The notes under the pieces were generated by a model. It was not told where the DNA came from. It was given only the letters and a program-made list of their open reading frames with translations, and searched no databases. This document shows, one piece after another, positions 1 through 64,000 of a DNA stretch of 64,000 nt; within the stretch, counting starts at the first letter, position 1, and each line of letters opens with the position of its first letter. The stretch is taken from NCBI GenBank assembly GCA_016786595.1, contig JAEUWB010000001.1, forward strand, positions 2,504-66,503, read 5' to 3'. A program made the position numbers and the translations under genes. The DNA comes from a bacterium (GTDB taxonomy: Bacteria > Bdellovibrionota_C > UBA2361 > SZUA-149 > JAEUWB01).

Positions 1-164
1 TTGATAATTACAACATGACAGAAAAAAATCGGAAGTTGAGCTGGATCTTAAAGCAAAAGAAAAAACATAATGGCGTATGCTTAATACCTCGAGGAGAATT
101 TAAAAGTCCCTTCGATGGTGATGCCTGCTTTCAGTAATTTTAGAATCAGCAACAGGTCAATCGA

Positions 165-539
165 CTACTTACTCACTTCGGCAATGTAAGCGTCGTATTT
201 CGCACGATCCATTAGGCCTTCAAGCTCAGCATTGCTATCTATGGCGATCTTCACCAGCCAGCCATCAGTCTCAGCAGATTGGTTAATCAGTTCGGGCCTA
301 TCTGCAAGCGCTGTGTTGACTTCAGTAATAGTTCCGCTAGCTGGAGCATAAATATCACTGACTGCTTTAACCGATTCAACGTTAGCAAACGATTTACCTT
401 TAGTGACTTTAGTGCCTACGCTTGGGAGATCAATAAAGACGACATCGCCAAGTTCTTTCTGCGCGTAATCTGTAATTCCGATAAAGCCTTGAGCTCCATC
501 AACTTTAATCCATTCATGATCTTGAGTGAATTTTTGCAT
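165..539 (-). CDS. gcvH: Glycine cleavage system protein H (lipoyl carrier)
   Basis: 124-aa ORF that is GcvH-like end to end, with the lipoyl-lysine motif VESVKAVSD. Last gene of the folD-gcvT-gcvH string. Confidence 0.95.
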   Translation of the reverse strand: MQKFTQDHEWIKVDGAQGFIGITDYAQKELGDVVFIDLPSVGTKVTKGKSFANVESVKAVSDIYAPASGTITEVNTALADRPELINQSAETDGWLVKIAIDSNAELEGLMDRAKYDAYIAEVSK

Positions 540-561
540 AACTATCTCCTACTCGTAAAAC

Positions 562-1698
562 TTAGTTTTGTGGTCGCTTATAGAACGGCGTTTTCACAAT
601 TTTAATCTTTAATTGCTTACCTCGTACCAATGCTGAAAGTTCATTACCTAGGGTCGCTTCATCAGTTCGAATGATTGCTAGACCAATAGCTTTGTTGATT
701 GTTGGAGTTTTTGTTCCACTTGTTGTGGTTCCAACTTCAACACCTTGCTTGTTATAGACAAGTGCGGCTTCGCGCACAATCCCTGGGTCGAGGACTTCAA
801 AACCAACGAGTTTATGTTTTAAACCCTTTTCTTTGTATGGAAGCAATCGTTGCCGGCCAATAAAATCGCCCTTATCAAATTTCGTTACCCACCCTAGGCC
901 CGACTCTAACGCTGGAATATTATCGGTGAGTTCATGACCATGCAGCGGAAAGCACGCTTCCAAACGCAGGGAGTTTCTTGCCCCTAGTCCTGCAGGCTTA
1001 ATTCCAAATTCGGCACCATTTTCAAGTAAGCCGAACCAGAATTTCTCTGCATCTTTAGGATCAAGAAAAACTTCTACCCCATCCTCGCCAGTGTATCCCG
1101 TGCGGGCGACAATCATTGGGCTCGTGCAGTATCCAGCACGGTTAAATTCGAAAAAGCTAAAGCTTGGAAATTTCTCAAGCGCTAAATCTGCATGCGGAAT
1201 TTCCAAAGTTCGGGCCAGGACTTCAGCCCACTTTGGCCCTTGAATTGCAATTTGCGCAAAGCGCTCAGAAACATTTTCTAACTTAACGTAACCACGTAAT
1301 TTTTCCTTCAGCCAATGAAAATCCTTACTCGTATTCGAAGCATTCACACACAAAAGATAACGTTCGTGAGCAAGCATGTAGATAATTAAATCATCGACGA
1401 CACCACCGCGGTCATTAGGGAAATAGGTATACTGCGCCTTGCCGGGCGCAAGCTTGGAAACATCATTTCCCGTAACCCAATTCAAATACGATTGTGACCC
1501 AGGGCCTGAAACAATAAATTCTCCCATGTGACTGACATCAAAGAGCGCCACAGTATTTCGCGTAGCAAGATGCTCTTCAATAATTCCCGAGTACTGCACG
1601 GGCATTGTCCAGCCACCGAAGGGGACAAATCTTGCGCCTAGGGATTTATGCGCTTCGAATAAGGGAGTTTTTTTAGTTGAATCTGTCGTTGCTTCCAC
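562..1698 (-). CDS. gcvT: Aminomethyltransferase (glycine cleavage system protein T)
   Basis: 378-aa ORF with TPLFEAH..GARFVPFGGWTMPVQY and FDVSHMGE motifs typical of GcvT. Lies 22 nt upstream of gcvH. Confidence 0.95.
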   Translation of the reverse strand: MEATTDSTKKTPLFEAHKSLGARFVPFGGWTMPVQYSGIIEEHLATRNTVALFDVSHMGEFIVSGPGSQSYLNWVTGNDVSKLAPGKAQYTYFPNDRGGVVDDLIIYMLAHERYLLCVNASNTSKDFHWLKEKLRGYVKLENVSERFAQIAIQGPKWAEVLARTLEIPHADLALEKFPSFSFFEFNRAGYCTSPMIVARTGYTGEDGVEVFLDPKDAEKFWFGLLENGAEFGIKPAGLGARNSLRLEACFPLHGHELTDNIPALESGLGWVTKFDKGDFIGRQRLLPYKEKGLKHKLVGFEVLDPGIVREAALVYNKQGVEVGTTTSGTKTPTINKAIGLAIIRTDEATLGNELSALVRGKQLKIKIVKTPFYKRPQN

Positions 1699-1725
1699 TA
1701 CTCTTCTACTCCTCGATAATTAACT

Positions 1726-2592
1726 TTACTTACCCGCTTCGCGCTGTTCGTGCGCGTCCACAGTATTTGCTAATAAACATGCAATTGTCATTGGACCGAC
1801 TCCACCTGGAACTGGAGTAATCGCGCCTGCAATTTGCGAGACGCTATCGAAATCTACATCGCCACAAAGCCTACCTGAATCAAGCCGATTAATACCAACA
1901 TCAATCACAATCGCGCCAGGTTTAACCATTTCTGCTGTAATCAAATTCGGTCTTCCTGCTGCGGCAATAAGAATGTCAGCAGCTTTTGTATACGCAGTAA
2001 GATTTTTCGTCTGCGAGTGGCAAATTGTCACTGTTACCTGCTTTTCCAGTAAAAGTAGGTACATCGGTTTGCCGACTAGAATCGATCGACCAATAACAGT
2101 CGCCGACAAACCTGCAAGTTCCCGTGGTTGCTTGAGCAAGTCACGTCCAGCTTGAATTAAATCGATCACTCCTTGCGGCGTGCACGGACGCGGTCCTGGT
2201 GCCCCGCGTAGCAGCAAGCCTTGATTATAAGGGTGTAGGCCGTCTACGTCTTTACGCGGGTCAATCGCGCACAAGCAAGTAAATTCATCAACCTGCTTAG
2301 GGAGTGGAAGTTGCAACAAGATTCCATCAACAGTCGGGTCAGCAGAAAGCTTTTGTAGTGTTGCCACAACCGATTGCGTGTCAGCGTTTGCGGCGATCTT
2401 CAAGTCCATGACTTTTAGGCCGATTTCGTGTGCGGCTTTGGATTTCGCGCTAACATAAACTTGGGAGGCAGGATTATCGCCAACAAGTACAACTGCCAAA
2501 GTAGCGGGAGCTGAAAACGTTGCAACACGTTCGCTCAGTGATTTCTTGAGTTCTGCAGCTACTCTTTTTCCATCTATGATTAATGCGGGCAC
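1726..2592 (-). CDS. folD: Bifunctional methylene-THF dehydrogenase / methenyl-THF cyclohydrolase
   Basis: 288-aa ORF with FolD hallmarks: IIDGK, VVLVGDNPASQVYV, LQLPLP, DVDG, VIGRSILVGKP, PVPGGVGPMT. Confidence 0.95.
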   Translation of the reverse strand: MPALIIDGKRVAAELKKSLSERVATFSAPATLAVVLVGDNPASQVYVSAKSKAAHEIGLKVMDLKIAANADTQSVVATLQKLSADPTVDGILLQLPLPKQVDEFTCLCAIDPRKDVDGLHPYNQGLLLRGAPGPRPCTPQGVIDLIQAGRDLLKQPRELAGLSATVIGRSILVGKPMYLLLLEKQVTVTICHSQTKNLTAYTKAADILIAAAGRPNLITAEMVKPGAIVIDVGINRLDSGRLCGDVDFDSVSQIAGAITPVPGGVGPMTIACLLANTVDAHEQREAGK

Positions 2593-2743
2593 TTAAATTT
2601 CACCTGATAAACAATCTAAATAGAGACCTGTGATATATACTTGGATTTAAAAAAACGCCATCACCGGCTTTTCTTTAGAAATATCCTAGACATTTTGTTG
2701 TTTTTTTTGCGATACTAAATGAATTATAATTTGGAGTTGAATC

Positions 2744-3856
2744 ATGATTATTGGCATTCCCCGCGAAAGAAAAACTGACGAACGCCGCGTTGCACTAACC
2801 CCTGATGGCGCGCTTGAGCTCACACGTATGGGTCACTCGGTGATTATTGAGCAAGGTGCCGGTGTGCTCAGCGGGTTTACTGATGCTGCCTACACAGATT
2901 CGAATACTGAAGTTGTGCCATCGCTTGAGGAAGTTTGGTCGCGCTGCGATTTGCTTGTCAAAGTCAAGGAACCTGCGCCTGAAGAAGTCCAATATTTCCG
3001 CCGCGGTCTATCTGTATTTTCTTTTCTACATCTTGCTGTTGCTCCTGAGCTTACGCGCTCGATGGTTGAGTCTGGAGTAACTGGACTTGATTACGATCTA
3101 GTTATGCTTGATAACGGTCGTTTACCGATCTTAGAACCAATGAGCGTAATTGCTGGACAGCTTTCGATTCAATGTGGTGCTTATGCGCTGCAAGCTGGAA
3201 CAGGGGGACGTGGAATTCTTTTAGGTGGCGCAATTGGTGTACGTCCTGGGCGAGTTGTTGTGATTGGCGCTGGCGCAGCTGGAAGTAACGCTGCCCGAGT
3301 AGCGCTCGGCATGGGCGCAGAAGTTACGATTATTGATATTAATGAGGCTAAATTAACGCCATTTTTCGATAGTCCACGTAAGGTGCGGACAATTTACTCG
3401 ACTCCACTTTCAGTTGAGCGTGAAATCAAGGAGGCAGATATTGTGGTAGGTGCGGTGCTTTTACCGGGTGCACTTGCGCCAAAGCTGATTACTCGTCAGA
3501 TGATTTCCTCAATGCAGAAAGGTGCGGCAATTGTTGATATTTGCATTGACCAAGGTGGTATTGCTGAAACTAGTAAGCCGACAACAATTACTCATCCGAC
3601 ATACATCGAAAACGGCGTTGTACATTATTGCGTGACAAATATGCCGGCGCTTGTCCCTAGAACTTCGACGATTGCACTGACCAATGCGACCTTGCCGTGG
3701 ATTAAAATGATTGCTGAGAAGGGTGTGCAAGGTGCGTTGAGCACTTCTAAGCCACTACGTCGGGGGCTGACGAGCTATCAAGGTAAGCTGACAAATGGGC
3801 CAATTGCTGAAGCGGTGGGTATGAAGTTTACTCCGGCCGAAGAGATTGCGTTGTAG
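2744..3856 (+). CDS. ald: Alanine dehydrogenase
   Basis: 370-aa ORF with N-terminus MIIGIPRERKTDERRVALTP and Rossmann motif VVVIGAGAAGSNAA. Full-length similarity pattern to L-alanine dehydrogenases. Confidence 0.92.
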   Translation: MIIGIPRERKTDERRVALTPDGALELTRMGHSVIIEQGAGVLSGFTDAAYTDSNTEVVPSLEEVWSRCDLLVKVKEPAPEEVQYFRRGLSVFSFLHLAVAPELTRSMVESGVTGLDYDLVMLDNGRLPILEPMSVIAGQLSIQCGAYALQAGTGGRGILLGGAIGVRPGRVVVIGAGAAGSNAARVALGMGAEVTIIDINEAKLTPFFDSPRKVRTIYSTPLSVEREIKEADIVVGAVLLPGALAPKLITRQMISSMQKGAAIVDICIDQGGIAETSKPTTITHPTYIENGVVHYCVTNMPALVPRTSTIALTNATLPWIKMIAEKGVQGALSTSKPLRRGLTSYQGKLTNGPIAEAVGMKFTPAEEIAL

Positions 3857-3911
3857 AGGGCAGTATGCATTTCTGCTTAGGCTTAAAAAATTGAGTATTA
3901 CTGCTCTTAGA

Positions 3912-4033
3912 GCTTAGGCTTGAACTTATACTTCTCCTGCCCCTCCCTGAATACAAGTTATTCCGTCCTGAATAGAGTCCTCATCTAATTAGAAAAGGGA
4001 AGGATAAGGGTAAGCTTAAGTTCAAGTGCAAGC
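3912..4033. repeat. Family-1 intergenic palindromic element (GCTTAGGCTTGAAC...GTTCAAG..AAGC arms)
   Basis: Left arm 3912-3947 and right arm 3997-4033 are imperfectly complementary. The terminal motif CTTAGGCTTGAACTT is shared with copies at 11486, 30717, 35399, 43277, 49889 and 53500. Confidence 0.7.
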
Positions 4034-4155
4034 ATACGCTTAAAGAATTAACGTCGCCCACACCCGTGAAGCGGGTTCGTTTTCTTTGCCCATAGATTTC
4101 TTTTCCGTACAGTAATGAAATGATTTGTGCGCTTTCAGCACAAGGATCAAAAAAA

Positions 4156-4310
4156 GCAAAAAGAAAGCCTACCGCTTTCTTTTTGCTTACATGACCTAGT
4201 CCTTTCATGGACTAGGTCTAATTAACACTTCTTTCTCGCGCCCTGTGACTGGTCGTCCTCTCGGACGACATACAAAATTACAAAAAGAAAGCCTGCCGCT
4301 TTCTTTTTGC
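4156..4310. repeat. Family-2 hairpin modules
   Basis: GCAAAAAGAAAGC-CTACCG-CTTTCTTTTTGC at 4156-4186 and a near copy at 4281-4310. Perfect 10-bp hairpin GACCTAGTCC/GGACTAGGTC at 4193-4218. GTGACTGGTCGTCC-TCTC-GGACGAC at 4245-4269. About 85 bp is homologous to 50066-50155. Confidence 0.75.
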
Positions 4311-4344
4311 TTACTTTTTCTTTCTCGCGAAAGAAAAAGTAAGC
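4309..4344 (-). terminator. Stem-loop at the 3' end of minE (candidate terminator)
   Basis: Perfect 16-bp stem GCTTACTTTTTCTTTC / GAAAGAAAAAGTAAGC with a 4-nt loop, abutting the minE stop codon. There is no clean U-tract, so the terminator function is inferred. Confidence 0.5.
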
Positions 4345-4625
4345 TAAGCGACTTTTTGGACTTGGCGCGGTTTACAGATTACTGGGGTATTGATCAGTAG
4401 GGCTGTAGAGTTATTTTCGCGTTGCCATTCGATTTCGACATTTTTGCGTTCGAGTACGAAGTATTTAGAGATTACGTCGAGTAGGTCTTTTTTGAAGAAG
4501 TCCATGTCTTGTGGGCTCAGGCCGCTGCGATCTTGAACGAGAACCATTTGCAAGCGGTTTTTTGCGGTAGTTTTGCTATTGCTATTCGCTTTTGAGAAAA
4601 ACATTTCGGCAAGTCTGTTAAACAT
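4344..4625 (-). CDS. minE: Cell division topological specificity factor MinE
   Basis: 93-aa ORF with AKNRLQMVLVQDR and the typical MinE fold pattern. Immediately downstream of minD. Confidence 0.9.
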   Translation of the reverse strand: MFNRLAEMFFSKANSNSKTTAKNRLQMVLVQDRSGLSPQDMDFFKKDLLDVISKYFVLERKNVEIEWQRENNSTALLINTPVICKPRQVQKVA

Positions 4626-4644
4626 CTTTTTCTTGCTCCTTTTC

Positions 4645-5439
4645 TTATGCTGCTCGTAATTTTTTAGTTAATTTAGCAAAAAGGCTGACGCCGAGGTCGA
4701 GTTCTTCGGGTGGGATTTGAGCGCCGGTGAGACGTTCAGCGACGCGAGTGAAGGACTGTCCGGCTGCTGAGCGTGGGTTATAGACCACAGGGTCTCCGGT
4801 ATTGGCGGAGACGACGATGTCGTTATCGCGGAAGACTAGGCCGATTTGTTCTACTCCCAGGATATCGACGACGTCTTGTGGGCTAAGCATATCACCGCGG
4901 CGGACCATATCGCGGTCGACACGATTAATGATTAATGAAGTTTCTAAGCCGCGGGCTGCAAGAAGTCCGATTACGCGGTCAGCGTCGCGGATGGCAGCAA
5001 CTTCGGGCGTAGTTACGACGATCGCTTCATCGGCGCCAGCGCAGGCATTTTTAAAACCGTTTTCGATGCCAGCTGGTGAGTCAATTAAGATGTAGTGAAA
5101 TTCTTGTTTTAAGCTAGCGACGACTTGCGCCATATCTTTTTCGGAGATCACGTCTTTATCGTCGGTTTGCGAGGCGGGAAGCAAATAAAGATTGTTTGAT
5201 TTTTTAGATTTGATTACAGCTTGTTGAGCCTTGCAGACACCTTTAGCAACATCGACGAGATTGAAAACAATGCGATTTTCAAGTCCCATGATCACGTCGA
5301 GGTTTCTAAGTCCGATATCAGCGTCAATGACGAGCACGCGTTTACCTTTGAGGGCCAGTGCTGCGCCAAGATTAGCGGTAGTGGTAGTTTTACCGACTCC
5401 ACCTTTCCCCGATGTAATTACAATTGCTTTACCTGTCAT
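4645..5439 (-). CDS. minD: Septum site-determining ATPase MinD
   Basis: 264-aa ORF with the deviant Walker A motif SGKGGVGKTT and full-length MinD pattern. Confidence 0.96.
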   Translation of the reverse strand: MTGKAIVITSGKGGVGKTTTTANLGAALALKGKRVLVIDADIGLRNLDVIMGLENRIVFNLVDVAKGVCKAQQAVIKSKKSNNLYLLPASQTDDKDVISEKDMAQVVASLKQEFHYILIDSPAGIENGFKNACAGADEAIVVTTPEVAAIRDADRVIGLLAARGLETSLIINRVDRDMVRRGDMLSPQDVVDILGVEQIGLVFRDNDIVVSANTGDPVVYNPRSAAGQSFTRVAERLTGAQIPPEELDLGVSLFAKLTKKLRAA

Positions 5440-5464
5440 ACGTCACAACTCCTAGTAAATTTGA

Positions 5465-6478
5465 TTAACGTTTTTTGCGTGATAAACTTCGTGGATTATA
5501 AGTTTCAACAATGATGTGGCGGTCTTCGATGCGAGCTACTTCAGCCTTACCTCCATGTTCTCCGTTACCGCGAGAGATGACTGAGCCGATGCGTAGTTGC
5601 ATTGGCTGCATTGAGAGGGCAACGATTAGTGCTTCGCGATTTTCATCATCATAGGCAGCGGCATGAGCCGTTCCGCGTAAGCTTCCAAAGACGATAATGT
5701 CGCCGCCGGCGATGAGATCTGCTCCGGGGTTAACGTCACCGATCACCACGAGGCTATGTGGGGTTTCGAGGCGTTGGCCAGAGCGCAATGTTCCGAAAAA
5801 CAGTCGGGCGTTGCCTTCCATGTCGAGCAGCGGTTCTTCGCCGAGTAATTCATTGATACGCTTGAGCTGATTGCGGTCAAAATCTGACTCGACTAAGTCT
5901 GAAGCTAAGCGCGAAGTTGACTTTGATTGAGGGCCATTTTGTTGGGTATTTAGCTGCAATTCGCCTTGCTTTGGTAGATTAAAAAAGGCGGCGAGGCTTG
6001 TGCTTTTTTCGTGATCAACTTTTTTTAATTCGCCAGATAGAGTGCTACTGTTAGCAGTTACCTCGCTAGTATCAGTTTTAGTTGAGTTGGTATTACTTCC
6101 TGGATAGACAGAAAATTCTTGTTTTTGTTTGGAGCGGTTTTTGTTGCGGCGACTGATAATCTCGATTGAGAAATTTTCTTTTAGGAAACATTCGAGCTGG
6201 CTACTTTGTTCTTTTGTAGGAAGTCTGTCGAGCCATTCGATGGAAACGTGTCCACCTTCGAGAAACTTACGGCGGTCGCCCAAAAACTGTGTGAGCTCTT
6301 TAAGAATTACCGACCAATCTTGTCGGCCATCAATGCGCAGCACCAAACCTTCCTCTGTTCCACGTGCGGAGACGATCCGTGATGGATTTGTTGCATCGTC
6401 TGCGGGAAAAAGAATGCGATCGCGCTTACCTGCCTCGATGCTTGTTTCAGAGGTATCATCAAACATAACTGCTTCCAA
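5465..6478 (-). CDS. minC: Septum site-determining protein MinC (long-linker form)
   Basis: 337-aa ORF. The C-terminal beta-helix region (VVIGDVNPGADLIAGGDIIVFGSLRGTAHA) is MinC-like. It is the first gene of minCDE and carries a long Ser/Thr/Asn/Gln-rich linker. Confidence 0.85.
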   Translation of the reverse strand: MEAVMFDDTSETSIEAGKRDRILFPADDATNPSRIVSARGTEEGLVLRIDGRQDWSVILKELTQFLGDRRKFLEGGHVSIEWLDRLPTKEQSSQLECFLKENFSIEIISRRNKNRSKQKQEFSVYPGSNTNSTKTDTSEVTANSSTLSGELKKVDHEKSTSLAAFFNLPKQGELQLNTQQNGPQSKSTSRLASDLVESDFDRNQLKRINELLGEEPLLDMEGNARLFFGTLRSGQRLETPHSLVVIGDVNPGADLIAGGDIIVFGSLRGTAHAAAYDDENREALIVALSMQPMQLRIGSVISRGNGEHGGKAEVARIEDRHIIVETYNPRSLSRKKR

Positions 6479-6699
6479 ACTTGTATTTAACTAACAATCA
6501 CTAGCTACTAGGATAGACTTTATTTAAGTAACTTATACTTATATCAGTCCTAGTACAAGTCCGTCAATTATTACTTAATATTAATTAAAGTTACTGTAAG
6601 TCGACAATTCTCTACTCACGTTATACTAAATACTTAAACCCAGTACAAGTATTGGTAAAAATATTTTTCCCTAACAAATAGTTAAGTTTTGGAGATTTT

Positions 6700-8118
6700 G
6701 TGGTTAGAGTTCGTTTTGCTCCTAGTCCGACCGGTTACCTTCACCTTGGTGGAGCGCGTACGGCGCTTTTTAATTATCTCTTCGCTAAGAGTCATGGCGG
6801 CAAACATATTTTGCGCATTGAAGATACTGACCGTGAGCGTTCAACTCCGGAAGCTGTTGAAGCAATCATGCAGGGCATGGCCTGGTTGAATATTAAGTAT
6901 GATGAAGGCCCCTTTTTTCAATCAGAGCGAAACAGTATTTATCAAGATTACGCGCGTAAACTTTTAGAGCTTGGTGTTGCTTATCGTTGCACCTGCACAG
7001 CTCAGCGACTTGATCAAGTCCGACAAGAGCAAACTGCGCGGTCTGAAAAGCCGCAGTATGACAAATTACACCGTCCAAAAGATCCAACTCCGCAACCGAC
7101 AGAGCTACCAAGTGGTCAAGACGCTGAACCGTTTGTGATTCGTTTGCGCGTGCCTGATGTTGGCGAAGCTGTATTTAATGATTTAATCATTGGCGAGATT
7201 CGCACTGCGTATAAAGAAATTGATGATTTTATTATCATTCGCAGTGATGGCTCGCCGACCTACAATTTCACGGTTGTTGTTGATGATATTGAGATGCAAA
7301 TTACGCATGTAATTCGCGGCATGGACCACATTTCTAACACTCCAAAACAAATGGTAATTTATCAAGCTTTTGGCGTGAAAATCCCAGATTTTGCCCATGT
7401 GCCGATGATTTTGGGGCCAGACAAGCAAAAGCTTTCTAAGCGTCACGGGGCGACTTCGGTAATTGAATATAAGAAAGACGGCTATCTTGCCGATGCCTTT
7501 GTGAATTACCTCGCCCGCTTAGGTTGGAGCCACGGCGACCAAGAGGTTTTTACGCGTGCGGAGCTGGAAAAATATTTCTCGCTAGATCACGTTGGAAAAA
7601 GTCCTGCAGTATTTGATCAGGTAAAATTACTTTGGGTTAATAGTGAGCACATTAAGAAGCTTGAACTGAGTCAATTAGTGAGTGAGTTAGTTGATTTTCT
7701 TCCAGAGCGTGGGCTGCGTAAACCCAATCAAGCTGAACTTCCAGCCTTTAGTGCATTAGTTGCAACACTCAGGGAGCGTGCCAAGTCCTTAATTGAGATG
7801 GCCGACCAATGTAAATTTTTTCTTGAAGACCAAGTTATTTATGACGAGCAGGCAGTTAAGAAGCATTTAACGCCTGAGGCAAAATCTTTACTCCAAGAGA
7901 TCCAGGTGATTCTCACAAATCTTAAAGATTTTGATGACAAGACAATTGAAACCGCTTGTAAGGCCTTAGTCGAGCAAAAAGGCTTAAAGCTTGTACAAAT
8001 TGCTCAGCCGCTACGCGTCGCCTTGACTGGCACAGCAGTTAGTCCTCCGATTTTTACGGTGATGAGTGTTTTAGAAAAGGAGCGGACGATCTCGCGGATT
8101 AAGTCTTGCGCGATTTAA
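6700..8118 (+). CDS. gltX: Glutamyl-tRNA synthetase
   Basis: 472-aa ORF with a GTG start preceded by GGAG. RFAPSPTGYLHLGG (HIGH) and KLSKR (KMSKS) class I motifs. Confidence 0.95.
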   Translation: MVRVRFAPSPTGYLHLGGARTALFNYLFAKSHGGKHILRIEDTDRERSTPEAVEAIMQGMAWLNIKYDEGPFFQSERNSIYQDYARKLLELGVAYRCTCTAQRLDQVRQEQTARSEKPQYDKLHRPKDPTPQPTELPSGQDAEPFVIRLRVPDVGEAVFNDLIIGEIRTAYKEIDDFIIIRSDGSPTYNFTVVVDDIEMQITHVIRGMDHISNTPKQMVIYQAFGVKIPDFAHVPMILGPDKQKLSKRHGATSVIEYKKDGYLADAFVNYLARLGWSHGDQEVFTRAELEKYFSLDHVGKSPAVFDQVKLLWVNSEHIKKLELSQLVSELVDFLPERGLRKPNQAELPAFSALVATLRERAKSLIEMADQCKFFLEDQVIYDEQAVKKHLTPEAKSLLQEIQVILTNLKDFDDKTIETACKALVEQKGLKLVQIAQPLRVALTGTAVSPPIFTVMSVLEKERTISRIKSCAI

Positions 8119-8134
8119 AGCTTAGAGAGGAAAA

Positions 8135-8150
8135 TTTAGAAAAGCGAATT
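8135..8150. repeat. Left copy of a perfect 16-bp inverted repeat (TTTAGAAAAGCGAATT)
   Basis: Exact reverse complement of 9358-9373. The pair brackets the orphan ORF 8243-9220. Confidence 0.8.
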
Positions 8151-8242
8151 CTGTTTCAACCTTGATACAAAATCTAGAGGGTGCTGAGTAGGCCGGCTTT
8201 GGAGAAGACTCCTCAGCCGGCTCACCAAGCAGATCTTGCAAG

Positions 8243-9220
8243 TTACGATGCCCGACGCTCTTCAGCATACTGCATCAGGCGTCGATAGTCTTCGCCCCAT
8301 GCCGTGTTGTCGGGAGAGCGTAGCGCATCTGGCGTCACAACCTTAACCCAACCGACGACAGTTCCAGCTAGAAGGGTCATCCCTGGAACCCCTGCGATCG
8401 TCATCAGCTCAAGACCAGCGCTAATCAAGCCAGTTGCTAAGTTATGACGAAAGTCGCCTAACCTTTCGTCGACTTCAGGCCGCCGGAAGATTTCGACAAA
8501 CGCATCAAACTCTAAACTAAGCCGCCGGATCAAATCTTCGTCACGCAATTTGATTGCAACGAAAAAGAGTTCCGTTCGGGCCTTCGCGTCCCTGGCAGTT
8601 GGTCCACTTTCGGAGATCTCCGTATTGACAAATTCGAGAAAAACTTCGCGTGCACTCGTGAAGTCCTCGAGTCGGCTATACGTGACGCCACGCTCGAAGG
8701 CCAGGCTCAAAAGCTGTTCGCTAAGCTGCATCCCATGAAGCAATTTTGCCACTTCCTGTTTAGTCACTGAGGCAGTTGTTACAAGGTCAATCCAGCTTTG
8801 ATAGTCGTTTGCAGTTCCTCTTAGCCAACTCTCGTAGACTGTTAGCAAATGTAGCGCATAGCGATGCCAAGCGTCGAAATGACTGGCCTGATCAGTTATC
8901 TGAAAAGGCATGGAATAGGTAACTTGAAAAGTCCGATCCGGATGAAGTTCTTCAAGTGGCAATTCACCCAGCTCTTTCCAACGTTGACCGATAATCCTAC
9001 ATAGCTGCACTTTATAGGAAAAGGCGACAAGACGATCTGGCGTCCAATCGTTTCGGCGCGTAAATTCGGCGTTGATCAACTCTAGATTTCTCCAGATGTC
9101 GATCATAAGCTCACGAAACGTGAGTGATTTGTCGTTTCCGATCCTGAACACTTGCTCGCGCGCTGCACAAGCAAGTTCGGTCGTAGTCATGCCAGTCAAT
9201 AATTCAACTGTTAGTTGCAT
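8243..9220 (-). CDS. Hypothetical protein (orphan, no family recognised)
   Basis: 325-aa ORF that is the only long ORF in a 1.4-kb gap. The C-terminus is hydrophobic. It is flanked by 16-bp inverted repeats. Confidence 0.6.
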   Translation of the reverse strand: MQLTVELLTGMTTTELACAAREQVFRIGNDKSLTFRELMIDIWRNLELINAEFTRRNDWTPDRLVAFSYKVQLCRIIGQRWKELGELPLEELHPDRTFQVTYSMPFQITDQASHFDAWHRYALHLLTVYESWLRGTANDYQSWIDLVTTASVTKQEVAKLLHGMQLSEQLLSLAFERGVTYSRLEDFTSAREVFLEFVNTEISESGPTARDAKARTELFFVAIKLRDEDLIRRLSLEFDAFVEIFRRPEVDERLGDFRHNLATGLISAGLELMTIAGVPGMTLLAGTVVGWVKVVTPDALRSPDNTAWGEDYRRLMQYAEERRAS

Positions 9221-9357
9221 TCTTTACCTCTACAAACACAATGGTTAAACCATTTCCGAGATTACTTATGCGTGGGAAGAAATCTAGGAAACAGTTCAAC
9301 AACGCATCAGGAGGGCATCTGAGTTTGAAGGGAATGCGTTAAAAACCTAATAACAAT

Positions 9358-9373
9358 AATTCGCTTTTCTAAA
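9358..9373. repeat. Right copy of a perfect 16-bp inverted repeat (AATTCGCTTTTCTAAA)
   Basis: Exact reverse complement of 8135-8150. Confidence 0.8.
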
Positions 9374-9530
9374 AGAATTCTAGAAAATAACGCCTCTACC
9401 CTAAGTCATTGGATTTTAAAGCCTGACTTAATAGCGCAATTAGAGTCATAAATAAACCTCGTGAATTTCCCCAAGGGTAGGTTATTATGCTAGTTTAGCA
9501 ATAATATTACCGATTAAATCACGGGGACTT

Positions 9531-10034
9531 ATGCTTTCAAAAGAAATGTGTACTCTATTAAACAAACAAATTGAGACCGAGGGGCAAGCTTCTCAAGTCT
9601 ATTTAGCGATGGCTTCGTGGGCCGAGGTTCAGGGTTTTAGTGGTGTTGCCTCTTTCTTGTATCATCATTCCGAGGAAGAACGCATGCACATGTTAAAGCT
9701 GATTCATTATATCAACGAGCGTGGTGGGCATGCCCTCGTCCCAAACCTCAAAGCGGTGCCCACAACGTTTGAATCGGTCAATCAAGTTTTTAGTAGTGTC
9801 TTAGAGCACGAAGTAAAAGTATCGAATGAAATCAACGCCGTCGTCGATCACTGCTTAAAAGAGAAAGACTATGCAACGCATAACTTCATGCAGTGGTATG
9901 TAACAGAGCAGCTAGAAGAGGAGCACTTGGCTCGGACATTACTTGATAAGCTCAATTTGATCGGGACTGACAAGGGTGGTTTTTATCTATTTGACCGAGA
10001 TTTAGAAACACTCTCCAAGGGCGAGACAAAGTAA
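9531..10034 (+). CDS. ftnA: Non-haem ferritin
   Basis: 167-aa ORF with ferritin ferroxidase-centre pattern: LNKQIxxEGQASQVYLAMASW, EExxHMLKL, FMQWYVTEQLEEE. Confidence 0.9.
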   Translation: MLSKEMCTLLNKQIETEGQASQVYLAMASWAEVQGFSGVASFLYHHSEEERMHMLKLIHYINERGGHALVPNLKAVPTTFESVNQVFSSVLEHEVKVSNEINAVVDHCLKEKDYATHNFMQWYVTEQLEEEHLARTLLDKLNLIGTDKGGFYLFDRDLETLSKGETK

Positions 10035-10177
10035 CGCCGATCGACAATCATGCAGAGTGATGTGAAGATAAGATTGAATCGCTTTTCAATTTGCATCTAA
10101 CTCACTCTGTTAAAATAATTCACCTACTAGCATAATGCGCCTACTGATAAACCGCGCCGCGGTTTCGTTTCTTTTTG

Positions 10178-10305
10178 GAATTACGCTTGGAGTTGAGTCA
10201 AAGTCGAGGCGCGGAAATTTTTTCGATGCCGACTTTATTGCAATAAACGAGGCTGAGAAAAAATATTCCGCAACGAAGAATTTGCCCAACAACAAGCGTA
10301 ATTCT
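10178..10305 (+). repeat. Family-3 structured element, copy A (long hairpin, conserved apex)
   Basis: Outer stem GAATTACGCTTG..GTTG / CAAC..CAAGCGTAATTC. Inner stem GCGGAAATTTTTT / AAAAAATATTCCGC. Conserved apex CGATGCCGACTTTATTGCAATAAACGAGGCTGAG. Same orientation as copies at 22002 and 41785. Confidence 0.75.
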
Positions 10306-11134
10306 ACCAGTAGCGTTCGAGGTGGATATGTCCTGGATCTTTTTTAGAATGTTCTTTAAAGCCAAATGGGCCAAGTAGGCTCAGCACATCTTCAATCATT
10401 GCGGGATTGCCACAAAGAAAAAGTTGGGTTGTTGCTGGATTTAGTTCAATTCCGACTAAAGCAGAATAAATCTCTGGCTCGAGCACATTTTGCACGCGAC
10501 CTTCGGTGATCTTTCTACTGGCGTGTTTGGCTGCTGGAGATGCGGCGGCCCAACCTGGTTCACGAGAGACGATTGGCAAATAGGTGAATCGACCGTCAGC
10601 ATCATGTTCAAGATTTTCTAATTCTGCTTTGTATAAAAGCTCGTCCGACTTTCTCACGCCGTTAATGAGCACGGCATTTTTCCAGCGCCCGCCATTCACT
10701 CCGTACGCGCGAAGCATGGAAACAAAAGGTGCAATTCCTGTGCCCGTGGAAACAAACACCACGTTCTCCAATACTCCAGCATGGTCGAGGGAGAATTTTC
10801 CTTTGATTTTAGAATTAATCCAAAGTGTTTGCCCAAGATCGCAGCGATGCAGATTTGGAGTAACCTGGCCGCCTTCGACTCGGGTAATTGCAAATTCGTA
10901 GTACTGCTTTTCTGTTGGGCTTGAAGCGATTGAATATTGTCGCCGAATTATTTTGCCATTTTCTTCATCAAGGGCAAGTTCTGCATATTGTCCGGGAGTG
11001 AAAGCTTCGTTGATTTCGAAATCGGGTTTAATACGTACAACCCATAGCCCTGGGGTGTAGTCTTTGCGCCAAATGACTCGTGCGTTGTGTTCCATTTCTC
11101 TGCGAGGCCTTTTTACCCAATGTCCGACTGGCAA
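10304..11134 (-). CDS. fpr: Ferredoxin-NADP+ reductase
   Basis: 276-aa ORF with RRQYSIASSP (FAD-binding RxYS) and VFVSTGTGIAPF (NADP-binding) motifs and a C-terminal ...LERYW. Confidence 0.9.
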   Translation of the reverse strand: MPVGHWVKRPRREMEHNARVIWRKDYTPGLWVVRIKPDFEINEAFTPGQYAELALDEENGKIIRRQYSIASSPTEKQYYEFAITRVEGGQVTPNLHRCDLGQTLWINSKIKGKFSLDHAGVLENVVFVSTGTGIAPFVSMLRAYGVNGGRWKNAVLINGVRKSDELLYKAELENLEHDADGRFTYLPIVSREPGWAAASPAAKHASRKITEGRVQNVLEPEIYSALVGIELNPATTQLFLCGNPAMIEDVLSLLGPFGFKEHSKKDPGHIHLERYW

Positions 11135-11161
11135 CGAACTTAAACGGAATCATGTTCTTTT

Positions 11162-11235
11162 TGGCTCGCCCTCAAGGACTCGAACCTCGATCACCAGAGT
11201 CAGAATCTGGGATGCTACCATTGCACCAAGGGCGA
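11162..11235 (-). tRNA. tRNA-Gln (anticodon CUG)
   Basis: Hand-folded cloverleaf of 74 nt. Acceptor TCGCCCT/AGGGCGA (U1-A72, as in bacterial tRNA-Gln). Anticodon arm CCAGA-TTCTGAC-TCTGG, T-loop GGTTCGAGTCC, discriminator G, encoded CCA. Confidence 0.9.
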
Positions 11236-11395
11236 ACAAGTTGTGAAAATTTTAACTCGTCTGGCGATTAACGTCAATTTAGAGTGTACGCTTGTAAGAT
11301 CTAGGACTCTTATCTATACTTCCACGAGCCATAGAGCTTAGTCTAAAAATCAATTTCGTTTATGACGAAATTGATTTTTGGCAAACCTACCTTGT

Positions 11396-11467
11396 GGCCC
11401 CTTCGTCTAGCGGTTAGGACAGTGGCCTCTCACGCCATAAACACGGGTTCGATTCCCGTAGGGGTCA
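11396..11467 (+). tRNA. tRNA-Glu (anticodon CUC)
   Basis: Hand-folded, 72 nt. Acceptor GGCCCCT/AGGGGTC, D-arm TCGTCTAGCGGTTAGGAC typical of tRNA-Glu, anticodon arm GTGGC-CTCTCAC-GCCAT, T-loop GGTTCGATTCC. CCA is not encoded. Confidence 0.9.
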
Positions 11468-11485
11468 GTTACTTTGCAACATCAT

Positions 11486-11785
11486 CCTTAGACTTGAACT
11501 TAGACCTCCCCTTCTCCTCTCTCTTTACAATTAGGCTAGAGCAGATCACGAATCTGTGTATTGGATAGTGATCTGCTCTAGCGACTGCTTGAAAAGCAGT
11601 CGCGGGGACCAAAACACCGATTTGGTCCCCGTAATGTCATGTAAAGATTCATCTTTACATGACCAGTATAATTTTAGAGCGTTTCAATATAAAATTACTT
11701 GCTCGCCGTAAGCGAGTCGTTTGTATCTACACAAAAGCGTGAAACGCTCTAGTGTGTCAGGAGAAGTATAAGTTCAAGCCTAAGG
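11486..11785. repeat. Family-1 palindromic element with five nested hairpins
   Basis: Outer arms 11486-11518 (CCTTAGACTTGAACTTAGAC..TTCTCCT) and 11759-11785 (AGGAGAAGTATAAGTTCAAGCCTAAGG). Inner perfect hairpins at 11536-11581 (14 bp), 11582-11602 (9 bp), 11604-11630 (10 bp), 11636-11663 (13 bp) and 11675-11751 (12 bp). Confidence 0.8.
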
Positions 11786-11829
11786 ATCAGTCCTATCTAG
11801 CAAATCAATCCTGCTCGAGTTTTCGCAAT

Positions 11830-12477
11830 CTACGCAACAGCCTTTAAGACGCTACGACTTTCAACCGCACGGATTGAATCGTAGACTTTACGTAAGCGTT
11901 TACGTAGCATTAAGCGTGAACGATGCAAGCGAGATTTAACGGCCGGCACTGTAATCCCAAGCGCATCAGCTGTTTCTTCATTGGAAAGCCCGTCCATGTC
12001 ACGCATTACAAACACAGTGCGGTATTCAACAGGTAGCTTTTCGATCGCACTCGAGAGTGAGCTTCGAATTTCGCTACCTAAGGTGCGTTCATCGGGACAT
12101 ACAGTGTAATCGCGATCGATCAGCTCATCTGAAGTTTCGATTTTTAAGCGACTATCATCGAGCGACATGGCCATACGAACTTTTCTGCGACGTAACAACA
12201 TAAATGCGCAGTTAGCAGTAATGCGGTAGAGCCAGCTAGAAAATGCGGAGTTACCTTGGAAGCTGTCGAGTTTGCGGAAGATTGTCACAAATACTTCTTG
12301 CAATACTTCTTCGGCGTCTTCTTGGTTGCGCGTTAAGCGCATTGCAAGGTGAAATACTTTTGTTTGGTAGCGATTAACGAGTTCAGCAAAACTCTCGTGT
12401 GAACCTTTTAAGAATTGATCGATTAAAACCTGGTCACTTGGTGGATTCAGATTAGTGCGTGCAGTTGTAATACTCAT
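11830..12477 (-). CDS. RNA polymerase sigma factor, ECF (sigma-70 group 4) family
   Basis: 215-aa ORF. Region 2 is VFHLAMRLTRNQEDAEEVLQEVFV..SWLYRITANCAF and region 4 HTH is NEETADALGITVPAVKSRLHRSR. Confidence 0.9.
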   Translation of the reverse strand: MSITTARTNLNPPSDQVLIDQFLKGSHESFAELVNRYQTKVFHLAMRLTRNQEDAEEVLQEVFVTIFRKLDSFQGNSAFSSWLYRITANCAFMLLRRRKVRMAMSLDDSRLKIETSDELIDRDYTVCPDERTLGSEIRSSLSSAIEKLPVEYRTVFVMRDMDGLSNEETADALGITVPAVKSRLHRSRLMLRKRLRKVYDSIRAVESRSVLKAVA

Positions 12478-12725
12478 CTCCCGTCCTCCCTTGTTCTAAG
12501 AGTGACTTTAGACTAGCTGCACTTGGTAGTTGTCACAGATTTGTAAATTGATTTCGGTACCTTTGTCACAAATTTCAAGAAGCAAACCGATACCAACAAT
12601 TAAATACTAGAATGAATATTCGTTATGAAAAAGAAATGCTAAAGTTAGCAAATGTTATCTAGAGCAAAGATTTTTTCTTCTGATATCCGGTCGTTCTTTT
12701 TTGACAGAAAAACCGGAATCAAGCA

Positions 12726-13337
12726 TCAGCCTGAGTGCGGGAGATAGGGTTCCTTTTCCCCTTGCGGCGGCGAATCACCCCCATCACGATGATGTTTCTC
12801 ATCGCCGTCATCAGACATTTTCTCGAGCAAACCAAGGGCCAGTGCTGAGAAAACAAACAATCCGTGAATTGCCAAGCGCATCCAAACGTGGTTTGGCTGC
12901 AACTTGTCTAATTCAAAAAATGCCCTGAGCAATCCCACGCCAGAGATACCAATCAATGATTGAGCAAGTTTGGTTTTGAGCGTTGTTGGGCTGATGTGCG
13001 CAAGCCATTTCGGCTTATCGGGGTGACGATCTTTGATATCGAGGTGCGAAACCATTGTCGTGTAACCCCCGAGAGTAACCATGTAGGTGAGTTGCGCAAC
13101 TAAGACCACATCGACCAAGCCGAGAACGGCAAGAATCAATTGTTCTCCATCAAAATGCAGGATCTCGCTAAAAATCTTCAGCAAATCCTTGACGAAGTAA
13201 GTCATCATGCCAACTTGCACAACACCAAGACCTACATAAAAGACGACGTGCAGCCAACGACTCCAGAACAGACCGTTCTCAAGCCAAAGCTCTATTTTGG
13301 AGTGCGGGTGGGCTCCTCCGTTCTTGGTTTTTTTCAT
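12726..13337 (-). CDS. YqhA/UPF0114-family inner-membrane protein
   Basis: 203-aa ORF whose pattern (..SRWLHVVFYVGL.., LILAVLGLVDVVLV, GGYTTMVSHLDI, KLAQSLIGISGVGLLRAF) parallels E. coli YqhA along its length. Confidence 0.75.
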   Translation of the reverse strand: MKKTKNGGAHPHSKIELWLENGLFWSRWLHVVFYVGLGVVQVGMMTYFVKDLLKIFSEILHFDGEQLILAVLGLVDVVLVAQLTYMVTLGGYTTMVSHLDIKDRHPDKPKWLAHISPTTLKTKLAQSLIGISGVGLLRAFFELDKLQPNHVWMRLAIHGLFVFSALALGLLEKMSDDGDEKHHRDGGDSPPQGEKEPYLPHSG

Positions 13338-13524
13338 TTTATTGCTCTGTGCGCCTTTAAAAACCTGATTGTCCTTAAAGACCGGATAGCAGAAGAAAAA
13401 TGACTAAAATTACTTTTGTTAGATTAAGACTATCAACTACTCAAACATATTTCATTCAAAGAACAGCAAGAAAAAAGCCAAAGATAGCATAATTTCTTAG
13501 CTAAGAAAACAACTGGGGAAGAAA

Positions 13525-14175
13525 TTATGAACGTTGTAACTGCTTAAAAAAATCTGCACCAATGTGGCGCACGGCAATGCGCTCAGCTTCAACGATGGCT
13601 AGGCCTCGGTCGATTGCATGATCGAGCGTGTTATTGACCAGAAAATAGTCACTAAATTTGGCATCGGACAAAACTTCAACTTCGTGATGCGCAGTATCAA
13701 TACGTAGCTTCATTTCCTCTTCAGTCTCTGCGCCACGTCGATTCAGCCTGTCTTCTAATTCTTGAAAAGATGGTGGGAAAACAAATACTGTTACAACTTG
13801 ACCAGGGTATAGATTTTTTAGTGCCGTAACGCCTTCAATCTCAATATTAAAAATCAAATCCACGTGATCTCGCAGCGCTTCTTCGATATTGCGCCTTTCT
13901 GTACCATATTGATTGCCACTATAGATCGCGTTTTCAATAAATTGATTTGCTCTGCGCCGCGCCTCAAACTCGGTCGTAGAAACAAAGTAATAATCACGGC
14001 CATCAACTTCACCAGGCCGGGGGCTACGCGTTGTTGTGGAAATTGATTTCCTGAGGTGTTTAGCGCGATTTAAAATCGACTCAGTAATTGTAGATTTACC
14101 GCTGGCAGTCGGTCCGCAAAAGCAGAATAATATCGGATAAACTGGTCGAACAATTGGTCGATTGGTGCCGGACAT
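13525..14175 (-). CDS. gmk: Guanylate kinase
   Basis: P-loop GPTASGKST and TTRSPRPGEVDGRDYYFVS motif. The start is set to the ATG at 14175 (MSGTN...) because the longer track ORF (to 14238) would overlap the yicC 3' end. Confidence 0.9.
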   Translation of the reverse strand: MSGTNRPIVRPVYPILFCFCGPTASGKSTITESILNRAKHLRKSISTTTRSPRPGEVDGRDYYFVSTTEFEARRRANQFIENAIYSGNQYGTERRNIEEALRDHVDLIFNIEIEGVTALKNLYPGQVVTVFVFPPSFQELEDRLNRRGAETEEEMKLRIDTAHHEVEVLSDAKFSDYFLVNNTLDHAIDRGLAIVEAERIAVRHIGADFFKQLQRS

Positions 14176-14179
14176 AACG

Positions 14180-15082
14180 CTACTCCACGTTTTGAACCTG
14201 TTCGCGGATTTTTTCAAGTAATGACTTGGCTTCGACAATCAATAAGGAAACTTCAGCCAGCTCTGACTTAGCGCCACAGGTAGTAAATTCACGATGCATT
14301 TCTTGGCAGAGAAAATCTAGCTTCTTACCGATATCATCACTTGCACCGAGAAGCTTCTCAAACTGAGTAAAATGACTTCTCAGGCGGTCTACTTCTTCTG
14401 TGTAATCAGTGCGGTCAGCAGCAAGAATGACTTCTTGGCTTAACCTGTCTGGGTCAATCGTATTGGCCGGAGCAAAATTCTTAAGCCGCTCTTCAAGTTT
14501 AGTTCGATAAAAATCGCGTGACTGCAAGGCTAGAGCCTCAATCTTTTGCGCAATGACCTTCAAATCACTAAGATTCTTTTTTAAGATTTCAGTTAATTTC
14601 TTGCCCTCCGCGGTGCGCATCTCAAGTAAGGATTGCAGCGCAAGCTCTAGCACCGTTTGGAGTTCTGCTAAGGGCAGAAGTTGAGTTTCAAGTGGGCTTG
14701 AATCCTTAGAAATTACATCATGGCGGCCCAGGACTTCAAAGACCGCCTGTTCACGCCAGCGCTCTGCACCACTTAAGACTTGCTGAAATGCTTGTTGATA
14801 AAGACTAAAGTATTGCTGGAAAAGATTTTGATCCAATTTCAGATTGACGCCCGAAGCAGTTTCTGATTTTTCTGCAATGACAACACGCAAATCAACTTTG
14901 CCACGTCGTAAAAGTTTTTTGACAATTTCATTACAGGGAATTTCATACGCAGAGTATTGCCCAGGCAATCTAACGCTCACATCTAAATAGCGATGATTAA
15001 CAGACCTGATTTCAACCTCGACGTCATGCGTAGGAAAGGATTTAACAGCCTTACCGAAACCTGTCATGCTCGTAAGTGACAT
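14180..15082 (-). CDS. yicC: YicC-family stress-induced protein
   Basis: 300-aa ORF with N-terminus SMTGFGKA and a C-terminal DUF1732-like EEVDRLRSH...QEMHREFTT region. Shows the classic yicC-gmk adjacency. Confidence 0.88.
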   Translation of the reverse strand: MSLTSMTGFGKAVKSFPTHDVEVEIRSVNHRYLDVSVRLPGQYSAYEIPCNEIVKKLLRRGKVDLRVVIAEKSETASGVNLKLDQNLFQQYFSLYQQAFQQVLSGAERWREQAVFEVLGRHDVISKDSSPLETQLLPLAELQTVLELALQSLLEMRTAEGKKLTEILKKNLSDLKVIAQKIEALALQSRDFYRTKLEERLKNFAPANTIDPDRLSQEVILAADRTDYTEEVDRLRSHFTQFEKLLGASDDIGKKLDFLCQEMHREFTTCGAKSELAEVSLLIVEAKSLLEKIREQVQNVE

Positions 15083-16068
15083 TAATGATGATCCTCATTG
15101 AGTTCAGTAATTAATTGACCCTTGGTAATTGGCACTGTACCAACTTCCCCAACTACGACACTTGCTGCGTGATTTGCAAGCTCTGCAGCTTGAGTCAGAT
15201 TTGCCCCTGTCGCAAGCGCCAGGGTAAAAACTGCAGAGACAGTGTCGCCTGCACCTGAGACATCATAAACTTCTCGCGTTTTTGTCGGCACGTGAATAGT
15301 TTGCCCATCACGCGAAATCATTGCTACCCCTTGATCGCCAAGTGTAATTAAAACAGTCTGACAGGGCCAGATTTCTAGTAACTTTTTGCCTGCCCGATAG
15401 GCGTCTTCGATAGTTTTTATTTTCATCCCGGAGGCAAGTTGCGCCTCTGATCGATTCGGCTTGATGATCGTTGCATTTTTATAAATCGAAAAATTAGCCT
15501 GTTTAGGGTCAACGACAATCACCGGCTTTAGTGCGGCAAAGAGCTCAAATAATTTTGAAGTAATTACACCCTTAGCGTAGTCAGAGATAATAATTGCATC
15601 GACATGAGCTGAATGTGCGCGCACGAAATCAAGAATTTGTTTTTCAGTAGCCGCACCAATTTGATCGGTCGATTCTCGATCGACACGCACAATTTGCTGT
15701 GATTGTGCAATTACACGAGTCTTACGAATCGTTTCACGGCTAGGGTCTTTGATCACTCCCTGAGTATCAACGCCACGACTTGATAATTTTTGAATCAAAT
15801 CAGCGCCGAAAGAGTCCGCGCCAATCACGCCACAAACGCTAACCTTAGCTCCGAGCTCAATCAAGTTCTGGACGACGTTACCAGCTCCCCCTGCCCTAAA
15901 ATCTTCTGTGCGAACATGCACGACCAAGACTGGTGCTTCTGGAGAAACTCGGTCGGCTGCTCCCCAGATATAGTGATCGAGAATTAAATCCCCAATCACA
16001 AGCACACGCTTACCTTCCATCCGTGCAACAATCTCAAGCAACTCATTTCGTTTTGCTGCGCTAAGCAT
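15082..16068 (-). CDS. hldA: D-glycero-beta-D-manno-heptose-7-phosphate kinase (RfaE domain I type, PfkB family)
   Basis: 328-aa ORF with VLVIGDLILDHYIWG, GGAGNV and GAGDT PfkB motifs. Monofunctional length, in a heptose/LPS-core gene context. Confidence 0.85.
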   Translation of the reverse strand: MLSAAKRNELLEIVARMEGKRVLVIGDLILDHYIWGAADRVSPEAPVLVVHVRTEDFRAGGAGNVVQNLIELGAKVSVCGVIGADSFGADLIQKLSSRGVDTQGVIKDPSRETIRKTRVIAQSQQIVRVDRESTDQIGAATEKQILDFVRAHSAHVDAIIISDYAKGVITSKLFELFAALKPVIVVDPKQANFSIYKNATIIKPNRSEAQLASGMKIKTIEDAYRAGKKLLEIWPCQTVLITLGDQGVAMISRDGQTIHVPTKTREVYDVSGAGDTVSAVFTLALATGANLTQAAELANHAASVVVGEVGTVPITKGQLITELNEDHH

Positions 16069-16075
16069 TGATTAG

Positions 16076-16855
16076 TTAAGACCTCTTTTTACGTTCATTG
16101 AACTCATGTTCCCAAACTTTGGCATACTTCATAAATGTGTAATAGGCCTCAGCTAAAGCTACAATAAACCCAGCCTTGCCCTCACTGAACCCTCGCTTTA
16201 TTACATAAAATTTAAAAAATCTAACTAAAGGGTTAACAATCAAGGAAAATAAACTTGCTCTGCCTCCCAACTGATACTCTTCGCGCGCAGCATCCGTGGA
16301 ATGCTTATTCAAGCGACTAAATTGATCTTCGATATTCTTATAAGTGTAGTGTTCAAGTTCGCCCCCCAAAGTCTCAGTTTGTCCTTCGACAATTGGCTTT
16401 TCGTGAGGATCTGTTCCGCCCCAAGTAGTTTTAGATTTACGTAAAAGCCGCAAGCGATATTCGGGATACCACCCTCCGCGCCTCCACCAACGGTCTAAAA
16501 AGAACACAACCCTGTTCATATAATAGCCGTTGATATTTTTCGACTTGGCTTGGCTCAATGCAGATAGAATATTTTCTTTGAGCTCTGGAGTAACGCGCTC
16601 ATCAGCATCAATATTTAAAACCCATTCATTCTCACATTGTTCCAGTCCGAATGCTTTCTGCGCACGATACCCTGGCCAAGCTCTCGTAAAAACCTTAGCG
16701 CCAAGCTGCTTGGCGATTTCAACGGTGCGATCTTGGGAGAAAGAATCGATCACAATAATTTCATCGCAAAAAGAAACACTCTGGATACACGCCTCCAAAT
16801 AGCGCTCTTCGTTGAAAGTTATAATAAATGCCGATATTTTTTCTCTTTTATCCAT
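16076..16855 (-). CDS. Family 2 glycosyltransferase (LPS-core type)
   Basis: 259-aa ORF with ISAFIITFNEE...IVIDSFSQDRT...NIDADER (GT-A fold, DxD). Sits between heptose kinase and heptosyltransferase genes. Confidence 0.85.
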   Translation of the reverse strand: MDKREKISAFIITFNEERYLEACIQSVSFCDEIIVIDSFSQDRTVEIAKQLGAKVFTRAWPGYRAQKAFGLEQCENEWVLNIDADERVTPELKENILSALSQAKSKNINGYYMNRVVFFLDRWWRRGGWYPEYRLRLLRKSKTTWGGTDPHEKPIVEGQTETLGGELEHYTYKNIEDQFSRLNKHSTDAAREEYQLGGRASLFSLIVNPLVRFFKFYVIKRGFSEGKAGFIVALAEAYYTFMKYAKVWEHEFNERKKRS

Positions 16856-17882
16856 GTTTTACAATACGCGATACTTGCATGGATACAGCTTCAGGTAAAA
16901 TTGATTTCATGCAAATTGTTCCAAGGCCAGGACATTGCTTTAAATAACATGGGCTACAATCAGCTTGACCTTGCATAATCCACTGTTCCGAACCCCAAGG
17001 CTGAGATCGCTCGGGACTAGTCGGGCCCCAAAGTGAGACGACTGGAATGCCGCTAGCAGCCGCAATATGCATTGGCCCCGAGTCCGATCCAACGGCAAGT
17101 AGCATTTCAGAAAAAACTGCCGGTAATAAACCAAGTGAAGTCTTTTCAACTAAATTAATCAGCTTAACTTTAGCTGTAGCAGTTAGCGCTGCCGCATAAA
17201 CTCGTTCACTCTTGGCGCCAATTAACACCGGCACCAATTGGCACTCTACATGCATCCGCTGGATTAATTCCTGATAATACTCAACTGGCCAGAGTCTCGT
17301 TTCCCAGGTCGAGCCCAGCAGTAACCCAACCAAACGATCCCCTTCACTGCGCCCAGCAGAATTTAAGATTTCAAGTGCAGTTTGTCGCGCGAGTTTAGTC
17401 GGCTGTAATCCAAAATCAAGTGGTGTTGCTACAGCTAAACCTAGATAATCACCAAAAGCTTGATACTGTATGACCTTAGAAGAAAAATGTTCGGCTGCCG
17501 GAACTTGTTCCGTATTAAAAATCCAGTTGAATTCGCGTGAGTTTTTTCGATGGAAACAAACGCGGCGCGGCGCACGGCTTAATAGAGAAGTCACCCCGCT
17601 TTTAAAGTGCCTTTGCAAATCAAGAGTTAAATCAAAATTTTGGCTACGCATTTTTCTGAGAAATTCTAAATAGCCGCTAAAGCCACGAGGACGATCAAAC
17701 ACGAGAATTTTATCAATCGCTGGATGGTTTTCAACCAGACTCTTGGAAATCGGTTCAACGGCCCAGGTAATCTGCGCATTTGGCCAGGAACGCTTGAGTC
17801 GCGTTACCAGTGGCAAGGCTCTAGTAACGTCACCAATTGCGCCAAAAAGAATAACCAAAATCTTTTGTGGATAAGTATCCAT
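16848..17882 (-). CDS. Family 9 glycosyltransferase (LPS heptosyltransferase-like)
   Basis: 344-aa ORF with ILVILFGAIGDVTRALPL N-terminus and SDSGPMHIAAA motif typical of GT9. Confidence 0.85.
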   Translation of the reverse strand: MDTYPQKILVILFGAIGDVTRALPLVTRLKRSWPNAQITWAVEPISKSLVENHPAIDKILVFDRPRGFSGYLEFLRKMRSQNFDLTLDLQRHFKSGVTSLLSRAPRRVCFHRKNSREFNWIFNTEQVPAAEHFSSKVIQYQAFGDYLGLAVATPLDFGLQPTKLARQTALEILNSAGRSEGDRLVGLLLGSTWETRLWPVEYYQELIQRMHVECQLVPVLIGAKSERVYAAALTATAKVKLINLVEKTSLGLLPAVFSEMLLAVGSDSGPMHIAAASGIPVVSLWGPTSPERSQPWGSEQWIMQGQADCSPCYLKQCPGLGTICMKSILPEAVSMQVSRIVKHG

Positions 17883-17901
17883 CTATGAACCTTTCATAGC
17901 T

Positions 17902-18633
17902 TTACGTTAACTTTGTTCTTAGTTCCGTCTCAACGTCCTTGGCTTGTTGAAAAATCTGCTCGCTCACGTCGGGAATATGCCCATGTACTACTAAATTTCG
18001 ATGTCTGCTTATTAAAATAAGCTGTTCATACAAATCGTCACTTATAACTTCTAATAAATGGAGAGTATCTACCATTTCTCTGAAAGAGACCTGCCCGTGT
18101 TCTTTTAGCCGTTCTCCATCAGTATGGTTACCCCATAATATACGCACACGCTGTTCTATTTTTATAAAAATTTCCACAAATTCACTTCTGCTGCTTCGAA
18201 AATCACCTAGCACGCTTGAATCAATTTCTTTAGCAAGTCGCTGAGCTGCTTTAGTATATTTTTTTGGATCTATAATTGTTGAGACAAAAAAACCTCCTCC
18301 GACAATTGAAGCTAAAATTAGTTCAACCGTGAATAATTGAATCGATTGAAACCACCACAAAGCATAACAAGTCGGGTACAAATACATTACCAAGAGACTC
18401 CCAATAATGCCAGATGCAGTAACAAGAATTAAAAGTGAAAGTTTTACATGGTAATCTTGTTTAAGAGATTCAAGTATTTCAAACAAAGTTTCATCTGCCC
18501 GTGCAGCACTTTCCATAAGACTATGCACTAACGTGTAACCAGCAATTAAAAACCCTATAAACGTTGCTATTGATTGAGAGGCAGAACTATATACCCAATA
18601 AATGTTATCAGAAACGTCCATGATTATTACCAC
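17902..18633 (-). CDS. Membrane-anchored protein with a C-terminal HEPN-like (RNxxxH) domain
   Basis: 243-aa ORF (GTG at 18633, alternative ATG at 18621). About four hydrophobic helices in residues 1-120. The C-terminal alpha-helical domain ends in LISRHRNLVVHGH (Rx4H). The gene is visibly more A+T-rich than its neighbours. Confidence 0.55.
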   Translation of the reverse strand: MVIIMDVSDNIYWVYSSASQSIATFIGFLIAGYTLVHSLMESAARADETLFEILESLKQDYHVKLSLLILVTASGIIGSLLVMYLYPTCYALWWFQSIQLFTVELILASIVGGGFFVSTIIDPKKYTKAAQRLAKEIDSSVLGDFRSSRSEFVEIFIKIEQRVRILWGNHTDGERLKEHGQVSFREMVDTLHLLEVISDDLYEQLILISRHRNLVVHGHIPDVSEQIFQQAKDVETELRTKLT

Positions 18634-19339
18634 TCATCCCCCGCTCAAAGCCTCTAACCAATCCTTCTGACAACTGATATTTATGACAATATCTGATCCA
18701 GCGTTTTAGTAAGTCCAAACGCCCAATTAGATTATTAGAAATTTTAAAAGCATTGTCGAAATCTATTAAATAAATATTTCCAGCTGCATCAACTATGACG
18801 TTGGCAGGATGAAGGTCTGGATGAAAAATTCCTAATTTAAGAACATCTAGCGCTTGTTCAGCTGCTTTCTCAGCAAAACGTTCAATCAGCACAAGCTCAC
18901 AGTTTTTCTGGTTGAGTTCCGCCAAGTTTCTAGAACCTTCAATGACAGTCGTTGCGAGCATGCCCCGGTATAAAAAGCCTGATCTTTTGACACTTGCTGC
19001 CATCACTTCAGGCACTGAGACATTATTACAGGCTAAGTAATTTAAAATTTGCAGTTCGCGAAAAGGGCGATAGAGCAGCGGATCCTTAGAAAGACTGACA
19101 AATTTATCATGCGAGACAAAGCGCATCATCCCGCCACGTAGATACTGACGCACAATTAATCCCTTGGGTGAGCTTTTATAATAGAAACTTCCGCCGCGAC
19201 CGCCTGTAATTTTTATTCGATCTTCCGCCTGCAAGGTAAAAAGATTGGGGACCTGCGCTCCGATTCGATGGATGTGCAAACTCAAGTCATTCTCTGATCT
19301 ATCTAATGTAAAATTGCCGGGTGGAAAAATATTGCTCAT
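18608..19339 (-). CDS. kdkA: 3-deoxy-D-manno-octulosonic acid (Kdo) kinase / LPS kinase family
   Basis: RQYLRGGM, GIFHPDLHPANVIV and YLIDFDNA kinase motifs. The start is set to the ATG at 19339, giving an ATGA overlap with the upstream stop; the track ORF extends to 19384. Confidence 0.75.
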   Translation of the reverse strand: MSNIFPPGNFTLDRSENDLSLHIHRIGAQVPNLFTLQAEDRIKITGGRGGSFYYKSSPKGLIVRQYLRGGMMRFVSHDKFVSLSKDPLLYRPFRELQILNYLACNNVSVPEVMAASVKRSGFLYRGMLATTVIEGSRNLAELNQKNCELVLIERFAEKAAEQALDVLKLGIFHPDLHPANVIVDAAGNIYLIDFDNAFKISNNLIGRLDLLKRWIRYCHKYQLSEGLVRGFERGMSGNNHGRF

Positions 19340-20430
19340 TTTTGGAGACCTCGTCGTGAGCTCGGGTCGAAGGCAGGCTGACAAGAGGTCAGCAATTGCT
19401 GTACCGCGTTTACTACCATCTCAGGAGTGAGATTTTTGCGGCAAGCATGGGTCCCCGTCGGACAATATTGCCTGCCATGCCGCCCGCAAGGACGGCAGCT
19501 TAAGCCTTCCACACCGAGATTGAGATGCCTGTTTTGCCACGGGCCAAAACCAAATTCAGGCACTGTGGCGCAAAAAATTGCCGCAGTTGGAACTTTAAAT
19601 GCAGATCCAATGTGTAGCGGTGCGCTGTCATTTGTAATCAACAACTCAGACTTTGCAATAACTGCTGCGGATTCAATCAAAGTAAGCTTGCCGACCAGAT
19701 TAAGCACTTGGCTGCCAGTTGTTGTTTCAATCAGCTGCGCAGCTTCCCTGTCACTTGGCCCACCCACTAAACATACAGCGAAATCAGCTGCGTTTAATTG
19801 CCGAGCTACTTCAGCAAAATATTCTGGTAGCCAGCGTTTTGTGAGCCAAACGCTGCCTGGCGCAATTGTTACAATGCGCTTGTTGCCAAAAGTCTGCAAA
19901 ACTTGCGCTGCTTTCTCGCGTGCCGCTTGAGGCAGGCAGAGCTTTAAATCCGCAGGGAGTGTCTGTGGGTCAACGCCAAAATTTCTCACAATCGCTAAAT
20001 TTCTGAGCACAGCATGCTCGAGATCGCGTCCGGGACAAGTCTGGGTATACAAAAATCTCGCTGAAGCTTCCGCAAAGCCGACGCGACGAGGAATGCCTGC
20101 AAGAAAAAGTAGCACTGCTGTGCGCCAGGAGCGGTGCAAACTCACCGCAAGATCAAACTTTTCCCCTCTAAGTTGCTTGGCCAGTCTGAATAAGCCCTTC
20201 AAACCAGCATCAGATCTACGCTTATCAAAAGTAATCACTGCGTTTACATGCGGGTCTGAGCGCACGAGGTCGGCACTTTCCACTGTAGTTAACAGACTAA
20301 TTTTTGCTGCTGGGAAAATTTCCTGCAAGGCAGAGATCACAGGAGTTGAGAGTACTAGGTCTCCCAGAAAACTTGTTTGTACAAGTAAAATGCGTTCGGC
20401 CGTTATACGAGCCCGCTCGTTTTGAGCCAC
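19336..20430 (-). CDS. Family 9 glycosyltransferase (heptosyltransferase II-like)
   Basis: 364-aa ORF with ILLVQTSFLGDLVLSTPV, NDSAPLHIGSA and a C-terminal Cys cluster CRPCGRHG..C. WaaF-like pattern. Confidence 0.85.
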   Translation of the reverse strand: MAQNERARITAERILLVQTSFLGDLVLSTPVISALQEIFPAAKISLLTTVESADLVRSDPHVNAVITFDKRRSDAGLKGLFRLAKQLRGEKFDLAVSLHRSWRTAVLLFLAGIPRRVGFAEASARFLYTQTCPGRDLEHAVLRNLAIVRNFGVDPQTLPADLKLCLPQAAREKAAQVLQTFGNKRIVTIAPGSVWLTKRWLPEYFAEVARQLNAADFAVCLVGGPSDREAAQLIETTTGSQVLNLVGKLTLIESAAVIAKSELLITNDSAPLHIGSAFKVPTAAIFCATVPEFGFGPWQNRHLNLGVEGLSCRPCGRHGRQYCPTGTHACRKNLTPEMVVNAVQQLLTSCQPAFDPSSRRGLQK

Positions 20431-21359
20431 GCTAATTCCTCGCTTAAACCTTGCTCAAGACTAACCTTGGGCTGATACCCAATTTCACGTTGTGCCAAGG
20501 AAATATCCGCCGCAGTATGTCGCGCATCCCCGGCTTGAGTCTCTTGAAAGCTTAAATTTAATTTTCTACCGATTAATTCTTCAAGCACACTGAGCACTTT
20601 CTTTACAGAAACGCGTGAGCCTCCGCCGATGTTAAACACGAGAGCTGAGCTCTGGGCTTGCGCGGCGCTCAAGTTTGCTTGAATCGCATCACTGATGAAG
20701 GTGAAATCACGGGTTTGCTCACCATCACCATAAATCGTCAGTGCTTGGTTTTGTAGACCTGCTTTAATAAACTTATGAAAGGCCATGTCTGGGCGTTGGC
20801 GCGGCCCGTAAACAGTGAAGTAACGTAGACTCGCAGTCGGCACGCCAAATTCTGTCGTATAGAGGCTCATTAAATGCTCAGCTGAAAGCTTGGTCACGCC
20901 ATAGGGGCTGACTGGTTGTGGTTTCATCTTTTCAGTTGTGGGGTACGTTTCCGCATTCCCATAAACTGAAGAGCTTGAGGCGTAGACAATTTTCTTTAGC
21001 GAATTACGCACTGCACGATCTTTAGCTGCTTCAAGTAGGCGCTGCGTCGCTTGGATATTGCTCTCCAGGTAGAGATCAAAACTCTTACCCCAACTGGCGC
21101 GCACGCCAGCTTGCGCTGCTTGATGGAAAATCCAGCTTGCGCCTTCAAGTATTGGCAGTAAATCTAACTTCGCAAGATTTCCCTCGACAAAATTAAATGC
21201 GCGGTGATCCCGTGCTACTTGTAGATTTTTTTCTTTAATTGCGCGCGGATAGTAGTCGAGGAACGAATCGACTCCAACAACTTCGTGCCCATCATTTAAT
21301 AAACGCTCTGTGAGATGTGACCCGATAAATCCGGCACATCCGGTAACAACACATTTCAT
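20403..21359 (-). CDS. NAD-dependent nucleotide-sugar epimerase/dehydratase (extended SDR)
   Basis: 318-aa ORF with VTGCAGFIGSHL Rossmann motif, and SSSSVYG and YGVTKLSAE (YxxxK) catalytic motifs. Confidence 0.88.
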   Translation of the reverse strand: MKCVVTGCAGFIGSHLTERLLNDGHEVVGVDSFLDYYPRAIKEKNLQVARDHRAFNFVEGNLAKLDLLPILEGASWIFHQAAQAGVRASWGKSFDLYLESNIQATQRLLEAAKDRAVRNSLKKIVYASSSSVYGNAETYPTTEKMKPQPVSPYGVTKLSAEHLMSLYTTEFGVPTASLRYFTVYGPRQRPDMAFHKFIKAGLQNQALTIYGDGEQTRDFTFISDAIQANLSAAQAQSSALVFNIGGGSRVSVKKVLSVLEELIGRKLNLSFQETQAGDARHTAADISLAQREIGYQPKVSLEQGLSEELAWLKTSGLV

Positions 21360-21371
21360 CTAGATACTCTA

Positions 21372-21941
21372 TTAATTACTCGTTATTAGCGCTTGTGCTT
21401 CGAGAATACTATTCACGTGCACAGGCACATCGTTTTCCTGACAAACCTTTGCAAGGTGCCGTACTCCATAACCTGTGTGAACTAAGATTGCTCGTGTTTT
21501 TGGCAATCCAATGTTCCACCCAAATTCAAGGTCTGAGAGTTTATCTCCAACCATATACGATTGTCCAAGGTCGATTGAAAAGCGCTGCGAAATCTCAGCA
21601 AACATTGCAGTTTTAGGCTTACGGCATTGGCAGTTATCCTCCGATAAATGTGGGCAATAAGCAATATAATCTAGCGTCGCGGCAGGATCCTCAGCGCTTA
21701 AAAGCTGCTGCATTCTTGCATGAATTTGCTCGATAGTTTCACTAGTTGCTTCACCTCGCCCAATCACTGACTGATTAGTGACGACAAAAACATGAAAGCC
21801 CGATCGCTTTAAATTTCCAATCGCCGCCGCAGCACCTTTGATTAAAACTAGATCCTCAGGTCGGTTGATATAACCTAGGTCGACATTGATCGTGCCGTCA
21901 CGATCCAAAAATACAGCCTTTTGCTTACTTGGTTTCTGCAC
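21372..21941 (-). CDS. gmhB: D-glycero-beta-D-manno-heptose-1,7-bisphosphate 7-phosphatase
   Basis: 189-aa ORF with HAD motif FLDRDGTIN, Zn-binding loop CPHLSEDNCQCRKPK and GDKLSD. Confidence 0.9.
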   Translation of the reverse strand: MQKPSKQKAVFLDRDGTINVDLGYINRPEDLVLIKGAAAAIGNLKRSGFHVFVVTNQSVIGRGEATSETIEQIHARMQQLLSAEDPAATLDYIAYCPHLSEDNCQCRKPKTAMFAEISQRFSIDLGQSYMVGDKLSDLEFGWNIGLPKTRAILVHTGYGVRHLAKVCQENDVPVHVNSILEAQALITSN

Positions 21942-22001
21942 AAAAGTAATATGTCATTCCTATGTTCGAATAGCAATACTTTCTGAGGATCTAGTTCCAG
22001 G

Positions 22002-22124
22002 ATTTAAGGGTTCGGTTGAGGAGAGGTCGCGGCGCAAATTTTTTTCGATGCTGACTTTATTGCAATAAACGAGGCGGAGAAAAAAATTTTGCAACGAAGA
22101 GATCGCCCAACCTAACCCTTAAAT
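22002..22124 (+). repeat. Family-3 structured element, copy B
   Basis: Outer stem ATTTAAGGGTT.GGTTG / CAACC.AACCCTTAAAT. Inner stem GCGCAAATTTTTTT / AAAAAAATTTTGC. Apex CGATGCTGACTTTATTGCAATAAACGAGGCGGAG. Confidence 0.75.
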
Positions 22125-23137
22125 CAAGCGGCGAAGAGTTTAAGTTGAGCTGGACATGTCGGCGGCTTAATCGGGAGCAATAACTTTTCCGGAGCAACTT
22201 GCTTCAGCGCATTAAAGACATGCCGATAAGCGTGGGGTCTCAGCGTACGGAGATTTTTATCAGCAATCAATTTCTTCGAGACTGGAAGATTTCGCAATTG
22301 TTGATCCGTAAATGAAGTACCTACTGCTAAACAACCAAAGGTAATGTAATCGGCATGTTGATTTAAAATCTCTGCGAATTTCCATGCATCGCGGTGCACA
22401 TCTCCGTATGGCAAAATTGGCGAAACGACGAGATTAATTTTAACGCCCTGGCAACGCAGCCCATCTACGGCCAATAAGCGCTCGGAAATACGGGGCTGTC
22501 CTGGGGTATAGCGTTGAACCACGTTTTCTAAGGGAGACTCTAAATGCATCGCCACGATGGCTTGTTCTCTGAGCATCTTTAAAGTTGGTAAAGCAGAAAT
22601 TACCATCGGTGAACGAGTCTGGATCACCAGTAGTTGTGGCGCGTAGCGCTCCAACAAATCAAGCACACCCATGGTCACAGCAAATTTTCGATGCAGGGGA
22701 AGAAAAGGATCATTAATTAGTCCCAGGTAAATCACAGACTGATTTAACGTCCCCTGTTCTTTAAGGGTATGCAAGCGTCGTTCAAGTTCGATCAGAGCAT
22801 CATCCTTGAGCATACTCATTCTGCCTGCAGGCAGAAACATCTCACGAGTTTCCGGCAAGCGTAAATGAAACTGGCTTGGAGTGAAAATGTGCTCGGCTGA
22901 AATTTCATCGGCTGCTTTTTCAGTTTCATGAATTGTATATGTCAGACCATTTGGATAACAGTTAATGGAAATTATATTTGTAGCGTAACTTGACCAAGTG
23001 CGAAGCAACTCGGGTAGATGGGGGTCGAATGTGCGCGAAGACAGATCAATCGGTCCCGCATCAATTGGCGTTGAGCTTGTTATTTTAACCGCCCGTAAAT
23101 CTTCTGGACTATGGCTAGCCCTGGGCTTTGTAGACAT
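22124..23137 (-). CDS. Radical-SAM-like (SplB/COG1533-type barrel) protein lacking the CxxxCxxC cluster motif
   Basis: 337-aa ORF. The segments GLINDPFLPLHRKF, LVIQTRSPMV and TPGQPRISERLLAVDGLRCQGVKINLVVSPILPYGD follow the pattern of that family, but the N-terminal 130 aa contain only one Cys. Confidence 0.5.
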   Translation of the reverse strand: MSTKPRASHSPEDLRAVKITSSTPIDAGPIDLSSRTFDPHLPELLRTWSSYATNIISINCYPNGLTYTIHETEKAADEISAEHIFTPSQFHLRLPETREMFLPAGRMSMLKDDALIELERRLHTLKEQGTLNQSVIYLGLINDPFLPLHRKFAVTMGVLDLLERYAPQLLVIQTRSPMVISALPTLKMLREQAIVAMHLESPLENVVQRYTPGQPRISERLLAVDGLRCQGVKINLVVSPILPYGDVHRDAWKFAEILNQHADYITFGCLAVGTSFTDQQLRNLPVSKKLIADKNLRTLRPHAYRHVFNALKQVAPEKLLLPIKPPTCPAQLKLFAA

Positions 23138-23446
23138 ATAAGTCTCTCCTTAATTAAACCACTAAAAACTGCTTAAAAACCAATAGTCAAAATACTGACT
23201 GCTCATGTGACTATATACTTAAACTAACATAAACTTATTCGACTATTCAAGTAAGTTAAACTTTGATTAGGACGCATGAAGATGCATAAGAATTGCAAAT
23301 TTCTTTAATTATTGCAGTATTTTAATGCGACATAAGAGTATGTCTTAAGAATTTCTCGTAGATAGTCGATAATAAATCAGATAGAAACGGGTTATTGTTA
23401 TCGTGATCTTAACGACTTAGAACCCACAGGAAAGTGAATGTGAAGT

Positions 23447-23596
23447 ATGAAAAAGAGAAATAATGAAAAAGGTTCTGTAGAATTGATTGTGATTGGCTTG
23501 CTTGCAGCGCTCATTATTGTGCTGGCAATTCCGTTAATACGTGACATCGGTCAGAAAACTGAAGCCAATTTACAGAACGTAAACGCCAATTTGTAA
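23447..23596 (+). CDS. Small Flp/pilin-like hydrophobic peptide (49 aa; below the ORF-track size cut-off)
   Basis: Hand translation: MKKRNNEKGSVELIVIGLLAALIIVLAIPLIRDIGQKTEANLQNVNANL. It has a charged leader, then G, then an E-containing hydrophobic helix, as in Flp/class III signal peptides. Confidence 0.45.
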   Translation: MKKRNNEKGSVELIVIGLLAALIIVLAIPLIRDIGQKTEANLQNVNANL

Positions 23597-23680
23597 GGCA
23601 CACGCTAGTCATTACATCTGCTGGAAAGCACGCTTTCCTAGCAGAGGCCTTCGTAGTAAATTTTCGTCTAGCACATTCCT

Positions 23681-24763
23681 ATGTCTAAGCTGAAGGCACA
23701 TTTCTTCTTAATTTTTCTAATCAGTCTAAACGCCTGCACCACAGCACGCAGACCAGTTGTGCCTGGTGAAATTCCAACTCCACGGCCAGTTTCAGTTCAA
23801 GACGAGCAATACGGCCACCAAGTCCTTGAACAATTAAGCAAAGAATACGACCTCGACTATAACGATCCTAGGCTTTCAAAAATTGAACGCGTCGTCGACA
23901 AATTAACTAAAGCTGCAAACGTTGATAAAGCTCCCTGGCATGTTTATCTTTTCAAAGCACCAGAAGTAAAAAACGCGGCTGCAACGCGAGGAAATCATAT
24001 TTTTGTCTGGTCTGGCCTGCTCGACTTCACGCAAACCGAGGAAGAACTGGCGACGGTCTTGTCGCATGAAATTGCCCATTTACTTGCGGGACATACTGAC
24101 CCCGATCCTAATGAACAGGTTAAAAAAATCCTCATCGCAGTAGGCGCTGTCGCGGCAAGTACCGCTGTCTCTACTGTTTCGAACGGCGCGTATTCAAGCC
24201 TCGGCGACATTGCCTCATCACTGACTCAAGGCATTGGCAGTGGAATTTTTTTAAACCCCTACTCGCGCCAGCTTGAGCTTGAAGCGGATCATGTTGGCCT
24301 CTTTATGATGGCCGACGCAAAGTATGACCCCGCACGTGCAGTTGCTTTCTGGGCGCGGGTGCAAGATCATCCGGATTTTCAGACTGGACCACAGTTTTTT
24401 TCAACTCACCCCCCCGCTCAAGAGCGCTTGACTGCACTGCAAAATTATCTGCCCGAGGCAGAGCTGCGCTTCCAAGGAAAAGCAACAAAACAAAACTTTG
24501 CCAGCGCTAATAACATGAGCGTCACTTCTAGCCAGTGGCAGAGCAGTCCAAATAATCAACGAGATAGAATGCTCAACCTCAATCAAAGTCACGCACGAGT
24601 GATCAGTAACCGCGCAATTGTTTATGCATCACCATCAAGTCAATCACGCAAGCTCGGTGAGATCCGGCTTGGTGGATTTGTAAATATTCTGTCAGAGAAA
24701 AATGGCTGGACCCAAATCACTGCGCCAACAAATGGCTTTGTCAGAAGCGCAGATATCCAGTAG
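23681..24763 (+). CDS. M48-family zinc metallopeptidase lipoprotein with a C-terminal SH3-like domain
   Basis: 360-aa ORF with a lipobox-like LISLNAC, the HEIAHLLAGH zinc motif, and a C-terminal ...GWTQITAPTNGFVRSADI SH3b-like end. Confidence 0.85.
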   Translation: MSKLKAHFFLIFLISLNACTTARRPVVPGEIPTPRPVSVQDEQYGHQVLEQLSKEYDLDYNDPRLSKIERVVDKLTKAANVDKAPWHVYLFKAPEVKNAAATRGNHIFVWSGLLDFTQTEEELATVLSHEIAHLLAGHTDPDPNEQVKKILIAVGAVAASTAVSTVSNGAYSSLGDIASSLTQGIGSGIFLNPYSRQLELEADHVGLFMMADAKYDPARAVAFWARVQDHPDFQTGPQFFSTHPPAQERLTALQNYLPEAELRFQGKATKQNFASANNMSVTSSQWQSSPNNQRDRMLNLNQSHARVISNRAIVYASPSSQSRKLGEIRLGGFVNILSEKNGWTQITAPTNGFVRSADIQ

Positions 24764-24797
24764 TAGTTAAAACTAAATACCCTTAGGACACCTACTT

Positions 24798-25577
24798 TTG
24801 GATCTATACTTCTTTACTGCAAATCCCGATCAGATTCGATCAACTAGCTCGGCACAAATTAGCGGCTACGTTGTAGATTGGGAGAAGTGCGACAAGGCAA
24901 AACGCCAAACCGGCGCAAATACGTCCATCTCCAACTACTCCGTAGCTGATTTAGAGCGCGCCAGGAATTTAACTACTAAGCACCTAATTTGCAGAATCAA
25001 TAACCATCCCGCATTAATTGCCACAGAAATTGAACAATCAATTGCTGCAGGTGCAGATGAGATTCTGCTCCCGATGGTAAAAACTGCTGAAGAAGTAAGA
25101 GCTGCATTAGACCTAGTCGCTGGACGGGCTCCGCTTGGCATTTTAATTGAAACTAATGAAGCTGTAGCAATTGCCAGCAAACTCAACGACTTGCCACTTT
25201 CGCGAATATATATTGGGCTGAATGATTTATCGATTTCGCGCAATCAAGCGCATAATATTTTATTGCCGCTTGTCGATGGCACAATCGATGCACTACGAGG
25301 AAAAATCACTCGTCCATTTGGCATTGCTGGTGTGACAATTCCCGGGAAAGGTTCGCCGATTCCTGTTGAACTTTTACTCGCCGAGCTGCTGCGCCTGGAA
25401 GTAGCGTTTACCTTCCTGCGCCGATCTTTTATCAAAGATTCTAGTCCTGACAGTTACGCAACTGACATTGAAAATATCCATCGACTTATAGCAGCGGCTG
25501 CTGAGCTCAAAAATGGTTTGCGACTTCATCGTCGCGAGCAATTTATTCAAATGGTCCAAGCATGCTCGACAAATTAA
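24798..25577 (+). CDS. HpcH/HpaI aldolase / citrate-lyase-beta-like TIM-barrel protein
   Basis: 259-aa ORF with a TTG start. AAGADEILLPMVKTAEEV and ILIETNEAV...IGLNDLS motifs resemble that family. Confidence 0.55.
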   Translation: MDLYFFTANPDQIRSTSSAQISGYVVDWEKCDKAKRQTGANTSISNYSVADLERARNLTTKHLICRINNHPALIATEIEQSIAAGADEILLPMVKTAEEVRAALDLVAGRAPLGILIETNEAVAIASKLNDLPLSRIYIGLNDLSISRNQAHNILLPLVDGTIDALRGKITRPFGIAGVTIPGKGSPIPVELLLAELLRLEVAFTFLRRSFIKDSSPDSYATDIENIHRLIAAAAELKNGLRLHRREQFIQMVQACSTN

Positions 25578-26515
25578 GCGACAAATCAGTGCTAGTGACC
25601 GGCGCAACTGGATTTATTGGAACTAACCTAGTGCACGCGCTGGCCCCTAAAGGAATAGCATTGCATGCTCTAGTTCGCCCGACTAGTGATCCGAGCCGCA
25701 TCAATGAGCTTAGCAGTTACGCCAAACTTCACTACGCTGACCTAAGAGATCAAACTACCCTAGAATCGATTGTTTCGGCGATTGATCCAAATTATATACT
25801 TCATTTAGCTGCTACTCCCGATCACTCCCAAACATTAAGCCAATGTCGCGAGGCGCTAGAGACCAGTATTCTCGGAACATTTAACCTCTTACAAGCTGCA
25901 AGCTCACTTAAGCATTTAAAAAAAGTTATTGTCGCAGGTAGCTTATTAACCGATAGCTACTCTCAAGTAGCATCTGCCGAACTAATCAGTTTTCGTTCGA
26001 TTCCTAAGTCTTCGGAACGCATGCTCGCCACTTGGCTTGCACAAAATCTCAAACTACCAGTTCTAGTTTTACTGATTGCTCGGGCCTACGGGCCGTTTGA
26101 AAAAGTAACGCGTTTCGTTCCACAACTAATCAACGCTCATATACGAAATCAAGTCTTAGAACTTACAGCAGAACCATGTTTTCGTGATTTCATTCATACT
26201 GACGACCTCAGCCAGGCTTTTTTACAAGCAATGACTGTCGAGACTACGCCAGGTGCAATTTTCGAATTAGGTTCTGGGCAACTAACTTCAACGCACGCCG
26301 TTGTGCAGCAGTTTGAAAAACTCATTGGTTGTGAAGTAAAAAAACACCCCGGCAAATATCCCCAGCTTCAAGCTTTAATGCATACTCACGCGGCAAATAT
26401 CACAGAGACGTGCCGAATCCTGAATTGGTCGCCACAAGTAGATTTATCCGCAGGGTTAAGTAAGACATTTGAGTGGTACAAAAATGAATGGCACAAAAAC
26501 AATCCGACATTCTAA
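25562..26515 (+). CDS. NAD-dependent epimerase/dehydratase family protein
   Basis: 317-aa ORF with VTGATGFIGTNLV Rossmann motif and SDR-like length. Overlaps the upstream ORF by 16 nt (operon). Confidence 0.8.
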   Translation: MLDKLSDKSVLVTGATGFIGTNLVHALAPKGIALHALVRPTSDPSRINELSSYAKLHYADLRDQTTLESIVSAIDPNYILHLAATPDHSQTLSQCREALETSILGTFNLLQAASSLKHLKKVIVAGSLLTDSYSQVASAELISFRSIPKSSERMLATWLAQNLKLPVLVLLIARAYGPFEKVTRFVPQLINAHIRNQVLELTAEPCFRDFIHTDDLSQAFLQAMTVETTPGAIFELGSGQLTSTHAVVQQFEKLIGCEVKKHPGKYPQLQALMHTHAANITETCRILNWSPQVDLSAGLSKTFEWYKNEWHKNNPTF

Positions 26516-27204
26516 TGCCCACGCTCGACACTAAGCTATCAGTCATCATCCCTGTCTATAAGAACTCCGCGACAATTAGCGAATTAACTCAGCGCCTCCA
26601 GCAAACTCTCGAGCATATGCTTACGAGCTACGAAATTATTTTCTGCGTTGATGCTTGCCCAGAAAATTACAGCGCGCTGATCAAAGTACTTGCGGCCAAT
26701 AACACACAAATCAAACTACTCGCGCACCCGACGAATCTTGGGCAACAGCGTGCAATTTTTACAGGCCTCAGGGCCGCAAGCGGCAATATTTTCGCGGTCA
26801 TGGACGCAGATCTCCAGGATCGACCCGAGGACCTGCCTACCCTACTCCTGGAACTTCAAACTGCTTCAGCCGTTTTTGCGGGAAGGCGTGGCCAATACGA
26901 ATCGCGTTTTAGACTTTATACTGGGAAAATCTTTAAAACTTTTTTGTCCTGGATTACTGGGGTTCCTGCCGACGCTGGAGCATTTGTCGTCTTTGACAAA
27001 AGTATTTATGATTTTTTAATGATACATGCTGGTGAAAAACCATTTTTGACTGCCATGATTGGACTAAGTAAGCGTCCAGTTACGTCCATTCCGATTATTC
27101 GCAGCAAACGCGAGCATGGGGAATCTGCATATGGCGCATTTCGGCGTTTGCACCTAGCCACTAATGCAATTATCTATAGCCTTAAGTATAAACTGCTCAA
27201 ATAA
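26515..27204 (+). CDS. Family 2 glycosyltransferase (polyprenyl-phosphate sugar transferase, ArnC/GtrB-like)
   Basis: LSVIIPVYKN...VMDADLQDRPEDL pattern. The start is set to the ATG at 26515, which overlaps the upstream TAA (TAATG); the track ORF starts at 26488. Confidence 0.8.
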   Translation: MPTLDTKLSVIIPVYKNSATISELTQRLQQTLEHMLTSYEIIFCVDACPENYSALIKVLAANNTQIKLLAHPTNLGQQRAIFTGLRAASGNIFAVMDADLQDRPEDLPTLLLELQTASAVFAGRRGQYESRFRLYTGKIFKTFLSWITGVPADAGAFVVFDKSIYDFLMIHAGEKPFLTAMIGLSKRPVTSIPIIRSKREHGESAYGAFRRLHLATNAIIYSLKYKLLK

Positions 27205-27221
27205 CTTTTAAGCCAAAATTT

Positions 27222-27746
27222 ATGGAAAATGCCTGGCAATTTCTTGGTAGTTCTGGAGAAAACCAAAGCTTCATGATTGGCGGCGTAAATGTCTGGTCAC
27301 AGACTTGGGAGTCGCCAACTGGAGAAAAGGTTACAGTCAAAGACCCGCACCATGGGGAAAGTTATATTTTTAGCGTTTATGAAATTAGAGTCGATGGTAA
27401 AAGAGTTCAGTTTCTTGCTGGAGAGTTTTCTAACGGTATTTACGGATTCTATGTCCCAATTGATCAAACCAAGCTAACTTCATTCCGAAAGCATCTTTTC
27501 CTCGCGTTATTACCTTCGCTACTGATGTTTTTGCTTTATTTTACGCCAGTCAGCGTTTGTAGTTGTTTAAATAAGGGCATCATCGCCGCTACGATTGCCT
27601 TGGGCGCAGCATTATCGGGAATTTTTTTCGCTCTCAAAGCAATTGTTGAACAACGCAGGGAAAACCTTATAATCAGTAGAAATTTCGCCTTAATTGCCGC
27701 AATCTTAGCTCTACCAGCCCTGCTACTGCTTGGTCCATTGGGCTGA
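27222..27746 (+). CDS. Hypothetical membrane protein
   Basis: 174-aa ORF with a soluble N-terminal ~85 aa followed by three predicted hydrophobic helices. No family recognised. Confidence 0.55.
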   Translation: MENAWQFLGSSGENQSFMIGGVNVWSQTWESPTGEKVTVKDPHHGESYIFSVYEIRVDGKRVQFLAGEFSNGIYGFYVPIDQTKLTSFRKHLFLALLPSLLMFLLYFTPVSVCSCLNKGIIAATIALGAALSGIFFALKAIVEQRRENLIISRNFALIAAILALPALLLLGPLG

Positions 27747-27955
27747 TTAAATCCAAAGAATTTCAGCTAACTTCGGCAGTTAAAAGCTTAGCGTTTTTGG
27801 CAATACTTTTTAGATTGTGCTAAACTCATGATGGTTAATTTTCCTTAAATTTTTATCCGGGTAGAAGTAGATTATGTTTTGGCGCAATTAAAAGTTAAAA
27901 CTTTTACCTGCGTCGAAGCGATAAGCACTAAGGTTATACTTCTATCAGACCCGCT

Positions 27956-27996
27956 AGGCCTGACTTAAGAGATTTTTTCACTTTTAAGTCAGGCCT
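27956..27996 (+). other. Perfect 13-bp hairpin abutting the RBS of ORF 28016
   Basis: AGGCCTGACTTAA (27956-27968) pairs with TTAAGTCAGGCCT (27984-27996). It is followed directly by AAGGAGG and the ATG at 28016. Confidence 0.6.
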
Positions 27997-28015
27997 AAGG
28001 AGGGCCTGAACAATC

Positions 28016-28687
28016 ATGAAAAAACCCAAAACCCTGAACGCTGATCTGTGGAGAACGGCATGGGCCTTCTACGGAGCAGTTTTCGTGTTCTTAATCGTGG
28101 CGTTGACTGCATCTGCATGGGGAAGTCAACTGCATGTATTGCATCGCGGATCCAATACGACCGTCGAAACAGTCAGCCTTTCAAGAATCTCTCTTGGAGG
28201 AGTTAAGATCTCAGTCGAAACTCCAGTCGGCTGGCGTGCCAGATACGACACTGACCTCGACCTCGTTGAGTTCGTGCTCGAAGGTGGCAAACCGCTCCCC
28301 GAAAACCAAGCCCTTGAGCTCAGCCTCGGCGGCGCATACGATGCCCATGAGCAAGATGAGATTCTGGCTGCAATCAAGCGCGGCGGCATGAAGGCTCTTG
28401 TCCATGACTACTCCGCAAGGAAAATTGTGTCGGCCGCGAATCCTTCAGCGGTTCAGACTCTCGAGGCTACGTCCGACAAGGTCTCTTTCACCTACACGGT
28501 AAGTGGAGAAGAGGATGGTAAGGTCTGGCACAGACGCATCGTCTGCTGCTACTGGCTTGCCAAATCTGCCGACAAGGAAATTCTGGTCGCACTGAATGCC
28601 ACAGTCGACTGGGACAAAGCTGAACCCGAAGGCTGGCTCAAATCGATCACAGCGATCCGAGACACGGTCTGCTCTGGGTCGAAATGA
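28016..28687 (+). CDS. Hypothetical membrane-anchored protein (G+C-rich orphan)
   Basis: 223-aa ORF with a strong AAGGAGG RBS and one N-terminal TM helix. Stop-free shadow ORFs in three other frames indicate locally elevated G+C. Confidence 0.65.
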   Translation: MKKPKTLNADLWRTAWAFYGAVFVFLIVALTASAWGSQLHVLHRGSNTTVETVSLSRISLGGVKISVETPVGWRARYDTDLDLVEFVLEGGKPLPENQALELSLGGAYDAHEQDEILAAIKRGGMKALVHDYSARKIVSAANPSAVQTLEATSDKVSFTYTVSGEEDGKVWHRRIVCCYWLAKSADKEILVALNATVDWDKAEPEGWLKSITAIRDTVCSGSK

Positions 28688-28710
28688 GATCGGTCGCTGC
28701 AACAAAAAAT

Positions 28711-28740
28711 AGGGCGTCACCCTTTTTGGAATGACGCCCT
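28711..28740. terminator. Bidirectional rho-independent terminator between convergent genes
   Basis: 9-bp GC-rich stem AGGGCGTCA / TGACGCCCT, flanked by an A-run upstream and a T-rich tract downstream. Confidence 0.75.
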
Positions 28741-28770
28741 AAAGATTTTTAGCTTATCGCCTCGACTTTT

Positions 28771-29100
28771 CTAACGTTCTATCGCCTTAGTAGTCTCTAA
28801 ATCTGGATTGGGACAAGCAGAACGGCATTGTCTTTGTTGAGCAGCACCAGCAAGCTGCTTACAACATTCAATACATGTGCGGCGATTTGCACAGTTTCCG
28901 CAATACTGATAGCTCGGAATTTCAACAATATCACCATTGTCGTCTTTGCATGAGAATTTTGCAGCATTCAGCATATTCACTAAGCAATCTAGGCTAACAA
29001 AATTACTCTCTCTACATTCTTCTGCTCGCGCACTCAAATTATAGATAAACGGAATGGCTAGGAAATAAAAACAAACAAATAATCGAACTAACTTCTTCAC
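28771..29100 (-). CDS. Small Cys-rich secreted protein
   Basis: 109-aa ORF with a signal peptide (...NLSARA-EE) and 12 Cys in the mature part, including a CC doublet and a C-terminal CRSACPNPD. That motif is shared with ORF 44675 (CAAACPYKD). Confidence 0.65.
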   Translation of the reverse strand: MKKLVRLFVCFYFLAIPFIYNLSARAEECRESNFVSLDCLVNMLNAAKFSCKDDNGDIVEIPSYQYCGNCANRRTCIECCKQLAGAAQQRQCRSACPNPDLETTKAIER

Positions 29101-29324
29101 AACTAATTTCTCCTTCTATTTTTCACACAATTATGATTTTTGCTCTCGCGATGAGAGCTAAGAACCTCAAACAACCTATTGAATAAAAAGAAGGACGGGT
29201 GCTTCATCATACAGCCAGCCAATCTAAGCAGGCATGCTGCACAGTGGGACATCCGTGCGTAGCAAGGAATGCTCATACGCAAAGCCTACATAAGCTTAAG
29301 ATCATCGACTGTCAACTGCGCGTG

Positions 29325-30701
29325 CTAGGCAGAATGAAAAACTTCTTGTTCAACAAGAGAGATTTTCTCGTGCCACTTGATTAGATTGACGACAAGAGAA
29401 TTAAGCTCTTCAATTCCTTGAATAATTTCCTGGTCAGCAGTTTGTTTGATAAAATCAAAATCAGATTCCAAGGCGTCTTTATCGATTTTTTTTGCCTCAA
29501 CCTTCTGAGCCACCTGCTGATAGGCATCTCGAAAAGGCATGCCCGACTGAACTAAGCGAAAAGCTTCATATGTCGCATAAAGCTCAGATGTCATTGCAGC
29601 CTGGAGTCGCTCTTGATTCAAGGTGAAACCTTTAACTAATAGCTCTGTCATCGCAAAAATATCAGCTAGCTCTTGCGCGCCTGCAACTAATGGTTCCTTA
29701 GAGTATTGCAGGTCACGATGATAATTTGAGGGAAGTTTAGCAATTACCCATTCAAGCTCTGTGGCCTTTGATCTAACACGTGAGGCCTTGCCACGTAGCA
29801 ACTCGGCCAAGTCAGGATTACGCTTTTGCGGCATAATCGAGGAACCTGTGGTGAGTTCTTTGGGTAATTTTATAAAACCGAATTCTTCAGAACAGTAAAG
29901 GACAAAATCCCAACCAAGTTTTTCATATAAACTGGCAATCCTGGCAGCAAATTGCAAGGCACGCAGCTCGTTGCGACCACGACTATTTTGTACATCAATC
30001 ACACTGCGCTGAGCAGCGTCAAAACCTAAAAGCCTTGCAACCATTTCTCGGTCAAGCGGCAAAGAGCTACCAAAGCCGGCGCCGGCACCAAGTGGATTGC
30101 GATTAAGAATTAAAATTAAGCCTAAACCTTCGCGAGCTAAATCGAGCGTGCCTTCAGCAAAAGCATGCATCCACATCGCAACACTTGAAGGCATCGCGCG
30201 CTGGAGATGCGTGTACCCAGGCATGGCGATATGCCCAAAGTGCTGGGCGCGACTAAAAAAGAGTGTCGATAAATCAAGTAGGTGCTTTGTCCAGCTCATC
30301 ACCAAATGCCGTGTGTAGAGTCTTGTCGCTAGTAAAATTTGGTCGTTTCTCGACCGCCCCGCATGAATGCGCTTACCAGTTTCTCCGTATTTTTCAGCAA
30401 GTTTACTTTCAATAACAGTATGAGCGTCTTCAAGTTCGACTGGGATCTGGAAATTCCCCTCTGCTGCAGTTTGCGCGATTTCCTTTAGCCCCGCTAAGAG
30501 CTTTACTAGTTCGTCTTTTTTGAGAATCCCGATTGATTCCAGCATTTTTGCGTGCGCGGCAGAGCCGATGCAATCAAAACGCGCGATTTGACAGTCAACT
30601 AGATAATCGGTGCCGACAGTTAGACGCAACATTAAGTCGTCAACTTGATAGCCTTTATTCCAGAGTGGGTTTGATTTGTTCATAGGTGGTTTATAATCCA
30701 T
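29325..30701 (-). CDS. argH: Argininosuccinate lyase
   Basis: Fumarate-lyase superfamily signature GSSIMPQKRNPD and full-length ArgH pattern. The start is uncertain (ATG at 30701 or 30683). The track ORF start at 30752 lies inside a palindromic repeat. Confidence 0.92.
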   Translation of the reverse strand: MDYKPPMNKSNPLWNKGYQVDDLMLRLTVGTDYLVDCQIARFDCIGSAAHAKMLESIGILKKDELVKLLAGLKEIAQTAAEGNFQIPVELEDAHTVIESKLAEKYGETGKRIHAGRSRNDQILLATRLYTRHLVMSWTKHLLDLSTLFFSRAQHFGHIAMPGYTHLQRAMPSSVAMWMHAFAEGTLDLAREGLGLILILNRNPLGAGAGFGSSLPLDREMVARLLGFDAAQRSVIDVQNSRGRNELRALQFAARIASLYEKLGWDFVLYCSEEFGFIKLPKELTTGSSIMPQKRNPDLAELLRGKASRVRSKATELEWVIAKLPSNYHRDLQYSKEPLVAGAQELADIFAMTELLVKGFTLNQERLQAAMTSELYATYEAFRLVQSGMPFRDAYQQVAQKVEAKKIDKDALESDFDFIKQTADQEIIQGIEELNSLVVNLIKWHEKISLVEQEVFHSA

Positions 30702-30716
30702 ACAATTCAGTCTTTT

Positions 30717-30798
30717 GCTTAGGCTCGAACTTATACTTCTTCTTATTTTCACCTTGAATTGAAAAAGATAAAGTATAAGGAGCAGTGCAAGCCTAAGC
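30717..30798. repeat. Family-1 palindromic element
   Basis: Arms GCTTAGGCTCGAACTTATACTTCT... (30717-30750) and ...AAGTATAAGGAGCAGTGCAAGCCTAAGC (30761-30798). Confidence 0.7.
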
Positions 30799-30875
30799 CC
30801 GAGATCCTAATATTTCGTCGTCGCGTAGTAATCGCTAGTTCAGTCTAGCTCAATAAAAAACTATAAAAACCAGCT

Positions 30876-30917
30876 TGCATAATTATGCGCATAAATGTAT
30901 AAATTATGCAATTATGC
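30876..30917. promoter_or_regulatory. Putative ArgR operator (tandem ARG-box-like palindromes)
   Basis: TGCATAATTATGCG (30876-30889), TGTATAAATTATGCA (30896-30910) and TGCAATTATGC (30907-30917). These resemble the ARG-box core TGAAT-AATT-ATTCA. They lie in the argH/argR divergent region and overlap the argR start. Confidence 0.55.
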
Positions 30918-31357
30918 TAGATGAACGCATTAAACGGCAGCGCGCTTTGGTTAAGATTCTTAAGTCAAAGCCTTATACTACGCAAGACGACGTAGCGTCT
31001 GCCCTTGAGTCTGAGGGTTTTGAAGTCACCCAGTCAAGTATAAGTCGGGACTTTCGTGAGCTTGGAGTCGTTAAAGTTGGCGGTAGATACACCTCAACTT
31101 TACGATTTACTGGTGATGCAAATAGCGCAGCGCTCCAGGGGCTCATAAAAAATATTGATCCAGCAGGTGGAAATCTGCTTGTCGTAAAAACAACTCCCGG
31201 CGCTGCAAATGTTGTCGCCGCAAGACTTGATGAGAAAGACCTAAACGAAGTGGTCGGTACAATTGCCGGTGATGATACAATTTTCGTAGCCACTAAAACC
31301 AAACGCGGCCAGGCGCATGTGATCCAAGCCTTAGAAAAGCTCGATCGCATTTTTTAA
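30914..31357 (+). CDS. argR: Arginine repressor
   Basis: 147 aa from the ATG at 30914 (MLDERIKRQRAL...). It has an N-terminal winged-helix (TQDDVASALESEGFEVTQSSISRD) and a C-terminal GTIAGDDTIFV oligomerisation/arginine-binding motif. The track's TTG start at 30875 is rejected. Confidence 0.9.
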   Translation: MLDERIKRQRALVKILKSKPYTTQDDVASALESEGFEVTQSSISRDFRELGVVKVGGRYTSTLRFTGDANSAALQGLIKNIDPAGGNLLVVKTTPGAANVVAARLDEKDLNEVVGTIAGDDTIFVATKTKRGQAHVIQALEKLDRIF

Positions 31358-31376
31358 TTACCTTCTAGGAAAAATC

Positions 31377-32432
31377 ATGAGAATTATTGCTGATAAAATT
31401 GCTTCTGTTACTAAAAACGTTGCGTTGACACGTGAATTGCGGCTTGCCTCAGAAATCCTAGCAGTCGAAGGTCAAATCATCGCCGGACGCTTGCACGGAC
31501 AGAAAAGCGTCTACAATCAAGTTGAAAACTGCCAAGGCCGGATGGTCACCCTACAAGAAGGAGATATTCTAGTTGGCGCACTTGGTCATCGCAATGCACT
31601 GCATGGATATTCAGGAGTCGTGCCCGACTCGGTCAAAGTAGGCGACAGACTGAATGTCTTAAACTTAGGCGGCGTGATCGGGCAATGCACTTCAATTAAC
31701 CCAGAATACGGCAAGCCCTTTGAATTTGAAGTTTTAGGATCGGTTTTAATCTTCCCAGATTTCCAAAGCCGCCAAGGTATTCCTGCACAAACCAGCATGA
31801 ATGCTCTACCCCAAGTCACAAGCCTGGCGAGTTATCCTAAAACACCTTTAGTTTTTGTCGCCGGAACTTGCATGCAGGCGGGAAAAACTTTTGCCACCTG
31901 TCAAATCATTCGTGCCCTTTCCAGTGCAGGACTAAAAGTCGGAGCCTGCAAAGTTACAGGCGTTTCATTGATGCGTGATACGCTCAACATGCTCGACTAC
32001 GGCGCTGATGCGATTCAATCTTTTATGGACGCAGGCGTTGTCACAACCGACGAGAAGACTTCGCTTCCAGCAGCTCTGGCTGTAATCGGCTCGCTGTCTG
32101 AAAAAGGTCTAGACGCGATCGTGGTCGAGCTTGGCGATGGAATTTTAGGCCAGTACGGTGTGCAAGGAATTCTCGGTAGTCAAGAGCTGATTAACCGTGT
32201 TGCCGCCCTGATCATGTGCGCAAATGACCCCGTCGCTGCCTGGGGTGCGGCAGCAATTATGAACGATACTTACAAGCGCAAAATCGATCTCTTTAGCGGC
32301 CCGACAACGGATAATGCAGCCGGCACAGGCTATATCGAAAAGGAATTAGGTATCCCTGCCATTAACGCGCGCAATAACGGTAAGGAATTGGGAGAATTTA
32401 TTTTGAATTTAGTTAAAAACCATGGCTGCTAA
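31377..32432 (+). CDS. Uncharacterised P-loop (GTxxxxGKT) protein encoded inside the arg operon
   Basis: 351-aa ORF with an N-terminal ~150-aa domain, then VFVAGTCMQAGKTFATCQIIRAL (Walker-A-like, BioD/CobQ/DUF1611-style). It lies 19 nt after argR, and its stop overlaps the argC start by 11 nt. Confidence 0.6.
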   Translation: MRIIADKIASVTKNVALTRELRLASEILAVEGQIIAGRLHGQKSVYNQVENCQGRMVTLQEGDILVGALGHRNALHGYSGVVPDSVKVGDRLNVLNLGGVIGQCTSINPEYGKPFEFEVLGSVLIFPDFQSRQGIPAQTSMNALPQVTSLASYPKTPLVFVAGTCMQAGKTFATCQIIRALSSAGLKVGACKVTGVSLMRDTLNMLDYGADAIQSFMDAGVVTTDEKTSLPAALAVIGSLSEKGLDAIVVELGDGILGQYGVQGILGSQELINRVAALIMCANDPVAAWGAAAIMNDTYKRKIDLFSGPTTDNAAGTGYIEKELGIPAINARNNGKELGEFILNLVKNHGC

Positions 32433-33486
32433 TCATCAAGAAAAAATCGGCATAGCAATTTTAGGAGTTACTGGATTCGGTGGCGGTGAGTTTTTACGCC
32501 TAATCACTCAGCACCCTAACGCTCAAGTCGTTTCCGTCCACACCACTTCTAACCCAGGGAAAGCAATTGACGAGGTGCACCCCCATTTAAAGGGTTTTTA
32601 TAACCTCAAGCTGGAAGAGGATTTTAACGCCGATAAATTAGCTAATTTTAAACATAAAATAATAATTTCAGCCTTGCCACATGGCCCTTCAGGCAAAGCT
32701 ATCGAAGGGCTGCATCGACTAGTCGCAAAGCAGGGTATAAAAGTTATTGATCTCTCTGGCGATTTACGGCTCAAAGACGAGACGCTGCATCGACAATATT
32801 ATCCACACTCTGAGGCCTTGACGACGCTTCGCAAAGAAGCAGTTTTCGGGCTGACTGAAATTCACTGTGAGCAAATTAAAGCGGCAACGCTTCTTTCCAA
32901 TCCAGGCTGCCTTGCCACTGCAAGCATTTTAGCTTTAGCACCGCTAAGCAAAACTTTAGGGTCGGAGTTAATAGCTGTCGCAGTCGATGCAAAAACGGGA
33001 TCATCTGGGGCCGGGAAAACTCTTTCTGAAACAACCCATCACCCGCAACGGCACGACAATTTTTCATACTATAAGGCTTTTGATCATCAGCACGAGCCAG
33101 AGATTGTAGAAAATATTAAGCTCTCAGTAGACACTTCGTTTAGTTTCCTCGCGCAAAGACTGCCAATTGCACGCGGCATTTTTGTCACTGCTCATGCTGA
33201 GTTAAAGCACGCCGTAGAAAAAACTAAAATCGTCAATGCTTTTCAAGAATTTTACGCTACTGCACCGTTTGTAAGAATCCGTAACTCTTCCCCGGAAATT
33301 CAAAACGTTGTCGGATCAAATTTTTGTGACCTTGCAATTGAAGTCCGCGGCAAACAGCTTTTAATCGCCGTAGCAATTGATAATTTAGTTAAAGGCATGG
33401 TCGGACAGGCAATTCAGAATATGAATTTGATGTGTGGACTAGATCAAACAACCGGGCTTTGGACTCCAGCCCTTAATTTAAGTTAA
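32422..33486 (+). CDS. argC: N-acetyl-gamma-glutamyl-phosphate reductase
   Basis: 354-aa ORF with GVTGFGGGEFLRL NAD motif, active-site SNPGCLATA, and a C-terminal DNLVKGMVGQAIQNMN. Confidence 0.92.
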   Translation: MAANHQEKIGIAILGVTGFGGGEFLRLITQHPNAQVVSVHTTSNPGKAIDEVHPHLKGFYNLKLEEDFNADKLANFKHKIIISALPHGPSGKAIEGLHRLVAKQGIKVIDLSGDLRLKDETLHRQYYPHSEALTTLRKEAVFGLTEIHCEQIKAATLLSNPGCLATASILALAPLSKTLGSELIAVAVDAKTGSSGAGKTLSETTHHPQRHDNFSYYKAFDHQHEPEIVENIKLSVDTSFSFLAQRLPIARGIFVTAHAELKHAVEKTKIVNAFQEFYATAPFVRIRNSSPEIQNVVGSNFCDLAIEVRGKQLLIAVAIDNLVKGMVGQAIQNMNLMCGLDQTTGLWTPALNLS

Positions 33487-33493
33487 AGGCGCG

Positions 33494-34492
33494 ATGCAAA
33501 ACTGGATTAGCTTTAAAGATCACTCCGCTAACGCACTGCAAGCCTTAGTCGCACGTGCCATAGAAATCAAGGCGGGGTCAGAGGTTGATTCCCTGCGTGG
33601 AAAAATCTTAGGCATGATGTTTTTCAATAGTTCGCTGCGCACTCGCTCTTCCTTTGAAGCCTTGATGTTTCGCCATGGTGGCCACGCCATGACACTTACT
33701 CCTGGACAAGATACTTGGAACTTTGAGCATCGCGAAGGAATTCTCATGGACGCTGATAAAGCAGAGCATCTCAAAGAAGCAGTCCGAGTATTAAGCCGCT
33801 ATGTTGATGCACTGGGTGTGAGGAGTTTCGCCAAATTAGAAAGCTTAGTTGATGACCTGAGTGAGCCTGTCATTTCAGCGTTCTGTATGTATAGCGAAAA
33901 GCCTATAGTTAATCTCGAGTCTGCAGCAGAACACCCCTGCCAAGCGCTTGCCGATATGCAAACCTTAGCGGAGAAATTTAAAAATACAGGTGGACCCAAG
34001 GGCAAGAAATTCGTCTTAAGATGGCTGCCACATTTACGTGGACTACCCATGGCTGTTCCCCACTCTGCCCTACTAGCTGCAGCAAATCATGGCATGGACA
34101 TCACAATTGTCGCTCCGCAAGGTTATGAGCTGGCAGCTGACTATCTGGCTCTGGCTAACCAGCGTGTGGAGCAAACTGGAGGTTCGCTTTCGGTGAGTAA
34201 TGATAAATCCCAAACTCTCCAAGCTGATGTTGTCTACGGAAAAAGCTGGGGGGCCTCAATTTTCTACGGCAAACCCGACGATCAGAAGCTCTCACTAGCA
34301 GAACACCGCTCCTGGAGGCTCGAGCTTGGAGATCTCAATCCGCAAACGCTTTTTATGCATTGCCTACCGCTTAGAAGAAATCTAAAAGTCACGGATGCGG
34401 TAATTGATTCGAAAAATTCAATTATTATTGATCAGGCAGAAAATCGCTATTGGGCGCAAACTGCTATTATGGAGGCAATTTTTAAGCAATGA
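33494..34492 (+). CDS. argF': N-acyl-L-ornithine carbamoyltransferase (AOTCase/SOTCase type, not classical OTCase)
   Basis: 332-aa ORF. SLRTRSSFE carbamoyl-phosphate motif, HPCQALAD, YGKSWGA in place of the OTCase SMG loop, and HCLPLRRNLKVTDAV...DQAENR. Resembles Xanthomonas-type N-acetylornithine transcarbamylase along the whole length (comparison from memory). Confidence 0.85.
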   Translation: MQNWISFKDHSANALQALVARAIEIKAGSEVDSLRGKILGMMFFNSSLRTRSSFEALMFRHGGHAMTLTPGQDTWNFEHREGILMDADKAEHLKEAVRVLSRYVDALGVRSFAKLESLVDDLSEPVISAFCMYSEKPIVNLESAAEHPCQALADMQTLAEKFKNTGGPKGKKFVLRWLPHLRGLPMAVPHSALLAAANHGMDITIVAPQGYELAADYLALANQRVEQTGGSLSVSNDKSQTLQADVVYGKSWGASIFYGKPDDQKLSLAEHRSWRLELGDLNPQTLFMHCLPLRRNLKVTDAVIDSKNSIIIDQAENRYWAQTAIMEAIFKQ

Positions 34493-35382
34493 CGCCATTA
34501 ATTAGAAAAGACTTAAGTGCATTATCAACAGCGATTCCTTACATCAAAGCATTTAAGGGCAAAACATTTGTTGTTAAAATGGGCGGCGACCTTTGTGAGT
34601 CAGAGCGCGCAATTCATGATATCATCGAGCAGATCACCTTGCTGCAGCAGCTTGGAATTAACGTCGTGCTTGTTCACGGCGGTGGCAAACATTCTACTAA
34701 GCTTGCAGAGTCGCTCGGTATCAAGACAGAATTTGTCAACGGGCGGCGGATTACTTCAAGTGTGGCACTAGAAGTCTTAAAAATGTCCTTCTTAGGGACG
34801 CTGAACACGAACATTCTTCTTACAGCACGTAAGATTGGCTTAAGTGCAGTAGGCTTAAGTGGGATTGATGCAGACTTAATTGTCGCGCATCGTCGCGGAC
34901 CAGTTAGTGTCAAAACCGATCAAGGCACAGAAACTGTTGATTTCGGACATGTTGGCGAGATTGATAGCGTTAATACGACATTGCTTAAGAATTTAATTAG
35001 TGACGGTCTTGTTCCGGTGATTGCCTCCTTGGGAGCGACTCGAGAAGGCGAAGCATTAAATATTAACGCTGATACAATTGCTGCCTATATTGCTGTAGCA
35101 CTTGGTGCAGAGAAGTTAATCTATACTACTACAGTCGATGGGGTTTTTGACGACATTAATAACCCGGCAACATTACATTCTGTCTTGACCCAAAAAGAAA
35201 TTGAATCAATGCGCAGCAAGGGATTAATCAGCGAAGGTATGTTACCAAAGCTTGAGACGGCGCTCTGGGCGCTGGAGCGTGGCGTAAATCGTGTGCACAT
35301 TGTCAGCGGGTTTTCGGAAGACAGTATTTTACACGAAGCTTTCACGAATGAAGGCGCAGGGACGATGATTACGAAGGAGTAA
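34489..35382 (+). CDS. argB: Acetylglutamate kinase
   Basis: 297-aa ORF with FVVKMGG, VLVHGGG and NINADT motifs. The 4-nt overlap with argF' indicates translational coupling. Confidence 0.93.
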   Translation: MTPLIRKDLSALSTAIPYIKAFKGKTFVVKMGGDLCESERAIHDIIEQITLLQQLGINVVLVHGGGKHSTKLAESLGIKTEFVNGRRITSSVALEVLKMSFLGTLNTNILLTARKIGLSAVGLSGIDADLIVAHRRGPVSVKTDQGTETVDFGHVGEIDSVNTTLLKNLISDGLVPVIASLGATREGEALNINADTIAAYIAVALGAEKLIYTTTVDGVFDDINNPATLHSVLTQKEIESMRSKGLISEGMLPKLETALWALERGVNRVHIVSGFSEDSILHEAFTNEGAGTMITKE

Positions 35383-35398
35383 CCTAGCAGTTATTAAT

Positions 35399-35483
35399 TT
35401 AGGCTTCGGCATGAACTTCGACTTTACCTTTTCCTGATCCATGGCAGAAAAAGAATAAGGAAATGTTCAAGTTCAAGCCGAAG
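35399..35483. repeat. Family-1 palindromic element (divergent copy)
   Basis: Arms TTAGGCTTCGGCATGAACTTCGAC... and ...ATGTTCAAGTTCAAGCCGAAG, between argB and argD. Confidence 0.6.
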
Positions 35484-35508
35484 AATCAATGGGTCCGTAA
35501 ATCACAAT

Positions 35509-36708
35509 ATGACAACAGAACAAATTATCCAACTCAACGACACTTATCATGTCAATAACGCCCGTCGTTCAAAAATAGTTTTTTCGCATGGTGAAGGTTC
35601 TTATTTATATGACCTAACTGGGAAGAAATATCTCGACCTTTTGGCGGGCATTGCCGTAAACACTCTGGGCTATGATCACCCTGAATACACAGCCCGCGTC
35701 ACTGATCAATTCAAAAAACTAAGCCACATCTCCAATTTCTTTTATACTGAAGCGCTTGCGCTACTGGCTAAAAAACTCGCCAAAATCACAGGTCTCAATC
35801 GATCTTTTTTCTGTAACTCTGGTGCCGAGGCCAACGAAGCCGCATTTAAATTTGCCCGTAAATGGGGCAAAGAAACCAAGGGCGAAAACTGCTTTAGAAT
35901 TGGAAGTTTTAAAAAAGGCTTTCATGGCAGGACCTTTGGCGCGCTTTCGGCAACACATAAAAAAGCCTATCAAGATGCTTTTGCTCCGCTTGTCCCTGGT
36001 TTTTTTGAACTTGACCCGCATGATAGTGCGAGGATGGACCAAGAACTAGATGCTAGTGTTTGTGCAGTAATTGTCGAGCCGGTGCAAGGTGAATCGGGCA
36101 TTCATCCTCTCCCTGACCAATGCCTGCAAGGACTGCGTAAGCTTTGCACTGAAAGAAAGATTCTTTTGATCGTTGATGAAATTCAATCTGGGATTGGGCG
36201 CACTGGGAAGTGGTTTGGCTTTCAGCATTCAGGAATTAAACCTGATTTAATCACCATGGCAAAAGGTCTTGCTGGTGGAGTGCCAATCGGAGCCTGCACC
36301 ATGAGCGAGGATGTCGCCGCGCATATTCAACCTGGTGACCATGGATCCACTTTCGGTGGTAACGCCTTGGCTTGTGCGGCTGGAGTTGCAACGCTTGAGA
36401 TTATCGAAAAAAGTAACTTAATCGAGAACGCGCGAGTAACCGGTGATTACTTAGCTGCAGAGTTAGAAAAAATTCAGGCCGAGCTTAATATTTTTAGTGA
36501 AATCAGGCATCGCGGGTTAATGCTTGGGGCCGACATGAGGAAACCTAAAGCCAAAGAGATTTTCGCACAGGCGCTTGAAGCTGGAGTTGTTTTAAATGCT
36601 GCTAGTGAGCGTACTTTGCGTTTTGTGCCGCCTTTAATTTTAACTAAAGCTGGCGTTGATGAAGCAATTGCCAAATTAAGACCTTTGTTTGCAGGGCTTA
36701 CAAATTAG
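35509..36708 (+). CDS. argD: Acetylornithine (or succinylornithine) aminotransferase
   Basis: 399-aa ORF of the class III PLP aminotransferase pattern: FCNSGAEANEAA, DEIQSGIGRTGK, TMAKGLAGG (PLP lysine). Confidence 0.92.
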   Translation: MTTEQIIQLNDTYHVNNARRSKIVFSHGEGSYLYDLTGKKYLDLLAGIAVNTLGYDHPEYTARVTDQFKKLSHISNFFYTEALALLAKKLAKITGLNRSFFCNSGAEANEAAFKFARKWGKETKGENCFRIGSFKKGFHGRTFGALSATHKKAYQDAFAPLVPGFFELDPHDSARMDQELDASVCAVIVEPVQGESGIHPLPDQCLQGLRKLCTERKILLIVDEIQSGIGRTGKWFGFQHSGIKPDLITMAKGLAGGVPIGACTMSEDVAAHIQPGDHGSTFGGNALACAAGVATLEIIEKSNLIENARVTGDYLAAELEKIQAELNIFSEIRHRGLMLGADMRKPKAKEIFAQALEAGVVLNAASERTLRFVPPLILTKAGVDEAIAKLRPLFAGLTN

Positions 36709-36787
36709 CGATTGTAGTTTTTGTGTTACTTGACTATATTTCAGTCCGTTATATTTCTGGCTAGATCTTAAGGCTCGAATTGATAGG

Positions 36788-37168
36788 ATGACCATGTCAA
36801 CTAAGAACAAAATTACTTTTTTTATTTTATTGACATTATTCCCGCTACTTGCGGCAGCTGAAGACCAAATCCCTTGGGAGGCGTCTGTTGATAATTGGGG
36901 TAATTCTCCTTTTAATTACGAAAACTCCAAGTTTAATATCGCCAATTCACCTGATACTTTTGCAAACAGTAAAGATAATCCCAATCGCATAAATATTAAA
37001 AACTTGCTGGGTATTGTTACCGGCTATGCAGTGGCAAAACCAAACGGTTACGTTAATTATTTTGACAATGATGGCGACAGAATCGGCTATTCGCTTGATG
37101 GCGGAAAAACTGCCTATGACGATTCTGGTAAGCCTACGACTTTCAAGGTTAGTAAAAATTCAGAATAA
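36788..37168 (+). CDS. Hypothetical secreted protein
   Basis: 126-aa ORF with a signal peptide (...LLAAAEDQ) and an Asn/Asp-rich mature region. No family recognised. Confidence 0.55.
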   Translation: MTMSTKNKITFFILLTLFPLLAAAEDQIPWEASVDNWGNSPFNYENSKFNIANSPDTFANSKDNPNRINIKNLLGIVTGYAVAKPNGYVNYFDNDGDRIGYSLDGGKTAYDDSGKPTTFKVSKNSE

Positions 37169-37254
37169 CTGTCTAGAGTTGGTCCTAGAGTTAATAGGGC
37201 TTGCTGCAATCATTGTGTAACCTTTGATTTGGCAAGCCCCGGGCGATTTTGTGC

Positions 37255-37290
37255 CTAGGCCACGGAGGGACTTACTATGCCGTGGCCTAG
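37255..37290. terminator. Hairpin between convergent genes (candidate terminator)
   Basis: Perfect 11-bp stem CTAGGCCACGG / CCGTGGCCTAG with a 14-nt loop, overlapping the stop of ORF 37287-37832. Confidence 0.5.
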
Positions 37291-37832
37291 ACTTCGTTCT
37301 TCAAATAGCCTCGAACCAGAGTAACCAGACGATAGACATCCGTTTTTTGTAAACTAGACTCAACCGGCCAAGTAACAGCCAGTCGCGCCACTACCCGTTC
37401 AGGGATGAGATGCAACGCCGGATCTTCAAGCTGAGTTTGAACAAAGTCCTTGATTTTCCCTGCAAGCCCCTCAACCCCGCCAGTTTCTTTGATCAACACT
37501 TGCAAACATCCTTGAATCTTTGGAGTGCTTCCCAATAGCAACAGCGCTAGGGTTAGAGCCGCAAGATCGTGTCGTTCCTTGCACTTAAGTCTACAGTGCC
37601 CAAATCGTTCAATGACGGTCTTTTCATCTGGATTAGGCCAGGGATATTTGACGAAAGTGCCTTTTGATTTTTTTGACCCATCATCAAACTCCACATGCGG
37701 ATCCCAAAGCCCAACATGGAGACAGAACGGCAGAAGTTCAATCAGACCAGGATGTCCAGCCTTAATTGACTCGATAACTTTACCCATGCCGAAGAGTGGG
37801 TTTTGCGCGTGGAAATTGCTAGCAGCAACCAT
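37287..37832 (-). CDS. Hypothetical protein, possibly 5'-truncated
   Basis: 181-aa ORF. The reading frame stays open a further 27 codons upstream (to about 37913) with no canonical start and no SD before the ATG. No family recognised. Confidence 0.45.
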   Translation of the reverse strand: MVAASNFHAQNPLFGMGKVIESIKAGHPGLIELLPFCLHVGLWDPHVEFDDGSKKSKGTFVKYPWPNPDEKTVIERFGHCRLKCKERHDLAALTLALLLLGSTPKIQGCLQVLIKETGGVEGLAGKIKDFVQTQLEDPALHLIPERVVARLAVTWPVESSLQKTDVYRLVTLVRGYLKNEV

Positions 37833-38128
37833 TCCGCAAGTGAGAATGCCATGATAGCGATCCGGGCACTCACGAAGAAGCCTAAGTTCAAAAAATACTT
37901 GATAATCAATGATTTAAAAGAACAAATGACAAATGTAGACAGAACAATCCAATGTCAGGCGGGCTAATCTATCACAGGCACACAGCTAAAACCAAGATCA
38001 GAGTAAAACTAAGTGCTGACTTAACAACCAATCAAGTTAAAGCAGATCAAACTTTCAACTATAGCAGTGAAATCTGCATAAAATATTCTACTAGACTATA
38101 CTCCTAATTTATCGTATAATTCAGGAGT

Positions 38129-39295
38129 ATGTTCGGCAGAGCTATTAAGATATTGAATTCTAACAGTTTTTTCCTATTTGGTGCTAGAGGAGTCGGCAAA
38201 ACTACGTTGATTAATCGACGTTTTACAAAAGACGAGCTGCATACAATCGACCTACTCAGTGACAGGGAATTTTATCAATACGATACAAATCCAGATCTGC
38301 TCATCAACCGCGCTAACCAACTTCCAGGCAGTATCAAGTGGATATTAATTGACGAAATCCAACGCGTCCCGAGGTTGCTAAACGTCGTGCATAAGTTAAT
38401 CGAAGAAAAACTAATTAACTTTGCTTTGACTGGATCAAGCTCTAGAAAACTCCGCCGTGGCGGGGCAAACCTTTTAGCTGGACGCGCATTCGTCTACAAT
38501 TTATTCCCCTTAACCCACGTTGAACTTGGAGAGCAATTCAATCTCGATCGTGTACTATCGTTTGGCAGCTTACCGAAAGTTTTTAGCTTACAAACAATTG
38601 AGGAAAAATCTTTATTTCTTGAAAGCTATGTTCACACCTATCTGAAAGAAGAAATTGTTGCGGAGCAATTAGTGCGTAACCTTACACCCTTCAGGAAATT
38701 CCTCCAGATTGCCGCACAAATGAATAGTCAAATTATTAATTTTAGTTCAATTGCACGCGATGTTGGCGTAGACCCAAATACAGTAAAGACGTATTTTAGC
38801 ATTCTTGAAGAAACGCATACAGGAATGCTGCTTGAAGCTTCAGAAAAATCTGTGAGGAAGCAGCAATCTCAAGCTCCCAAATTTTATCTATTTGATACTG
38901 GCGTTAAAAGAGCCTTAGACAATAACATCAACGCTGACGTTTCACCGCAAACATACGAGTATGGTCGCTTGTTTGAAACATTTTTAATTAACGAAATCCA
39001 TCGTCTCAACTATTATTTTCGAAGAAATTACGTGCTTTCATATCTACGCACAAAAGATGACGCAGAAATTGATTTGATCTTGGAACGAAAAAACGAGCCG
39101 CCAATATTAATTGAGATTAAGTCTAAGGATCAGATCAATGCCATTGACACGCGTAGCCTAGATCGATTCAAAGATGTTTTTCCAAAAAGTCGTTTACTCC
39201 TTTTAAGCCTTGACTCCGCAGCAAAACGCTTTGGGAAAGTTGAAGCCTTGCCGTGGCAAATGGGGTTAAGTGAACTTGGATTAACTAAAAAATAA
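38129..39295 (+). CDS. AAA-family ATPase (COG1373 / DUF4143-type)
   Basis: 388-aa ORF with an AGGAG RBS, Walker A GARGVGKTT, Walker B LIDEIQRVP, and a C-terminal DUF4143-like region ending in a restriction-endonuclease-like EIDLILE...IEIK. Confidence 0.85.
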   Translation: MFGRAIKILNSNSFFLFGARGVGKTTLINRRFTKDELHTIDLLSDREFYQYDTNPDLLINRANQLPGSIKWILIDEIQRVPRLLNVVHKLIEEKLINFALTGSSSRKLRRGGANLLAGRAFVYNLFPLTHVELGEQFNLDRVLSFGSLPKVFSLQTIEEKSLFLESYVHTYLKEEIVAEQLVRNLTPFRKFLQIAAQMNSQIINFSSIARDVGVDPNTVKTYFSILEETHTGMLLEASEKSVRKQQSQAPKFYLFDTGVKRALDNNINADVSPQTYEYGRLFETFLINEIHRLNYYFRRNYVLSYLRTKDDAEIDLILERKNEPPILIEIKSKDQINAIDTRSLDRFKDVFPKSRLLLLSLDSAAKRFGKVEALPWQMGLSELGLTKK

Positions 39296-39315
39296 AGGTG
39301 GGGAGCTAAGGCAAT
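39294..39315. repeat. Cassette-boundary inverted repeat, forward copy 1 (AAAGGTGGGGAGCTAAGGCAAT)
   Basis: Near-identical to 40439-40460 and reverse-complementary to 40339-40355. Lies just 3' of ORF 39366-40169. Confidence 0.8.
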
Positions 39316-39365
39316 TGCTAAACCTTGGAATTTTACAAACGCAGTCACTCCCCCAGCAAGTCAAT

Positions 39366-40169
39366 TTACGCTGACAACTTCTGCGGATCACCTTCCAAAT
39401 GATCGCTTGAATAGTTTGCCAGTCCGCCTTGAGCAATGACGCGAATTTCACGACCTTTCGGATCCGTTGTCAGGTGAATGAAATGGGCGCTTAAGTCCAG
39501 CACTTCACCAATTTGCCTGGCGAGGAGTTCACGTAACTCGTCAACTTCTTCTGGAAGCACCTTTCGCAGCTCCTCGGTTAATTGCAGGTTAACAAAGAGC
39601 GCATATTGCATTTCTGCGCTTGCTGCAGAGGTTTCGACCTTGCCAGTTAACGGCACTGCCAAGACTTCACCATGAATCTGCTTTCCGAGAGCGCTGCATT
39701 TAAACGAGTAACGCTTGGCCGTAAGGTTGCTGCCCACACGACTGCGTTTCAAAAACTCAAATGCCGATTCCGGGATTGAGATCTCCGCCACTTCGTAGCC
39801 ATATCCTTCGCGGTAACGCAGGATTCTTATAGCTGCGGCATGTCGATTTGGCGCCCCACGTTTGTAATCCATGCGCAACATCACAAGCCCCAAGGCATCT
39901 CCTGCTAAAATGCCTTCCGTCCAAAGCGGCAAGTCTTTCACAAACCTGGACTGAGGATGGACCCTGGGGTCGAAAGTAAATTCGAGGCTATTGCCACTAA
40001 GTTTATAGGCAACACATGAATCAACCAGAGGTTGAGAGAGATAAGCAATCCCGACGTGCGATTCTTCTGCGCCCGTGCGCTGGGCAAAAGCCTGTAACGC
40101 AGAAGCAGTTAGAGGGAGTGATGACGAAAAGCCGACAAAGCATGTCGTTGTGAGTATTGGTCTTGTCAT
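39366..40169 (-). CDS. Hypothetical protein (cassette unit 1)
   Basis: 267-aa ORF, G+C-rich relative to its flanks, with an N-terminal hydrophobic/signal-like segment. No family recognised. Confidence 0.6.
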   Translation of the reverse strand: MTRPILTTTCFVGFSSSLPLTASALQAFAQRTGAEESHVGIAYLSQPLVDSCVAYKLSGNSLEFTFDPRVHPQSRFVKDLPLWTEGILAGDALGLVMLRMDYKRGAPNRHAAAIRILRYREGYGYEVAEISIPESAFEFLKRSRVGSNLTAKRYSFKCSALGKQIHGEVLAVPLTGKVETSAASAEMQYALFVNLQLTEELRKVLPEEVDELRELLARQIGEVLDLSAHFIHLTTDPKGREIRVIAQGGLANYSSDHLEGDPQKLSA

Positions 40170-40338
40170 TTTTGTTCTGAGTTAGGCAGACGAATCCGCC
40201 GAATGTCCTCCGAGATTTCAGAGCAGTGCTCGGCCGAGCAAAGCTGTCTTAAAATGGTTGGCACCACCTCAAGACAACTTTGCTTCAAATTTCAAGCAAA
40301 ACAATAACTCAGGGACTTACAACCTTAGATAAAACTTT

Positions 40339-40355
40339 ATTGCCTTAGCTACCAC
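40339..40355. repeat. Cassette-boundary inverted repeat, reverse copy 1 (ATTGCCTTAGCTACCAC)
   Basis: Pairs with 39297-39315. Together with 40439-40460 it forms a ~120-nt imperfect palindrome between the two ORFs. Confidence 0.8.
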
Positions 40356-40438
40356 TGATCACAGCGCATAAGGGCACTGTCGTGAGTGGCAATTAAGAAT
40401 TCTTCTACCGATATTGAGATTTAGTTGAAAATAGATTT

Positions 40439-40460
40439 AAAGGTGGGGAGCTAAAGCAAT
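40439..40460. repeat. Cassette-boundary inverted repeat, forward copy 2 (AAAGGTGGGGAGCTAAAGCAAT)
   Basis: Identical at 21 of 22 positions to 39294-39315 and reverse-complementary to 41932-41948. Confidence 0.8.
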
Positions 40461-40627
40461 CAAACCATCCGAAGCATTCCAAAAGGAAAGTGCTCCCCAA
40501 ACCAAAAACATTGCTCTCGAGACTTAATCAGTCACGAAGAGGTATGAATGTATGAATCCAGGCCGACGCCCTCGATCACTGTTACCAGGCCGAGGGTCGT
40601 CAGCTGTTTGCGCTTGTCGAGCTGCTG

Positions 40628-41458
40628 TTAGGCGAGCTGAAGTTCGCGCGGGGTTTCGAGCTTGCCGTCCTGGACGAGGCTGTAAATCCAGCCAAGTCCG
40701 TAGCGGGCAACGAGCTCCGGAGCGACGTATCGCTTGTCTCCAGCGAGGATTAAGTTCTCCGGCTTGAGGCCGGTGGCTTCGGCCAGCTTGGGAGCGATCG
40801 CCTGAAGGACCTCGGATTGCTCGAGCTGAGCGGCCGTCATCGGGTGCTGAGCGTAGAACAAAGGCAGATAACCTGCCTCGCCTTCCTCGCCACGCACATC
40901 CGTGAGCTTCAGGAAGAACGCTGTCACCGGAACTTCGGCCGTCTCGCCATTGAGGTGAGCCGAGATCTGGAGCTGAACGCCTTTCATCGTTACCGAATCG
41001 CCCTTGCGACACTGGGTCGCCATGAGCATGTACTCTTGCTCCGTAAGAGCAACGGCTGGCGCGTCCTGGGTGCCAAACTTCGGATCATGGAGCTCGAAGA
41101 CAAGCGCGTAGCTGACTTCTTTGCTCTGCACCGAAGTTCGCTCCGCAACGAGCAACACCTGACCGACCTTGCCGTCCTCATCGTTCAGCAAGTCGTAGAC
41201 GAACTCGGGGAGTTCTCCGCCATCTTTCAGCTGCTTCGGCTGACCGTTGATGAAAAGCTCGGTCTTGCCGTTGCTCTTCTGCGCCGTGATGGCGCTGCTC
41301 GAAACGACCGGGATGTTTACCGGAATCATCTCGATGCTCATCGGATTCGAAGCACCGGGCTTGCCGAAGATCGGACGAAGCGCAGCGGCGGCGAGGATCG
41401 CGAACGACGAAAGGCCGAACTTGCCGGCTTGAGTGATAGCAGTTGCGTATCTGTTCAT
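40628..41458 (-). CDS. Hypothetical protein (cassette unit 2)
   Basis: 276 aa from the ATG at 41458 (MNRYATAIT..., with a signal-like FGLSSFAILAAAAL). The track ORF extends to a TTG at 41569. Strongly G+C-rich, with five stop-free shadow ORFs overlapping it. Confidence 0.55.
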   Translation of the reverse strand: MNRYATAITQAGKFGLSSFAILAAAALRPIFGKPGASNPMSIEMIPVNIPVVSSSAITAQKSNGKTELFINGQPKQLKDGGELPEFVYDLLNDEDGKVGQVLLVAERTSVQSKEVSYALVFELHDPKFGTQDAPAVALTEQEYMLMATQCRKGDSVTMKGVQLQISAHLNGETAEVPVTAFFLKLTDVRGEEGEAGYLPLFYAQHPMTAAQLEQSEVLQAIAPKLAEATGLKPENLILAGDKRYVAPELVARYGLGWIYSLVQDGKLETPRELQLA

Positions 41459-41784
41459 TGATGTGTGTTTGTGCGTGGGGTACTGAGAACTAGCCCCATT
41501 ACGCTTCCTTTTTTTCAGCAGCAAGCCAACCTGGGGAAACCCCAAATTGATTCTCACAAAGCTGCCCAAAAAGAATAATTAATTCCCTCTAGGCAACTTT
41601 GCGTAGTCTTGCTGTGATTGCGAAGGAGACCAAATACATTTGGTCGACTGCGGCAATCTGTTCACTGAACTGATAAAAAGAATCAAAAAATGGTTAGGAG
41701 AGATTGCTTCGTCGGCTAACGCCTCCTCGCAATGACTCGATCATACCGTTTCCCATTTCCATACATGTGAATATACTTAAAAGC

Positions 41785-41915
41785 CCTTATTAGATTTGAG
41801 GTTGTGCCAAGTTCGACGAGCGGGAATTTTTACGATGCCGACTGTATTGTAATAAACGAGGCGGAGAAAAAATCTCCCGCGAGGAAGAAATTGGCCAAGA
41901 TCGAACCTAATAAGG
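41785..41915 (+). repeat. Family-3 structured element, copy C
   Basis: Outer stem CCTTATTAG... / ...CTAATAAGG. Inner stem GCGGGAATTTTT / AAAAAATCTCCCGC. Apex CGATGCCGACTGTATTGTAATAAACGAGGCGGAG. Nested inside cassette unit 2. Confidence 0.75.
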
Positions 41916-41931
41916 ACTTTTAAAACCTTAA

Positions 41932-41948
41932 ATTGCTTTAGCCACCAC
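41932..41948. repeat. Cassette-boundary inverted repeat, reverse copy 2 (ATTGCTTTAGCCACCAC)
   Basis: Pairs with 40442-40460. Confidence 0.8.
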
Positions 41949-42404
41949 TAATCAGAATAGACTTCACAGAAGCCCGACCCAAAATAGCGGTAACTAATCC
42001 CCTTCTACCCGTATTCAATTGTTATTTGCTTCACACCCTAAAATCACACGCGCACATTCCAGACTTATTTGTTCTGGAAATTTTTTGAAGATCCGTTTCG
42101 ATTTATTTTGTGTGCACAGAAGTTCACACAAAAATCGAAGTCTTGATGACAAAATCCGACGTACAGACGTGTCGTGAAGCAGCTCAACCAAGAATAAACT
42201 CTCTATTGAGCGAACGGCTGTGTATCAATTCTTGTCGACACAGACAAGTGGAATATGAGTGAAATATTAGATGTTTATTATTTGTTTTATAAATACTCTA
42301 ATATAATCGTGTAGTTATATAAGCTATCTTTTTAGCGTGTTTTATTGCCGTGTATACATAATGTTTCACTGTTATAGGGCCATTCTTGCAGAACGGCTAG
42401 AATT

Positions 42405-43157
42405 TTATTGATAGCACCTTGCTTGCTGCCAAAGCATTTCAAAGTGCTCTCGAAAACCCTTAGCAACTGCCGCATTAAAAATCTGCACCACCATCACATC
42501 AGCCCCGTAGATCTCAATTGTCGTTAAATCTCCAGCAATGCGGGTAAAGCTTGGCGAAGAAAGACCGGTTTTCATTGTTTTTAAAATATTAAGCTGATCC
42601 TTTGCCAATTTCTCCTTGTGCACATCTGAAGTGGACTCAGGAGCGATTAAATATTTTCTAACCTTTAATTTAAGTCCAAGCTTGCGATAGTCTTCATAGC
42701 GACTGCCAATTGCCTCATAAAAGAGCACATCAGCAGCACCCCCAATAATGCGAACGATTTTATCAGTCTTACTTGCCGTGCGAAGCGTCAGCTCCAAATT
42801 GCGGAAAAACTCTTCGCGTCCATATAAAACTTTTACGTCGAGACGGTCCGGAGAGCTTGATTGCAATGCAGAAAGCTGCGGCAGCAGTTGGAGTAGTTCC
42901 CGGCCCTTAGCTTCGTGAAGCTCTTTTAGGGTTTCAGGATTAGCGGCTTGAAATAATTTTTTACCGCGCTTAATTACCCAGTGAACAAGCTTTCGCTGGT
43001 GCAATTTTTCCAAGGCTGCATAGACGAATTGGCGATGTAATCCCGTGCTGGCAATCACTGGGCCAGCATTTGTCGGGCCAAGCTTTAAAAGCTCCGTGTA
43101 AACCTGAGCTTCGTGCTTGGTGAGATCGAAATGCGACAAGGAATCAATAATACTCAT
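42405..43157 (-). CDS. TrmB-family transcriptional regulator
   Basis: 250-aa ORF with an N-terminal winged HTH (FDLTKHEAQVYTELLKLGPTNAGPVIASTGLHRQFVYAALEKL). Paralogous in layout to ORF 47248. Confidence 0.8.
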   Translation of the reverse strand: MSIIDSLSHFDLTKHEAQVYTELLKLGPTNAGPVIASTGLHRQFVYAALEKLHQRKLVHWVIKRGKKLFQAANPETLKELHEAKGRELLQLLPQLSALQSSSPDRLDVKVLYGREEFFRNLELTLRTASKTDKIVRIIGGAADVLFYEAIGSRYEDYRKLGLKLKVRKYLIAPESTSDVHKEKLAKDQLNILKTMKTGLSSPSFTRIAGDLTTIEIYGADVMVVQIFNAAVAKGFREHFEMLWQQARCYQ

Positions 43158-43172
43158 GATTACCGGATAAAA

Positions 43173-43239
43173 TTAACATTTTTTAACAGTATAGTCGGGT
43201 TTTTAAAAAATGTCATCAAGAAATATTGACATTTTTAAC
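43173..43239. promoter_or_regulatory. Three copies of TKACATTTTT(T)AA in the divergent TrmB/MFS promoter region (candidate operator)
   Basis: TTAACATTTTTTAAC (43173-43187); inverted TTAAAAAATGTCA (43203-43215); TTGACATTTTTAAC (43226-43239). The last two form a 12-bp-arm palindrome. Confidence 0.4.
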
Positions 43240-43276
43240 GTGCCTGATAGAATTCAGCTGGGCTTAATACATCGGG

Positions 43277-43330
43277 GCTTAGATTTGGAAAGCTTTTAAG
43301 AGAAAAGGTTAAGGTCAAGTTCAAGCCTAA
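43277..43330. repeat. Family-1 palindromic element (degenerate copy)
   Basis: Right arm GAAAAGGTTAAGGTCAAGTTCAAGCCTAA, with only a partial left arm (GCTTAGATTTGG). Confidence 0.45.
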
Positions 43331-43358
43331 AACTAAATCTCAAGGTCTGTAGCAAGTT

Positions 43359-44585
43359 TTGAGGAGTCGTATGCGTAAAGAGTTATTTTCAGCAGCAGTA
43401 GTTGTCGCCGCACTTGGATACTTTGTCGATGTATTCGACCTGCTACTTTTTAGCATTTTAAGAGTTCCGAGTTTAAAAGAGCTCGGACTAAACGACGCGC
43501 AAATTCTCGAACAAGGCATTCACATTCTCAATCTTCAACTCGGCGGATTAATTTTCGGTGGCATCATCTGGGGAATTCTCGGCGATAAGTTTGGCAGGCT
43601 TTCGATTTTATTTGGGTCAATCTTTCTTTACTCGATAGCTAATATCGCCTGCGCCTTTGTACAGAACGTCGAAACTTATGCCCTACTACGCTTTATCGCT
43701 GGGCTCGGTTTAGCTGGAGAGCTCGGCGCAGGCATTACTCTAGTCTCAGAATTACTTTCCAAAGAAGACCGTGGCTGGGGCACAACTCTCGTTACTGCAG
43801 TTGGTGTTGCCGGGGCAATTGTCGCTGGATTACTAGCGCAAGTTGTCTCCTGGAGAGTTTGCTATTTTATTGGCGGAGTGCTGGGCCTATTGCTTCTCGT
43901 TGCGCGCGTGAGCGTTTCAGAATCCGAGGCATTTAAAGCAATTAAATCAAAGTCTCAAGTCAAACGGGGTAGTATCCTGATGCTTTTTTCCACCTGGGAC
44001 AGAGTCAAGCGTTATCTACTTTGCATTTTGCTTGGGTTCCCAATTATGTTCGTGGTTTATATTTTTGTAACTTTTTCGCCAGAAATTTCAAAAGGACTAA
44101 ATATCACTGGGGCTGTCTCGGCAGGGACAGGAATAGTATTTTGCTATATTGGAATAACAATTGGCGATTTCCTTTTTGGCGCTCTAAGCCAAATTCTTAA
44201 AAGCCGCCGTCGCGCTTCGCTTTTATCGCTACTTGGCCTAACGGTTGGATTATTAATTCTATGGCTAGCACCGCCGCGCTCAACTGCTACAATCTATATC
44301 TATTGCACTTGTTTAGGCCTACTTTCTGCAAACTGGGCTGTATTATTAACTAGCGCAGCAGAGCAATTCGGCACGAACCTGCGCGCCACTGCAGCGACTT
44401 CGATTCCAAATATGGTGCGCGGGAGTGCAATTCTCTCCACGCTTTGCTTCAAAGATTTAAAATCCTATTTTTCGCCCTTTGATAGCGCTCTGATCGTTGG
44501 TTTTGCTTCGATTCTAATTGCCTTTATCGCTCTACAGTTTCTTGAAGAAACTTACGGTAAGGACTTGGATTTTATTGAAGAATAA
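43359..44585 (+). CDS. MFS transporter
   Basis: 408-aa ORF with about 12 hydrophobic helices and an MFS loop motif GILGDKFGRL between TM2 and TM3. Confidence 0.88.
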   Translation: MRSRMRKELFSAAVVVAALGYFVDVFDLLLFSILRVPSLKELGLNDAQILEQGIHILNLQLGGLIFGGIIWGILGDKFGRLSILFGSIFLYSIANIACAFVQNVETYALLRFIAGLGLAGELGAGITLVSELLSKEDRGWGTTLVTAVGVAGAIVAGLLAQVVSWRVCYFIGGVLGLLLLVARVSVSESEAFKAIKSKSQVKRGSILMLFSTWDRVKRYLLCILLGFPIMFVVYIFVTFSPEISKGLNITGAVSAGTGIVFCYIGITIGDFLFGALSQILKSRRRASLLSLLGLTVGLLILWLAPPRSTATIYIYCTCLGLLSANWAVLLTSAAEQFGTNLRATAATSIPNMVRGSAILSTLCFKDLKSYFSPFDSALIVGFASILIAFIALQFLEETYGKDLDFIEE

Positions 44586-44674
44586 ATAGATTTTATACTC
44601 AACAAGTTTGGGCTATTGTAACTAGCAGTTTAGCGGTGCCACCGTATTAATTAACAAATTCGGAGTTGCAGTTT

Positions 44675-45202
44675 ATGACAAGGAAAATTGTTATAGTTAT
44701 TTTGTCTTTTATTGCCGTATTTTCACTCAGCAAACAAAGCTTTGCAGAATGGAAAGGCTGTGGATGCAAGGGGCCATCAGAAGTCGATTGCTGGACAGGG
44801 AAAGTCGATTTACAGTGTTTCGATCGTTGCTTTTACGGCGACATTCGACGCCCTCCAGGATTCAGGGAAAACGCCAATCAACGTTGCAAAAAACAATGTC
44901 AAAGTTGGGTCGACAAAAATGCCTGCTGCAACGGACGCACAGTTAATGGTCAGTTTAAAGAAGGCTGCTGCGATCAAATGATTGATTTATGTGCTGCAGC
45001 TTGTCCATACAAAGACAAATCTGCAACAACCGAAGCCCAAGCTCCAGGCACACCTTCAAAGTGCGAAGTCGTTGAAGTCGAACAAAGCATTGTCGATCGC
45101 TTGGCAAATGCGGCAGATATCAACGCTGAACTCGATGCTGTCTTAAGTGAATATTTAGGGTCAGGTTCAACGACGACAAATGGAACTCCTGCTAATTATT
45201 AA
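44675..45202 (+). CDS. Cys-rich secreted protein
   Basis: 175 aa from the ATG at 44675 (GGAG lies 9 nt upstream). Signal peptide ...KQSFA-EW. About 20 Cys with CC doublets (ACCNG, GCCDQ) and CAAACPYKD. Ser/Thr-rich tail. Confidence 0.65.
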   Translation: MTRKIVIVILSFIAVFSLSKQSFAEWKGCGCKGPSEVDCWTGKVDLQCFDRCFYGDIRRPPGFRENANQRCKKQCQSWVDKNACCNGRTVNGQFKEGCCDQMIDLCAAACPYKDKSATTEAQAPGTPSKCEVVEVEQSIVDRLANAADINAELDAVLSEYLGSGSTTTNGTPANY

Positions 45203-45242
45203 GTCGTTGATTAATACAGCAACCAGTAGCTGTGGATTTAAA

Positions 45243-45653
45243 TCAGCTATTGGTTGTTCCGCGTTGTGAATCAACTGCTGCACTTGCAGCCTTGACCCCC
45301 TCTGTCCATCCGGCAAGCAAGTCAACGCCGATCAAAATTAGCATTACTCCAAAGGCTTTTTTCAGCACTGCAACTGATAGCTGATTACTAATAGTTGCAC
45401 CAATCCATGCACCTACCACAGACCCAATCATGATATACACTGCAAGCTTAAGGTCGACATTATTATACTGAAATTGACGGATTACGCCTGACACGGCAGT
45501 GGGAATAATTACAGCCAGTGACGTGCCCATCGCTAAGTGTGGGTTGATTCCGAAAATCGCGATTAATGCTGGAATTAAAATCACCCCACCACCGAGGCCA
45601 AAAATTCCAGCAAAAGCACCAGTAACAAGTCCAAGTATTACGTAAGCAAACAT
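45243..45653 (-). CDS. TauE/SafE-family (sulfite-exporter-like) membrane protein, half-size
   Basis: 136-aa ORF with GIFGLGGGVILIPAL motif and four helices. Typical family members are about twice this length. Confidence 0.65.
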   Translation of the reverse strand: MFAYVILGLVTGAFAGIFGLGGGVILIPALIAIFGINPHLAMGTSLAVIIPTAVSGVIRQFQYNNVDLKLAVYIMIGSVVGAWIGATISNQLSVAVLKKAFGVMLILIGVDLLAGWTEGVKAASAAVDSQRGTTNS

Positions 45654-45682
45654 AGTGTTCCTCTTGTAAGATGCCCAGGATA

Positions 45683-46771
45683 CTAAGATTGGGCAGGAAT
45701 AAATTTTTCCGCAAGCTTAAATTTAATGTGCGGTCCTTCCTCAGGTGTATCAACAAATCTAAACTCTGACGTGCTGATACCCGCAAAGTCTCTCTCGCTC
45801 CTAAAGAACTCAACTAAGGTCTGACCAGCAGCATTCGCTTGGGCTATAACGTTAGCAAACTCATAAGCGATAGCCGCGAAACCGATTTGACTAAGATTGC
45901 CGTATTGCTTTTGATAGCGCTCGATAAATTCTGGTTTAATTTCAATGCTTACAAAATGTGCCGCATCCATCGTTCCCTGCGCAACAAGTATTTCGCTCTG
46001 ACTGTCAAAGTAGTTTGTGCCAAAAGTATCAAACGTTGCTTGCAGTTGTCGGCGCTGAATATAAAATTGACTAATCTGCCCATGCGCTAAAAACACACCA
46101 ACGATATCAGCTTGTCGTTGTTGGATTTTTAGAATTAAGCTGCGAAAATCATTCTCTGCGGCAGAAACCCGCTCTACTGACACAACCATCTGAGTTCGTG
46201 CTGCAGCAACTCGACTTAAGGATTCAGAGAGTATTTCTAGATAAGGGTTATCGCTGAGGATCACTTGGATCTGACGAATCTTACGATCTTCAAGGGCTGC
46301 TATCTGAGTCTCCATGAAATCGCGTGAGGAATTCATAAAGCGCATAAAGTATTTTTTACCACGCGATGACTCCTCATCTACGCACTCCCCGACGGTATAT
46401 ATTTTTCGAGCTTCCGCAAGTGGTGCAATGGCCTTACAGAAGGCAACTCCCCAGGTAAAAATTAAGTCAACTTGGTCTCGCTCAACTAATTTATTAAAAG
46501 TCGTAATCGCCGCTGCCGGGCTTAGTTCGGCGTTTTCATAGATAAAATTAATTTGCGAGAATTTTTCTGGATTGTCCTTGCGTGCAAGCTCGACGGCATT
46601 GCGAATCGCAATGCCGTAATCGGCACCGGGGCCGCTCAGCGTGAGAATCATACCGACTTTGAATGGTCGGAGATTATTCGACGCTGATTGAGTCGGCTCT
46701 GCCCAAGTAGCTTGGCTGATCAAAATAGCGATTAATACTGTGAGTGCGAACTTAAAACTTCTAAGTCTCAT
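45683..46771 (-). CDS. ABC-transporter periplasmic substrate-binding protein (type 1 PBP, Leu/Ile/Val-binding-like)
   Basis: 362-aa ORF with a signal peptide, and KVGMILTLSGPGADYG and FTWGVAF patterns of the LivK-like family. No permease or ATPase gene is adjacent. Confidence 0.75.
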   Translation of the reverse strand: MRLRSFKFALTVLIAILISQATWAEPTQSASNNLRPFKVGMILTLSGPGADYGIAIRNAVELARKDNPEKFSQINFIYENAELSPAAAITTFNKLVERDQVDLIFTWGVAFCKAIAPLAEARKIYTVGECVDEESSRGKKYFMRFMNSSRDFMETQIAALEDRKIRQIQVILSDNPYLEILSESLSRVAAARTQMVVSVERVSAAENDFRSLILKIQQRQADIVGVFLAHGQISQFYIQRRQLQATFDTFGTNYFDSQSEILVAQGTMDAAHFVSIEIKPEFIERYQKQYGNLSQIGFAAIAYEFANVIAQANAAGQTLVEFFRSERDFAGISTSEFRFVDTPEEGPHIKFKLAEKFIPAQS

Positions 46772-46908
46772 ATTAGTTCCTCTAAAATGCTAAAAGTTGT
46801 CATTTGGAGATCCATTCGACTACTTTCCTCGCCATCAATAGCTCGTCAATTGGCTCAGGATGACAGGTTTTCCTGTCATCACTGACCTGCTAGCGGTCTC
46901 AACAATAA

Positions 46909-47096
46909 CCTTGTCATCTTGAGTGAGTTGCAAATGAATGAAATGAATTTGCAACGAATCGAAAGATCCCCAAATAAATACAACTGCTTCTTGGCTTGTC
47001 AGCCAGAGTAGGTTTTTGCCGCATAGGCTGGAGAGCTTTCGACTTCGGGTTTAACTCGCATCTGCTCGTTAAACCTTCCGCTCAAGATGACAAGTT
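46909..47096. repeat. Family-4 large palindromic element, copy 1
   Basis: Outer arms CTTGTCATCTTGAG (46911-46924) and CTCAAGATGACAAG (47081-47094). Inner TCGAAAGATCCCC / GGAGAGCTTTCGA. Motifs are shared with 60143-60294. Confidence 0.7.
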
Positions 47097-47247
47097 TTGT
47101 TCTCCGCTACGCTTTTCAAGCAGGCCGAGGATCGCAGATTCCCTAAAAACTGTCATATTTGTCGACAGTTATGCTGAGTTATGCGATTAATATTCTATAA
47201 CTACTGGGTAATAATGTTGTCGGAAAATTCGACACTTTTTGCTGAGA

Positions 47248-47988
47248 ATGAACAAAAAACAGATTATCAAAAGCTTAAGCGAATTTGGCCTGCGCGAAGA
47301 GGAGGCTAAATTATATTTAGCAACTCTTACTCTGAATCGCGCCACAGTGTTACAACTTGCTCGTGAATCAGAGATTAAGCGCACAACAGTCTATTCATTA
47401 TTAGAAGGTCTAATCCAAAAGGGATTAATCAGCCAAGAAGTTGGTGGTGCGCGTAAACGTTATACTGCTGAAGACCCCGACAAGTTAATTGAACTTTTAA
47501 AACATCGCCAGGAAAGTTTGCAAGAAATCCTGCCTGAGCTCTCAGCGCTGCAAAGTCTACATGGCGGTGAAAGTCTAATAAAATATTATCAAGGATTGGA
47601 ATCGATCAAAGGTGTCTATGAAGGATTAATCAAAGATGTCCGTCCGGGGAATGATTATTTTGTAATCTCCGACCAAGCTCAATGGCTCAAGCATGACCCA
47701 AAGTTCTTTGAGGATTTTTCTAGACGACGCGGCCGACTAGATGTCAATATTCGGTTACTGTTAGTTAACAATGCTACTTCCTGCGCATACCAAAAACGGG
47801 AGCGAGAACTTAATGTAAAAATTAAGCTTCTGCCGAAAGGAACCACGTTAAGAACAAATCTTGTAGTGACGCCACAAAAAGTTGTGATTCATCAACTGAT
47901 TCCCCCACTTTTTGCTTTAGTCATAGAAAACAAAAGTATTATTCAGATGCAAAGTGAATATTTTAAAATCCTTTGGGAGCGAATCTAG
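47248..47988 (+). CDS. TrmB-family transcriptional regulator
   Basis: 246 aa from the ATG at 47248 (the track's TTG is at 47239). HTH: FGLREEEAKLYLATLTLNRATVLQLARESEIKRTTVYSLLEGL. Confidence 0.8.
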   Translation: MNKKQIIKSLSEFGLREEEAKLYLATLTLNRATVLQLARESEIKRTTVYSLLEGLIQKGLISQEVGGARKRYTAEDPDKLIELLKHRQESLQEILPELSALQSLHGGESLIKYYQGLESIKGVYEGLIKDVRPGNDYFVISDQAQWLKHDPKFFEDFSRRRGRLDVNIRLLLVNNATSCAYQKRERELNVKIKLLPKGTTLRTNLVVTPQKVVIHQLIPPLFALVIENKSIIQMQSEYFKILWERI

Positions 47989-48570
47989 CTAAGCAGACGA
48001 AGCATAATCTTCAGTCCAATTTCCACTGAATCACAGATTAACTCTTCCGATAACCCTGTTTCTCCCCTTAATTGAGCGCGCTGCAGGTAGACATAATAGG
48101 CTTGTTTTCTGGCTTGTAAAATGACCGGTGGTGGAAGATCATGTTGCAAAGCAATTCCTACCAGTAATAGTCGATCAATCCTTCCATTACCCTCAGAGCA
48201 TGGATGTATTTTCTCAAAATCGGATTAGGAACCGAAACGCAGCTTGATGACTCTTAGCTTCTAGCTGTTCGACTAATGTTTTTTTTGGGTAGAATCAGGT
48301 TATCAAAGATCACTGCTGCGGTGTCATTCTCGAATAACGTACTGCCCTCGATGCCGTTTGTATTATATGTCAGCATCAACTATCGCGTCAGCATCCAAAG
48401 TGATGCCGATACAACGCTTCGATTTTCTCTTTGGCTTTTTTACGTGGGACGCTACGTTCATTAATCCAACTATTAAGTGTTACAAAAGACACCTTCAATG
48501 CCTGGGCCAATTTTTCCTGAGTAAAGCCAGTTTCTTTGCTTAATTTTCGGAGTTTTAAGGCCTCATCCAT
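47985..48570 (-). pseudogene. Frameshifted HTH(XRE)-Fic family gene
   Basis: Three frames are needed. (1) 48570-48388: XRE-type HTH. (2) about 48379-48250: ...TNGIEGSTLFENDTAAVIFDNLILPKK, breaking near an A8 run. (3) 48224-47985: Fic motif HPCSEGNGRIDR through to the stop. No single intact ORF exists. Confidence 0.8.
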
Positions 48571-48602
48571 AACTTTATAAAGTTTGTAAAGTTATATAAA
48601 GT

Positions 48603-49406
48603 TTAAGTTTTTATAGTTAATCCAATTGGGCAATGGTCTGAACCTTTAATCTTATCGTAAATCTTGGCATCTATAATCTTTTTACGTAGCCCTTCGGCTA
48701 CTAGAAAATAGTCGATTCTCCAGCCTAAATTTTTAGGTCGAGCGTTTGCACGATAAGACCACCAAGTATAACTCTTGGGCCTGTCTCCATGCACTTCACG
48801 GTAGGTATCAATTAGACCTAAATCCAAAAAACTCGAAAACCACTCACGCTCTTCCGGTAAGAATCCTGTGAGCTTCTGCCGTGTCGCAGTTTCTGGATGA
48901 TGAATATCAATTTCTCGATGACAAATATTAAAATCACCACAAATCACCAGACGCTTACGGTCATTGGGTTTTAATTTTTTAACGGCTTTCGTGAACTGCT
49001 CTAGGAATTCATATTTCAAACCCTGGCGCTCATCTCCCGACGTGCCTGATGGGATATAAACATTCCAGAGTAGATACGCGCCTAGGTCCGTCTCTACTAG
49101 ACGCCCTTCCCCATCGGTAACTTTGTGTCCGAGTTTACGCGGCACAGCTGACTTCGATTCTACTCCATTAGTGTATGTGCCAACCCCCGAGTAGCCCTTT
49201 TTTGCAGCAAAGCTTTCGCCTACAGTGTAGTTTTTAAAACGTAATGCAGTAGTGATTTGGTGGGCTTGAATCTTTAACTCTTGTAAGCAGACGATTTGAG
49301 GTTTTTCTTTGACAACAAAGTTATTTAATCCCTTCCCCCAAGCGGCGCGAATGCCGTTGATATTCCACGAAATCAGTTTAATCGATCTGCTATTTCTTCT
49401 TGCCAT
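48603..49406 (-). CDS. xth: Exodeoxyribonuclease III
   Basis: 267-aa ORF with ISWNINGIRA, CLQELK, GDFNICH and GSDHCP motifs of the EEP/ExoIII family. Confidence 0.93.
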   Translation of the reverse strand: MARRNSRSIKLISWNINGIRAAWGKGLNNFVVKEKPQIVCLQELKIQAHQITTALRFKNYTVGESFAAKKGYSGVGTYTNGVESKSAVPRKLGHKVTDGEGRLVETDLGAYLLWNVYIPSGTSGDERQGLKYEFLEQFTKAVKKLKPNDRKRLVICGDFNICHREIDIHHPETATRQKLTGFLPEEREWFSSFLDLGLIDTYREVHGDRPKSYTWWSYRANARPKNLGWRIDYFLVAEGLRKKIIDAKIYDKIKGSDHCPIGLTIKT

Positions 49407-49453
49407 TTAAGTTCTACTCTTAGATACTTCAGCAATCATCTAGGAGATTCCCG

Positions 49454-49855
49454 ATGAATCAGCAACAGCAAAATCCACTACTAATCCAAAGAATTATCTG
49501 GGGCGCGTTATTTTTTTCGATATTTATTTATGCGCTGGCTTTGAATTTAGCTGCAACAGGCGGAGGCGGTAAGGATATTTCGGAATTAAGTTCAATTTTT
49601 CCAGCAATTGCTACGGTTTTAGCTGCATTGTCGCTAACAATTAAAAGTATTGTGTCCAAGCCATTTGCGGCTGCGGCTCAAGCAAATCCGAATTTTAATT
49701 CTAATCTCGTAACAATGATTATCAGATTGGCTTTGGCTGACAGTGTTGCAGTTCTGGGTTTTGTGTTGGGTTTTTTGGCAAAACAACCTGAGGTTGCATA
49801 TCCTTATTTTACTGCTGCCGGGGTGTTAATGATTTTTGCCTGGCCGAAGGAGTAG
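49454..49855 (+). CDS. Hypothetical membrane protein
   Basis: 133-aa ORF with four hydrophobic helices. No family recognised. Confidence 0.55.
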   Translation: MNQQQQNPLLIQRIIWGALFFSIFIYALALNLAATGGGGKDISELSSIFPAIATVLAALSLTIKSIVSKPFAAAAQANPNFNSNLVTMIIRLALADSVAVLGFVLGFLAKQPEVAYPYFTAAGVLMIFAWPKE

Positions 49856-49888
49856 TTTGAGCGGCTAAGCCAAAGAGAGTTGAAGAAA

Positions 49889-49927
49889 CTTAGGCTTAGG
49901 CTTAGGCTTGAACTTTTCCTTAACCTC
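49889..49927. repeat. Family-1 element half-site with triplicated CTTAGG
   Basis: CTTAGGCTTAGGCTTAGGCTTGAACTTTTCCTTAACCTC. No matching right arm is nearby. Confidence 0.5.
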
Positions 49928-49966
49928 AGATTACAAGCAGGTGGGTGGAGTATTTACCTTAAATAT

Positions 49967-50244
49967 TTCTTTCTCGCGCAGTGTTGTTGGTCGAGCTAAA
50001 GTTCGACGCAAAAAATAACCCCAAAGAAACCTTTCGTTTTCTTTGGCTTTACCTTTCTTTTCCGAACTGGGTGACTTGTCGTCCTAACGGACGACGCTCA
50101 AAGTCACAAAAAGAAAGCTTACCGCTTTCTTTTTGCCTTCTTTTTCTTTCTCGCGCAGTGTTGTTGGTCGAAGCTAAAGTTCGACGCAAAAAATAACCCC
50201 AAAGAAACCTTTCGTTTTCTTTGGCTTTACCTTTCTTTTCCGAA
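49967..50244. repeat. Two direct copies of a ~100-bp hairpin-rich unit separated by a family-2 module
   Basis: 49967-50066 and 50144-50244 are identical except for one extra A. Between them are GTGACTTGTCGTCC-TAAC-GGACGAC..AAGTCAC (50071-50107) and CAAAAAGAAAGC-TTACCG-CTTTCTTTTTG (50107-50136). Confidence 0.85.
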
Positions 50245-50256
50245 AAAGAAAGGTAA
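50227..50256 (-). terminator. Hairpin immediately 3' of tRNA-fMet
   Basis: 13-bp perfect stem TTACCTTTCTTTT / AAAAGAAAGGTAA with a 4-nt loop, starting 2 nt after the tRNA 3' end. Confidence 0.55.
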
Positions 50257-50257
50257 A

Positions 50258-50334
<77 letters not shown>

Positions 50335-50386
50335 ATATGGTGAGATCCTGAGAAGATGGGGGTTTTACGGGACAAAACGGCGGTTG

Positions 50387-51139
50387 TCAATTACTTCTCT
50401 CTAAATCGACGGAAATATCGATAATCTCGCCTACTGGCAAGTTACCCAGCGAGAATTTACCAAAAGAAATGCGGCTTAGGGCTTGCACGGGAAGTCCGAC
50501 GGATTTGAGGATTTTTTTAACAAAATGCTTACTGCCTTCGGCTACAGTAATTTCTAAATAGCTTTCTGCGCTTGAACATTTTCCTAAGAGTTCAAGCGCG
50601 CGGGGGCTAGGCTGGAGATCGTGCACGGCTTTGGCACAAGCTTTGAAGTTGGATTTTTTTAGAGCAATATTTACTCCGTTGAGGAGTTGGCTACGTTTGT
50701 CGCGGTCGAGTTTGCCTGAGACTTTTGCCCAGTAGATGCGGTTAATTGAATAGCGTGGGTGCGCGAGTTGTTCAGCGAAGTCCCCGTTATTGGTCAGTAG
50801 TAATAAGCCTGAGACGTCGCGATCAAGGCGACCGACGGGAAAGAGTCGTGTTTTGAAATTTTTTACTAAATCGCCAACACATTTTGCGCCGCGAGGATCG
50901 GACATAGCGGTGATGATGCCGCGTGGTTTATGGAAGAGGTAGAGTTTTTTATTTTGAATTTCAAGAGTGCGCGGGGTAGATTTTTCGATGAGCTCAATTT
51001 TGTCGGTAGCGGGGTCGATGTTTAAGCCGAGCTTAGTAACAATTTCCCCGTTTACTTTGACTTTTCCGGCACTGATTAGTGTTTCGGCTTTACGCCGGGA
51101 AGTAACTCCTGCCTGGGCTAAAAAGCTCTGTAATCGCAC
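50387..51139 (-). CDS. rluB: 23S/16S rRNA pseudouridine synthase (RsuA/RluB family)
   Basis: 250-aa ORF with an N-terminal S4 domain (RLQSFLAQAGVTSRRKAE) and catalytic GRLDRDVSGLLLLTNNG. Confidence 0.85.
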   Translation of the reverse strand: MRLQSFLAQAGVTSRRKAETLISAGKVKVNGEIVTKLGLNIDPATDKIELIEKSTPRTLEIQNKKLYLFHKPRGIITAMSDPRGAKCVGDLVKNFKTRLFPVGRLDRDVSGLLLLTNNGDFAEQLAHPRYSINRIYWAKVSGKLDRDKRSQLLNGVNIALKKSNFKACAKAVHDLQPSPRALELLGKCSSAESYLEITVAEGSKHFVKKILKSVGLPVQALSRISFGKFSLGNLPVGEIIDISVDLERSN

Positions 51140-51351
51140 GTTTTGTGAAGTCCTTGCTTAGTTTTTTGTGATGACAAGGCATAGCAAAAACAGGGCGAAA
51201 ACCACAGCGATACTGGCCAGGTTGTAAATTTTAATAAAACCTAGTAAATTCAAGACCTTTAGCTACTGAACAGCGATACTAGACGGTGATACTAAGCAGT
51301 GAAGCTGAGATTCTCAGATGTCGTTTACTTATTGAGAGATGTAATTAGCAG

Positions 51352-53352
51352 ATGAATTCAAATCTAGCAGAATTAGTGCAAGACAAGGCGGCTTTGCCAT
51401 CAAAAACTCCAATTCTAGATCGGATTAAAGCGCCTGAAGATCTCCGGGTATTGAGTAAGGATGATTTAAAGCAGCTTTGCGACGAGTTGCGTTACGATCT
51501 TGTGCAAGCGGTAAGTGAGGTTGGTGGGCATTTTGCATCAAGTCTTGGTGTTGTAGAATTAACTGTCGCGCTACATACCGTTTTTAACACTCCACATGAT
51601 CGCATTGTTTGGGATGTTGGTCATCAAGCCTATATTCATAAGATCTTAACTGAAAGGCGCGAGGCAATTCGTCGTGTGCGTCAGTTTGGTGGAATTTCGG
51701 GTTTTCCTAAGCGATCGGAAAGTGAGTATGATACTTTCGGTGTTGCGCACGCGGGAACAAGTATTTCAGCGGCAACAGGCATGCTCGAAGCATGTTTCCA
51801 CGATTACCCGGGGTCAGAATCGCGTTTTGTTGTGGCAGTTATTGGCGATGGCGCTTTGACCGCAGGGATGGCTTTTGAAGCACTGAATCATGCCGGTCAG
51901 CTGCACAAAAAATTAATTGTAATTCTCAATGATAATGAAATGTCGATTGCGCCGAATGTCGGAGCGCTAAACTGGGCATTTTCTAAAGCAATCACCAGTG
52001 GCTTTACGAATACGGCCCGTAAACATTTCAAATCACTGCATGACAAGGGCTATATTCCCCACACTTTCTATCGCGTGATTGATAAAGCTGAAGAGGCGGC
52101 GCAGGGATTTTTCTCAACACCAGCTATGCTCTTTAGTTCATTTGGGTTTCGTTACATTGGCCCTGTGGATGGTCATAATCTCGAGCAAGTAATTGATGCT
52201 TTAGAGCGGGCTAAAACTCAAGACGGGCCTGTGCTGATTCATGCGATTACGGAAAAGGGCAAAGGGTATGCACCGGCTGAAGCGGATCCTGTGAAATATC
52301 ACGGCGTAACTCCTTTTCGACCGGACAGTGGAAGTTTTGTTGCCAACGGTAAACCCAAGGCGCCGTCTTATACAGAAATTTTCGGTAAAACTTTAGTTGA
52401 GATTTGTAAGAGCGACCCTCGGGTGGTAGGCATTACGGCAGCCATGCCTGATGGCACAGGACTGACTTATTTACAAAACGAGCTGCCCGATCGCTATTAT
52501 GACGTCGGGATTGCCGAGCAACATGCTGTAACTTTTGCTGCAGGACTTGCTTGTGAGGGAATGCGGCCGGTTTGTGCGATCTACTCGACATTTCTCCAGC
52601 GTGCTTACGACCAGGTCGTGCATGATGTTTGCATTCAGTCACTACCAGTGATTTTTGCGATGGACCGTGGCGGTTTAGTTGGCGCTGATGGGCCAACGCA
52701 TCACGGTGTTTTTGATATTGGTTATTTGCGCTTGCTGCCAAATATGACGGTGATGGCGCCAAAGGATGAAGTTGAATTGCGCGACATGCTCTATACGGCT
52801 GTGCAGCATACGACTGGTCCAATTGCATTTAGATACCCACGCGCAAATGGGCTTGGACTTGATATTTCTCAGCCGCCAAAATTAATTGAAATCGGCAAAG
52901 GCCAAATTACTGTTCAGCCGCAAGGCAAAAAAAGTGAGCTCTTGTTAATCGGCTATGGGCTAACTGTAGGTCTTGCAGAAAAAGCTGCCGCAGAGCTTGC
53001 GGGGAAATATGATATTCCAGTCACTGTAATCAATGCCCGGTTTGTAAAACCGCTTGATCAGGAACTATTTCGCGAGGAGCTGAGCAAGCATTCTTTAGCA
53101 ATCAGTATCGAGGATCATGCAGTTCAAGGTGGCTTTGGTAGCGCTCTTTTGGAATTTATGGCTGATGAAGGTCTGAGTTCAACTTGTCGCTTAGTGCGCT
53201 TAGGTATTGAAGACTTTTTCGTTGAGCACGGCTCACAGGCTGAACTTTATAAGCTCTGTAATTTCGATGCCGCAGCAATTCTCGATCGTGCGCTAAGCGA
53301 ATTGAGAATTGAAAAACAGGCTTGCGAGAAGGCCTTGTCTGGAATACTTTAA
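51352..53352 (+). CDS. dxs: 1-deoxy-D-xylulose-5-phosphate synthase
   Basis: 666-aa ORF with GGHFASSLGVVELTVALH, WDVGHQAY, the TPP motif GDGALTAGMAFEALN..NDN, and EQHAVTFAAG. Confidence 0.95.
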   Translation: MNSNLAELVQDKAALPSKTPILDRIKAPEDLRVLSKDDLKQLCDELRYDLVQAVSEVGGHFASSLGVVELTVALHTVFNTPHDRIVWDVGHQAYIHKILTERREAIRRVRQFGGISGFPKRSESEYDTFGVAHAGTSISAATGMLEACFHDYPGSESRFVVAVIGDGALTAGMAFEALNHAGQLHKKLIVILNDNEMSIAPNVGALNWAFSKAITSGFTNTARKHFKSLHDKGYIPHTFYRVIDKAEEAAQGFFSTPAMLFSSFGFRYIGPVDGHNLEQVIDALERAKTQDGPVLIHAITEKGKGYAPAEADPVKYHGVTPFRPDSGSFVANGKPKAPSYTEIFGKTLVEICKSDPRVVGITAAMPDGTGLTYLQNELPDRYYDVGIAEQHAVTFAAGLACEGMRPVCAIYSTFLQRAYDQVVHDVCIQSLPVIFAMDRGGLVGADGPTHHGVFDIGYLRLLPNMTVMAPKDEVELRDMLYTAVQHTTGPIAFRYPRANGLGLDISQPPKLIEIGKGQITVQPQGKKSELLLIGYGLTVGLAEKAAAELAGKYDIPVTVINARFVKPLDQELFREELSKHSLAISIEDHAVQGGFGSALLEFMADEGLSSTCRLVRLGIEDFFVEHGSQAELYKLCNFDAAAILDRALSELRIEKQACEKALSGIL

Positions 53353-53432
53353 ACTATTCTTTTTCCGCTCTTTCTCATTTTCTTACGAGTAAGCTTTGAT
53401 CAGCTGTTTCCTTTGCATTTGTAAAAATGCTC

Positions 53433-53449
53433 GGAGACAGCGGGGTATT
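53433..53449. repeat. Inverted partial copy of the 26-bp module-boundary repeat
   Basis: GGAGACAGCGGGGTATT is the reverse complement of AATACCCCGCTGTCTCC. Compare CAATACCCCGCTTGTCTCTCC at 54319 and 55452. Confidence 0.6.
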
Positions 53450-53499
53450 TAGAAAGGTTTTTTATTTCCCAAAAAAGTAGTTCTTAGAGTTATCTGAGT

Positions 53500-53580
53500 G
53501 CTTAGGCTTGAACATGAACTTAACCTTTTCCTTCACCTTGAAGATTAAGGATTAGGATAAGTTCATGTTCAAGCCTAAGC
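53500..53580. repeat. Family-1 palindromic element (best-preserved copy)
   Basis: 23-bp perfect outer stem GCTTAGGCTTGAACATGAACTTA / TAAGTTCATGTTCAAGCCTAAGC. Imperfect pairing continues inward. Confidence 0.85.
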
Positions 53581-53631
53581 AAAAAATTTACTAAGACAAT
53601 TCCAAGAACCGCTTTCGCGGGAAATACGCCC

Positions 53632-54282
53632 ATGGAGGGCACAATCAATATGGCAAAAAAACCTAGCAAGGAGTCCGACTTCGCTCAGAAACAAGGAAGT
53701 CTGCGAGGAATCGCAATCGTAGAGCATCGAGATTCAGCTAAGAAGCTGATTCAAGCCTTTGAAAATCCCGACAAGAGAACTTTTCATGTCGGGCTCGGCC
53801 TAATCCAAAAGATTGTCGAGTGCCTGCTAAACGCTCCAAGCGACGAAAGCAAGCATCACCCCTGGAAAAACCAGGTTCCTGAGGGGCATTGGTCTGAACC
53901 AGGGAAACGCGGCATTCATGGTGAACTCTGGCCGACGATCGATTGTGGTAATGGATGCACGGTCATCTTGAAACCAGCGGTCGTCGGAACCGAAAGATCG
54001 CCAACGCTCCGCGTGGAGATCGCATTCAGCGAAACCACAGCTTGGCGCGTCAAAAAAGACGCGTTGCTTTGGTTGCACTACTCTGGCTACGACAGTCAAG
54101 CGTTGTTCGTTATTTTTGGTGAGAACCCAGAGTGCACGCTAACGCTACCCATTCTCGCAAAGCAACTTGGGATTACGGAACTCCACGAACCCGGTCGCTA
54201 TCCGCCAGGTGATCCGCCCGGAGAGGACCGTGCTCATACCCTTGGCTGGACAGGCGAAATTCGCGTCCCGGCCAATGCTTGA
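53632..54282 (+). CDS. Hypothetical protein (orphan)
   Basis: 216-aa ORF (alternative ATG at 53650). Somewhat G+C-rich with a shadow ORF. No family recognised. Confidence 0.55.
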   Translation: MEGTINMAKKPSKESDFAQKQGSLRGIAIVEHRDSAKKLIQAFENPDKRTFHVGLGLIQKIVECLLNAPSDESKHHPWKNQVPEGHWSEPGKRGIHGELWPTIDCGNGCTVILKPAVVGTERSPTLRVEIAFSETTAWRVKKDALLWLHYSGYDSQALFVIFGENPECTLTLPILAKQLGITELHEPGRYPPGDPPGEDRAHTLGWTGEIRVPANA

Positions 54283-54318
54283 GACCTAAGGTCTGACGCT
54301 TGCCTCTTAAAGGAGAAA

Positions 54319-54344
54319 CAATACCCCGCTTGTCTCTCCTTTAA
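54319..54344 (+). repeat. 26-bp perfect direct repeat, copy 1 (CAATACCCCGCTTGTCTCTCCTTTAA)
   Basis: Identical to 55452-55477. Here it is also the right arm of the local hairpin AAAGGAGA...TCTCCTTT. Confidence 0.85.
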
Positions 54345-54364
54345 ATTTCAAAAAATTAATGTAA

Positions 54365-54871
54365 TTACTGCTGACAATTAGCTGGCGCGCAACATTTCCA
54401 GGCCACACGGACAACGTAAACATACCCAGTCATATGCATACCATTCTCATTCACTTCACAATATGAAGTTTTGACATGCTGTTTAAATACAGCTGCATCT
54501 TTAACTGCTTGGCCGCTAGTGCAATAAGCTATCGCATTTGGATCTAATCTAGCAAAAACTTGCTGAGCATAAGATTCTATATAACTCAAATTACGTTGGA
54601 TACTCTTCTTGCATGCCGCAGCATCACGAGTATCGACAGTAAAAACGCCTGAGATGATTTGATTTTGAAAATCATTATTATCCCGAGGAATGCCGACATA
54701 AACTTGATCATCAGAGATCGGAATCCACTTTGTGCCATCAAAATATACGTATAGGCCTTTTCCGCTACATACCTCCAGAGCAACCGCTGGCTTTGCAAAA
54801 GGCAAACAGCAACAAAAAATTACTAGGAGTTGTTGAATCAATCTGCGTGTATTAAAAATCGCGTAGAACAT
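54365..54871 (-). CDS. Cys-rich secreted protein (C-terminal CCxxAN..C motif)
   Basis: 168-aa ORF with a hydrophobic leader (...PFAKPAVA-LE). Ends ...VAWKCCAPANCQQ. Tandem with ORF 54895, which ends ...SCYCCTANPQACS. Confidence 0.6.
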   Translation of the reverse strand: MFYAIFNTRRLIQQLLVIFCCCLPFAKPAVALEVCSGKGLYVYFDGTKWIPISDDQVYVGIPRDNNDFQNQIISGVFTVDTRDAAACKKSIQRNLSYIESYAQQVFARLDPNAIAYCTSGQAVKDAAVFKQHVKTSYCEVNENGMHMTGYVYVVRVAWKCCAPANCQQ

Positions 54872-54894
54872 TTGAGTACCTCTAGATCAAGCTA

Positions 54895-55323
54895 TTAATA
54901 GCTACCTGAATTTTGAGTTGAACATGCTTGAGGATTCGCTGTGCAGCAGTAGCAGGAAGTCTGGCTAATCTTCGCTGAATGCACGAGCAAGTTTTGGCAA
55001 AATTCCGAATCTTTGGTTGCTGATATTTTTTCAGGCAATTTAGTTTCAATACAACCCTCATAGCGGGGCGTAGCTGCTAACTTATGGTAGTCGTAATCGA
55101 TTTTCAAATTTTGTCGGGCTTTATCAATCAGTATTGTAGGACGTTTAGCATACAGCGCGCAAACATCTCTATAACCAAAGCGTTCAACGTATCGGCCAGT
55201 TGCTTGCAAGACCTCAGCACGTGGTTTCTCAGTGCTGCTACATGGCGGACAACTCTCTTGAGCGAAGATTGCTGATGGAAATAAAATGAATGCGCTGATG
55301 AATATTTTTTTAAGGTTAAACAC
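54895..55323 (-). CDS. Cys-rich secreted protein (C-terminal CCxxAN..C motif)
   Basis: 142 aa from the GTG at 55323 (MFNLKKIFISAFILFPSAIFA-QE; GAGAGG lies 9 nt upstream). The track start at 55359 is possible but lacks an RBS. Confidence 0.6.
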   Translation of the reverse strand: MFNLKKIFISAFILFPSAIFAQESCPPCSSTEKPRAEVLQATGRYVERFGYRDVCALYAKRPTILIDKARQNLKIDYDYHKLAATPRYEGCIETKLPEKISATKDSEFCQNLLVHSAKISQTSCYCCTANPQACSTQNSGSY

Positions 55324-55451
55324 TGCCTTTACCTCTCTAACAGATATATCGTAGGGCACAATATGATCGGTTTACCAGAAAAAATCGCGTTAATCTAGCC
55401 TAGTTTTTGATTTATTATTCAATACGCGCCCTAGTACTTTTCTGAGCCATT

Positions 55452-55477
55452 CAATACCCCGCTTGTCTCTCCTTTAA
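55452..55477 (+). repeat. 26-bp perfect direct repeat, copy 2
   Basis: Identical to 54319-54344. Overlaps the stop codon of the ArnT-like gene. Confidence 0.85.
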
Positions 55478-57072
55478 TACTTGCCAGCGATATTTAGTTT
55501 CACTCCATCAAAGCCTTTGCCACGAAAGAAGTAAAATTCACTGATCTTCGTATTTGAATAGTAGGAGCGGAAAGCAGGCTCTATTCTAGTTACCGCCCGG
55601 AAGTGTTTACTAATTTCCGGGGCAACGCTCGGACTTCGCAGCACGAGAAATAAATCCTTGCCCTTTAACTCTGCAAAACCACCCCAGATATCAAACTGGT
55701 TCATGCGCCGATCGTTAAAATTGCCTACGACGATCGGCAAATCAGTCTTCGTATAAAATGAAAGCGCCGAAGCCACATCGTAATTCTCTGTCAAAATCCC
55801 TGAAAGCTTTCCTTGCTCGGCACTATTTCGCAGCATCAACTTTACAGCTTGCTCTCCCAGCGAATTCCAACCAATAAGTTTTTTCATCGGCAATTTATCG
55901 CCTGAAATACCCAGGGTAAATCCACTTAGTAGGAAAATGACTCCAACCAGAATAATAAAATTCAAGCCAATTGCTGGCGCTAAATAGTTTTTAATCGGCC
56001 GAATCTCTTCCGGATTAGTGCGATGCAAATAAGCAAAAAGCATAACCCAAGTTAGATAAAATGGTGCTGGCCAATTGGCATAAATTGGCTTGGTAAAAGA
56101 AAGCGCCAAGCAAAGTCCACCAAGAATCAGACAGGGTGCTAAAAAATAAAGTACTACATAGTCGCCCGATCGCCAGCGTCGATAAGCTTTAACAATTGAG
56201 ACTAGAATTAAGAAAAATAAAATTGGGCCAATCAAGCCAAGCTGACCGCCAATTAGTTCAGCAAAAAACTTCGGGCGAAATAATAAGCCCTTCTGCGAAA
56301 CCAAGTGTCCTGAATTATGCAAAAACGTGACCCAACCGTGTTGAGAATTCCAATATAGAATTGGCGCAAGTATCAGAAAGATTATAGCCAAGCCTGCCAG
56401 GAAACTTTTTGACCGCAGCGCTCCGCGATAAGGCTTAGAAACAAACGCTAGTAAAAGTAGTGAAACGGGTAAAACTAGAATTGTAAATTTAAATAATGCT
56501 CCGATTCCACAAAAAACCCCAAATAATAGCCAGGCTGACTTTTTCCCCGTCAAGGCATCGAACCCAGAAGCTAACGCCAACATATAGCAAGCAAGCATCG
56601 CAGGGTCTGTTGTCATTAAGACTCCCAAAAAAGAGAAAAAAAGCATGCTACGGATACAGAGAAAGGACCCTAAGGCGAATGACGGGTTGGTTAGTCTGGC
56701 GATTGGAAAGAAAATTGCCAGTGATAAAAGTAAATTCGAAGCCCATGCACCAAAACGCACGCCAAACTCAGTGTCCCCAAAGAGTAGCGTCGTATAGTTA
56801 ATTAAAATCGCAACGCCTGGTCCCTTACTGTAATAACTCAGGTCTGGGCGTTTCGACCAATCCCAGTAATGCGCTTCGTCCGGAGCTAAATTCCACGAGG
56901 TAAAATAAATAAAGGCTAACTGCGCTAAGCTATAGACAGTGAGCATTAAAAAAAACGCCCAATAGACGTAGCGATAGTTCTTGTAAGTATTTTGCTCTGT
57001 GGCAATTAAGTGCTGATTACTTGGTCCTGTTCCGATCGACTGCCCGTAATTACTGGAGTGTATCGCTTTCAA
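55474..57072 (-). CDS. ArnT/PMT-like membrane glycosyltransferase (GT39/GT83 type)
   Basis: 532-aa polytopic ORF with PDEAHYWDWSKRPDLSYYSKGPG in the first periplasmic loop, the family's DExYxW-type motif. Confidence 0.85.
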   Translation of the reverse strand: MKAIHSSNYGQSIGTGPSNQHLIATEQNTYKNYRYVYWAFFLMLTVYSLAQLAFIYFTSWNLAPDEAHYWDWSKRPDLSYYSKGPGVAILINYTTLLFGDTEFGVRFGAWASNLLLSLAIFFPIARLTNPSFALGSFLCIRSMLFFSFLGVLMTTDPAMLACYMLALASGFDALTGKKSAWLLFGVFCGIGALFKFTILVLPVSLLLLAFVSKPYRGALRSKSFLAGLAIIFLILAPILYWNSQHGWVTFLHNSGHLVSQKGLLFRPKFFAELIGGQLGLIGPILFFLILVSIVKAYRRWRSGDYVVLYFLAPCLILGGLCLALSFTKPIYANWPAPFYLTWVMLFAYLHRTNPEEIRPIKNYLAPAIGLNFIILVGVIFLLSGFTLGISGDKLPMKKLIGWNSLGEQAVKLMLRNSAEQGKLSGILTENYDVASALSFYTKTDLPIVVGNFNDRRMNQFDIWGGFAELKGKDLFLVLRSPSVAPEISKHFRAVTRIEPAFRSYYSNTKISEFYFFRGKGFDGVKLNIAGKY

Positions 57073-57755
57073 TTGATAACAAAAACATCCACGCGGCGGT
57101 TCAACTGACGTCCTACGTCGGCTTCATTTGAAGCCAATGGACGCCGTGCCCCTTGAGACTCAACAAAAATACGATCTAAAGCCACGCCCTGTGCAGCCAG
57201 AAAAGCAGCGACTGAGCGCGCCCGTGCTTCAGCAATTTTATCATTTTCATCAACCGTGCTTGCGTTATCGCTGTGGCCAACAACCTGAATCTTACGAGCA
57301 CGCGGGTTACGCTTGTAAAGATCAGCAAATTTCTGAAGATCGTCCGCAGACCCAGATCGTAGGGCAGCACTCTTATCATCAAAAAATACGCGCGCGCTAT
57401 ATTGTGGAATGCCTGCGCCCTTGACGCGGCCATCGAGAGAATCTTGAAGATTTTGTAATTGACGTTGGTTTTCTAAAACGCGAATGCGCATTTCGTCGAG
57501 TTCCGCTTGTTGATCGAGATCCGTCGATTCAGCAAGATCGAGCCCCGCTCCAGTAATCAAGCCATCTGCTGCGCCAAAGCCTGCGCCGATTGCAGCACCT
57601 GGTCCGGTTGCTCCAACTTGATGCCCAACAACAGCTCCTGCCCCTGCGCCCCAGCTTGCGCCAAGAATTGCCCCGGCAACACTCTTATCTGGTCCCGGAG
57701 TCGGATGACAACTAGCCACGATTAAACAAAAAAGGACGCAATATATTTTTCGCAT
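57069..57755 (-). CDS. OmpA-family lipoprotein with an N-terminal glycine-zipper region
   Basis: 228-aa ORF with lipobox LIVASC, a Gly-zipper (GAILGASWGAGAGAVVG...) and a C-terminal OmpA domain (GHSDN...NRRVDVFV). Confidence 0.88.
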   Translation of the reverse strand: MRKIYCVLFCLIVASCHPTPGPDKSVAGAILGASWGAGAGAVVGHQVGATGPGAAIGAGFGAADGLITGAGLDLAESTDLDQQAELDEMRIRVLENQRQLQNLQDSLDGRVKGAGIPQYSARVFFDDKSAALRSGSADDLQKFADLYKRNPRARKIQVVGHSDNASTVDENDKIAEARARSVAAFLAAQGVALDRIFVESQGARRPLASNEADVGRQLNRRVDVFVIN

Positions 57756-57951
57756 AAATATCCCTTACAAATCTCTCGATAACCTATAAAACTACTTGAT
57801 ATAATGTAACAGCCTGCTCCACAAGCTAAAAATACCTGGGGGTTGTTTAGCTTGTTTTTTAGTATGAAATTCTCAAAATACGAGTTTCTAGTAGCCTTAA
57901 ATCCAATAAACTCGAATTTAGTTTATTGATGGGACAGCCGATAGTTTTCTC

Positions 57952-58503
57952 ATGAGTATTAAGCAGCAAAAAGGATTCACCCTAGTAGAATTGATGGTCT
58001 CGGTTGCCTCAATGGGCATACTTGCAGCTGTGTGCGTGCCGCATATCAATGACTATGTCGTAAAAGTTAGAAATGCTGAAGTGGTTTCCAATCTACGTAA
58101 CGTCATTGTCTCTCAAGAAGCTTTTTGGTCAATGCAAAATCGCTATGGCACTGAAGCGGAATTGATAGAGAGTGCAGGTCTGACAAAAAATGATCATATT
58201 AATTTTGTTTTTCCACCGATACTAACTGAAGCCGAAGGGCCAGATGGGCCGCTCCCAGTTGATCCATTAGATGTTCAGCTAGCAAACTACACGATTAAAG
58301 CTGTCCACGGAAAAGCTACCTTTGATAATTATGGCACAGGACGTAATCAATATCACTGCTATGCTTATGGTTCTTGCCGTAACGAAATCATGAGCTTAAG
58401 TCCATTGACTTTCTACCCCTGCCCAGCAGGAACTCCTGCATCGTCTGAGGGCTCATGTCCTGATTTAGCAGAAGTAGTGGAACTTGGCGATATGCCGATG
58501 TGA
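57952..58503 (+). CDS. Type IV pilin (prepilin-type N-terminal cleavage/methylation domain)
   Basis: 183-aa ORF with the leader MSIKQQKG followed by FTLVELMVSVASMGILAAV, and Cys pairs in the C-terminus. Confidence 0.88.
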   Translation: MSIKQQKGFTLVELMVSVASMGILAAVCVPHINDYVVKVRNAEVVSNLRNVIVSQEAFWSMQNRYGTEAELIESAGLTKNDHINFVFPPILTEAEGPDGPLPVDPLDVQLANYTIKAVHGKATFDNYGTGRNQYHCYAYGSCRNEIMSLSPLTFYPCPAGTPASSEGSCPDLAEVVELGDMPM

Positions 58504-58617
58504 ATGTAATTTACGAAACGTTCCAGAGAAACTCTGATTAAGTCCGAGGTTCTCTAGGTTTTAATATCGAACAAATTCCGTAACCAGGGCACTGAAAAAT
58601 CATCCTTAGCTAGCACC

Positions 58618-60090
58618 TCATTGGACCAATTTCACAGCAGTAACCAAATGTCCGCTACTAAGTGGCTGCAACAACTGCACTGTTCGCCCATGCGGGTCTA
58701 CTACGGTCGTAAACCCCGTATTAGTTACGCGCAGCATAAATCGCCTGGTTTCAATCGCACGAAATTGCGCCAGTAACTGGTGCTGCAGCGAAGCAATGCT
58801 TGGGTCGTACCAAGCATCATTTGTAAAATTGACTAAGAGATTTGCCCCTGCCGCAACTGTTTTTCTACTATAGCTTGACACAATGTCTTCGTAACAAATC
58901 AGTGCGCCAATTTGTAATTCTTTGCCCTGTAAGACAATCCTAATTGGGCGGGAAGATTCGCCGCGATCAAAATTACCACTGAGCGGGCTGAGTTTTCTGA
59001 CAGTTGGGTAGTAATCAGCAAACGGTAAATATTCCCCAAAAGGCATCAAGCCCTGCTTGTAATAATTGCCGACAACAACGCCCTGGGAATTACGCGCTAG
59101 AACAGCATTATAACTCGCAAACTTAATTTCCTTCTCCAGGTCAGCTGGAAAAGGAATCTGGGACATACTTTTTTTCTGCTCAATCTCTGCTGTCGTCCGT
59201 TCACGATAGGACAATGTTCCATAAATCAAAGGAACTTCTGCCTCGGGATAAACATCGAACTTAGTATTTTTGAGAATCAACTCGGAACTTGGCACAAAAG
59301 TTAAGTCGCTGGATTCTGGCCAAAACAATACTTCTGCTCCAGCCTGGACGGCCTCAGCTGACAAGCTCTGATAGCGTGCTAGATTTTCTTCACGTTTCGA
59401 GGCGTCATTCACGGTAAAAGCATCAATATTTGCTTGAACCAAGCCAACTTTAACTTCAGGAGCTTTGTCGATTAAAGCTTGAACCGCCTGCGAGCGCATC
59501 CCTCCAAGGGCAAGTAAGCCAAAGAAAAAGCCAAAGGTTAAGGCCAGTCCCCGACTACTTTCCGCTTCATTCCTGCGGAGCGAAACCAACCGTGAAGCAA
59601 CAAAAATCATCACAGCACTTAAAAGTTCAAGTGGCACGAACTCAACGAGTGAAACAAAAGGAGTAAAAATTATTTGCGTGTGCGCAAATGTCCAGGGGAA
59701 CATCCGCCATGAAGTTACTTCAGCAAGAAAATACGCAGCGCCAAGCAGTATGCCCCAAAATAGGGAGCTTCGCGCTAAAAGATAGCGATAAATAATTCCT
59801 GCGCCAAGATAAGGCAAAGCCGAAACCAGACAATAGAGAGTAAAAAGTAGCGCCCCGATTGCATCGGGAAATCCGCCAAAATTAACTAAGGTTCTAGTCA
59901 ACCAGTGCATGCCCAGGGCATGCGTGCAAACACCAAAGAGAAAAAATCCCCAAAGCGATAAATTACTACGCACCGCAAAGCAAAAGGTAATCACGGCCGC
60001 CCAGCCCAGGAACATGCTGTAGGCTGTCTCAGGCATGTGGAACGCTGAAGCGGTTAATAGTGCGGCAAGGATGTAGGGAAAAAGTTTCAT
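58618..60090 (-). CDS. lnt: Apolipoprotein N-acyltransferase
   Basis: 490-aa ORF with N-terminal polytopic helices plus a CN-hydrolase domain (LFWPES, ALICYEDIV catalytic Cys). Confidence 0.9.
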   Translation of the reverse strand: MKLFPYILAALLTASAFHMPETAYSMFLGWAAVITFCFAVRSNLSLWGFFLFGVCTHALGMHWLTRTLVNFGGFPDAIGALLFTLYCLVSALPYLGAGIIYRYLLARSSLFWGILLGAAYFLAEVTSWRMFPWTFAHTQIIFTPFVSLVEFVPLELLSAVMIFVASRLVSLRRNEAESSRGLALTFGFFFGLLALGGMRSQAVQALIDKAPEVKVGLVQANIDAFTVNDASKREENLARYQSLSAEAVQAGAEVLFWPESSDLTFVPSSELILKNTKFDVYPEAEVPLIYGTLSYRERTTAEIEQKKSMSQIPFPADLEKEIKFASYNAVLARNSQGVVVGNYYKQGLMPFGEYLPFADYYPTVRKLSPLSGNFDRGESSRPIRIVLQGKELQIGALICYEDIVSSYSRKTVAAGANLLVNFTNDAWYDPSIASLQHQLLAQFRAIETRRFMLRVTNTGFTTVVDPHGRTVQLLQPLSSGHLVTAVKLVQ

Positions 60091-60142
60091 GTGAGCGTTA
60101 GGATATTAATACACTTTCATATAGACTCATCAGACGTTTTAA

Positions 60143-60294
60143 TAAAACATGTCATCTTGAGCGAAAGCTTGAACGAACGCAGTACGTTCAAGCTGCAGTC
60201 GAAAGATCTCTAACTTATTTATTTGGAGATCTTTCGACTGCGTTTTGAATTCGTTACCACTCATTCAAAACTTCGCTCAAGATGACATGTTTTA
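60143..60294. repeat. Family-4 large palindromic element, copy 2
   Basis: 23-bp perfect outer stem (60143-60165 / 60272-60294: TAAAACATGTCATCTTGAGCGAA), a 16-bp perfect inner stem (60195-60210 / 60226-60241: GCAGTCGAAAGATCTC), and side hairpins. Confidence 0.85.
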
Positions 60295-60363
60295 TCGTAA
60301 CAGTAAGTATATTTCCGTGAAAATTCTTTTGTTGTAGGCATCTAGATTCGGCAACCGAGACAC

Positions 60364-61650
60364 TTAAAATGGCGAAGTATAGCGTGCTCGCGATCCAAGC
60401 TTAGCTTCAATCCAAAGTAGGCGGTTATACTTTTCAACGCGTTCTCCGCGGCACATTGAACCTGTCTTGATTTGCCCTGCATTTGTGGCCACAGCTAAAT
60501 CAGCTATTGTCGTATCTCCGGTCTCACCAGATCTGTGCGAAATCACAGAAGTAAAACCTGCCTCACTGGCCATGGCAATCGCATCAAGAGTCTCTGTCAG
60601 AGTCCCAATCTGGTTAAGCTTGATTAGAATTGAATTTGCCGCCTGCTCTTCAATCCCACGGCGCAGACGTTCTGTATTCGTAACAAATAAATCATCCCCA
60701 ACGAGCTGCATTTTTGCTCCAAGATGCTTAGTCAAGGTTTTCCATCCATCCCAATCATTTTCTGAAACGCCGTCTTCGATACTGACAATTGGATATTTTG
60801 TCGCCCAAGTCGCATAAAGCTCAACTAAATCAGCAGCCGAGTAGCTTTTAGGGTCACCTGACTTTTCAAACTTATAAGTAAATCCTTGAGCGCTCTCCTT
60901 GACGAGCTCACTTGAAGCAACATCGAGAGCAAGTGAAATTTGTTGACCAGGCTGATAGCCCGCGCGTTCAATTGCACGCATTAAATATTCAAACGCCTGC
61001 TCTTGAGACTCAAGTCGTGGAGCATAACCACCCTCATCCCCTACTGCAGTCTCAAAACCATCATCCTTAAGTAGTGAGCCGAGTTTTTTAAAAACTTCAG
61101 CTGCCATGCGCATCGCCTCGGAGAAAGTCTTAGCTCCGTGAGGGACAATCATAAATTCTTGAATATCCAAGCTGTTATTTGCATGTGCCCCGCCGTTAAT
61201 CACATTCACAAGCGGCACTGGCAAGGTCAAAGCACTAGATCCCCCGAGATGTTCATAAAGGTCCATTTTACGTGAAGCCGCCACCGCATGGGCAATTGCT
61301 AAACTTGTACCCAGAATTGCATTAGCGCCTAGGCGCTGCTTATTGGCCGTACCATCAAGAGCCAACATGGCCTTGTCAACTGCGCGTTGATCGCTCAGAT
61401 CCGCACCAGAAAGAGTCTGGGCGATTTCCGTCACGACATTTCTTACAGCCTGCTGTACGCCCTTACCGCCAAAGGCTTTGTCCTTAGTGTCACGTAATTC
61501 AATTGCCTCAAATTGCCCGGTCGAAGCGCCAGAAGGAACGCTTGCCGACCCAACGGCACCATCGGTTAAAGTTGCGCGCACTGCGACGGTTGGGTTTCCA
61601 CGCGAATCAATCACCTGCAAAGCTTCGAGTTTAGACAATTGAGATTTCAT
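60364..61650 (-). CDS. eno: Enolase
   Basis: 428-aa ORF with [28 protein letters not shown] and SHRSGETED-like (SHRSGETGD) motifs. Confidence 0.97.
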
Positions 61651-61791
61651 GTTGTTTATTAACTTCCCTGGCTGAGATTAATAAATTTGGCTATAGTCAT
61701 GGGAGGTCTGCGGCTAAACGTAGTTTAGAACAGACCCATGAGGGCATAAACTATACTATGCTATATAAAAAATAACAAAACCCGTTGTTCC

Positions 61792-62097
61792 ATGAGAAAG
61801 CTGCGTATTTATATCTTGATTCTGACAACCTGTGGGTTAATTTTCTTTACAGTCTTTGGCAAACGCGGCGTGCTTGAATACTTGAGTCTCAAGTCAGAAT
61901 TAACTGCCCTAGAACATGAGTCCAGTCGCATTGATAAAGAAACTTTTCAAGCAAAAAAAAGCATCAACGATCTCAAGACCGACCAGCTGGCACTAGAGGC
62001 CGAAGCACGTAAACGCCTCGGCTTGGGCCGCCCCGATGAAATTATTTACGTGCTTCCTCGCAATCCAGTGCAACCGAAAGACTCCACTCAAAATTAA
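61792..62097 (+). CDS. ftsB: Septum formation initiator (FtsB/DivIC family)
   Basis: 101-aa ORF with a single N-terminal TM and a coiled-coil. Shows the conserved eno-ftsB neighbourhood. Confidence 0.8.
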   Translation: MRKLRIYILILTTCGLIFFTVFGKRGVLEYLSLKSELTALEHESSRIDKETFQAKKSINDLKTDQLALEAEARKRLGLGRPDEIIYVLPRNPVQPKDSTQN

Positions 62098-62107
62098 AAG
62101 ATTCACA

Positions 62108-62455
62108 ATGAAACGCAAAGCACCTCGCATCAATCGTACCAAGCCCGACGATCTATCGAAAATTTTAAGCCAAACACTCAAACGCAAAAATTTAGACCAT
62201 AAATTAAAGCAGTATGCATTTTTCCAGGATTGGAGCGAGATTCTCGGGGAAAAATTAGGAAAAGTTACCAAACCAGAGAAAATACTGTATGGTCGCCTTT
62301 TAGTTGTGCAGGTAAGTAATACTGCATTACTTCAGGAGCTTGCCTTGAAAAAACAAGAAATTCTAGCGCTTGTTCGGGCGCATCGAGATGCTCCTGTCGT
62401 TGAAGATATACGCTTTGTACTGCGTGGGCCGCTCAGGGAGAAGAGTGGCAAATAA
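62108..62455 (+). CDS. DUF721 / DciA-like protein
   Basis: 115 aa from the ATG at 62108. ...WSEILGEKLGKVTKPEKILYGRLLVVQVSNTALLQEL pattern of DUF721. The track ORF (from 62036) would overlap ftsB. Confidence 0.7.
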   Translation: MKRKAPRINRTKPDDLSKILSQTLKRKNLDHKLKQYAFFQDWSEILGEKLGKVTKPEKILYGRLLVVQVSNTALLQELALKKQEILALVRAHRDAPVVEDIRFVLRGPLREKSGK

Positions 62456-62485
62456 AGCGCAACGCCCAAGGGGATAAGGTTTGCA

Positions 62486-63754
62486 ATGAGCATCGAAATT
62501 TTAAAAGATTTACAACAGCGCGGCCTGATTCAAGACATTGCCGCTGCAGAAGAATTAAGCAAGCTCTTTAGTTCAGGTTCTGTAACTTACTACTGTGGGT
62601 TCGATCCCACTGCAGATAGCTTGCATGTCGGTAGCTTATTGCCACTAGTAATGATGAAACGCCTGGCTCAAGCCGGCCACAAGCCGATTGGCATTATCGG
62701 CACCGCAACTGGTATGATTGGCGACCCTTCAGGCAAACAAGCCGAGCGGGTCTTAATGACTGCAGATGAAATCCAAAAAAATGCTGCAGGCATTGAAGCT
62801 CAAGTTAAAAGCATTGTCGGGCCGCAAGTTAATACCGTGTGTAACGGTGACTGGTGCTCCAAACTAAGCATGCTTGAGTTTTTACGTGATGTGGGCAAAC
62901 ATTTTTCTGTCAATATGATGCTCGGTAAAGATTCTGTGGCCAAACGGCTGGATGATCGTGAGCAAGGAATTTCATACACAGAATTCAGCTACATGTTACT
63001 GCAGGCATACGACTTCTACGTGCTGAACGAAAAATACAATTGCAGTCTGCAAATCGGTGGCTCTGATCAATGGGGAAATATCACTGCGGGCATGGACTTC
63101 ATTCGTAGAAAGTCGGGCAAGCAAGCTTACGGCATGACATTTCCGCTCTTAACTACTGCCTCAGGTGCAAAATTTGGCAAGACCGAAGCAGGCAACGTCT
63201 GGCTCTCCAGTAAACGGACTTCGCCCTATAAATTCTACCAGTTTTGGCTGAACACTGCGGATCAAGACATCAAACGTTATTTAAATTTCTTCTCGCTAAA
63301 GTCCACTGCTGAAATTGAAAAACTCTGTAGCGGGCCTGTCGAAGCACGCCTAGCACAAAAAGCCTTGGCTGAAGAATTAACAATCCTTGTGCATGGGGCC
63401 AGCGCTTTAACTCGGGCGCAACATGCTTCGAGCATTCTCTTTGGTGAGCCGCTTGAGGGAGTCGACCCAGAGCTACTAGAGGAGATTTTCAGTGACGTGC
63501 CTTCGGCTTCAATTGCCAAATCAGCCATTCACGGAGATGGTATTGGGATTGTCGATCTAATGACACAGGCTGGCGCAACAAGTTCCAAAGGCGAAGCACG
63601 GCGCCTTGTCGAAGGCGGCGGAATTATGATCAACAACAATAAAGTATCGGGCATCGATCAAAAGATACAGTTTCAAGAATTTATCGGTGGGAAACTTGCC
63701 TTAATTCGCATCGGGAAAAAACGCTACCATCTCGTGCGCGTAGAAGAACGATAA
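62486..63754 (+). CDS. tyrS: Tyrosyl-tRNA synthetase
   Basis: 422-aa ORF with YCGFDPTADSLHVGSL (HIGH), KFGKT (KMSKS) and a C-terminal S4 domain. Confidence 0.96.
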   Translation: MSIEILKDLQQRGLIQDIAAAEELSKLFSSGSVTYYCGFDPTADSLHVGSLLPLVMMKRLAQAGHKPIGIIGTATGMIGDPSGKQAERVLMTADEIQKNAAGIEAQVKSIVGPQVNTVCNGDWCSKLSMLEFLRDVGKHFSVNMMLGKDSVAKRLDDREQGISYTEFSYMLLQAYDFYVLNEKYNCSLQIGGSDQWGNITAGMDFIRRKSGKQAYGMTFPLLTTASGAKFGKTEAGNVWLSSKRTSPYKFYQFWLNTADQDIKRYLNFFSLKSTAEIEKLCSGPVEARLAQKALAEELTILVHGASALTRAQHASSILFGEPLEGVDPELLEEIFSDVPSASIAKSAIHGDGIGIVDLMTQAGATSSKGEARRLVEGGGIMINNNKVSGIDQKIQFQEFIGGKLALIRIGKKRYHLVRVEER

Positions 63755-63765
63755 TAGGTCCAAAC

Positions 63766-64000
63766 TTGAATCCTTTTGAGCTAAATTTCACGTTTCAAGG
63801 TAAAGTAAAAAATTGGATTTGGCAGCTTTTCAGGCCAAGCATTAAATCTGTACTTGGATTTAATCAGCTCAGTAAATTGTATGCTGCAGTCCCTGCAGGC
63901 CTGAGCGTTGATTCCTTTCTTGAAACAATCATCAAAGTTTTTAAGATCAAAATCGACATTTCCGAGGAAGACTTAGCACGCATCCCTAAGTCTGGCCCAC
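63766..64000 (+). CDS. Partial ORF (5' end only), PlsC/hemolysin-like acyltransferase N-terminus
   Basis: Hand translation from the TTG at 63766: LNPFELNFTFQGKVKNW...DISEEDLARIPKSGP runs open to the window edge. The ...IPKSGP ending resembles the lead-in to the HxxxxD acyltransferase block. Not in the ORF track. Confidence 0.4.
   Translation, partial: MNPFELNFTFQGKVKNWIWQLFRPSIKSVLGFNQLSKLYAAVPAGLSVDSFLETIIKVFKIKIDISEEDLARIPKSGP

Follow-up and report, generated by a model that had tools for sequence, protein, structure and literature searches.

Stop-anchored hairpin repeats of about 120 nt with conserved cores and copy-specific arms in a Bdellovibrionota genome and other bacterial lineages

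Three long hairpins in the window

The window analyzed here is a 64,000-nt stretch of contig JAEUWB010000001.1 (assembly GCA_016786595.1, positions 2,504 to 66,503) from a bacterium of the Bdellovibrionota_C lineage. It holds three copies of a long hairpin, A, B, and C; copies A and B lie at the ends of two minus-strand ORFs, the former being fpr. The features of the three loci, in window coordinates, are as follows.

10176..10306, + strand: copy A, complete hairpin (maximal stem), -51.9 kcal/mol, z -7.0
10180-10302 (C57:12683-12805): covariance-model match of copy A, 82 bits
10178..10190, + strand: copy A outer stem, fpr-distal arm GGAATTACGCTTG, copy-specific
10205..10214, + strand: copy A internal-loop motif, 5′ side, CGAGGCGCGG, conserved
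10224..10257, + strand: copy A apex module of 34 nt, including the palindrome TTATTGCAATAA
10268..10278, + strand: copy A internal-loop motif, 3′ side, CCGCAACGAAG, conserved
10293..10305, + strand: copy A outer stem, fpr-proximal arm CAAGCGTAATTC, its end overlapping the fpr stop codon
10304..10306, - strand: TAG stop of fpr (ORF 10304..11134), at the base of hairpin A, offset 0
22001..22125, + strand: copy B, complete hairpin (maximal stem), -49.7 kcal/mol, z -6.8
22004-22122 (C57:24507-24625): covariance-model match of copy B, 55 bits
22046..22079, + strand: copy B apex module
22124..22126, - strand: TGA stop of ORF 22124..23137, two bases within the copy B outer stem, offset -1
41785..41915, + strand: copy C, complete hairpin, extendable to 41778-41923, -55.2 kcal/mol, z -7.6
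41790-41910 (C57:44293-44413): covariance-model match of copy C, 56 bits
41833..41866, + strand: copy C apex module

A preliminary description of this DNA had listed three copies with a common apex, paired inner stems and copy-specific but complementary outer stems, and all of these were found where it had placed them. The exact pattern of the 34-nt apex matched three times in the window, each time on the + strand, and in 0 of 100 shuffled sequences. The inner stems pair as quoted there (GGAAATTTTTT/AAAAAATATTCC, GCAAATTTTTTT/AAAAAAATTTTGC, and GGGAATTTTT/AAAAAATCTCCC for the three copies), and the outer stems, although unrelated to each other, are self-complementary in every copy (GAATTACGCTTG/CAAGCGTAATTC, ATTTAAGGGTT/AACCCTTAAAT, and CCTTATTAG/CTAATAAGG). 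The exact fpr-distal arm of copy A has no second occurrence in the genome. Folding predicted one long hairpin per window copy, at -50 to -55 kcal/mol and z from -6.5 to -8.2, and no shuffled sequence equaled these values. The apex shuffles, the folding z-scores, and the presence of the identical sequence in eight independent metagenomes rule out an origin by chance or artefact.

The overlap of copies A and B with the stop codons of fpr and ORF 22124..23137, also described earlier, was confirmed. Copy C is the exception to this stop-codon rule, as no sizeable gene ends at its base and the nearest stop is about 490 nt away. The sole terminator-like site near copy A is a separate ferritin terminator at 10149-10165.

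The hairpin family and its structural conservation

The covariance model, run over this and other genomes, recovered many further copies. The initial count of three was an undercount: the genome contains 8 copies of the apex type and about 38-45 copies of a wider hairpin family, each of 118-130 nt (the covariance-model scan gives 38). Nor is conservation confined to the apex, as had been thought; the mid-stem and two internal loops are conserved as well. The hallmarks of the family are its constant size of about 120 nt and the two purine-rich internal loops, CGAGGCGCGG / CCGCAACGAAG. The motif CGAGGCGCGG is invariant in the 43 seed sequences, but these had been picked using that motif, and the exact conservation of the loop motifs across phyla likewise follows from their use as the search pattern. 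Element length, which formed no part of the selection, is nearly constant at 119-124 nt, and a subfamily tolerates an additional hairpin at one defined point of a loop (ACGA^AG). Conserved and rich in purines, the internal loops have the look of a recognition platform. Search of the family copies for a conserved ORF found none, and the elements are short (<300 bp), non-coding, and multi-copy, as are bacterial MITE/stem-loop dispersed repeats. Dispersed copies stand behind housekeeping genes at intervals of 12-20 kb; some form tandem arrays, far from any stop codon.

Compensatory changes were seen at 45 of 45 modeled base pairs among 96 distinct copies from many genomes, and paired cells made up 85.5% of this alignment, which had been fitted to the covariance model, vs. 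56% after shuffling and 36-40% with the partners slid. An independent MAFFT/RNAalifold run predicted 24 pairs, 18 of them with double-sided changes. The compensatory changes in both alignments support the earlier suggestion that the structure is under selection.

Distribution across lineages

All ten tested genomes of other lineages carry copies, nine of them 11-126 each and a Bacteroidota genome one. The carriers include Wolfebacteria, Kaiserbacteria, Saccharibacteria, and other Patescibacteria, Vulcanimicrobiota, Syntrophorhabdales, Pseudohongiella, Bacteroidota, a "Deltaproteobacteria" MAG, and Bdellovibrionales. The complete 0.98-Mb Wolfebacteria genome contains 31 copies by the covariance model. 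At genus level the distribution is patchy: carriers account for 27 of 110 genomes and 25 of 60 genera of the phylum studied here, and among the relatives of the complete Wolfebacteria genome (G041) four have 12-29 copies, two have one or two weak matches, and 20 have none. Such patchiness is typical of mobile DNA. A search of viral contigs and phage records for carriage by phages gave no match to the element.

A scan of the window against Rfam 15 at the gathering threshold returned three tRNAs only, and a permissive scan of four copies gave only chance matches to miRNA models (E>3). A known RNA family is thus rejected on the lack of an Rfam match; retrons, tmRNA, SRP, 6S, and ribozymes have no Rfam support, and multi-copy dispersal argues against them. 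Literature queries by motif sequence and by topic retrieved no account of the hairpin family. The family is absent from Rfam.

Anchoring at stop codons and strand asymmetry

As a rule, kept by most copies, the hairpin base falls on the stop codon of a gene that is read from the other strand. We define the forward strand as the one with the CGAGG...ACGAAG orientation, which for copy A is the + strand. Of 34 copies in this genome, 28 have a stop no more than 30 nt to either side of the base, as do 21 of 22 copies in G041 and 16 of 22 in the sister species G051; the offsets peak at -3 to +3. In 36 of 40 copies the neighbor gene on the forward-3′ side runs on the other strand, at a distance of 6-30 nt from the match. 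A direct count placed the stop mostly 21-27 nt from the conserved CTTCG motif. The same stop-codon position recurs at scattered loci of other phyla; in CPR genomes a few copies stand behind a gene that is oriented the other way. In the complete genome, the orientation of the element tracks gene direction on both replichores. Stop-codon usage beside the copies equals that of the whole genome, TGA being equally frequent, and therefore targeting of the TA within stops fails to explain the anchoring here. Insertion into the TA of TAA/TAG stops as the cause of the anchoring is thus unsupported in this genome, since TGA stops are not depleted.

The forward strand is antisense to the mRNA, and in 36 of 40 copies it folds with the lower free energy. 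G.T outnumbers A.C by 132 to 35 in the mid and outer stems, the excess being just 73 vs. 50 in the outermost 14 bp, and the conserved G.A mismatches are on the forward strand. Such a fold asymmetry in favor of the antisense strand is not what a purely 3′ UTR-RNA function would predict.

The hairpins of Wolfebacteria start with an A-tract and end with a T-tract directly behind the stop, like bidirectional intrinsic terminators. These copies thus show the intrinsic-terminator feature of a G+C-rich hairpin followed by a T-tract; the window copies, like others of their genome, have no T-tract after the arms. No promoter for an antisense RNA was evident near the element.

Cores and arms at orthologous sites

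Comparison of Wolfebacteria species revealed presence/absence polymorphism at orthologous sites, as expected of mobile DNA. G041 and G051 share 10 filled post-stop sites, among which we count the G051 orthologue of G041:869527, missed by the covariance model and recognized by eye. About six sites are filled in G041 alone, a state in which gain and loss are indistinguishable. When G041, G051, G052, and G053 were compared, one orthologous site was filled in three of the four species. At a given site, a sister species has either the entire hairpin with its two outer arms or none of it. At the cleanest empty site (G041:349999 vs. G051), G051 has neither arm, and a separate terminator stands intact downstream in both species; at the same site, G041, G052, and G053 carry related cores within three unrelated arm pairs. 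At three sites filled in G041, G051 holds a different hairpin at the equivalent place. Conversely, two orthologous Wolfebacteria sites have arms conserved between the species, while the G051 core there is nearer to that of G041:49027 (0.84-0.90) than to its positional partner (G041:874280, 0.78). Cores that are 0.89-0.91 identical carry unrelated arms. Judged by these comparisons of sequence, core and arms do have separate histories.

Terminal inverted repeats are present inside each copy and differ between copies, being conserved only in a sister subfamily, of the GGGAAGCTCTGAT type, and, as A/T tracts, in Wolfebacteria. The sister subfamily has conserved 24-nt arms GGGAAGCTCTGATNAAGT and is young. 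TA stands on both sides of its copies C23 and C28 in this genome and at two loci of another organism; the other three copies here do not have it. It had been anticipated that the outer stems might prove to be part of a longer conserved repeat. This is not so for the three window copies, but it does hold for the sister subfamily with its conserved, partly TA-flanked 24-nt arms. An ordinary TIR transposon does not explain arms that are complementary within a copy and wholly different between copies with 90% identical cores.

As to the source of the arms, an inverted duplication of the target flank is unsupported, as empty sites hold neither arm, and copying from elsewhere in the genome is ruled out by arm sequences that are unique to their own locus. 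Arm 8-mers did not recur in orthologous flanks above control, two conserved sites excepted. In the lineage of the genome studied here no empty sites could be found: fpr has no relative closer than 48% identity among 5.8 billion proteins, and the metagenome contigs are all clonal. The eight metagenomes all carry the same clonal sequence and no insertion polymorphism was seen in them.

Mobilizing enzymes and target-site duplications

Among the Y1_Tnp, RVT_1, and DDE_3 genes checked we found no cognate transposase or related autonomous element. The six RAYT-like Y1 genes of the genome are flanked by GTAG-type REPs of their own (GTAGCCCTGCTCC-type repeats) and not by the hairpin element, reverse transcriptase genes (RVT_1) occur in just 5 of 10 element-bearing genomes, and IS630-type DDE_3 in 1 of 13 genomes. 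RAYT, reverse transcriptase, and IS630 were rejected as mobilizers, none being associated with the element. Searches for a long element bounded by conserved arms and for a gene consistently adjoining or flanked by the element gave none. TA flanks are visible by eye in many Wolfebacteria copies. An automated test for target-site duplications gave no enrichment in this genome, with 3 of 34 copies vs. 7 in the control, and a weak one in G041, with 6 of 22 vs. 1 in the control.

Interpretation

We favor, with a probability of roughly 0.5, the reading of the element as a Correia/ERIC-like (NEMIS, YPAL) non-autonomous, MITE-like mobile hairpin repeat that enters transcripts as a 3′ UTR hairpin. It would form the 3′ UTR of the gene upstream, where the very stable RNA hairpin may set or protect the mRNA 3′ end. 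Between A/T tracts, as in Wolfebacteria, the element could work like a terminator, and elsewhere as a stabilizer or processing site. If the outer 10-12 bp need only to pair, arm sequence would be free to drift or be remade; near-identical cores could come to stand on unrelated arms because copies exchange cores, by gene conversion or by re-insertion at sites of the same kind. The mobilizing enzyme would act in trans. Co-transcribed stem-loop repeats that cluster at gene 3′ ends have precedents (PMC1590033, PMC2229807).

In the preliminary description a mobile core had been proposed that inserts into the loops of pre-existing hairpins. Formulated for the present data, only the core would move and it would home into hairpins already standing behind stops, be they terminator stems or older members of the family, the outer stems being leftovers. 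The separate histories of core and arms suit this idea, both where near-identical cores (0.89-0.91) sit on unrelated arms and where, at the two Wolfebacteria sites, the arms were kept while the G051 core resembles G041:49027 more than its positional partner. Copy C40:3113, found at the center of a target palindrome of 20 bp into which the final codons of the gene fall, points the same way, as do the likeness of Wolfebacteria arms to terminator stems with A and T tracts and the other hairpins that G051 has at three G041-filled sites. Yet the expected recipients are missing: the cleanest empty site has neither arm and keeps its separate terminator intact, and a check of the genome for simple short-loop hairpins that start at stop codons showed no excess that could serve as targets. 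Against it are also the three unrelated arm pairs around related cores at one site in G041, G052, and G053, the window-copy arms without a T-tract, and the conserved-arm subfamily, which shows that arms are able to travel with the element. We regard this core-homing proposal as unlikely.

The strand asymmetry bears on a different possibility, that the element is a structured site read on the antisense strand, as folded ssDNA or antisense RNA, by a conserved trans-acting factor. By analogy with attC bottom strands, REP/RAYT, and Ssn motifs, the internal loops would form the recognition surface and the arms would only close the fold. Integron attC sites likewise lie directly behind the stop codons of cassettes, and it is their bottom strand that folds. 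Besides the asymmetric fold, the near-constant length of 119-124 nt that nobody had selected for, the many more copies recovered by the covariance model, the extra hairpin accepted by a subfamily at the single loop point ACGA^AG, and the orientation that tracks gene direction on both replichores of the complete genome are consistent with such a factor. A further precedent is found in hairpin repeats of ssDNA that are oriented and have a small cognate nuclease (PMC11893778). However, no gene regularly accompanies the element or is bracketed by it, core sites of the attC type are missing, GTT/AAC-like boxes, read directly, are in the wrong order, and the copies are scattered behind housekeeping genes instead of standing in cassette arrays. 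In addition, the forward strand is the gene template and, for co-directional genes, the leading-strand template, hence less exposed, and the promoter that an antisense RNA would need is not evident. We therefore hold this reading to be possible but doubtful. A translation-coupled RNA switch, in which translation of the upstream gene is coupled to 3′-end protection, decay, or factor binding, seems to us very improbable. With the stop at the base, the terminating ribosome would melt only the variable outer stem (about 10-12 bp) and the core would stay folded, which agrees with the sharp anchoring of the base on the stop in several phyla, the stop-to-CTTCG distance of mostly 21-27 nt, and an outer stem free in sequence yet always paired; other, unrelated hairpin families of the genome likewise begin at the stop codon. 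The idea is drawn from position and nothing else, however, and the mRNA strand has the less favorable version of the fold. It also leaves aside the copies far from stops, for instance copy C (about 490 nt) and those in tandem arrays, and the few CPR copies behind a gene in the opposite orientation. A broader proposal, which as a whole we consider improbable, is that of an orientation-specific, stop-anchored cis signal common to many phyla, 1-Mb CPR genomes included, whose loops are read by a conserved trans-acting factor and which would thus be more than selfish DNA. In that case the sequence-free outer stem might be exactly what a ribosome melts on termination, or what an enzyme specific for single strands measures, and the signal might couple the end of translation or template-strand passage to a step of RNA/DNA metabolism.

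Even if the element is simply mobile, it would be among the most widely spread bacterial hairpin repeats so far, from Bdellovibrionota to CPR, with the same 120-nt architecture at up to about 30 copies per megabase and without an Rfam entry. The covariance model would help to annotate thousands of intergenic regions, and many of the "mystery hairpins" seen behind genes would be accounted for. For Correia and ERIC, the movement and the function of such repeats have been a standing question for decades, and the family offers testable handles in a base set exactly on the stop, a fixed orientation with the better fold on the antisense strand, and arms that are each copy's own and still pair perfectly.

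Comparison with known repeats

We know of no cognate transposase for Correia/NEMIS, and the same applies to the hairpin family. Like Correia/NEMIS of Neisseria, it is a non-coding dispersed repeat in the range of 100-160 bp that folds end to end and is present in tens to hundreds of copies by genes, in intergenic DNA that is presumably transcribed here too (partly after PMC2229807). TA ends, typical of Correia, are found here in part of the copies only. Unlike Correia, the family shows no sequence similarity to it, its outer 10-12 bp differ per copy where the TIR termini of Correia are conserved, and it spans many phyla and not one genus; strict stop anchoring and a single orientation, both features of the hairpin family, have not been reported for Correia. 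With ERIC (IRU) and YPAL of enterobacteria and Yersinia it shares the imperfect palindrome (about 127-168 bp in those repeats), the preference for gene 3′ ends, and, on our reading, co-transcription with flanking genes as RNA hairpins (PMC2229807, PMC1590033). YPAL inserts at or next to dyad symmetry and has its conserved repeats internally, not at the termini (PMC2229807, PMC1590033), and conservation inside the element is a trait of the hairpin family too. Sequence similarity is again absent, and ERIC and YPAL have conserved ends or variable direct duplications; neither has been described with hypervariable complementary arms and neither crosses phyla.

REP/REPIN-RAYT systems are likewise oriented, dispersed hairpin repeats, REPs are recognized as folded single strands, and the genome encodes six RAYT-like proteins. 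Unlike REPs, the element is 3-4 times longer, has no conserved GTAG, and does not flank RAYT genes. The resemblance to integron attC sites lies in an imperfect hairpin (57-141 nt in attC) behind a stop, in structure being conserved more than sequence, and in folding on the non-coding strand. In attC, however, the boxes (RYYYAAC...GTTRRRY) are at the base and the center varies, whereas here the base varies and the center is conserved. Direct reading of the window copies found GTTGAG.. and ..CCCAAC in the opposite order on both strands and off the base; this box order and the absence of arrays rule out identity with attC. Ssn motifs (NTS/SRM, of Neisseria and others) are also abundant, oriented hairpin repeats; they function as single-stranded DNA and occur in several phyla (PMC11893778). 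SRMs are 20-50 nt long, follow an HGTCWY... pattern, and flank their own GIY-YIG nuclease gene (PMC11893778), and by inspection against this published description the hairpin family differs from them in size and sequence. Intrinsic terminators, finally, are hairpins of 20-40 nt, unlike the 120-nt element with its conserved interior and, in the genome studied here, no T-tract; it is the Wolfebacteria copies, with an A-tract at the start and a T-tract at the end behind the stop, that resemble bidirectional terminators.

Hairpin family and its fold

Each of the three hairpins in the window (copies A, B and C) forms a single long structure of -50 to -55 kcal/mol, and z-scores for both strands are between -6.5 and -8.2. 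Their maximal stems are:

10176-10306, apex on the + strand, copy A
22001-22125, apex on the + strand, copy B
41785-41915, extensible to 41778-41923, apex on the + strand, copy C

The preliminary description had reported a shared 34-nt apex, and exact pattern matching finds it three times in the window, always on the + strand, and in 0 of 100 shuffles. The inner and outer stems quoted there were also found on direct reading of the three stretches. Conservation is not limited to the apex: the alignment extends it to the mid-stem and two internal loops. Similarly, the count of three copies is right for the window but not for the genome (2.58 Mb, 60 contigs, 44% G+C; the window lies within contig C57), where a mismatch search gives eight copies with this apex, each with a different outer-arm pair. 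The hairpins thus belong to a larger family, with about 40 non-overlapping copies in the genome by nhmmer and 38 by covariance model R1, and comprising several subfamilies with differing apex modules.

The length of the element is nearly constant, mostly 119-124 nt measured between fixed flanks, with a short form of 102-103 nt (n = 4). A 5′ motif, CGAGG(C/A)(G/A)CGG, and a 3′ motif, CCG(C/T)(A/G)ACGAAG, oppose each other in the fold as two purine-purine internal loops with one G-C pair between them. In one subfamily (C12:122040, C35:7239, C28:6520, C23:33860, C43:79068 and C24:12965) an extra GC-rich hairpin (CTTGTCCGCC...GGCGG) lies inside ACGA^AG, so that the structure becomes a three-way junction. 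An Rfam scan of the window returned three tRNAs only and no match to the family, a permissive scan of four copies gave no meaningful match, and the literature searched by motif sequence and topic held nothing on this hairpin family.

RNAalifold on a MAFFT alignment of 43 copies showed double-sided changes in 18 of 24 predicted pairs. In an alignment of 96 distinct copies, which was fitted to the covariance model so that its figures lean toward that model, such changes occur at 45/45 pairs; paired cells amount to 85.5% (56.4% in shuffles and 36-40% with slid partners) and compensatory cells number 1301, vs. 418 in shuffles. The covariation signal is far in excess of the model-fitting bias.

Some members are rearranged. 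Three lie in tandem at C43:109122-109457, one of them truncated, far from stop codons. At C26:87384-87702, where two members are neighbors, the left arm of one is directly duplicated (47 nt) around the other copy, pointing to a nested insertion or to rearrangement of the elements by template switching.

Position and orientation at stop codons

Copies A and B had been described as overlapping stop codons, and they do: the TAG of the minus-strand gene fpr lies at offset 0 from copy A and the TGA of ORF 22124..23137 at offset -1 from copy B. Copy C is an exception, as no sizeable ORF terminates at its base. Genome-wide, with genes taken from simple longest-ORF calls, the gene at the 3′ side of the forward strand (the strand reading CGAGG...ACGAAG) is on the opposite strand in 36/40 copies and ends 6-30 nt from the nhmmer match. 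Once stems were traced, the stop codon proved to coincide with the hairpin base, at times with 1-3 stop bases or the last codons within the stem. In covariance-model coordinates it lies within 30 nt either side of the base in 28 of 34 copies, and at -3 to +3 in 15; for random intergenic position and orientation we would roughly expect, by reasoning, ~12% within 30 nt and ~3% within 3 nt.

The same rule is followed by 21/22 copies in G041, a complete Wolfebacteria genome, and by 16/22 in its sister species G051, and scattered loci of Kaiserbacteria, Saccharibacteria, Bacteroidota and others have stop-codon offsets of -2 to +1. Element orientation in G041 flips along with gene direction and GC skew; at 234,442, the sole clear case of a gene running against its replichore, it goes with the gene. 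Stop-codon usage beside copies in the present genome equals that genome-wide, so targeting of the TA in TAA or TAG does not account for the anchoring there.

Distribution

Searching GTDB species genomes with an exact pattern that combines the two loop motifs gave 51 loci. These belong to uncultured Bdellovibrionales, a 'Deltaproteobacteria' MAG, Pseudohongiella, Saccharibacteria, Kaiserbacteria, Wolfebacteria, Paceibacterota, Bacteroidota, Vulcanimicrobiota and Syntrophorhabdales. The same hairpin, with locus-specific outer arms, forms at nearly all of them; a Primorskyibacter locus lacks the fold and looks like a chance match. The covariance model found many copies in nine of ten such genomes and a single one in the tenth.

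Table. Copies found by the covariance model in ten genomes
Wolfebacteria G041 (complete, 0.98 Mb): 31
Patescibacteria (0.9 Mb): 25
Saccharibacteria: 11
Kaiserbacteria: 31
Vulcanimicrobiota: 73
Syntrophorhabdales: 126
Pseudohongiella: 15
Bdellovibrionales MAG: 29
'Deltaproteobacteria' MAG: 18
Bacteroidota: 1

The element is patchily distributed: within the phylum of the present genome it occurs in 27/110 genomes and 25/60 genera, and among genomes around G041 four have 12-29 copies, two have 1-2 weak matches and 20 have none. The viral contigs and phage records searched held no copy. Three Pseudohongiella loci (L025, L027, L039) have common flanks (GGTGATGA..CTGA GTAGCG... / ...GCAGCCGCTACGTCC) and a conserved outer stem starting with GTAG.

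Separate histories of arms and core

Arm sequences occur once each in the present genome. Site comparison was made in Wolfebacteria, because the nearest relative of the fpr lineage has 48% identity and eight metagenomes yielded nothing but the identical clone, carrying the element at its site. About 800 kb of G051 was compared with 16 G041 copies that lie next to genes. Both species have a copy at ten post-stop sites (including G041:869527, whose G051 counterpart escaped the covariance model but was spotted by eye), and about six, where G051 is without either arm, are filled in G041 only; gain and loss are not distinguishable at the differing sites. The best-conserved site, behind a gene for a 100% identical 61-aa protein, is empty in G051, reading TAA-GTAAGTTTATT-TATTGCATAAAC, and in G041 has an entire 125-nt hairpin between TAA and the shared downstream sequence. 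It is also filled in the related genomes G052 and G053, with related cores and arm pairs unrelated to each other and to that of G041. A G051 copy at C3:~40200-40345 that the model missed has a 37-nt additional hairpin (TTGCCACGTGGTCCGCTTCGGGCGGAC...) beside the loop motif.

Cores of copies at separate sites with unrelated arms can be 0.89-0.91 identical. Conversely, two orthologous sites have arms that are conserved between G041 and G051, yet the G051 core there is nearer to G041:49027 (0.84-0.90) than to its positional partner (0.78 to G041:874280). It follows that the arms and the core do not share one history, and cores may have been exchanged between copies. The arms do not appear to be copies of adjoining flank, as their 8-mers are absent from orthologous flanks of other species save at two conserved sites.

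A subfamily with conserved 24-nt arms (GGGAAGCTCTGATNAAGT) is found both here and in the 'Deltaproteobacteria' MAG, which shows that arms are able to travel with the element. TA stands on both sides of two of its copies here and of both MAG loci, and not of the other three copies here. Core-less deletion derivatives of this subfamily, with outer and mid stems fused, lie at C56:~58680-58745 and C9:~26770-26830 and start at the stop codon all the same. In Wolfebacteria the arms open with an A-tract and close with a T-tract, and TA flanks are frequent by eye; an automated test of TA flanks was weak (6/22 vs. 1 control in G041, 3/34 vs. 7 control in the present genome).

Candidate mobilizing enzymes

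The genome encodes six paralogous RAYT-like Y1 proteins of ~330 aa with HUH and YLNPV motifs:

C48:14401-15384, RAYT-like gene
C59:358-1365, RAYT-like gene
C30:1470-2483, RAYT-like gene
C20:7440-8564, RAYT-like gene
C20:100543-101571, RAYT-like gene
C25:69528-70622, RAYT-like gene

They are flanked by short GTAG-type palindromes (GTAGCCCTGCTCCTAGAAGGGT and variants), not by the hairpin element, and together these look like a REP/RAYT system separate from it. Reverse transcriptase genes occur in just 5/10 carrier genomes and IS630-type DDE_3 in 1/13, and both were rejected as mobilizers. CPR copies lie beside unrelated housekeeping genes. No cognate protein emerged from these candidates, and a search for a long element bounded by conserved arms found none.

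Interpretation

As the best-supported reading, at a probability of about 0.5, we favor a mobile but non-autonomous hairpin repeat of the same kind as Correia/NEMIS, ERIC and YPAL. Each copy would lie in the 3′ UTR of the gene upstream, presumably transcribed as part of that mRNA and mobilized in trans, with constraint acting on fold and interior only. The element may act at the 3′ end of the mRNA, and Wolfebacteria copies would double as a bidirectional terminator look-alike. The main difficulty for this reading is the fold advantage of the forward strand, which a plain 3′ UTR hairpin does not predict. This strand, antisense to the adjoining gene, is the more stable in 36/40 copies, by a mean of 7.7 kcal/mol, and has the conserved G.A/A.G mismatches; its mid and outer stems contain 132 G.T-type vs. 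35 A.C-type departures, and in the outermost 14 bp the G.T-type excess is small (73 vs. 50).

Such asymmetry would suit an antisense-strand site, as ssDNA or RNA, read by a conserved factor in the manner of attC, REP or SRM. The enzyme survey yielded no partner for it. We regard this as a possible but rather unlikely explanation. Homing of the core into older hairpins would agree with the separate histories of arms and core, and one copy (C40:3113) sits at the TA in the middle of a 20-bp palindrome, which takes in the gene's last codons. At the clean empty site, neither arm is there, which rules out older hairpins at that site; we regard homing as improbable. Least probable, and in our opinion doubtful, is a translation-coupled switch whose variable outer stem is melted by the terminating ribosome: stop codons at the stem base would fit it, while copy C has no such ORF.

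Other hairpins at stop codons

At least four further hairpin families in this genome begin exactly at a stop codon, so the anchoring is not peculiar to the core studied here; simple hairpins with short loops show no enrichment at its stop codons. Members of two families lie outside the window:

C6:~220700, C15:~330, C58:~2034, C40:~89990, C49:~101320, family with apex CTTTCTTTCGCGAGAAAGAAAG, then (G/C)CAAAGAAAGC
C57:~75500, C44:~22260, C31:~73360, family with stem TAGACTGAGTGC...GCACTCAGTCTA

The former has complementary, copy-specific outer arms whose start coincides exactly with the upstream gene's stop codon. In the latter, the leading TAG is the stop of the upstream ORF and TA+A follows the far end in 3/3 copies, a sequence pattern that would fit an element inserting at the TA of a TAA stop and duplicating that TA. 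Within the window, a short hairpin (TAGGCCACGG...CCGTGGCCTA, ~37250-37290) lies behind minus-strand ORF 37287..37832 and a TAAACTTTATA...-type stem (~48560-48605) behind minus-strand ORF 48603..49406; at these approximate positions, each stem includes the stop of its ORF.

Follow-up and report, generated by a model that had tools for sequence, protein, structure and literature searches.

A P-loop protein of bacterial arginine operons as a candidate for the first enzyme of a probably succinyl-based pathway

Which protein acylates glutamate at the start of arginine biosynthesis, in an operon that encodes the enzymes acting on N-acylated intermediates but neither ArgA nor ArgJ? The question is raised by a stretch of 64,000 nucleotides from a bacterium of the Bdellovibrionota_C (contig JAEUWB010000001.1; the whole stretch is called the window here), where an open reading frame of 351 residues (the ORF) lies between argR and argC. 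The original prediction, made from the letters of the window, had proposed that this ORF could supply one of the missing acyl steps through a non-orthologous enzyme, and saw in it a layout like that of BioD, CobQ and DUF1611 proteins. Operon linkage across phyla and an independent prediction by GapMind, both described below, support that idea. The features of the locus are as follows.

29325..30752, minus strand: argH (argininosuccinate lyase), divergent from the operon (TIGR00838, 301 bits; Lyase_1)
30875..30917, no strand: ARG-box-like operator of tandem palindromes, between argH and argR (repeat search)
30914..31357, plus strand: argR (Arg_repressor and Arg_repressor_C domains; likely true start ATG 30914)
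31377..32432, plus strand: the ORF, 351 aa (ATG 31377, TAA 32430-32432)
31377..31826, plus strand: N-terminal all-beta domain of the ORF, residues 1 to ~150 (AF2 models, Foldseek, conservation)
31863..31889, plus strand: Walker A P-loop GTCMQAGKT, ORF residues 163-171 (conservation in homologues)
31950..31952, plus strand: Lys192 of the ORF (pairs with Lys37 of E. coli BioD in the phmmer alignment to 1DTS/1A82)
32127..32141, plus strand: Walker B-like ELGDG, ORF residues 251-255 (E251 invariant)
32422..33486, plus strand: argC (TIGR01850, 339 bits)
33494..34492, plus strand: argF' (N-acylornithine carbamoyltransferase, predicted succinyl-specific; NF003384, 383 bits; Ala90 codon 33761-33763)
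34489..35382, plus strand: argB (N-acylglutamate kinase; TIGR00761, 217 bits)
35509..36708, plus strand: argD (N-acylornithine aminotransferase; TIGR00707, 465 bits)

Pfam and NCBIfam agreed on the predicted gene order argR-ORF-argC-argF'-argB-argD, with argH divergent. ArgF' scored well above the NF003384 cutoff of 288 bits, and ordinary-OTCase models scored under their cutoffs. The raw sequence also bore out the exact placement of the ORF. It begins 19 nt after the argR stop (which ends at 31357), with an AGGA ribosome-binding motif inside this gap, and it overlaps argC, whose ATG is at 32422, by 11 nt. The ORF start codon is right, since its N-terminus lines up with homologues from residue 1. 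For argR, the program-listed start is TTG 30875, and the Pfam alignment starts at residue 18 of this long version. We prefer ATG 30914, as the TTG would put the palindromes at 30875-30917 within argR. These palindromes, found by repeat search, consist of GCATAATTATGC and three copies of AATTATGC with 21-nt spacing. They resemble known ARG boxes and presumably form an ArgR binding site. Expression of the ORF is coupled to that of argC and is probably repressed by ArgR through these palindromes.

The original prediction had also stated that the window contains no argA, argJ or argE, and this held for the part of it that the searches covered. A tblastn search over the 64 kb, for which ArgG and an M20 deacylase from one of the operons served as queries, gave no match. 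Pfam scans of 27 window ORFs showed no homologue of ArgA or ArgJ, and 20 of these ORFs, all of suitable size, had no match to GNAT, ArgJ or M20.

To place the ORF in a wider context, we compared 82 non-redundant loci that carry a member of its family, from Armatimonadota, Bdellovibrionota, Planctomycetota, Myxococcota, Acidobacteriota, Elusimicrobiota and Gammaproteobacteria. The original prediction had named conserved linkage to arg genes, argF' included, as a property to look for, and the linkage proved to be far beyond chance. An argC gene lies immediately 3' of the family gene in 73 of the 74 loci with enough room to see, and its projected start is at or before the family-gene stop codon in 59 of 76. 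On the 5' side, an arg gene is the immediate neighbour in 77 of 78 loci (argG in 66, argR in 8 and argB in 3). Counted over the 82 loci, argB is present in 68, argF' in 66, argR in 62, argH in 59, argD in 44 and an M20 deacylase in 48. Even members that have diverged to 29-42% identity adjoin argG, a carbamoyltransferase or argC.

Jointly, these operons carry argR, argG, argC, argD, argF', argB and argH together with the M20 deacylase, and the family gene is the sole conserved operon gene without an assigned role. Because the operons cover the route from N-acylglutamate to arginine, with the deacylase included in 48 of the 82 loci, N-acylation of glutamate is the only reaction left without a gene. 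Two observations count against reading the ORF as the first enzyme. The operon in the window lacks both a deacylase and argG, and one divergent member, P0400 (28% identity), has no arg neighbours and adjoins two CoA-transferase subunit genes.

The family is large. It comprises over 6,500 clusters at the 90% identity level, nearly all annotated as hypothetical, and clusters across phyla are 55-63% identical to the window protein. An exhaustive profile search returned 1,721 representatives of 50%-identity clusters, and the family is present in at least 598 GTDB species genomes. Among its cultured carriers are Stigmatella aurantiaca, Corallococcus coralloides and Geothrix. The Walker A-like AGTCMQAGKT behind an N-terminal domain of ~150 residues, noticed in the original prediction, was located at residues 162-171; within it, GTCMQAGKT is a canonical Walker A motif that does not vary among 83 homologues. 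Of the residues that bind phosphate, K170, T171, K192 and E251 are all invariant, and G169, K170, K192 and E251 are so even among members at 24-57% identity. Conservation extends to the N-terminal domain, where K7, K43, R55, R72, N96, C104, S106 and R132 are invariant in the 83 homologues. Cys104, Ser106, Cys165 and Cys281 are invariant in the core family, and the cysteines are not kept in divergent members.

Which acyl group does the pathway use? The neighbouring ArgF' offers a clue. In alignments to PDB chains, Ala90 of the window ArgF' pairs with Glu92 of the Xanthomonas enzyme. The best PDB matches of the window ArgF' were the Xanthomonas AOTCase chains 3L02, 3L05, 3L06 and 3L04, which we take to be Glu92 mutants, and all of these ranked above 3KZC, which we take to be the wild type. 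In the three chain alignments displayed, the residues at position 92 opposite Ala90 were Ala, Ser and Val. Among the 66 ArgF' proteins encoded beside family members, the residue at this position is Ala in 47, Pro in 8, Thr in 4, Ser in 3, Val in 2, Gln in 1, Gly in 1 and Glu in none, so that 60 of the 66 (91%) have Ala, Pro, Ser or Val, and 97% do so when Thr is counted. Replacing Glu92 of the Xanthomonas enzyme with Ala, Pro, Ser or Val switches it to N-succinylornithine, according to Shi et al. 2007 as quoted in bioRxiv 10.1101/2024.10.14.618325. Under this rule, the residues seen here indicate specificity for N-succinylornithine, and judged by these sequences the arginine pathway is probably succinyl-based. 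The NCBIfam name of the neighbouring ArgF', "N-acetylornithine carbamoyltransferase", probably misstates the acyl group. The original prediction had allowed for an acetyl or a succinyl group; the residue at position 92 makes succinyl the probable choice and speaks against acetyl.

The family closely resembles one already described. GapMind 2026 (bioRxiv 10.1101/2024.10.14.618325, Appendix 2) predicts, as a prediction only, that ACG33_RS14135 of Steroidobacter is an alternative N-succinylglutamate synthase. Nearly all of its homologues lie in arg operons, and they never occur together with ArgA homologues (bioRxiv 10.1101/2024.10.14.618325). Like the ORF family, they are annotated as hypothetical and lie in operons with argB, argC, argD, argF', argG, argH and argR, and sometimes argE. 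The ArgF' proteins beside them have Ala, Pro, Ser or Val at position 92 in 90% of cases, compared to 91% here, and 97% when Ile and Thr are added, compared to 97% with Thr here, with two Gln compared to our one (bioRxiv 10.1101/2024.10.14.618325). The gammaproteobacterial operons of the ORF family lack an M20 deacylase, and hence argE, as the preprint states for Steroidobacter. For ACG33_RS14135, a remote Foldseek match to DgcN 7XRJ is described, with an E-value of 1.4e-7 and an RMSD of 5.6 angstroms (bioRxiv 10.1101/2024.10.14.618325); the ORF model has a remote match to the DUF1611 structure 2OBN, which BioD and HypB equal, and 7XRJ is outside its best 50 matches. The Steroidobacter protein was not among the best 80 genome loci of the family or the top 120 matches of a gammaproteobacterial query. 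There is no known difference between the two families, and from their matching properties we are confident that they are the same. The idea that it supplies the first enzyme is accordingly not new, as GapMind 2026 proposes the same, and it stands in the literature as a prediction (a 2024-2026 preprint). The literature that we searched contained no experimental study of the family.

We then asked what kind of protein the ORF encodes. Its only Pfam match was DUF1611_C, at 17.9 bits against a cutoff of 25 and over 45 residues (155-199) around the P-loop, and its only NCBIfam match was BioD TIGR00347, at 16.7 bits against a cutoff of 83.3. Residues 1-150 had no Pfam match. Neither Pfam nor NCBIfam matched GNAT, ArgJ or amino-acid-kinase domains in the ORF, and Pfam did not match Peptidase_M20. 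Sequence searches of the PDB with the ORF and two family profiles reached only the P-loops of BioD, FtsY and MobB, and never found 7XRJ or 2OBN. Among 64 divergent members, the weak Pfam matches were scattered over MobB (26), CbiA (25), DUF1611 (16, E <= 0.01) and AAA_26, which is BioD-like (6); for the G3E families there was one weak cobW match and otherwise none.

The AlphaFold model of the ORF, built with 21 homologues, had a pLDDT of 91.6 and a pTM of 0.89. It has an all-beta domain at the N-terminus (residues 1 to ~125) and, after a linker, a second domain of alpha/beta type that holds the P-loop (158-351). In Foldseek searches of the PDB, the model matched BioD 3OF5 (E 1.7e-6), HypB (1.9e-6) and the DUF1611 protein 2OBN (2.0e-6), followed by FtsY/SRP54 and MeaB, with TM-scores of ~0.4. 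The longest alignments were those to 2OBN (246-269 columns), and DgcN 7XRJ was absent from the best 50 matches. Modelled alone, the N-terminal domain gave a pLDDT of 87.3 and a pTM of 0.82, and its fold had no significant match in the PDB (best Foldseek E 0.69, TM <= 0.27).

The P-loop domain thus finds its best structural and PDB-sequence match in BioD and the BioD-like SIMIBI clade (CobB/CobQ and the Pta N-terminal domain). Like BioD, the ORF has a GTxxxxGKT Walker A, an equivalent of BioD Lys37 (Lys192), an acidic Walker B of the form E-x-G-x-G and the corresponding fold; we take ELGDG of the ORF to be comparable to the EGAGG motif of BioD. Unlike BioD, the ORF carries an extra N-terminal beta-domain of ~150 residues, and its gene context is arginine and not biotin. 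Membership of the BioD, CobQ or MobB families was rejected, as the weak matches are limited to the P-loop. Membership of DUF1611 was also rejected, on the sub-threshold score, the restriction of the match to the P-loop half and the different N-terminal domain, which is all-beta and has no PDB match, unlike DUF1611_N. Pfam describes DUF1611_N as Rossmann-like. Given the weak and scattered Pfam matches and the N-terminal domain of its own, the family is set apart from DUF1611 and forms a separate BioD-like SIMIBI lineage.

This bears on the closest functional analogy. The original prediction had mentioned a DUF1611 member reported as a glutamate N-acetyltransferase, and had expected a strong link if the ORF belonged to that family. 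The statement was essentially right: the enzyme is DgcN, D-glutamate N-acetyltransferase (EC 2.3.1.312). The strong link did not survive, and what is left is a remote likeness of the P-loop fold. DgcN (DUF1611, PF07755 and PF17396; 7XRJ, with 2OBN related) resembles the ORF in having two domains, of which the C-terminal one is a BioD-like P-loop domain, and it N-acylates the alpha-amino group of glutamate, as predicted for the ORF. It differs in acting on D-glutamate, with an acetyl group and in catabolism, where the ORF would act on L-glutamate, with a succinyl group and in biosynthesis. The Foldseek match to 2OBN (E 2e-6, TM ~0.4) is equalled by those to BioD and HypB. Because the ORF is no more like DgcN and DUF1611 than it is like BioD, HypB or FtsY, and because 7XRJ lies outside the top 50, the acyltransferase analogy is weak, and this counts against the first-enzyme reading.

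Taken with the gene context, these results make it likely that the ORF product performs the first step of the pathway, whether as a CoA-dependent transferase or as an ATP-dependent ligase. The more specific reading, in which we place about even confidence, is that of a CoA-dependent N-succinyl-L-glutamate synthase that opens a succinyl-type arginine pathway in place of ArgA, ArgJ or GNAT-type synthases. What we show directly is the anatomy of the gene, the size and operon linkage of its family, the residue in ArgF' and the fold; the reaction, its acyl donor and the part played by each domain are inferred. The ORF enzyme would N-succinylate L-glutamate, ArgB, ArgC and ArgD would turn N-succinylglutamate into N-succinylornithine, ArgF' would carbamoylate the latter, and a desuccinylase encoded elsewhere in the genome would free citrulline. 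The acyl donor may be held by its phosphates in the C-terminal BioD-like P-loop domain, and the glutamate site may come from the N-terminal beta-domain, which is conserved and basic. The donor would most likely be succinyl-CoA, judging from DgcN and from the other enzymes known for the first step. ArgA (amino-acid kinase and GNAT), ArgJ and the GNAT-type N-succinylglutamate synthase of Bacteroidota catalyse the reaction predicted for the ORF at the same position in the pathway. They have no kinship with it in sequence or fold, so the ORF product would stand in for them as a non-orthologous enzyme. The GNAT-type synthase gene of Bacteroidota likewise lies in the arg operon, near argR.

The strongest competitor keeps the step and changes the chemistry. 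An ATP-dependent succinate-L-glutamate ligase would use ATP to form succinyl phosphate, and attack by the alpha-amino group of glutamate would then give N-succinylglutamate, ADP and phosphate, without any acyl-CoA. The P-loop domain itself suggests such an enzyme: BioD 3OF5 is the top structural match (E 1.7e-6), the PDB sequence matches lead to BioD, the P-loop has the GTxxxxGKT form, Lys192 pairs with BioD Lys37, and ELGDG resembles EGAGG. The invariance of K170, K192 and E251 down to 24-57% identity is also what a BioD/CobQ-type ligase would need. Within the BioD-like clade, the enzymes that to our knowledge have been characterised (BioD and CobB/CobQ, and more distantly PyrG, PurA and FTHFS) depend on ATP or GTP and form C-N bonds via acyl-phosphate intermediates. 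P-loop conservation, however, does not separate the two chemistries, as the binding of CoA phosphates would equally need a P-loop. All arginine first-step enzymes that we know of use acyl-CoA or transacylation, and DgcN, the sole characterised P-loop enzyme that N-acylates an amino acid, takes acetyl-CoA (EC 2.3.1.312). We therefore regard the ligase as possible but rather unlikely. It would be an acyl-CoA-independent enzyme that joins a BioD-type P-loop domain to a beta-domain of unprecedented fold, and it might also recycle succinyl where a desuccinylase is absent.

Much less probable is a non-catalytic role, in which the ORF product would be an accessory NTPase, for instance a SIMIBI or G3E-type metallochaperone, or a factor that helps to assemble or regulate ArgC or the M20 enzyme. 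HypB, MeaB and FtsY are indeed among the top fold matches, and the gene almost invariably adjoins argC and often overlaps it. Against this, a G3E match is absent from Pfam searches save for the single weak cobW match in 64 members, many operons lack the M20 enzyme, and hundreds of genomes would be left without a first-step gene. The conserved N-terminal domain of ~150 residues, with its many invariant Arg and Lys residues, better suits a site for a small-molecule substrate.

An N-acetylglutamate synthase, which would carry out the same step with an acetyl group, is less probable again. The NCBIfam name of the neighbouring carbamoyltransferase and the acetyltransferase activity of DgcN both speak for it, but the specificity residue of ArgF' is Ala in the window and Glu in 0 of 66 neighbours, and Shi et al. 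2007, in the part quoted by the preprint, report that the Glu92 to Ala, Pro, Ser or Val exchanges give a succinylornithine enzyme.

Of the two activities in the original prediction, acyltransferase/ligase or deacylase, the first-step activity is favoured and the deacylase was rejected as the main explanation. An N-acylcitrulline deacylase replacing ArgE, or an ArgJ-like transacylase moving succinyl from N-succinylcitrulline to glutamate, could account for the absence of an M20 deacylase from the window and gammaproteobacterial operons, and of ArgE from Steroidobacter (bioRxiv 10.1101/2024.10.14.618325), and could use the invariant Cys104, Ser106, Cys165 or Cys281 as nucleophiles, but it is the least probable reading, since an M20 deacylase gene accompanies the family gene in the same operons at 48 of the 82 loci (with an ArgB::M20 fusion alongside it at locus L088), the cysteines are lost in divergent members, and the first step would still be without a gene. 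We also know of no amidohydrolase built on a P-loop NTPase fold.

If the first-enzyme reading is true, the family supplies the so far missing start of arginine synthesis in at least 598 species genomes, with Planctomycetota, Myxococcota, Acidobacteriota, Bdellovibrionota, Armatimonadota, Elusimicrobiota and several Gammaproteobacteria as the groups concerned, and automated calls of auxotrophy for these carriers would need correcting. The succinyl-type pathway would then be widespread well outside Bacteroidota. Glutamate N-acylation would also gain a third unrelated route, after ArgA/GNAT and ArgJ, on a P-loop NTPase fold joined to a new N-terminal domain.

Beyond the published prediction, our analysis quantifies the linkage across phyla, finds the DgcN analogy to be weak with two acyl-donor chemistries in play, and describes an N-terminal domain without a solved structural relative. 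A mechanistic surprise could still come from the acyl donor or from the N-terminal fold, for which the PDB offers no match. In databases, a few myxobacterial members of the family are named "DUF1611 domain-containing" (NCBI) or "D-glutamate N-acetyltransferase-like C-terminal domain" (UniRef).

The carbamoyltransferase of the window operon, ArgF', carries the NCBIfam name N-acetylornithine carbamoyltransferase. Its gene is placed as follows:

33494-34492, argF', acyl-ornithine carbamoyltransferase, with the codon for Ala90 at 33761-33763

Glu92, the acyl-specificity position of the Xanthomonas enzyme, is replaced by Ala in the window protein, which was also matched better by structures of position-92 variants than by 3KZC. 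Judged from its sequence, the window ArgF' is probably an N-succinylornithine carbamoyltransferase, and its automated name may therefore give the wrong acyl group.

A variant operon was seen in one Bdellovibrionales MAG (L018:5203-6536). Its ArgF' match is weak (27% identity) and has Gly at the equivalent of position 92, and a second argR-like gene follows argF' (argF', argR-like, argB).

The order argH(-), argR, ORF, argC, argF', argB is common to the window and to the Bdellovibrionales MAG locus L005. The window operon (29325-36708) contains neither argG, which was found in 71 of the 82 related loci, nor the M20 deacylase, found in 48, and tblastn gave no match to either in the whole 64-kb window. 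At another locus (L088:2526-4418), ArgB (AA_kinase) and an M20 peptidase (Peptidase_M20 and M20_dimer) are fused in a single 630-aa protein, within an operon ordered argD, OTC, argB::M20, argG, ORF, argC; the ORF homologue there shares no more than 31% identity with its counterpart in the window.

The divergent intergenic stretch between argH and argR contains tandem palindromes at 30875-30917 (GCATAATTATGC; AATTATGC, three times, spaced by 21 nt), which look like ARG boxes and form a putative operator. Because calling ArgR from the TTG at 30875 would enclose these palindromes within its ORF, the true start is probably the ATG at 30914 (MLDERIK...).

Residues 1-150 of the ORF product (31377-31826) were confidently modelled as an all-beta N-terminal domain. 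This domain belonged to no Pfam family and had no significant PDB match by Foldseek, and the modelled fold may be one without a solved representative.

P0400, a divergent family member (L087:119-3061; 28% identity), does not adjoin arg genes. On its short contig, two CoA-transferase subunit genes (PF01144) are divergent from it; P0400 may be a paralogue with a different function, or may point to an acyl-CoA or succinate connection.

Follow-up and report, generated by a model that had tools for sequence, protein, structure and literature searches.

Inverted repeats around two tandem genes of a rare bacterial family are most likely parts of a folded untranslated mRNA frame

Two neighbouring single-gene units on the minus strand of a 64-kb stretch of bacterial DNA (the window, whose coordinates are used throughout) are bounded by the same inverted repeat, and the question is whether this repeat marks the ends of mobile cassettes, as a first-pass annotation tentatively suggested, or belongs to the expression of the genes that it encloses. 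Both repeat types were found where that annotation had placed them: the 3'-side repeat, TAAAGGTGGGGAGCTAA(G/A)GCAAT, lies on the plus strand at 39293-39315 and 40438-40460, and the 5'-side repeat, ATTGC(C/T)TTAGC(T/C)ACCAC, at 40339-40355 and 41932-41948. Every unit is bounded by a separate pair of sites, with an 86-nt spacer between the sites. The 19-mer of the repeat has two matches in the window even when three mismatches are allowed (0.01 expected), and the exact 11-mer core occurs in the window at the four repeat sites only.

The enclosed genes are ORF1 (39366-40169, minus strand; 267 aa) and ORF2 (40628-41458, minus strand; 276 aa from its ATG). A 313-aa version of ORF2 from a TTG start is unlikely, because the alignment of homologues begins at the ATG. 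As first suspected, neither can be assigned to a family: these are ORFan products with no sequence match in Pfam, NCBIfam, PHROG, PADLOC or PDB. ORF2 matches a profile of ORF1 and its homologue P0002 (hhalign E 3e-4; 23% identity between ORF2 and ORF1), and no homologue of ORF2 was found beyond this match to the ORF1 family. P0002 is 44% identical to ORF1, and P0124, detected by profile search only (E 4e-29), is 27% identical; these are the only two further members among ~15 billion proteins. ORF1 and ORF2 are thus tandem, highly diverged paralogs in a very rare, fast-evolving gene family. The units code for protein, since 44% amino-acid identity is preserved despite almost no nucleotide identity. 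The raised G+C reported for both ORFs is real (50.1% for ORF1 and 59.0% for ORF2, the window averaging 44.6%; GC3 0.49 and 0.73, against ~0.37-0.45 in neighbouring genes), as are five overlapping shadow ORFs at 40.5-41.5 kb. The G+C excess extends to all four members of the family, whose two hosts have 44% GC, and is therefore no mark of recent arrival at the locus; high GC3 (~0.7) is a family trait.

Around each gene we find an ordered set of non-coding elements, all on the minus strand. Upstream of ORF2, the box GTAGAAG (42002-42008) is followed by a 5' hairpin, H5 (41938-41997), which has a 13-bp outer stem with three G.U pairs and the 5'-side repeat as its 3' strand, and which folds at -30 kcal/mol on the sense strand (z -3.45) and at -7.3 kcal/mol on the antisense strand (z -0.09). 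The 5' arm TAGTGGTGGCTAAAGCAAT (41932-41950) is complementary to the 3' arm ATTGCTTTAGCTCCCCACCTTTA (40438-40460), with a duplex of -23.2 kcal/mol (z -3.8 against shuffled arms). The leader continues with a long G.U-rich hairpin, HL (41556-41602; 21 bp; covariance model 69.7 bits sense, 26 antisense), and a proximal segment (41466-41540) that shares 97% identity over 75 nt with the region preceding P0002 in contig L005. It also holds a palindromic element (41777-41925; copies at 10178-10312 and 21998-22127), an inserted member of a separate repeat family rather than a component of the frame. Beyond ORF2, a G+C-rich trailer (40504-40627; sense fold z -3.2) with a 10-bp hairpin (40565-40601) and 26 nt identical in L005 (40594-40619) leads to the 3' hairpin H3 (40445-40498; -21.6 kcal/mol, z -1.9), a GGGGAGC...GCTCCCC stem that includes the 3'-side repeat and is followed by ACCTTTAAATCTATTTT.

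Unit 1 repeats this order, with the box at 40402-40408, H5 at 40343-40397 (-27 kcal/mol and z -3.0 sense, z -1.3 antisense), the 5' arm CAGTGGTAGCTAAGGCAAT (40339-40357) pairing with the 3' arm at 39293-39315 (-24.7 kcal/mol, z -3.8), and HL at 40238-40283 (21-22 bp; 63.1 bits sense, 25.8 antisense), for which Rfam gave a sub-threshold miRNA-precursor match only. Its H3 (39300-39354; -21.8 kcal/mol, z -1.8), a GGGGGAG...GCTCCCC stem followed by ACCTTTATTTTTT, is terminator-like, and the end of the 3' arm overlaps the stop codon of a convergent DUF4143 ATPase gene. The shared GTAGAAG motif and the stems at both 3'-side repeats had already been picked out on first reading.

The frame recurs around P0124, in a genome and context (locus L009) unrelated to those of the window, with an M20 peptidase gene on one side and a GDSL lipase gene on the other. 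There the GTAGAAG box is followed after 47 nt by AGTGGTAG, and GCTACCCC...ACCTTTTT lies downstream of the gene. The box, a 5' hairpin ending in AGTGGTRG, an HL homologous to those of both window units, a 3' hairpin with a T-rich tail and mutually complementary arms are all present, the arms pairing through a different sequence. The register of H5 is not exactly that of the window units, and the 3' arm comes after a small terminator-like hairpin and might therefore fall outside the transcript. Across units 1 and 2 and L009, the box is invariant and stands 45-52 nt upstream of AGTGGTRG or the 5' repeat.

Comparing these three loci, two of which are neighbours in one genome, we find that structure is conserved while sequence changes. 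In the arms, 82% of cells are paired and five pairs have changed on both sides, a result equalled by 2 of 500 shuffles, while slid registers give 0-1 such pairs. Duplexes between a locus's own arms reach -23 to -28.5 kcal/mol, whereas arms taken from different loci give -15 to -16 kcal/mol; within a single locus, with G.U allowed, a complementary run of 12-14 nt is not unusual. The G/A co-variation between the repeats of each unit, seen in the first-pass annotation, is present but would arise by chance about half the time with two units alone, and it gains meaning because the third locus was added. For HL, 98% of cells are paired over 21 pairs, nine pairs are compensatory, a U.G is conserved in all three loci, and none of 500 shuffles equals this; its covariance model finds three copies only over 94 kb (57-70 bits sense, 24-26 antisense).

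The strand on which these elements fold points to RNA. H5 has z of -3.0, -3.45 and -4.1 on the sense strand of the three loci and -1.3, -0.1 and -2.7 on the antisense strand, and whole leaders reach -5.7, -7.3 and -9.05 on the sense strand, with much weaker antisense folding. Read on the gene strand, every H3 combines a G+C-rich stem with a T-rich tail, and orientation is constant at every locus, the box and H5 lying upstream of the coding sequence and H3 downstream. The arm duplex is as stable on the antisense strand as on the sense strand, and the arms themselves therefore do not separate RNA pairing from DNA inverted-repeat identity.

We suggest that the inverted repeats common to the two units most likely form part of a folded untranslated region, conserved around the mRNA of each gene. 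Somewhat better than even, in our judgement, is the fuller proposal that a conserved non-coding frame accompanies each family member and acts in the mRNA through 5'-3' pairing, the units not being integron-type cassettes. Transcription would start at or near the GTAGAAG box, although the region upstream of H5 yielded no convincing promoter, and a 5' UTR of 230-560 nt would fold into H5, with the 5'-side repeat as its 3' strand, and HL. The message would terminate in H3 and its U-rich tract, where the 3'-side repeat sits. The 12-14 nt immediately 3' of AGUGGURG in the 5' UTR complement the H3 region of the same unit, so that the two ends of one mRNA could pair; alternatively, a fragment derived from the 3' UTR might pair with the leader in trans. 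Either pairing might set mRNA processing, stability or translation, for instance through an RNase III-type duplex, and the tandem arrangement would reflect duplication of a whole framed transcription unit.

Known systems offer partial parallels. In rRNA operons, processing stems that are RNase III substrates bracket 16S and 23S rRNA. There, as here, complementary sequences flank a whole gene longer than 1 kb, and that gene exceeds its AT-rich genome in G+C content; the present units, however, encode proteins, and their stems are just 12-18 bp. Another is icaR of Staphylococcus aureus, in which the 5' and 3' UTRs of one bacterial mRNA base-pair (PMC3868564). In both cases, the gene's 5' and 3' untranslated segments complement each other and could form a duplex of RNase III size, and the 3' partner adjoins a terminator hairpin. 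The icaR 3' UTR pairs with the Shine-Dalgarno region, whereas here 150-470 nt separate the 5' arm, which adjoins a conserved hairpin, from the start codon downstream; the present feature, predicted from sequence, is also conserved with covariation across paralogs and hosts.

The units do resemble integron cassettes and attC arrays, including CALIN arrays, in being tandem and single-ORF, with ORFan products of odd composition, an imperfect palindrome between the ORFs and no integrase in view. We nevertheless reject integron-type cassettes. Among ORFs of at least 150 aa in the 64-kb window, none showed an integrase, transposase or HUH domain, and RYYYAAC/GTTRRRY cores are absent, both in line with the first-pass annotation; R''/R' cores are lacking, and a unit carries a pair of arms instead of a single 3' site. 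The ~120-nt junction, read as an attC-like palindrome, pairs at its ends only and folds no better than shuffled sequence (z -0.8 and -1.0). The repeats do not behave as cassette boundaries either: conserved sequence and structure run past them and travel with one gene family, the long 5' leaders are structured, and the flanks act like strand-specific RNA structure. The 19-mer was not found in 185,579 representative genomes (one chance-level match), JGI metagenomes or IMG/VR.

A broader DNA-level reading, which we consider unlikely, is that the arms are recombination or transposition sites (TIRs of a non-autonomous element, or attC- or pdif-like sites served by a recombinase encoded elsewhere), making the unit or its coding block movable. 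Such an element would account for single-gene units with repeats matched within each locus, for a foreign-looking codon composition (GC3 ~0.7 in 44%-GC hosts), for the occurrence of the family in two unrelated contexts and for an arm duplex equally good on both strands. The one element of cassette behaviour that still stands is contig L005, where the ORF1-like coding sequence of P0002 sits within proximal flanks 97-100% identical to those of ORF2; a different family member does occupy the same flanks, but the edges of this swap are those of the coding sequence, not of the arms. Besides the missing cores, junction fold and further repeat copies, this reading is opposed by the lack of a recombinase or transposase, both in the window and in the listed Pfam annotations of genes up to 10 kb from P0124, of target-site duplications (none seen by eye at the window units and L009) and of Xer-like 11-6-11 dyads. 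The inverted repeats do not enclose the conserved box, nor one half of H5, and high GC3 is kept in members that are 20-27% identical, which favours a family trait over recent transfer. Mobile insertion cassettes such as those of qnrD and qnrS2 (PMC3913671, PMC2600179) likewise place a passenger gene between short inverted repeats and enclose no transposase, but the present units show no target-site duplication or cognate insertion sequence, are conserved past their repeats, and have repeats that accompany one gene family only. The plasmid dif modules of Acinetobacter (PMC6449649) are also small gene modules with inversely oriented bounding sites and a recombinase encoded elsewhere, and our units too lack a nearby one; they differ in having no 28-bp XerC/XerD-type site with an 11-6-11 dyad, a chromosomal context, and their own site pair per unit separated by 86 nt.

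Phase variation, in which an invertase encoded elsewhere would use the arms as inverted-repeat sites and, by flipping the segment, uncouple the gene from an outside promoter near GTAGAAG, seems to us quite improbable. Each gene is bracketed by inverted repeats with a conserved element just beyond the 5' one, their outer part (GTGGKRG) is common to the loci and their inner part is locus-specific and matched within a locus as crossover needs, and contig L014 starts 5 nt ahead of the L009 5' arm. Yet all retrieved window-strain contigs and six P0124 places are in a single orientation, the vicinity contains no invertase, identical cores span only 8-12 bp, and inversion leaves the highly structured sense-strand leader within the segment unexplained. 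We give similarly little credence to operator sites, bound upstream and downstream by one DNA-binding regulator with which they would co-evolve between species. The same sequence, inverted, flanks each gene and differs between the two hosts, and a TrmB-family regulator gene (42405-43157) that could encode such a protein adjoins unit 2; the Pfam annotations listed for L009 within 10 kb, however, include no TrmB-family gene, a shared regulator does not explain a unit-specific G/A difference within one genome, and the sense-strand G.U-type mismatches and strand-biased leader structure are left unexplained. That the repeats are functionless relics of tandem duplication is hardly credible, even though the units are adjacent paralogs, given a 23-nt repeat differing at one base around coding sequences down to 23% identical and the same architecture with compensatory changes at the unrelated L009, where a protein identity of 27% speaks against the locus having come recently from the window lineage.

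The structured mRNA frame thus remains our preferred reading. Independent short contigs stop near 41528-41540 and 40589-40594; should these come from RNA libraries, the stable ORF2 mRNA would lack H5, HL and H3. In this unsampled bacterium the repeats of the family most likely represent a new RNA motif rather than the boundaries of mobile cassettes.

The inverted repeats that the first-pass annotation had placed at the ends of two tandem, minus-strand single-gene units are confirmed, with the 3'-side repeat TAAAGGTGGGGAGCTAA(G/A)GCAAT at 39293-39315 and 40438-40460 and the 5'-side repeat ATTGC(C/T)TTAGC(T/C)ACCAC at 40339-40355 and 41932-41948. A 19-mer of the repeat searched with up to three mismatches has 2 matches in 64 kb where 0.01 would be expected, and its exact 11-mer core is present in the window at the four sites only. 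The gene of unit 1 (ORF1) spans 39366-40169 (-) and encodes 267 aa; the gene of unit 2 (ORF2) spans 40628-41458 and encodes 276 aa when read from the ATG at 41458, which we prefer because homologue alignments begin there. Also as described are the raised G+C (50% for ORF1 and 59% for ORF2 vs 44.6% for the window), the five shadow ORFs overlapping the ORF2 region, the GGGGAGC/GCTCCCC stems, and the second shared motif, a GTAGAAG box on the gene strand 45-52 nt upstream of each 5' repeat. The G/A co-variation within units can be seen, but it concerns one position in two units and is worth about as much as a coin toss.

The window is an ordinary segment of a Gram-negative chromosome, with an arginine operon and genes for LPS heptosyltransferases, MinCD, enolase, Dxs and aminoacyl-tRNA synthetases. 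The best non-self match of argD is 50% identical, so that there is no related genome for a synteny comparison, and clustering at 90% identity leaves enolase, TyrRS, Dxs and ArgC as singletons. The source lineage has no sequenced relatives and is essentially unsampled; the ORFan status of the two genes therefore weighs less than usual. Looked up as exact proteins in ENA and Logan assemblies, ORF1, ORF2 and the two genes next to them returned the same strain only (99.2-100% identity), with the unit arrangement unchanged. A Shine-Dalgarno-like motif precedes about 40% of the genes checked in the window.

Unit 1 adjoins an AAA_14/DUF4143 ATPase gene (38129-39295, +) whose stop codon falls within the unit's 3' repeat; in PADLOC, the product of this gene matches PDC-S01, a candidate single-gene defence system (E 9e-59). 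On its upstream side, unit 2 adjoins a TrmB-family regulator gene (42405-43157, -), and a second gene of this family lies less than 5 kb away (47239-47988, +). In a contig from a near-identical strain (L006), 15 positions depart from the window sequence inside a stretch of 52 nt (43442-43493) at the start of an MFS transporter gene, against only 3 in the remaining 2.2 kb of the contig; the pattern resembles a local recombination tract or hypervariable patch.

The proteins of ORF1 and ORF2 share 23% identity and are distant paralogs by profile comparison (hhalign E 3e-4 against the ORF1 profile). Among 5.8 billion clustered proteins, one homologue was found for ORF1 (P0002, 44% identity) and none for ORF2. 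When 1.84 billion representatives were searched exhaustively with a profile, P0124 was the only further member, which brings the family to four members among about 15 billion sequences. Sequence searches with the proteins against Pfam, NCBIfam, PHROGs, PADLOC and the PDB gave no match. Since GC3 is about 0.7 in all members (0.49 in ORF1) and the two different hosts are each about 44% G+C, the high G+C is a property of the family and not a sign of recent invasion at this locus. The AlphaFold2 model of ORF1, of low confidence (pLDDT 59), has only weak matches to CYTH / triphosphate-tunnel folds (TM 0.35-0.5). We rejected an assignment as a CYTH-like beta tunnel protein and left this function unassigned because the charged residues of catalytic type vary in the family alignment. 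The model of ORF2 (pLDDT 42) is unusable.

The third locus at which the flanks can be compared is that of P0124, on a 153-kb Logan contig from an unrelated genome (L009), where its neighbours on either side are genes for an M20 peptidase and a GDSL lipase. Beyond the family member, ORF-level blastp found no gene common to this contig and the window. The flanks of P0124 nevertheless have the same architecture as those in the window: upstream, GAGTAGAAG, 47 nt, TAGTGGTAG and then TGAGAGCTG; downstream, CAGCTCTCGCTACCCC and then ACCTTTTT. The arms, by which we mean the complementary segments on either side of each gene that contain the 5'-side and 3'-side repeats, have their outer parts AGTGGTRG and GCT.CCCC in common between L009 and the window, while their inner parts differ, yet keep their mutual complementarity. 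When the three units are aligned with the register anchored, 82% of the cells are paired and five pairs have changed on both sides; 2 of 500 shuffles did as well, and slid registers gave 0-1 pairs changed on both sides. Duplexes of a unit's own arms reach -23 to -28.5 kcal/mol, whereas arms combined between loci reach -15 to -16 kcal/mol. The longest complementary run per locus, with G.U allowed, is not significant, a run of 12-14 nt being nothing unusual; the arm evidence draws its weight from homologous position and compensation.

The flanks carry further structure on the gene strand. A local hairpin, H5, has the 5'-side repeat as its 3' strand and is stronger on the gene strand (z -3.0, -3.45 and -4.1) than on the opposite strand (-1.3, -0.1 and -2.7) because G.U pairs are used. 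Whole-leader folds reach z -5.7 in unit 1, -7.3 in unit 2 and -9.05 in L009, and are far weaker in antisense. Between H5 and the coding sequence, the leaders contain homologous long, G.U-rich hairpins, HL, at 40238-40283 (unit 1), 41556-41602 (unit 2) and 9913-9975 of L009. Over the 21 aligned pairs of HL, 98% of the cells are paired and 9 pairs are compensatory, which 0 of 500 shuffles matched; one U.G pair is kept in all three loci. Run over 94 kb, a covariance model of HL found the three copies only, at 57-70 bits in sense vs 24-26 bits in antisense. No Rfam family matched at its gathering score; for the HL hairpins there were only sub-threshold matches to miRNA precursors. On the other side of the gene, a hairpin with a G+C-rich stem, H3, has the 3'-side repeat as its descending strand in the window, and a T-rich tract comes next on the gene strand; in L009 the repeat is the loop of H3. 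Coding-strand structure with compensatory changes is what is expected of structured untranslated regions with 5'-3' pairing, and it is what we observe.

A separate family of palindromic repeats of about 130-150 nt is present at 10178-10312, 21998-22127 and 41775-41927, the third copy lying within the ORF2 leader between H5 and HL. The copies have a conserved core, CGATGCCGACTTTATTGCAATAAACGAGGCGGAGAAAAAA, and outer stems that vary by copy and keep their complementarity, with compensatory changes in 12-13 of the 47 predicted pairs; the element is as good on one strand as on the other. These look like a MITE or REP-type element, or a structured RNA.

The best reading of the repeated unit is that of a putative framed transcription unit, in which the GTAGAAG box, H5 and HL precede the coding sequence and H3 follows it, and in which the inverted repeats would be complementary segments of the 5' and 3' untranslated regions. 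Most likely, the two mRNA ends would pair with each other, or a fragment of the 3' UTR would pair with the leader, and this pairing may control the processing, stability or translation of the mRNA; HL and the arm duplex would be plausible targets of a double-strand-specific nuclease. That the units are transcribed, pair in vivo and regulate is what we infer from conserved, strand-specific structure. Some indications run counter to this proposal: no promoter was identified under sigma-70, sigma-54 or ECF-type readings of the GTAGAAG region, a small terminator-like hairpin stands ahead of the 3' arm in L009, the arm duplex is of equal stability on the antisense strand, and independent short contigs terminate slightly within the frame.

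A cassette-like trait comes from a 931-bp JGI contig (L005) that carries P0002, an ORF1-type gene. The 75 nt upstream of P0002 are 97% identical to the proximal leader of ORF2, and downstream the match to the ORF2 trailer is 100% over at least 26 nt; since these flanks match those of ORF2, the contig appears to derive from a related strain with a very different family member in the slot of ORF2. This fits allele replacement via recombination in the conserved flanks of a locus that is diversifying. One could also propose that the hairpin-bounded frames are signals for a novel exchange mechanism that works on single-stranded nucleic acid and swaps G+C-rich coding blocks between conserved frames, and L005, with an ORF1-type gene within the ORF2 leader and trailer, would be one example. 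The breakpoints of the swap lie at the coding sequence and not at the 5'-side or 3'-side repeats, and we regard such a mechanism as very improbable. If it did exist, it would amount to a new gene-cassette system without a recognisable recombinase, in a lineage without sequenced relatives.

The trailer after the ORF2 stop (40504-40627, -) is G+C-rich, runs on in frame for 31 codons without a stop and has a 10-bp hairpin at 40565-40601; a segment of 26 nt recurs unchanged in L005 (903-928), where the frame relative to the upstream gene differs. The trailer after P0124 in L009 is likewise G+C-rich and stop-free. Short independent contigs have ends that cluster at the edges of the G+C-rich block of ORF2, at about 41514-41540 and 40504-40594: L003, which opens with an Illumina adapter, at 41528 and 40589, L005 at the equivalents of 41540 and 40594, L006 at 41514, and L001, which starts at 40504. 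They could reflect allele polymorphism or drops in coverage or, should the libraries derive from RNA, the ends of transcripts.

The arms might instead act at the DNA level, as parts of a mobile module, an inverton or an operator pair, but the available tests came out contrary. In keeping with the first-pass annotation, no integrase, transposase, HUH or other recombinase domain was found in any ORF of at least 150 aa in the 64 kb. No further copy of the repeat turned up in representative genomes, JGI metagenomes or IMG/VR, and the units are without attC cores, Xer dyads or, by eye, target-site duplication. A TIR-bounded transposon or mobile insertion cassette has a target-site duplication directly outside its repeats, and the similarity of its copies ends where the repeats end; here sequence is kept beyond the repeats, the GTAGAAG box and the 5' strand of H5 being conserved 10-60 nt outside the 5' repeat in all three loci, and inspection by eye found no duplication in the flanks of unit 1 (AAATAAAG / TGATCACA), unit 2 (GATTTAAAG / TAATCAGA) or the L009 unit (TAGCGC / AACCTT). 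The 64 kb of the 84-kb contig contain no cognate insertion sequence with matching repeats and a transposase. Xer dif modules have 28-bp sites with two inverted arms of about 11 bp and a 6-bp spacer, and around the six arms, to a distance of about 20-25 nt, there is no such dyad (9-11-bp arms, 5-8-bp spacer, up to 2 mismatches).

The units had been likened to integron cassettes, with an attC-type site at their junction. Their modularity is real, but without a recombinase, attC cores or a junction fold the rest of this reading is unsupported. Integron arrays have an IntI-type tyrosine recombinase and an adjoining attI (missing from CALINs), whereas our units have neither an integrase nor a transposase in view. 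Each integron cassette carries one attC at the 3' end of its ORF, with cores RYYYAAC (R'') and GTTRRRY (R'), whereas each unit here has a 5' arm and a 3' arm (ATTGCYTTAGC... and ...GCTAARGCAAT) without these cores, and the final unit terminates in a half-site only. An attC folds into an imperfect hairpin over its full length (57-141 nt), whereas the junction pairs at its terminal 12-18 nt only: the palindrome of about 120 nt noted there folds no better than shuffled sequence, and 40330-40470 taken as DNA has no significant fold (z -0.83 on the + strand and -1.04 on the - strand). Finally, many unrelated genes share one type of site in integron arrays, and content differs among strains, whereas the frame here was found around this family only and near-identical strains have the arrangement of the window. 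In 185,579 representative genomes the 19-mer has one match, in a Saccharibacteria MAG without further similarity, where we estimate about 9 by chance; JGI metagenomes and IMG/VR gave none. Nor does the ORF2 leader have a match in JGI metagenomes, a collection that evidently does not hold L005. An inverton would occur in both orientations in the population, and all assembled contigs have a single orientation.

The units are best described as a candidate new architecture of structured untranslated regions that surrounds the genes of a new and very rare family, whose members show persistently high GC3 and signs of allele replacement. Units of this kind, bounded by inverted repeats and containing a G+C-rich ORFan, can pass for mobile cassettes, which is relevant to automated callers of cassettes and islands. 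If the proposed role in RNA is true, the 5' hairpin, the long G.U-rich leader hairpin and the 3' hairpin would be a new set of structured-RNA motifs absent from Rfam, in which a whole gene is bracketed by complementarity kept through covariation. To our knowledge, few cases of conserved 5'-3' end pairing in bacterial mRNAs have been studied experimentally, and a family that keeps end pairing across paralogs and hosts would be a clean test system.
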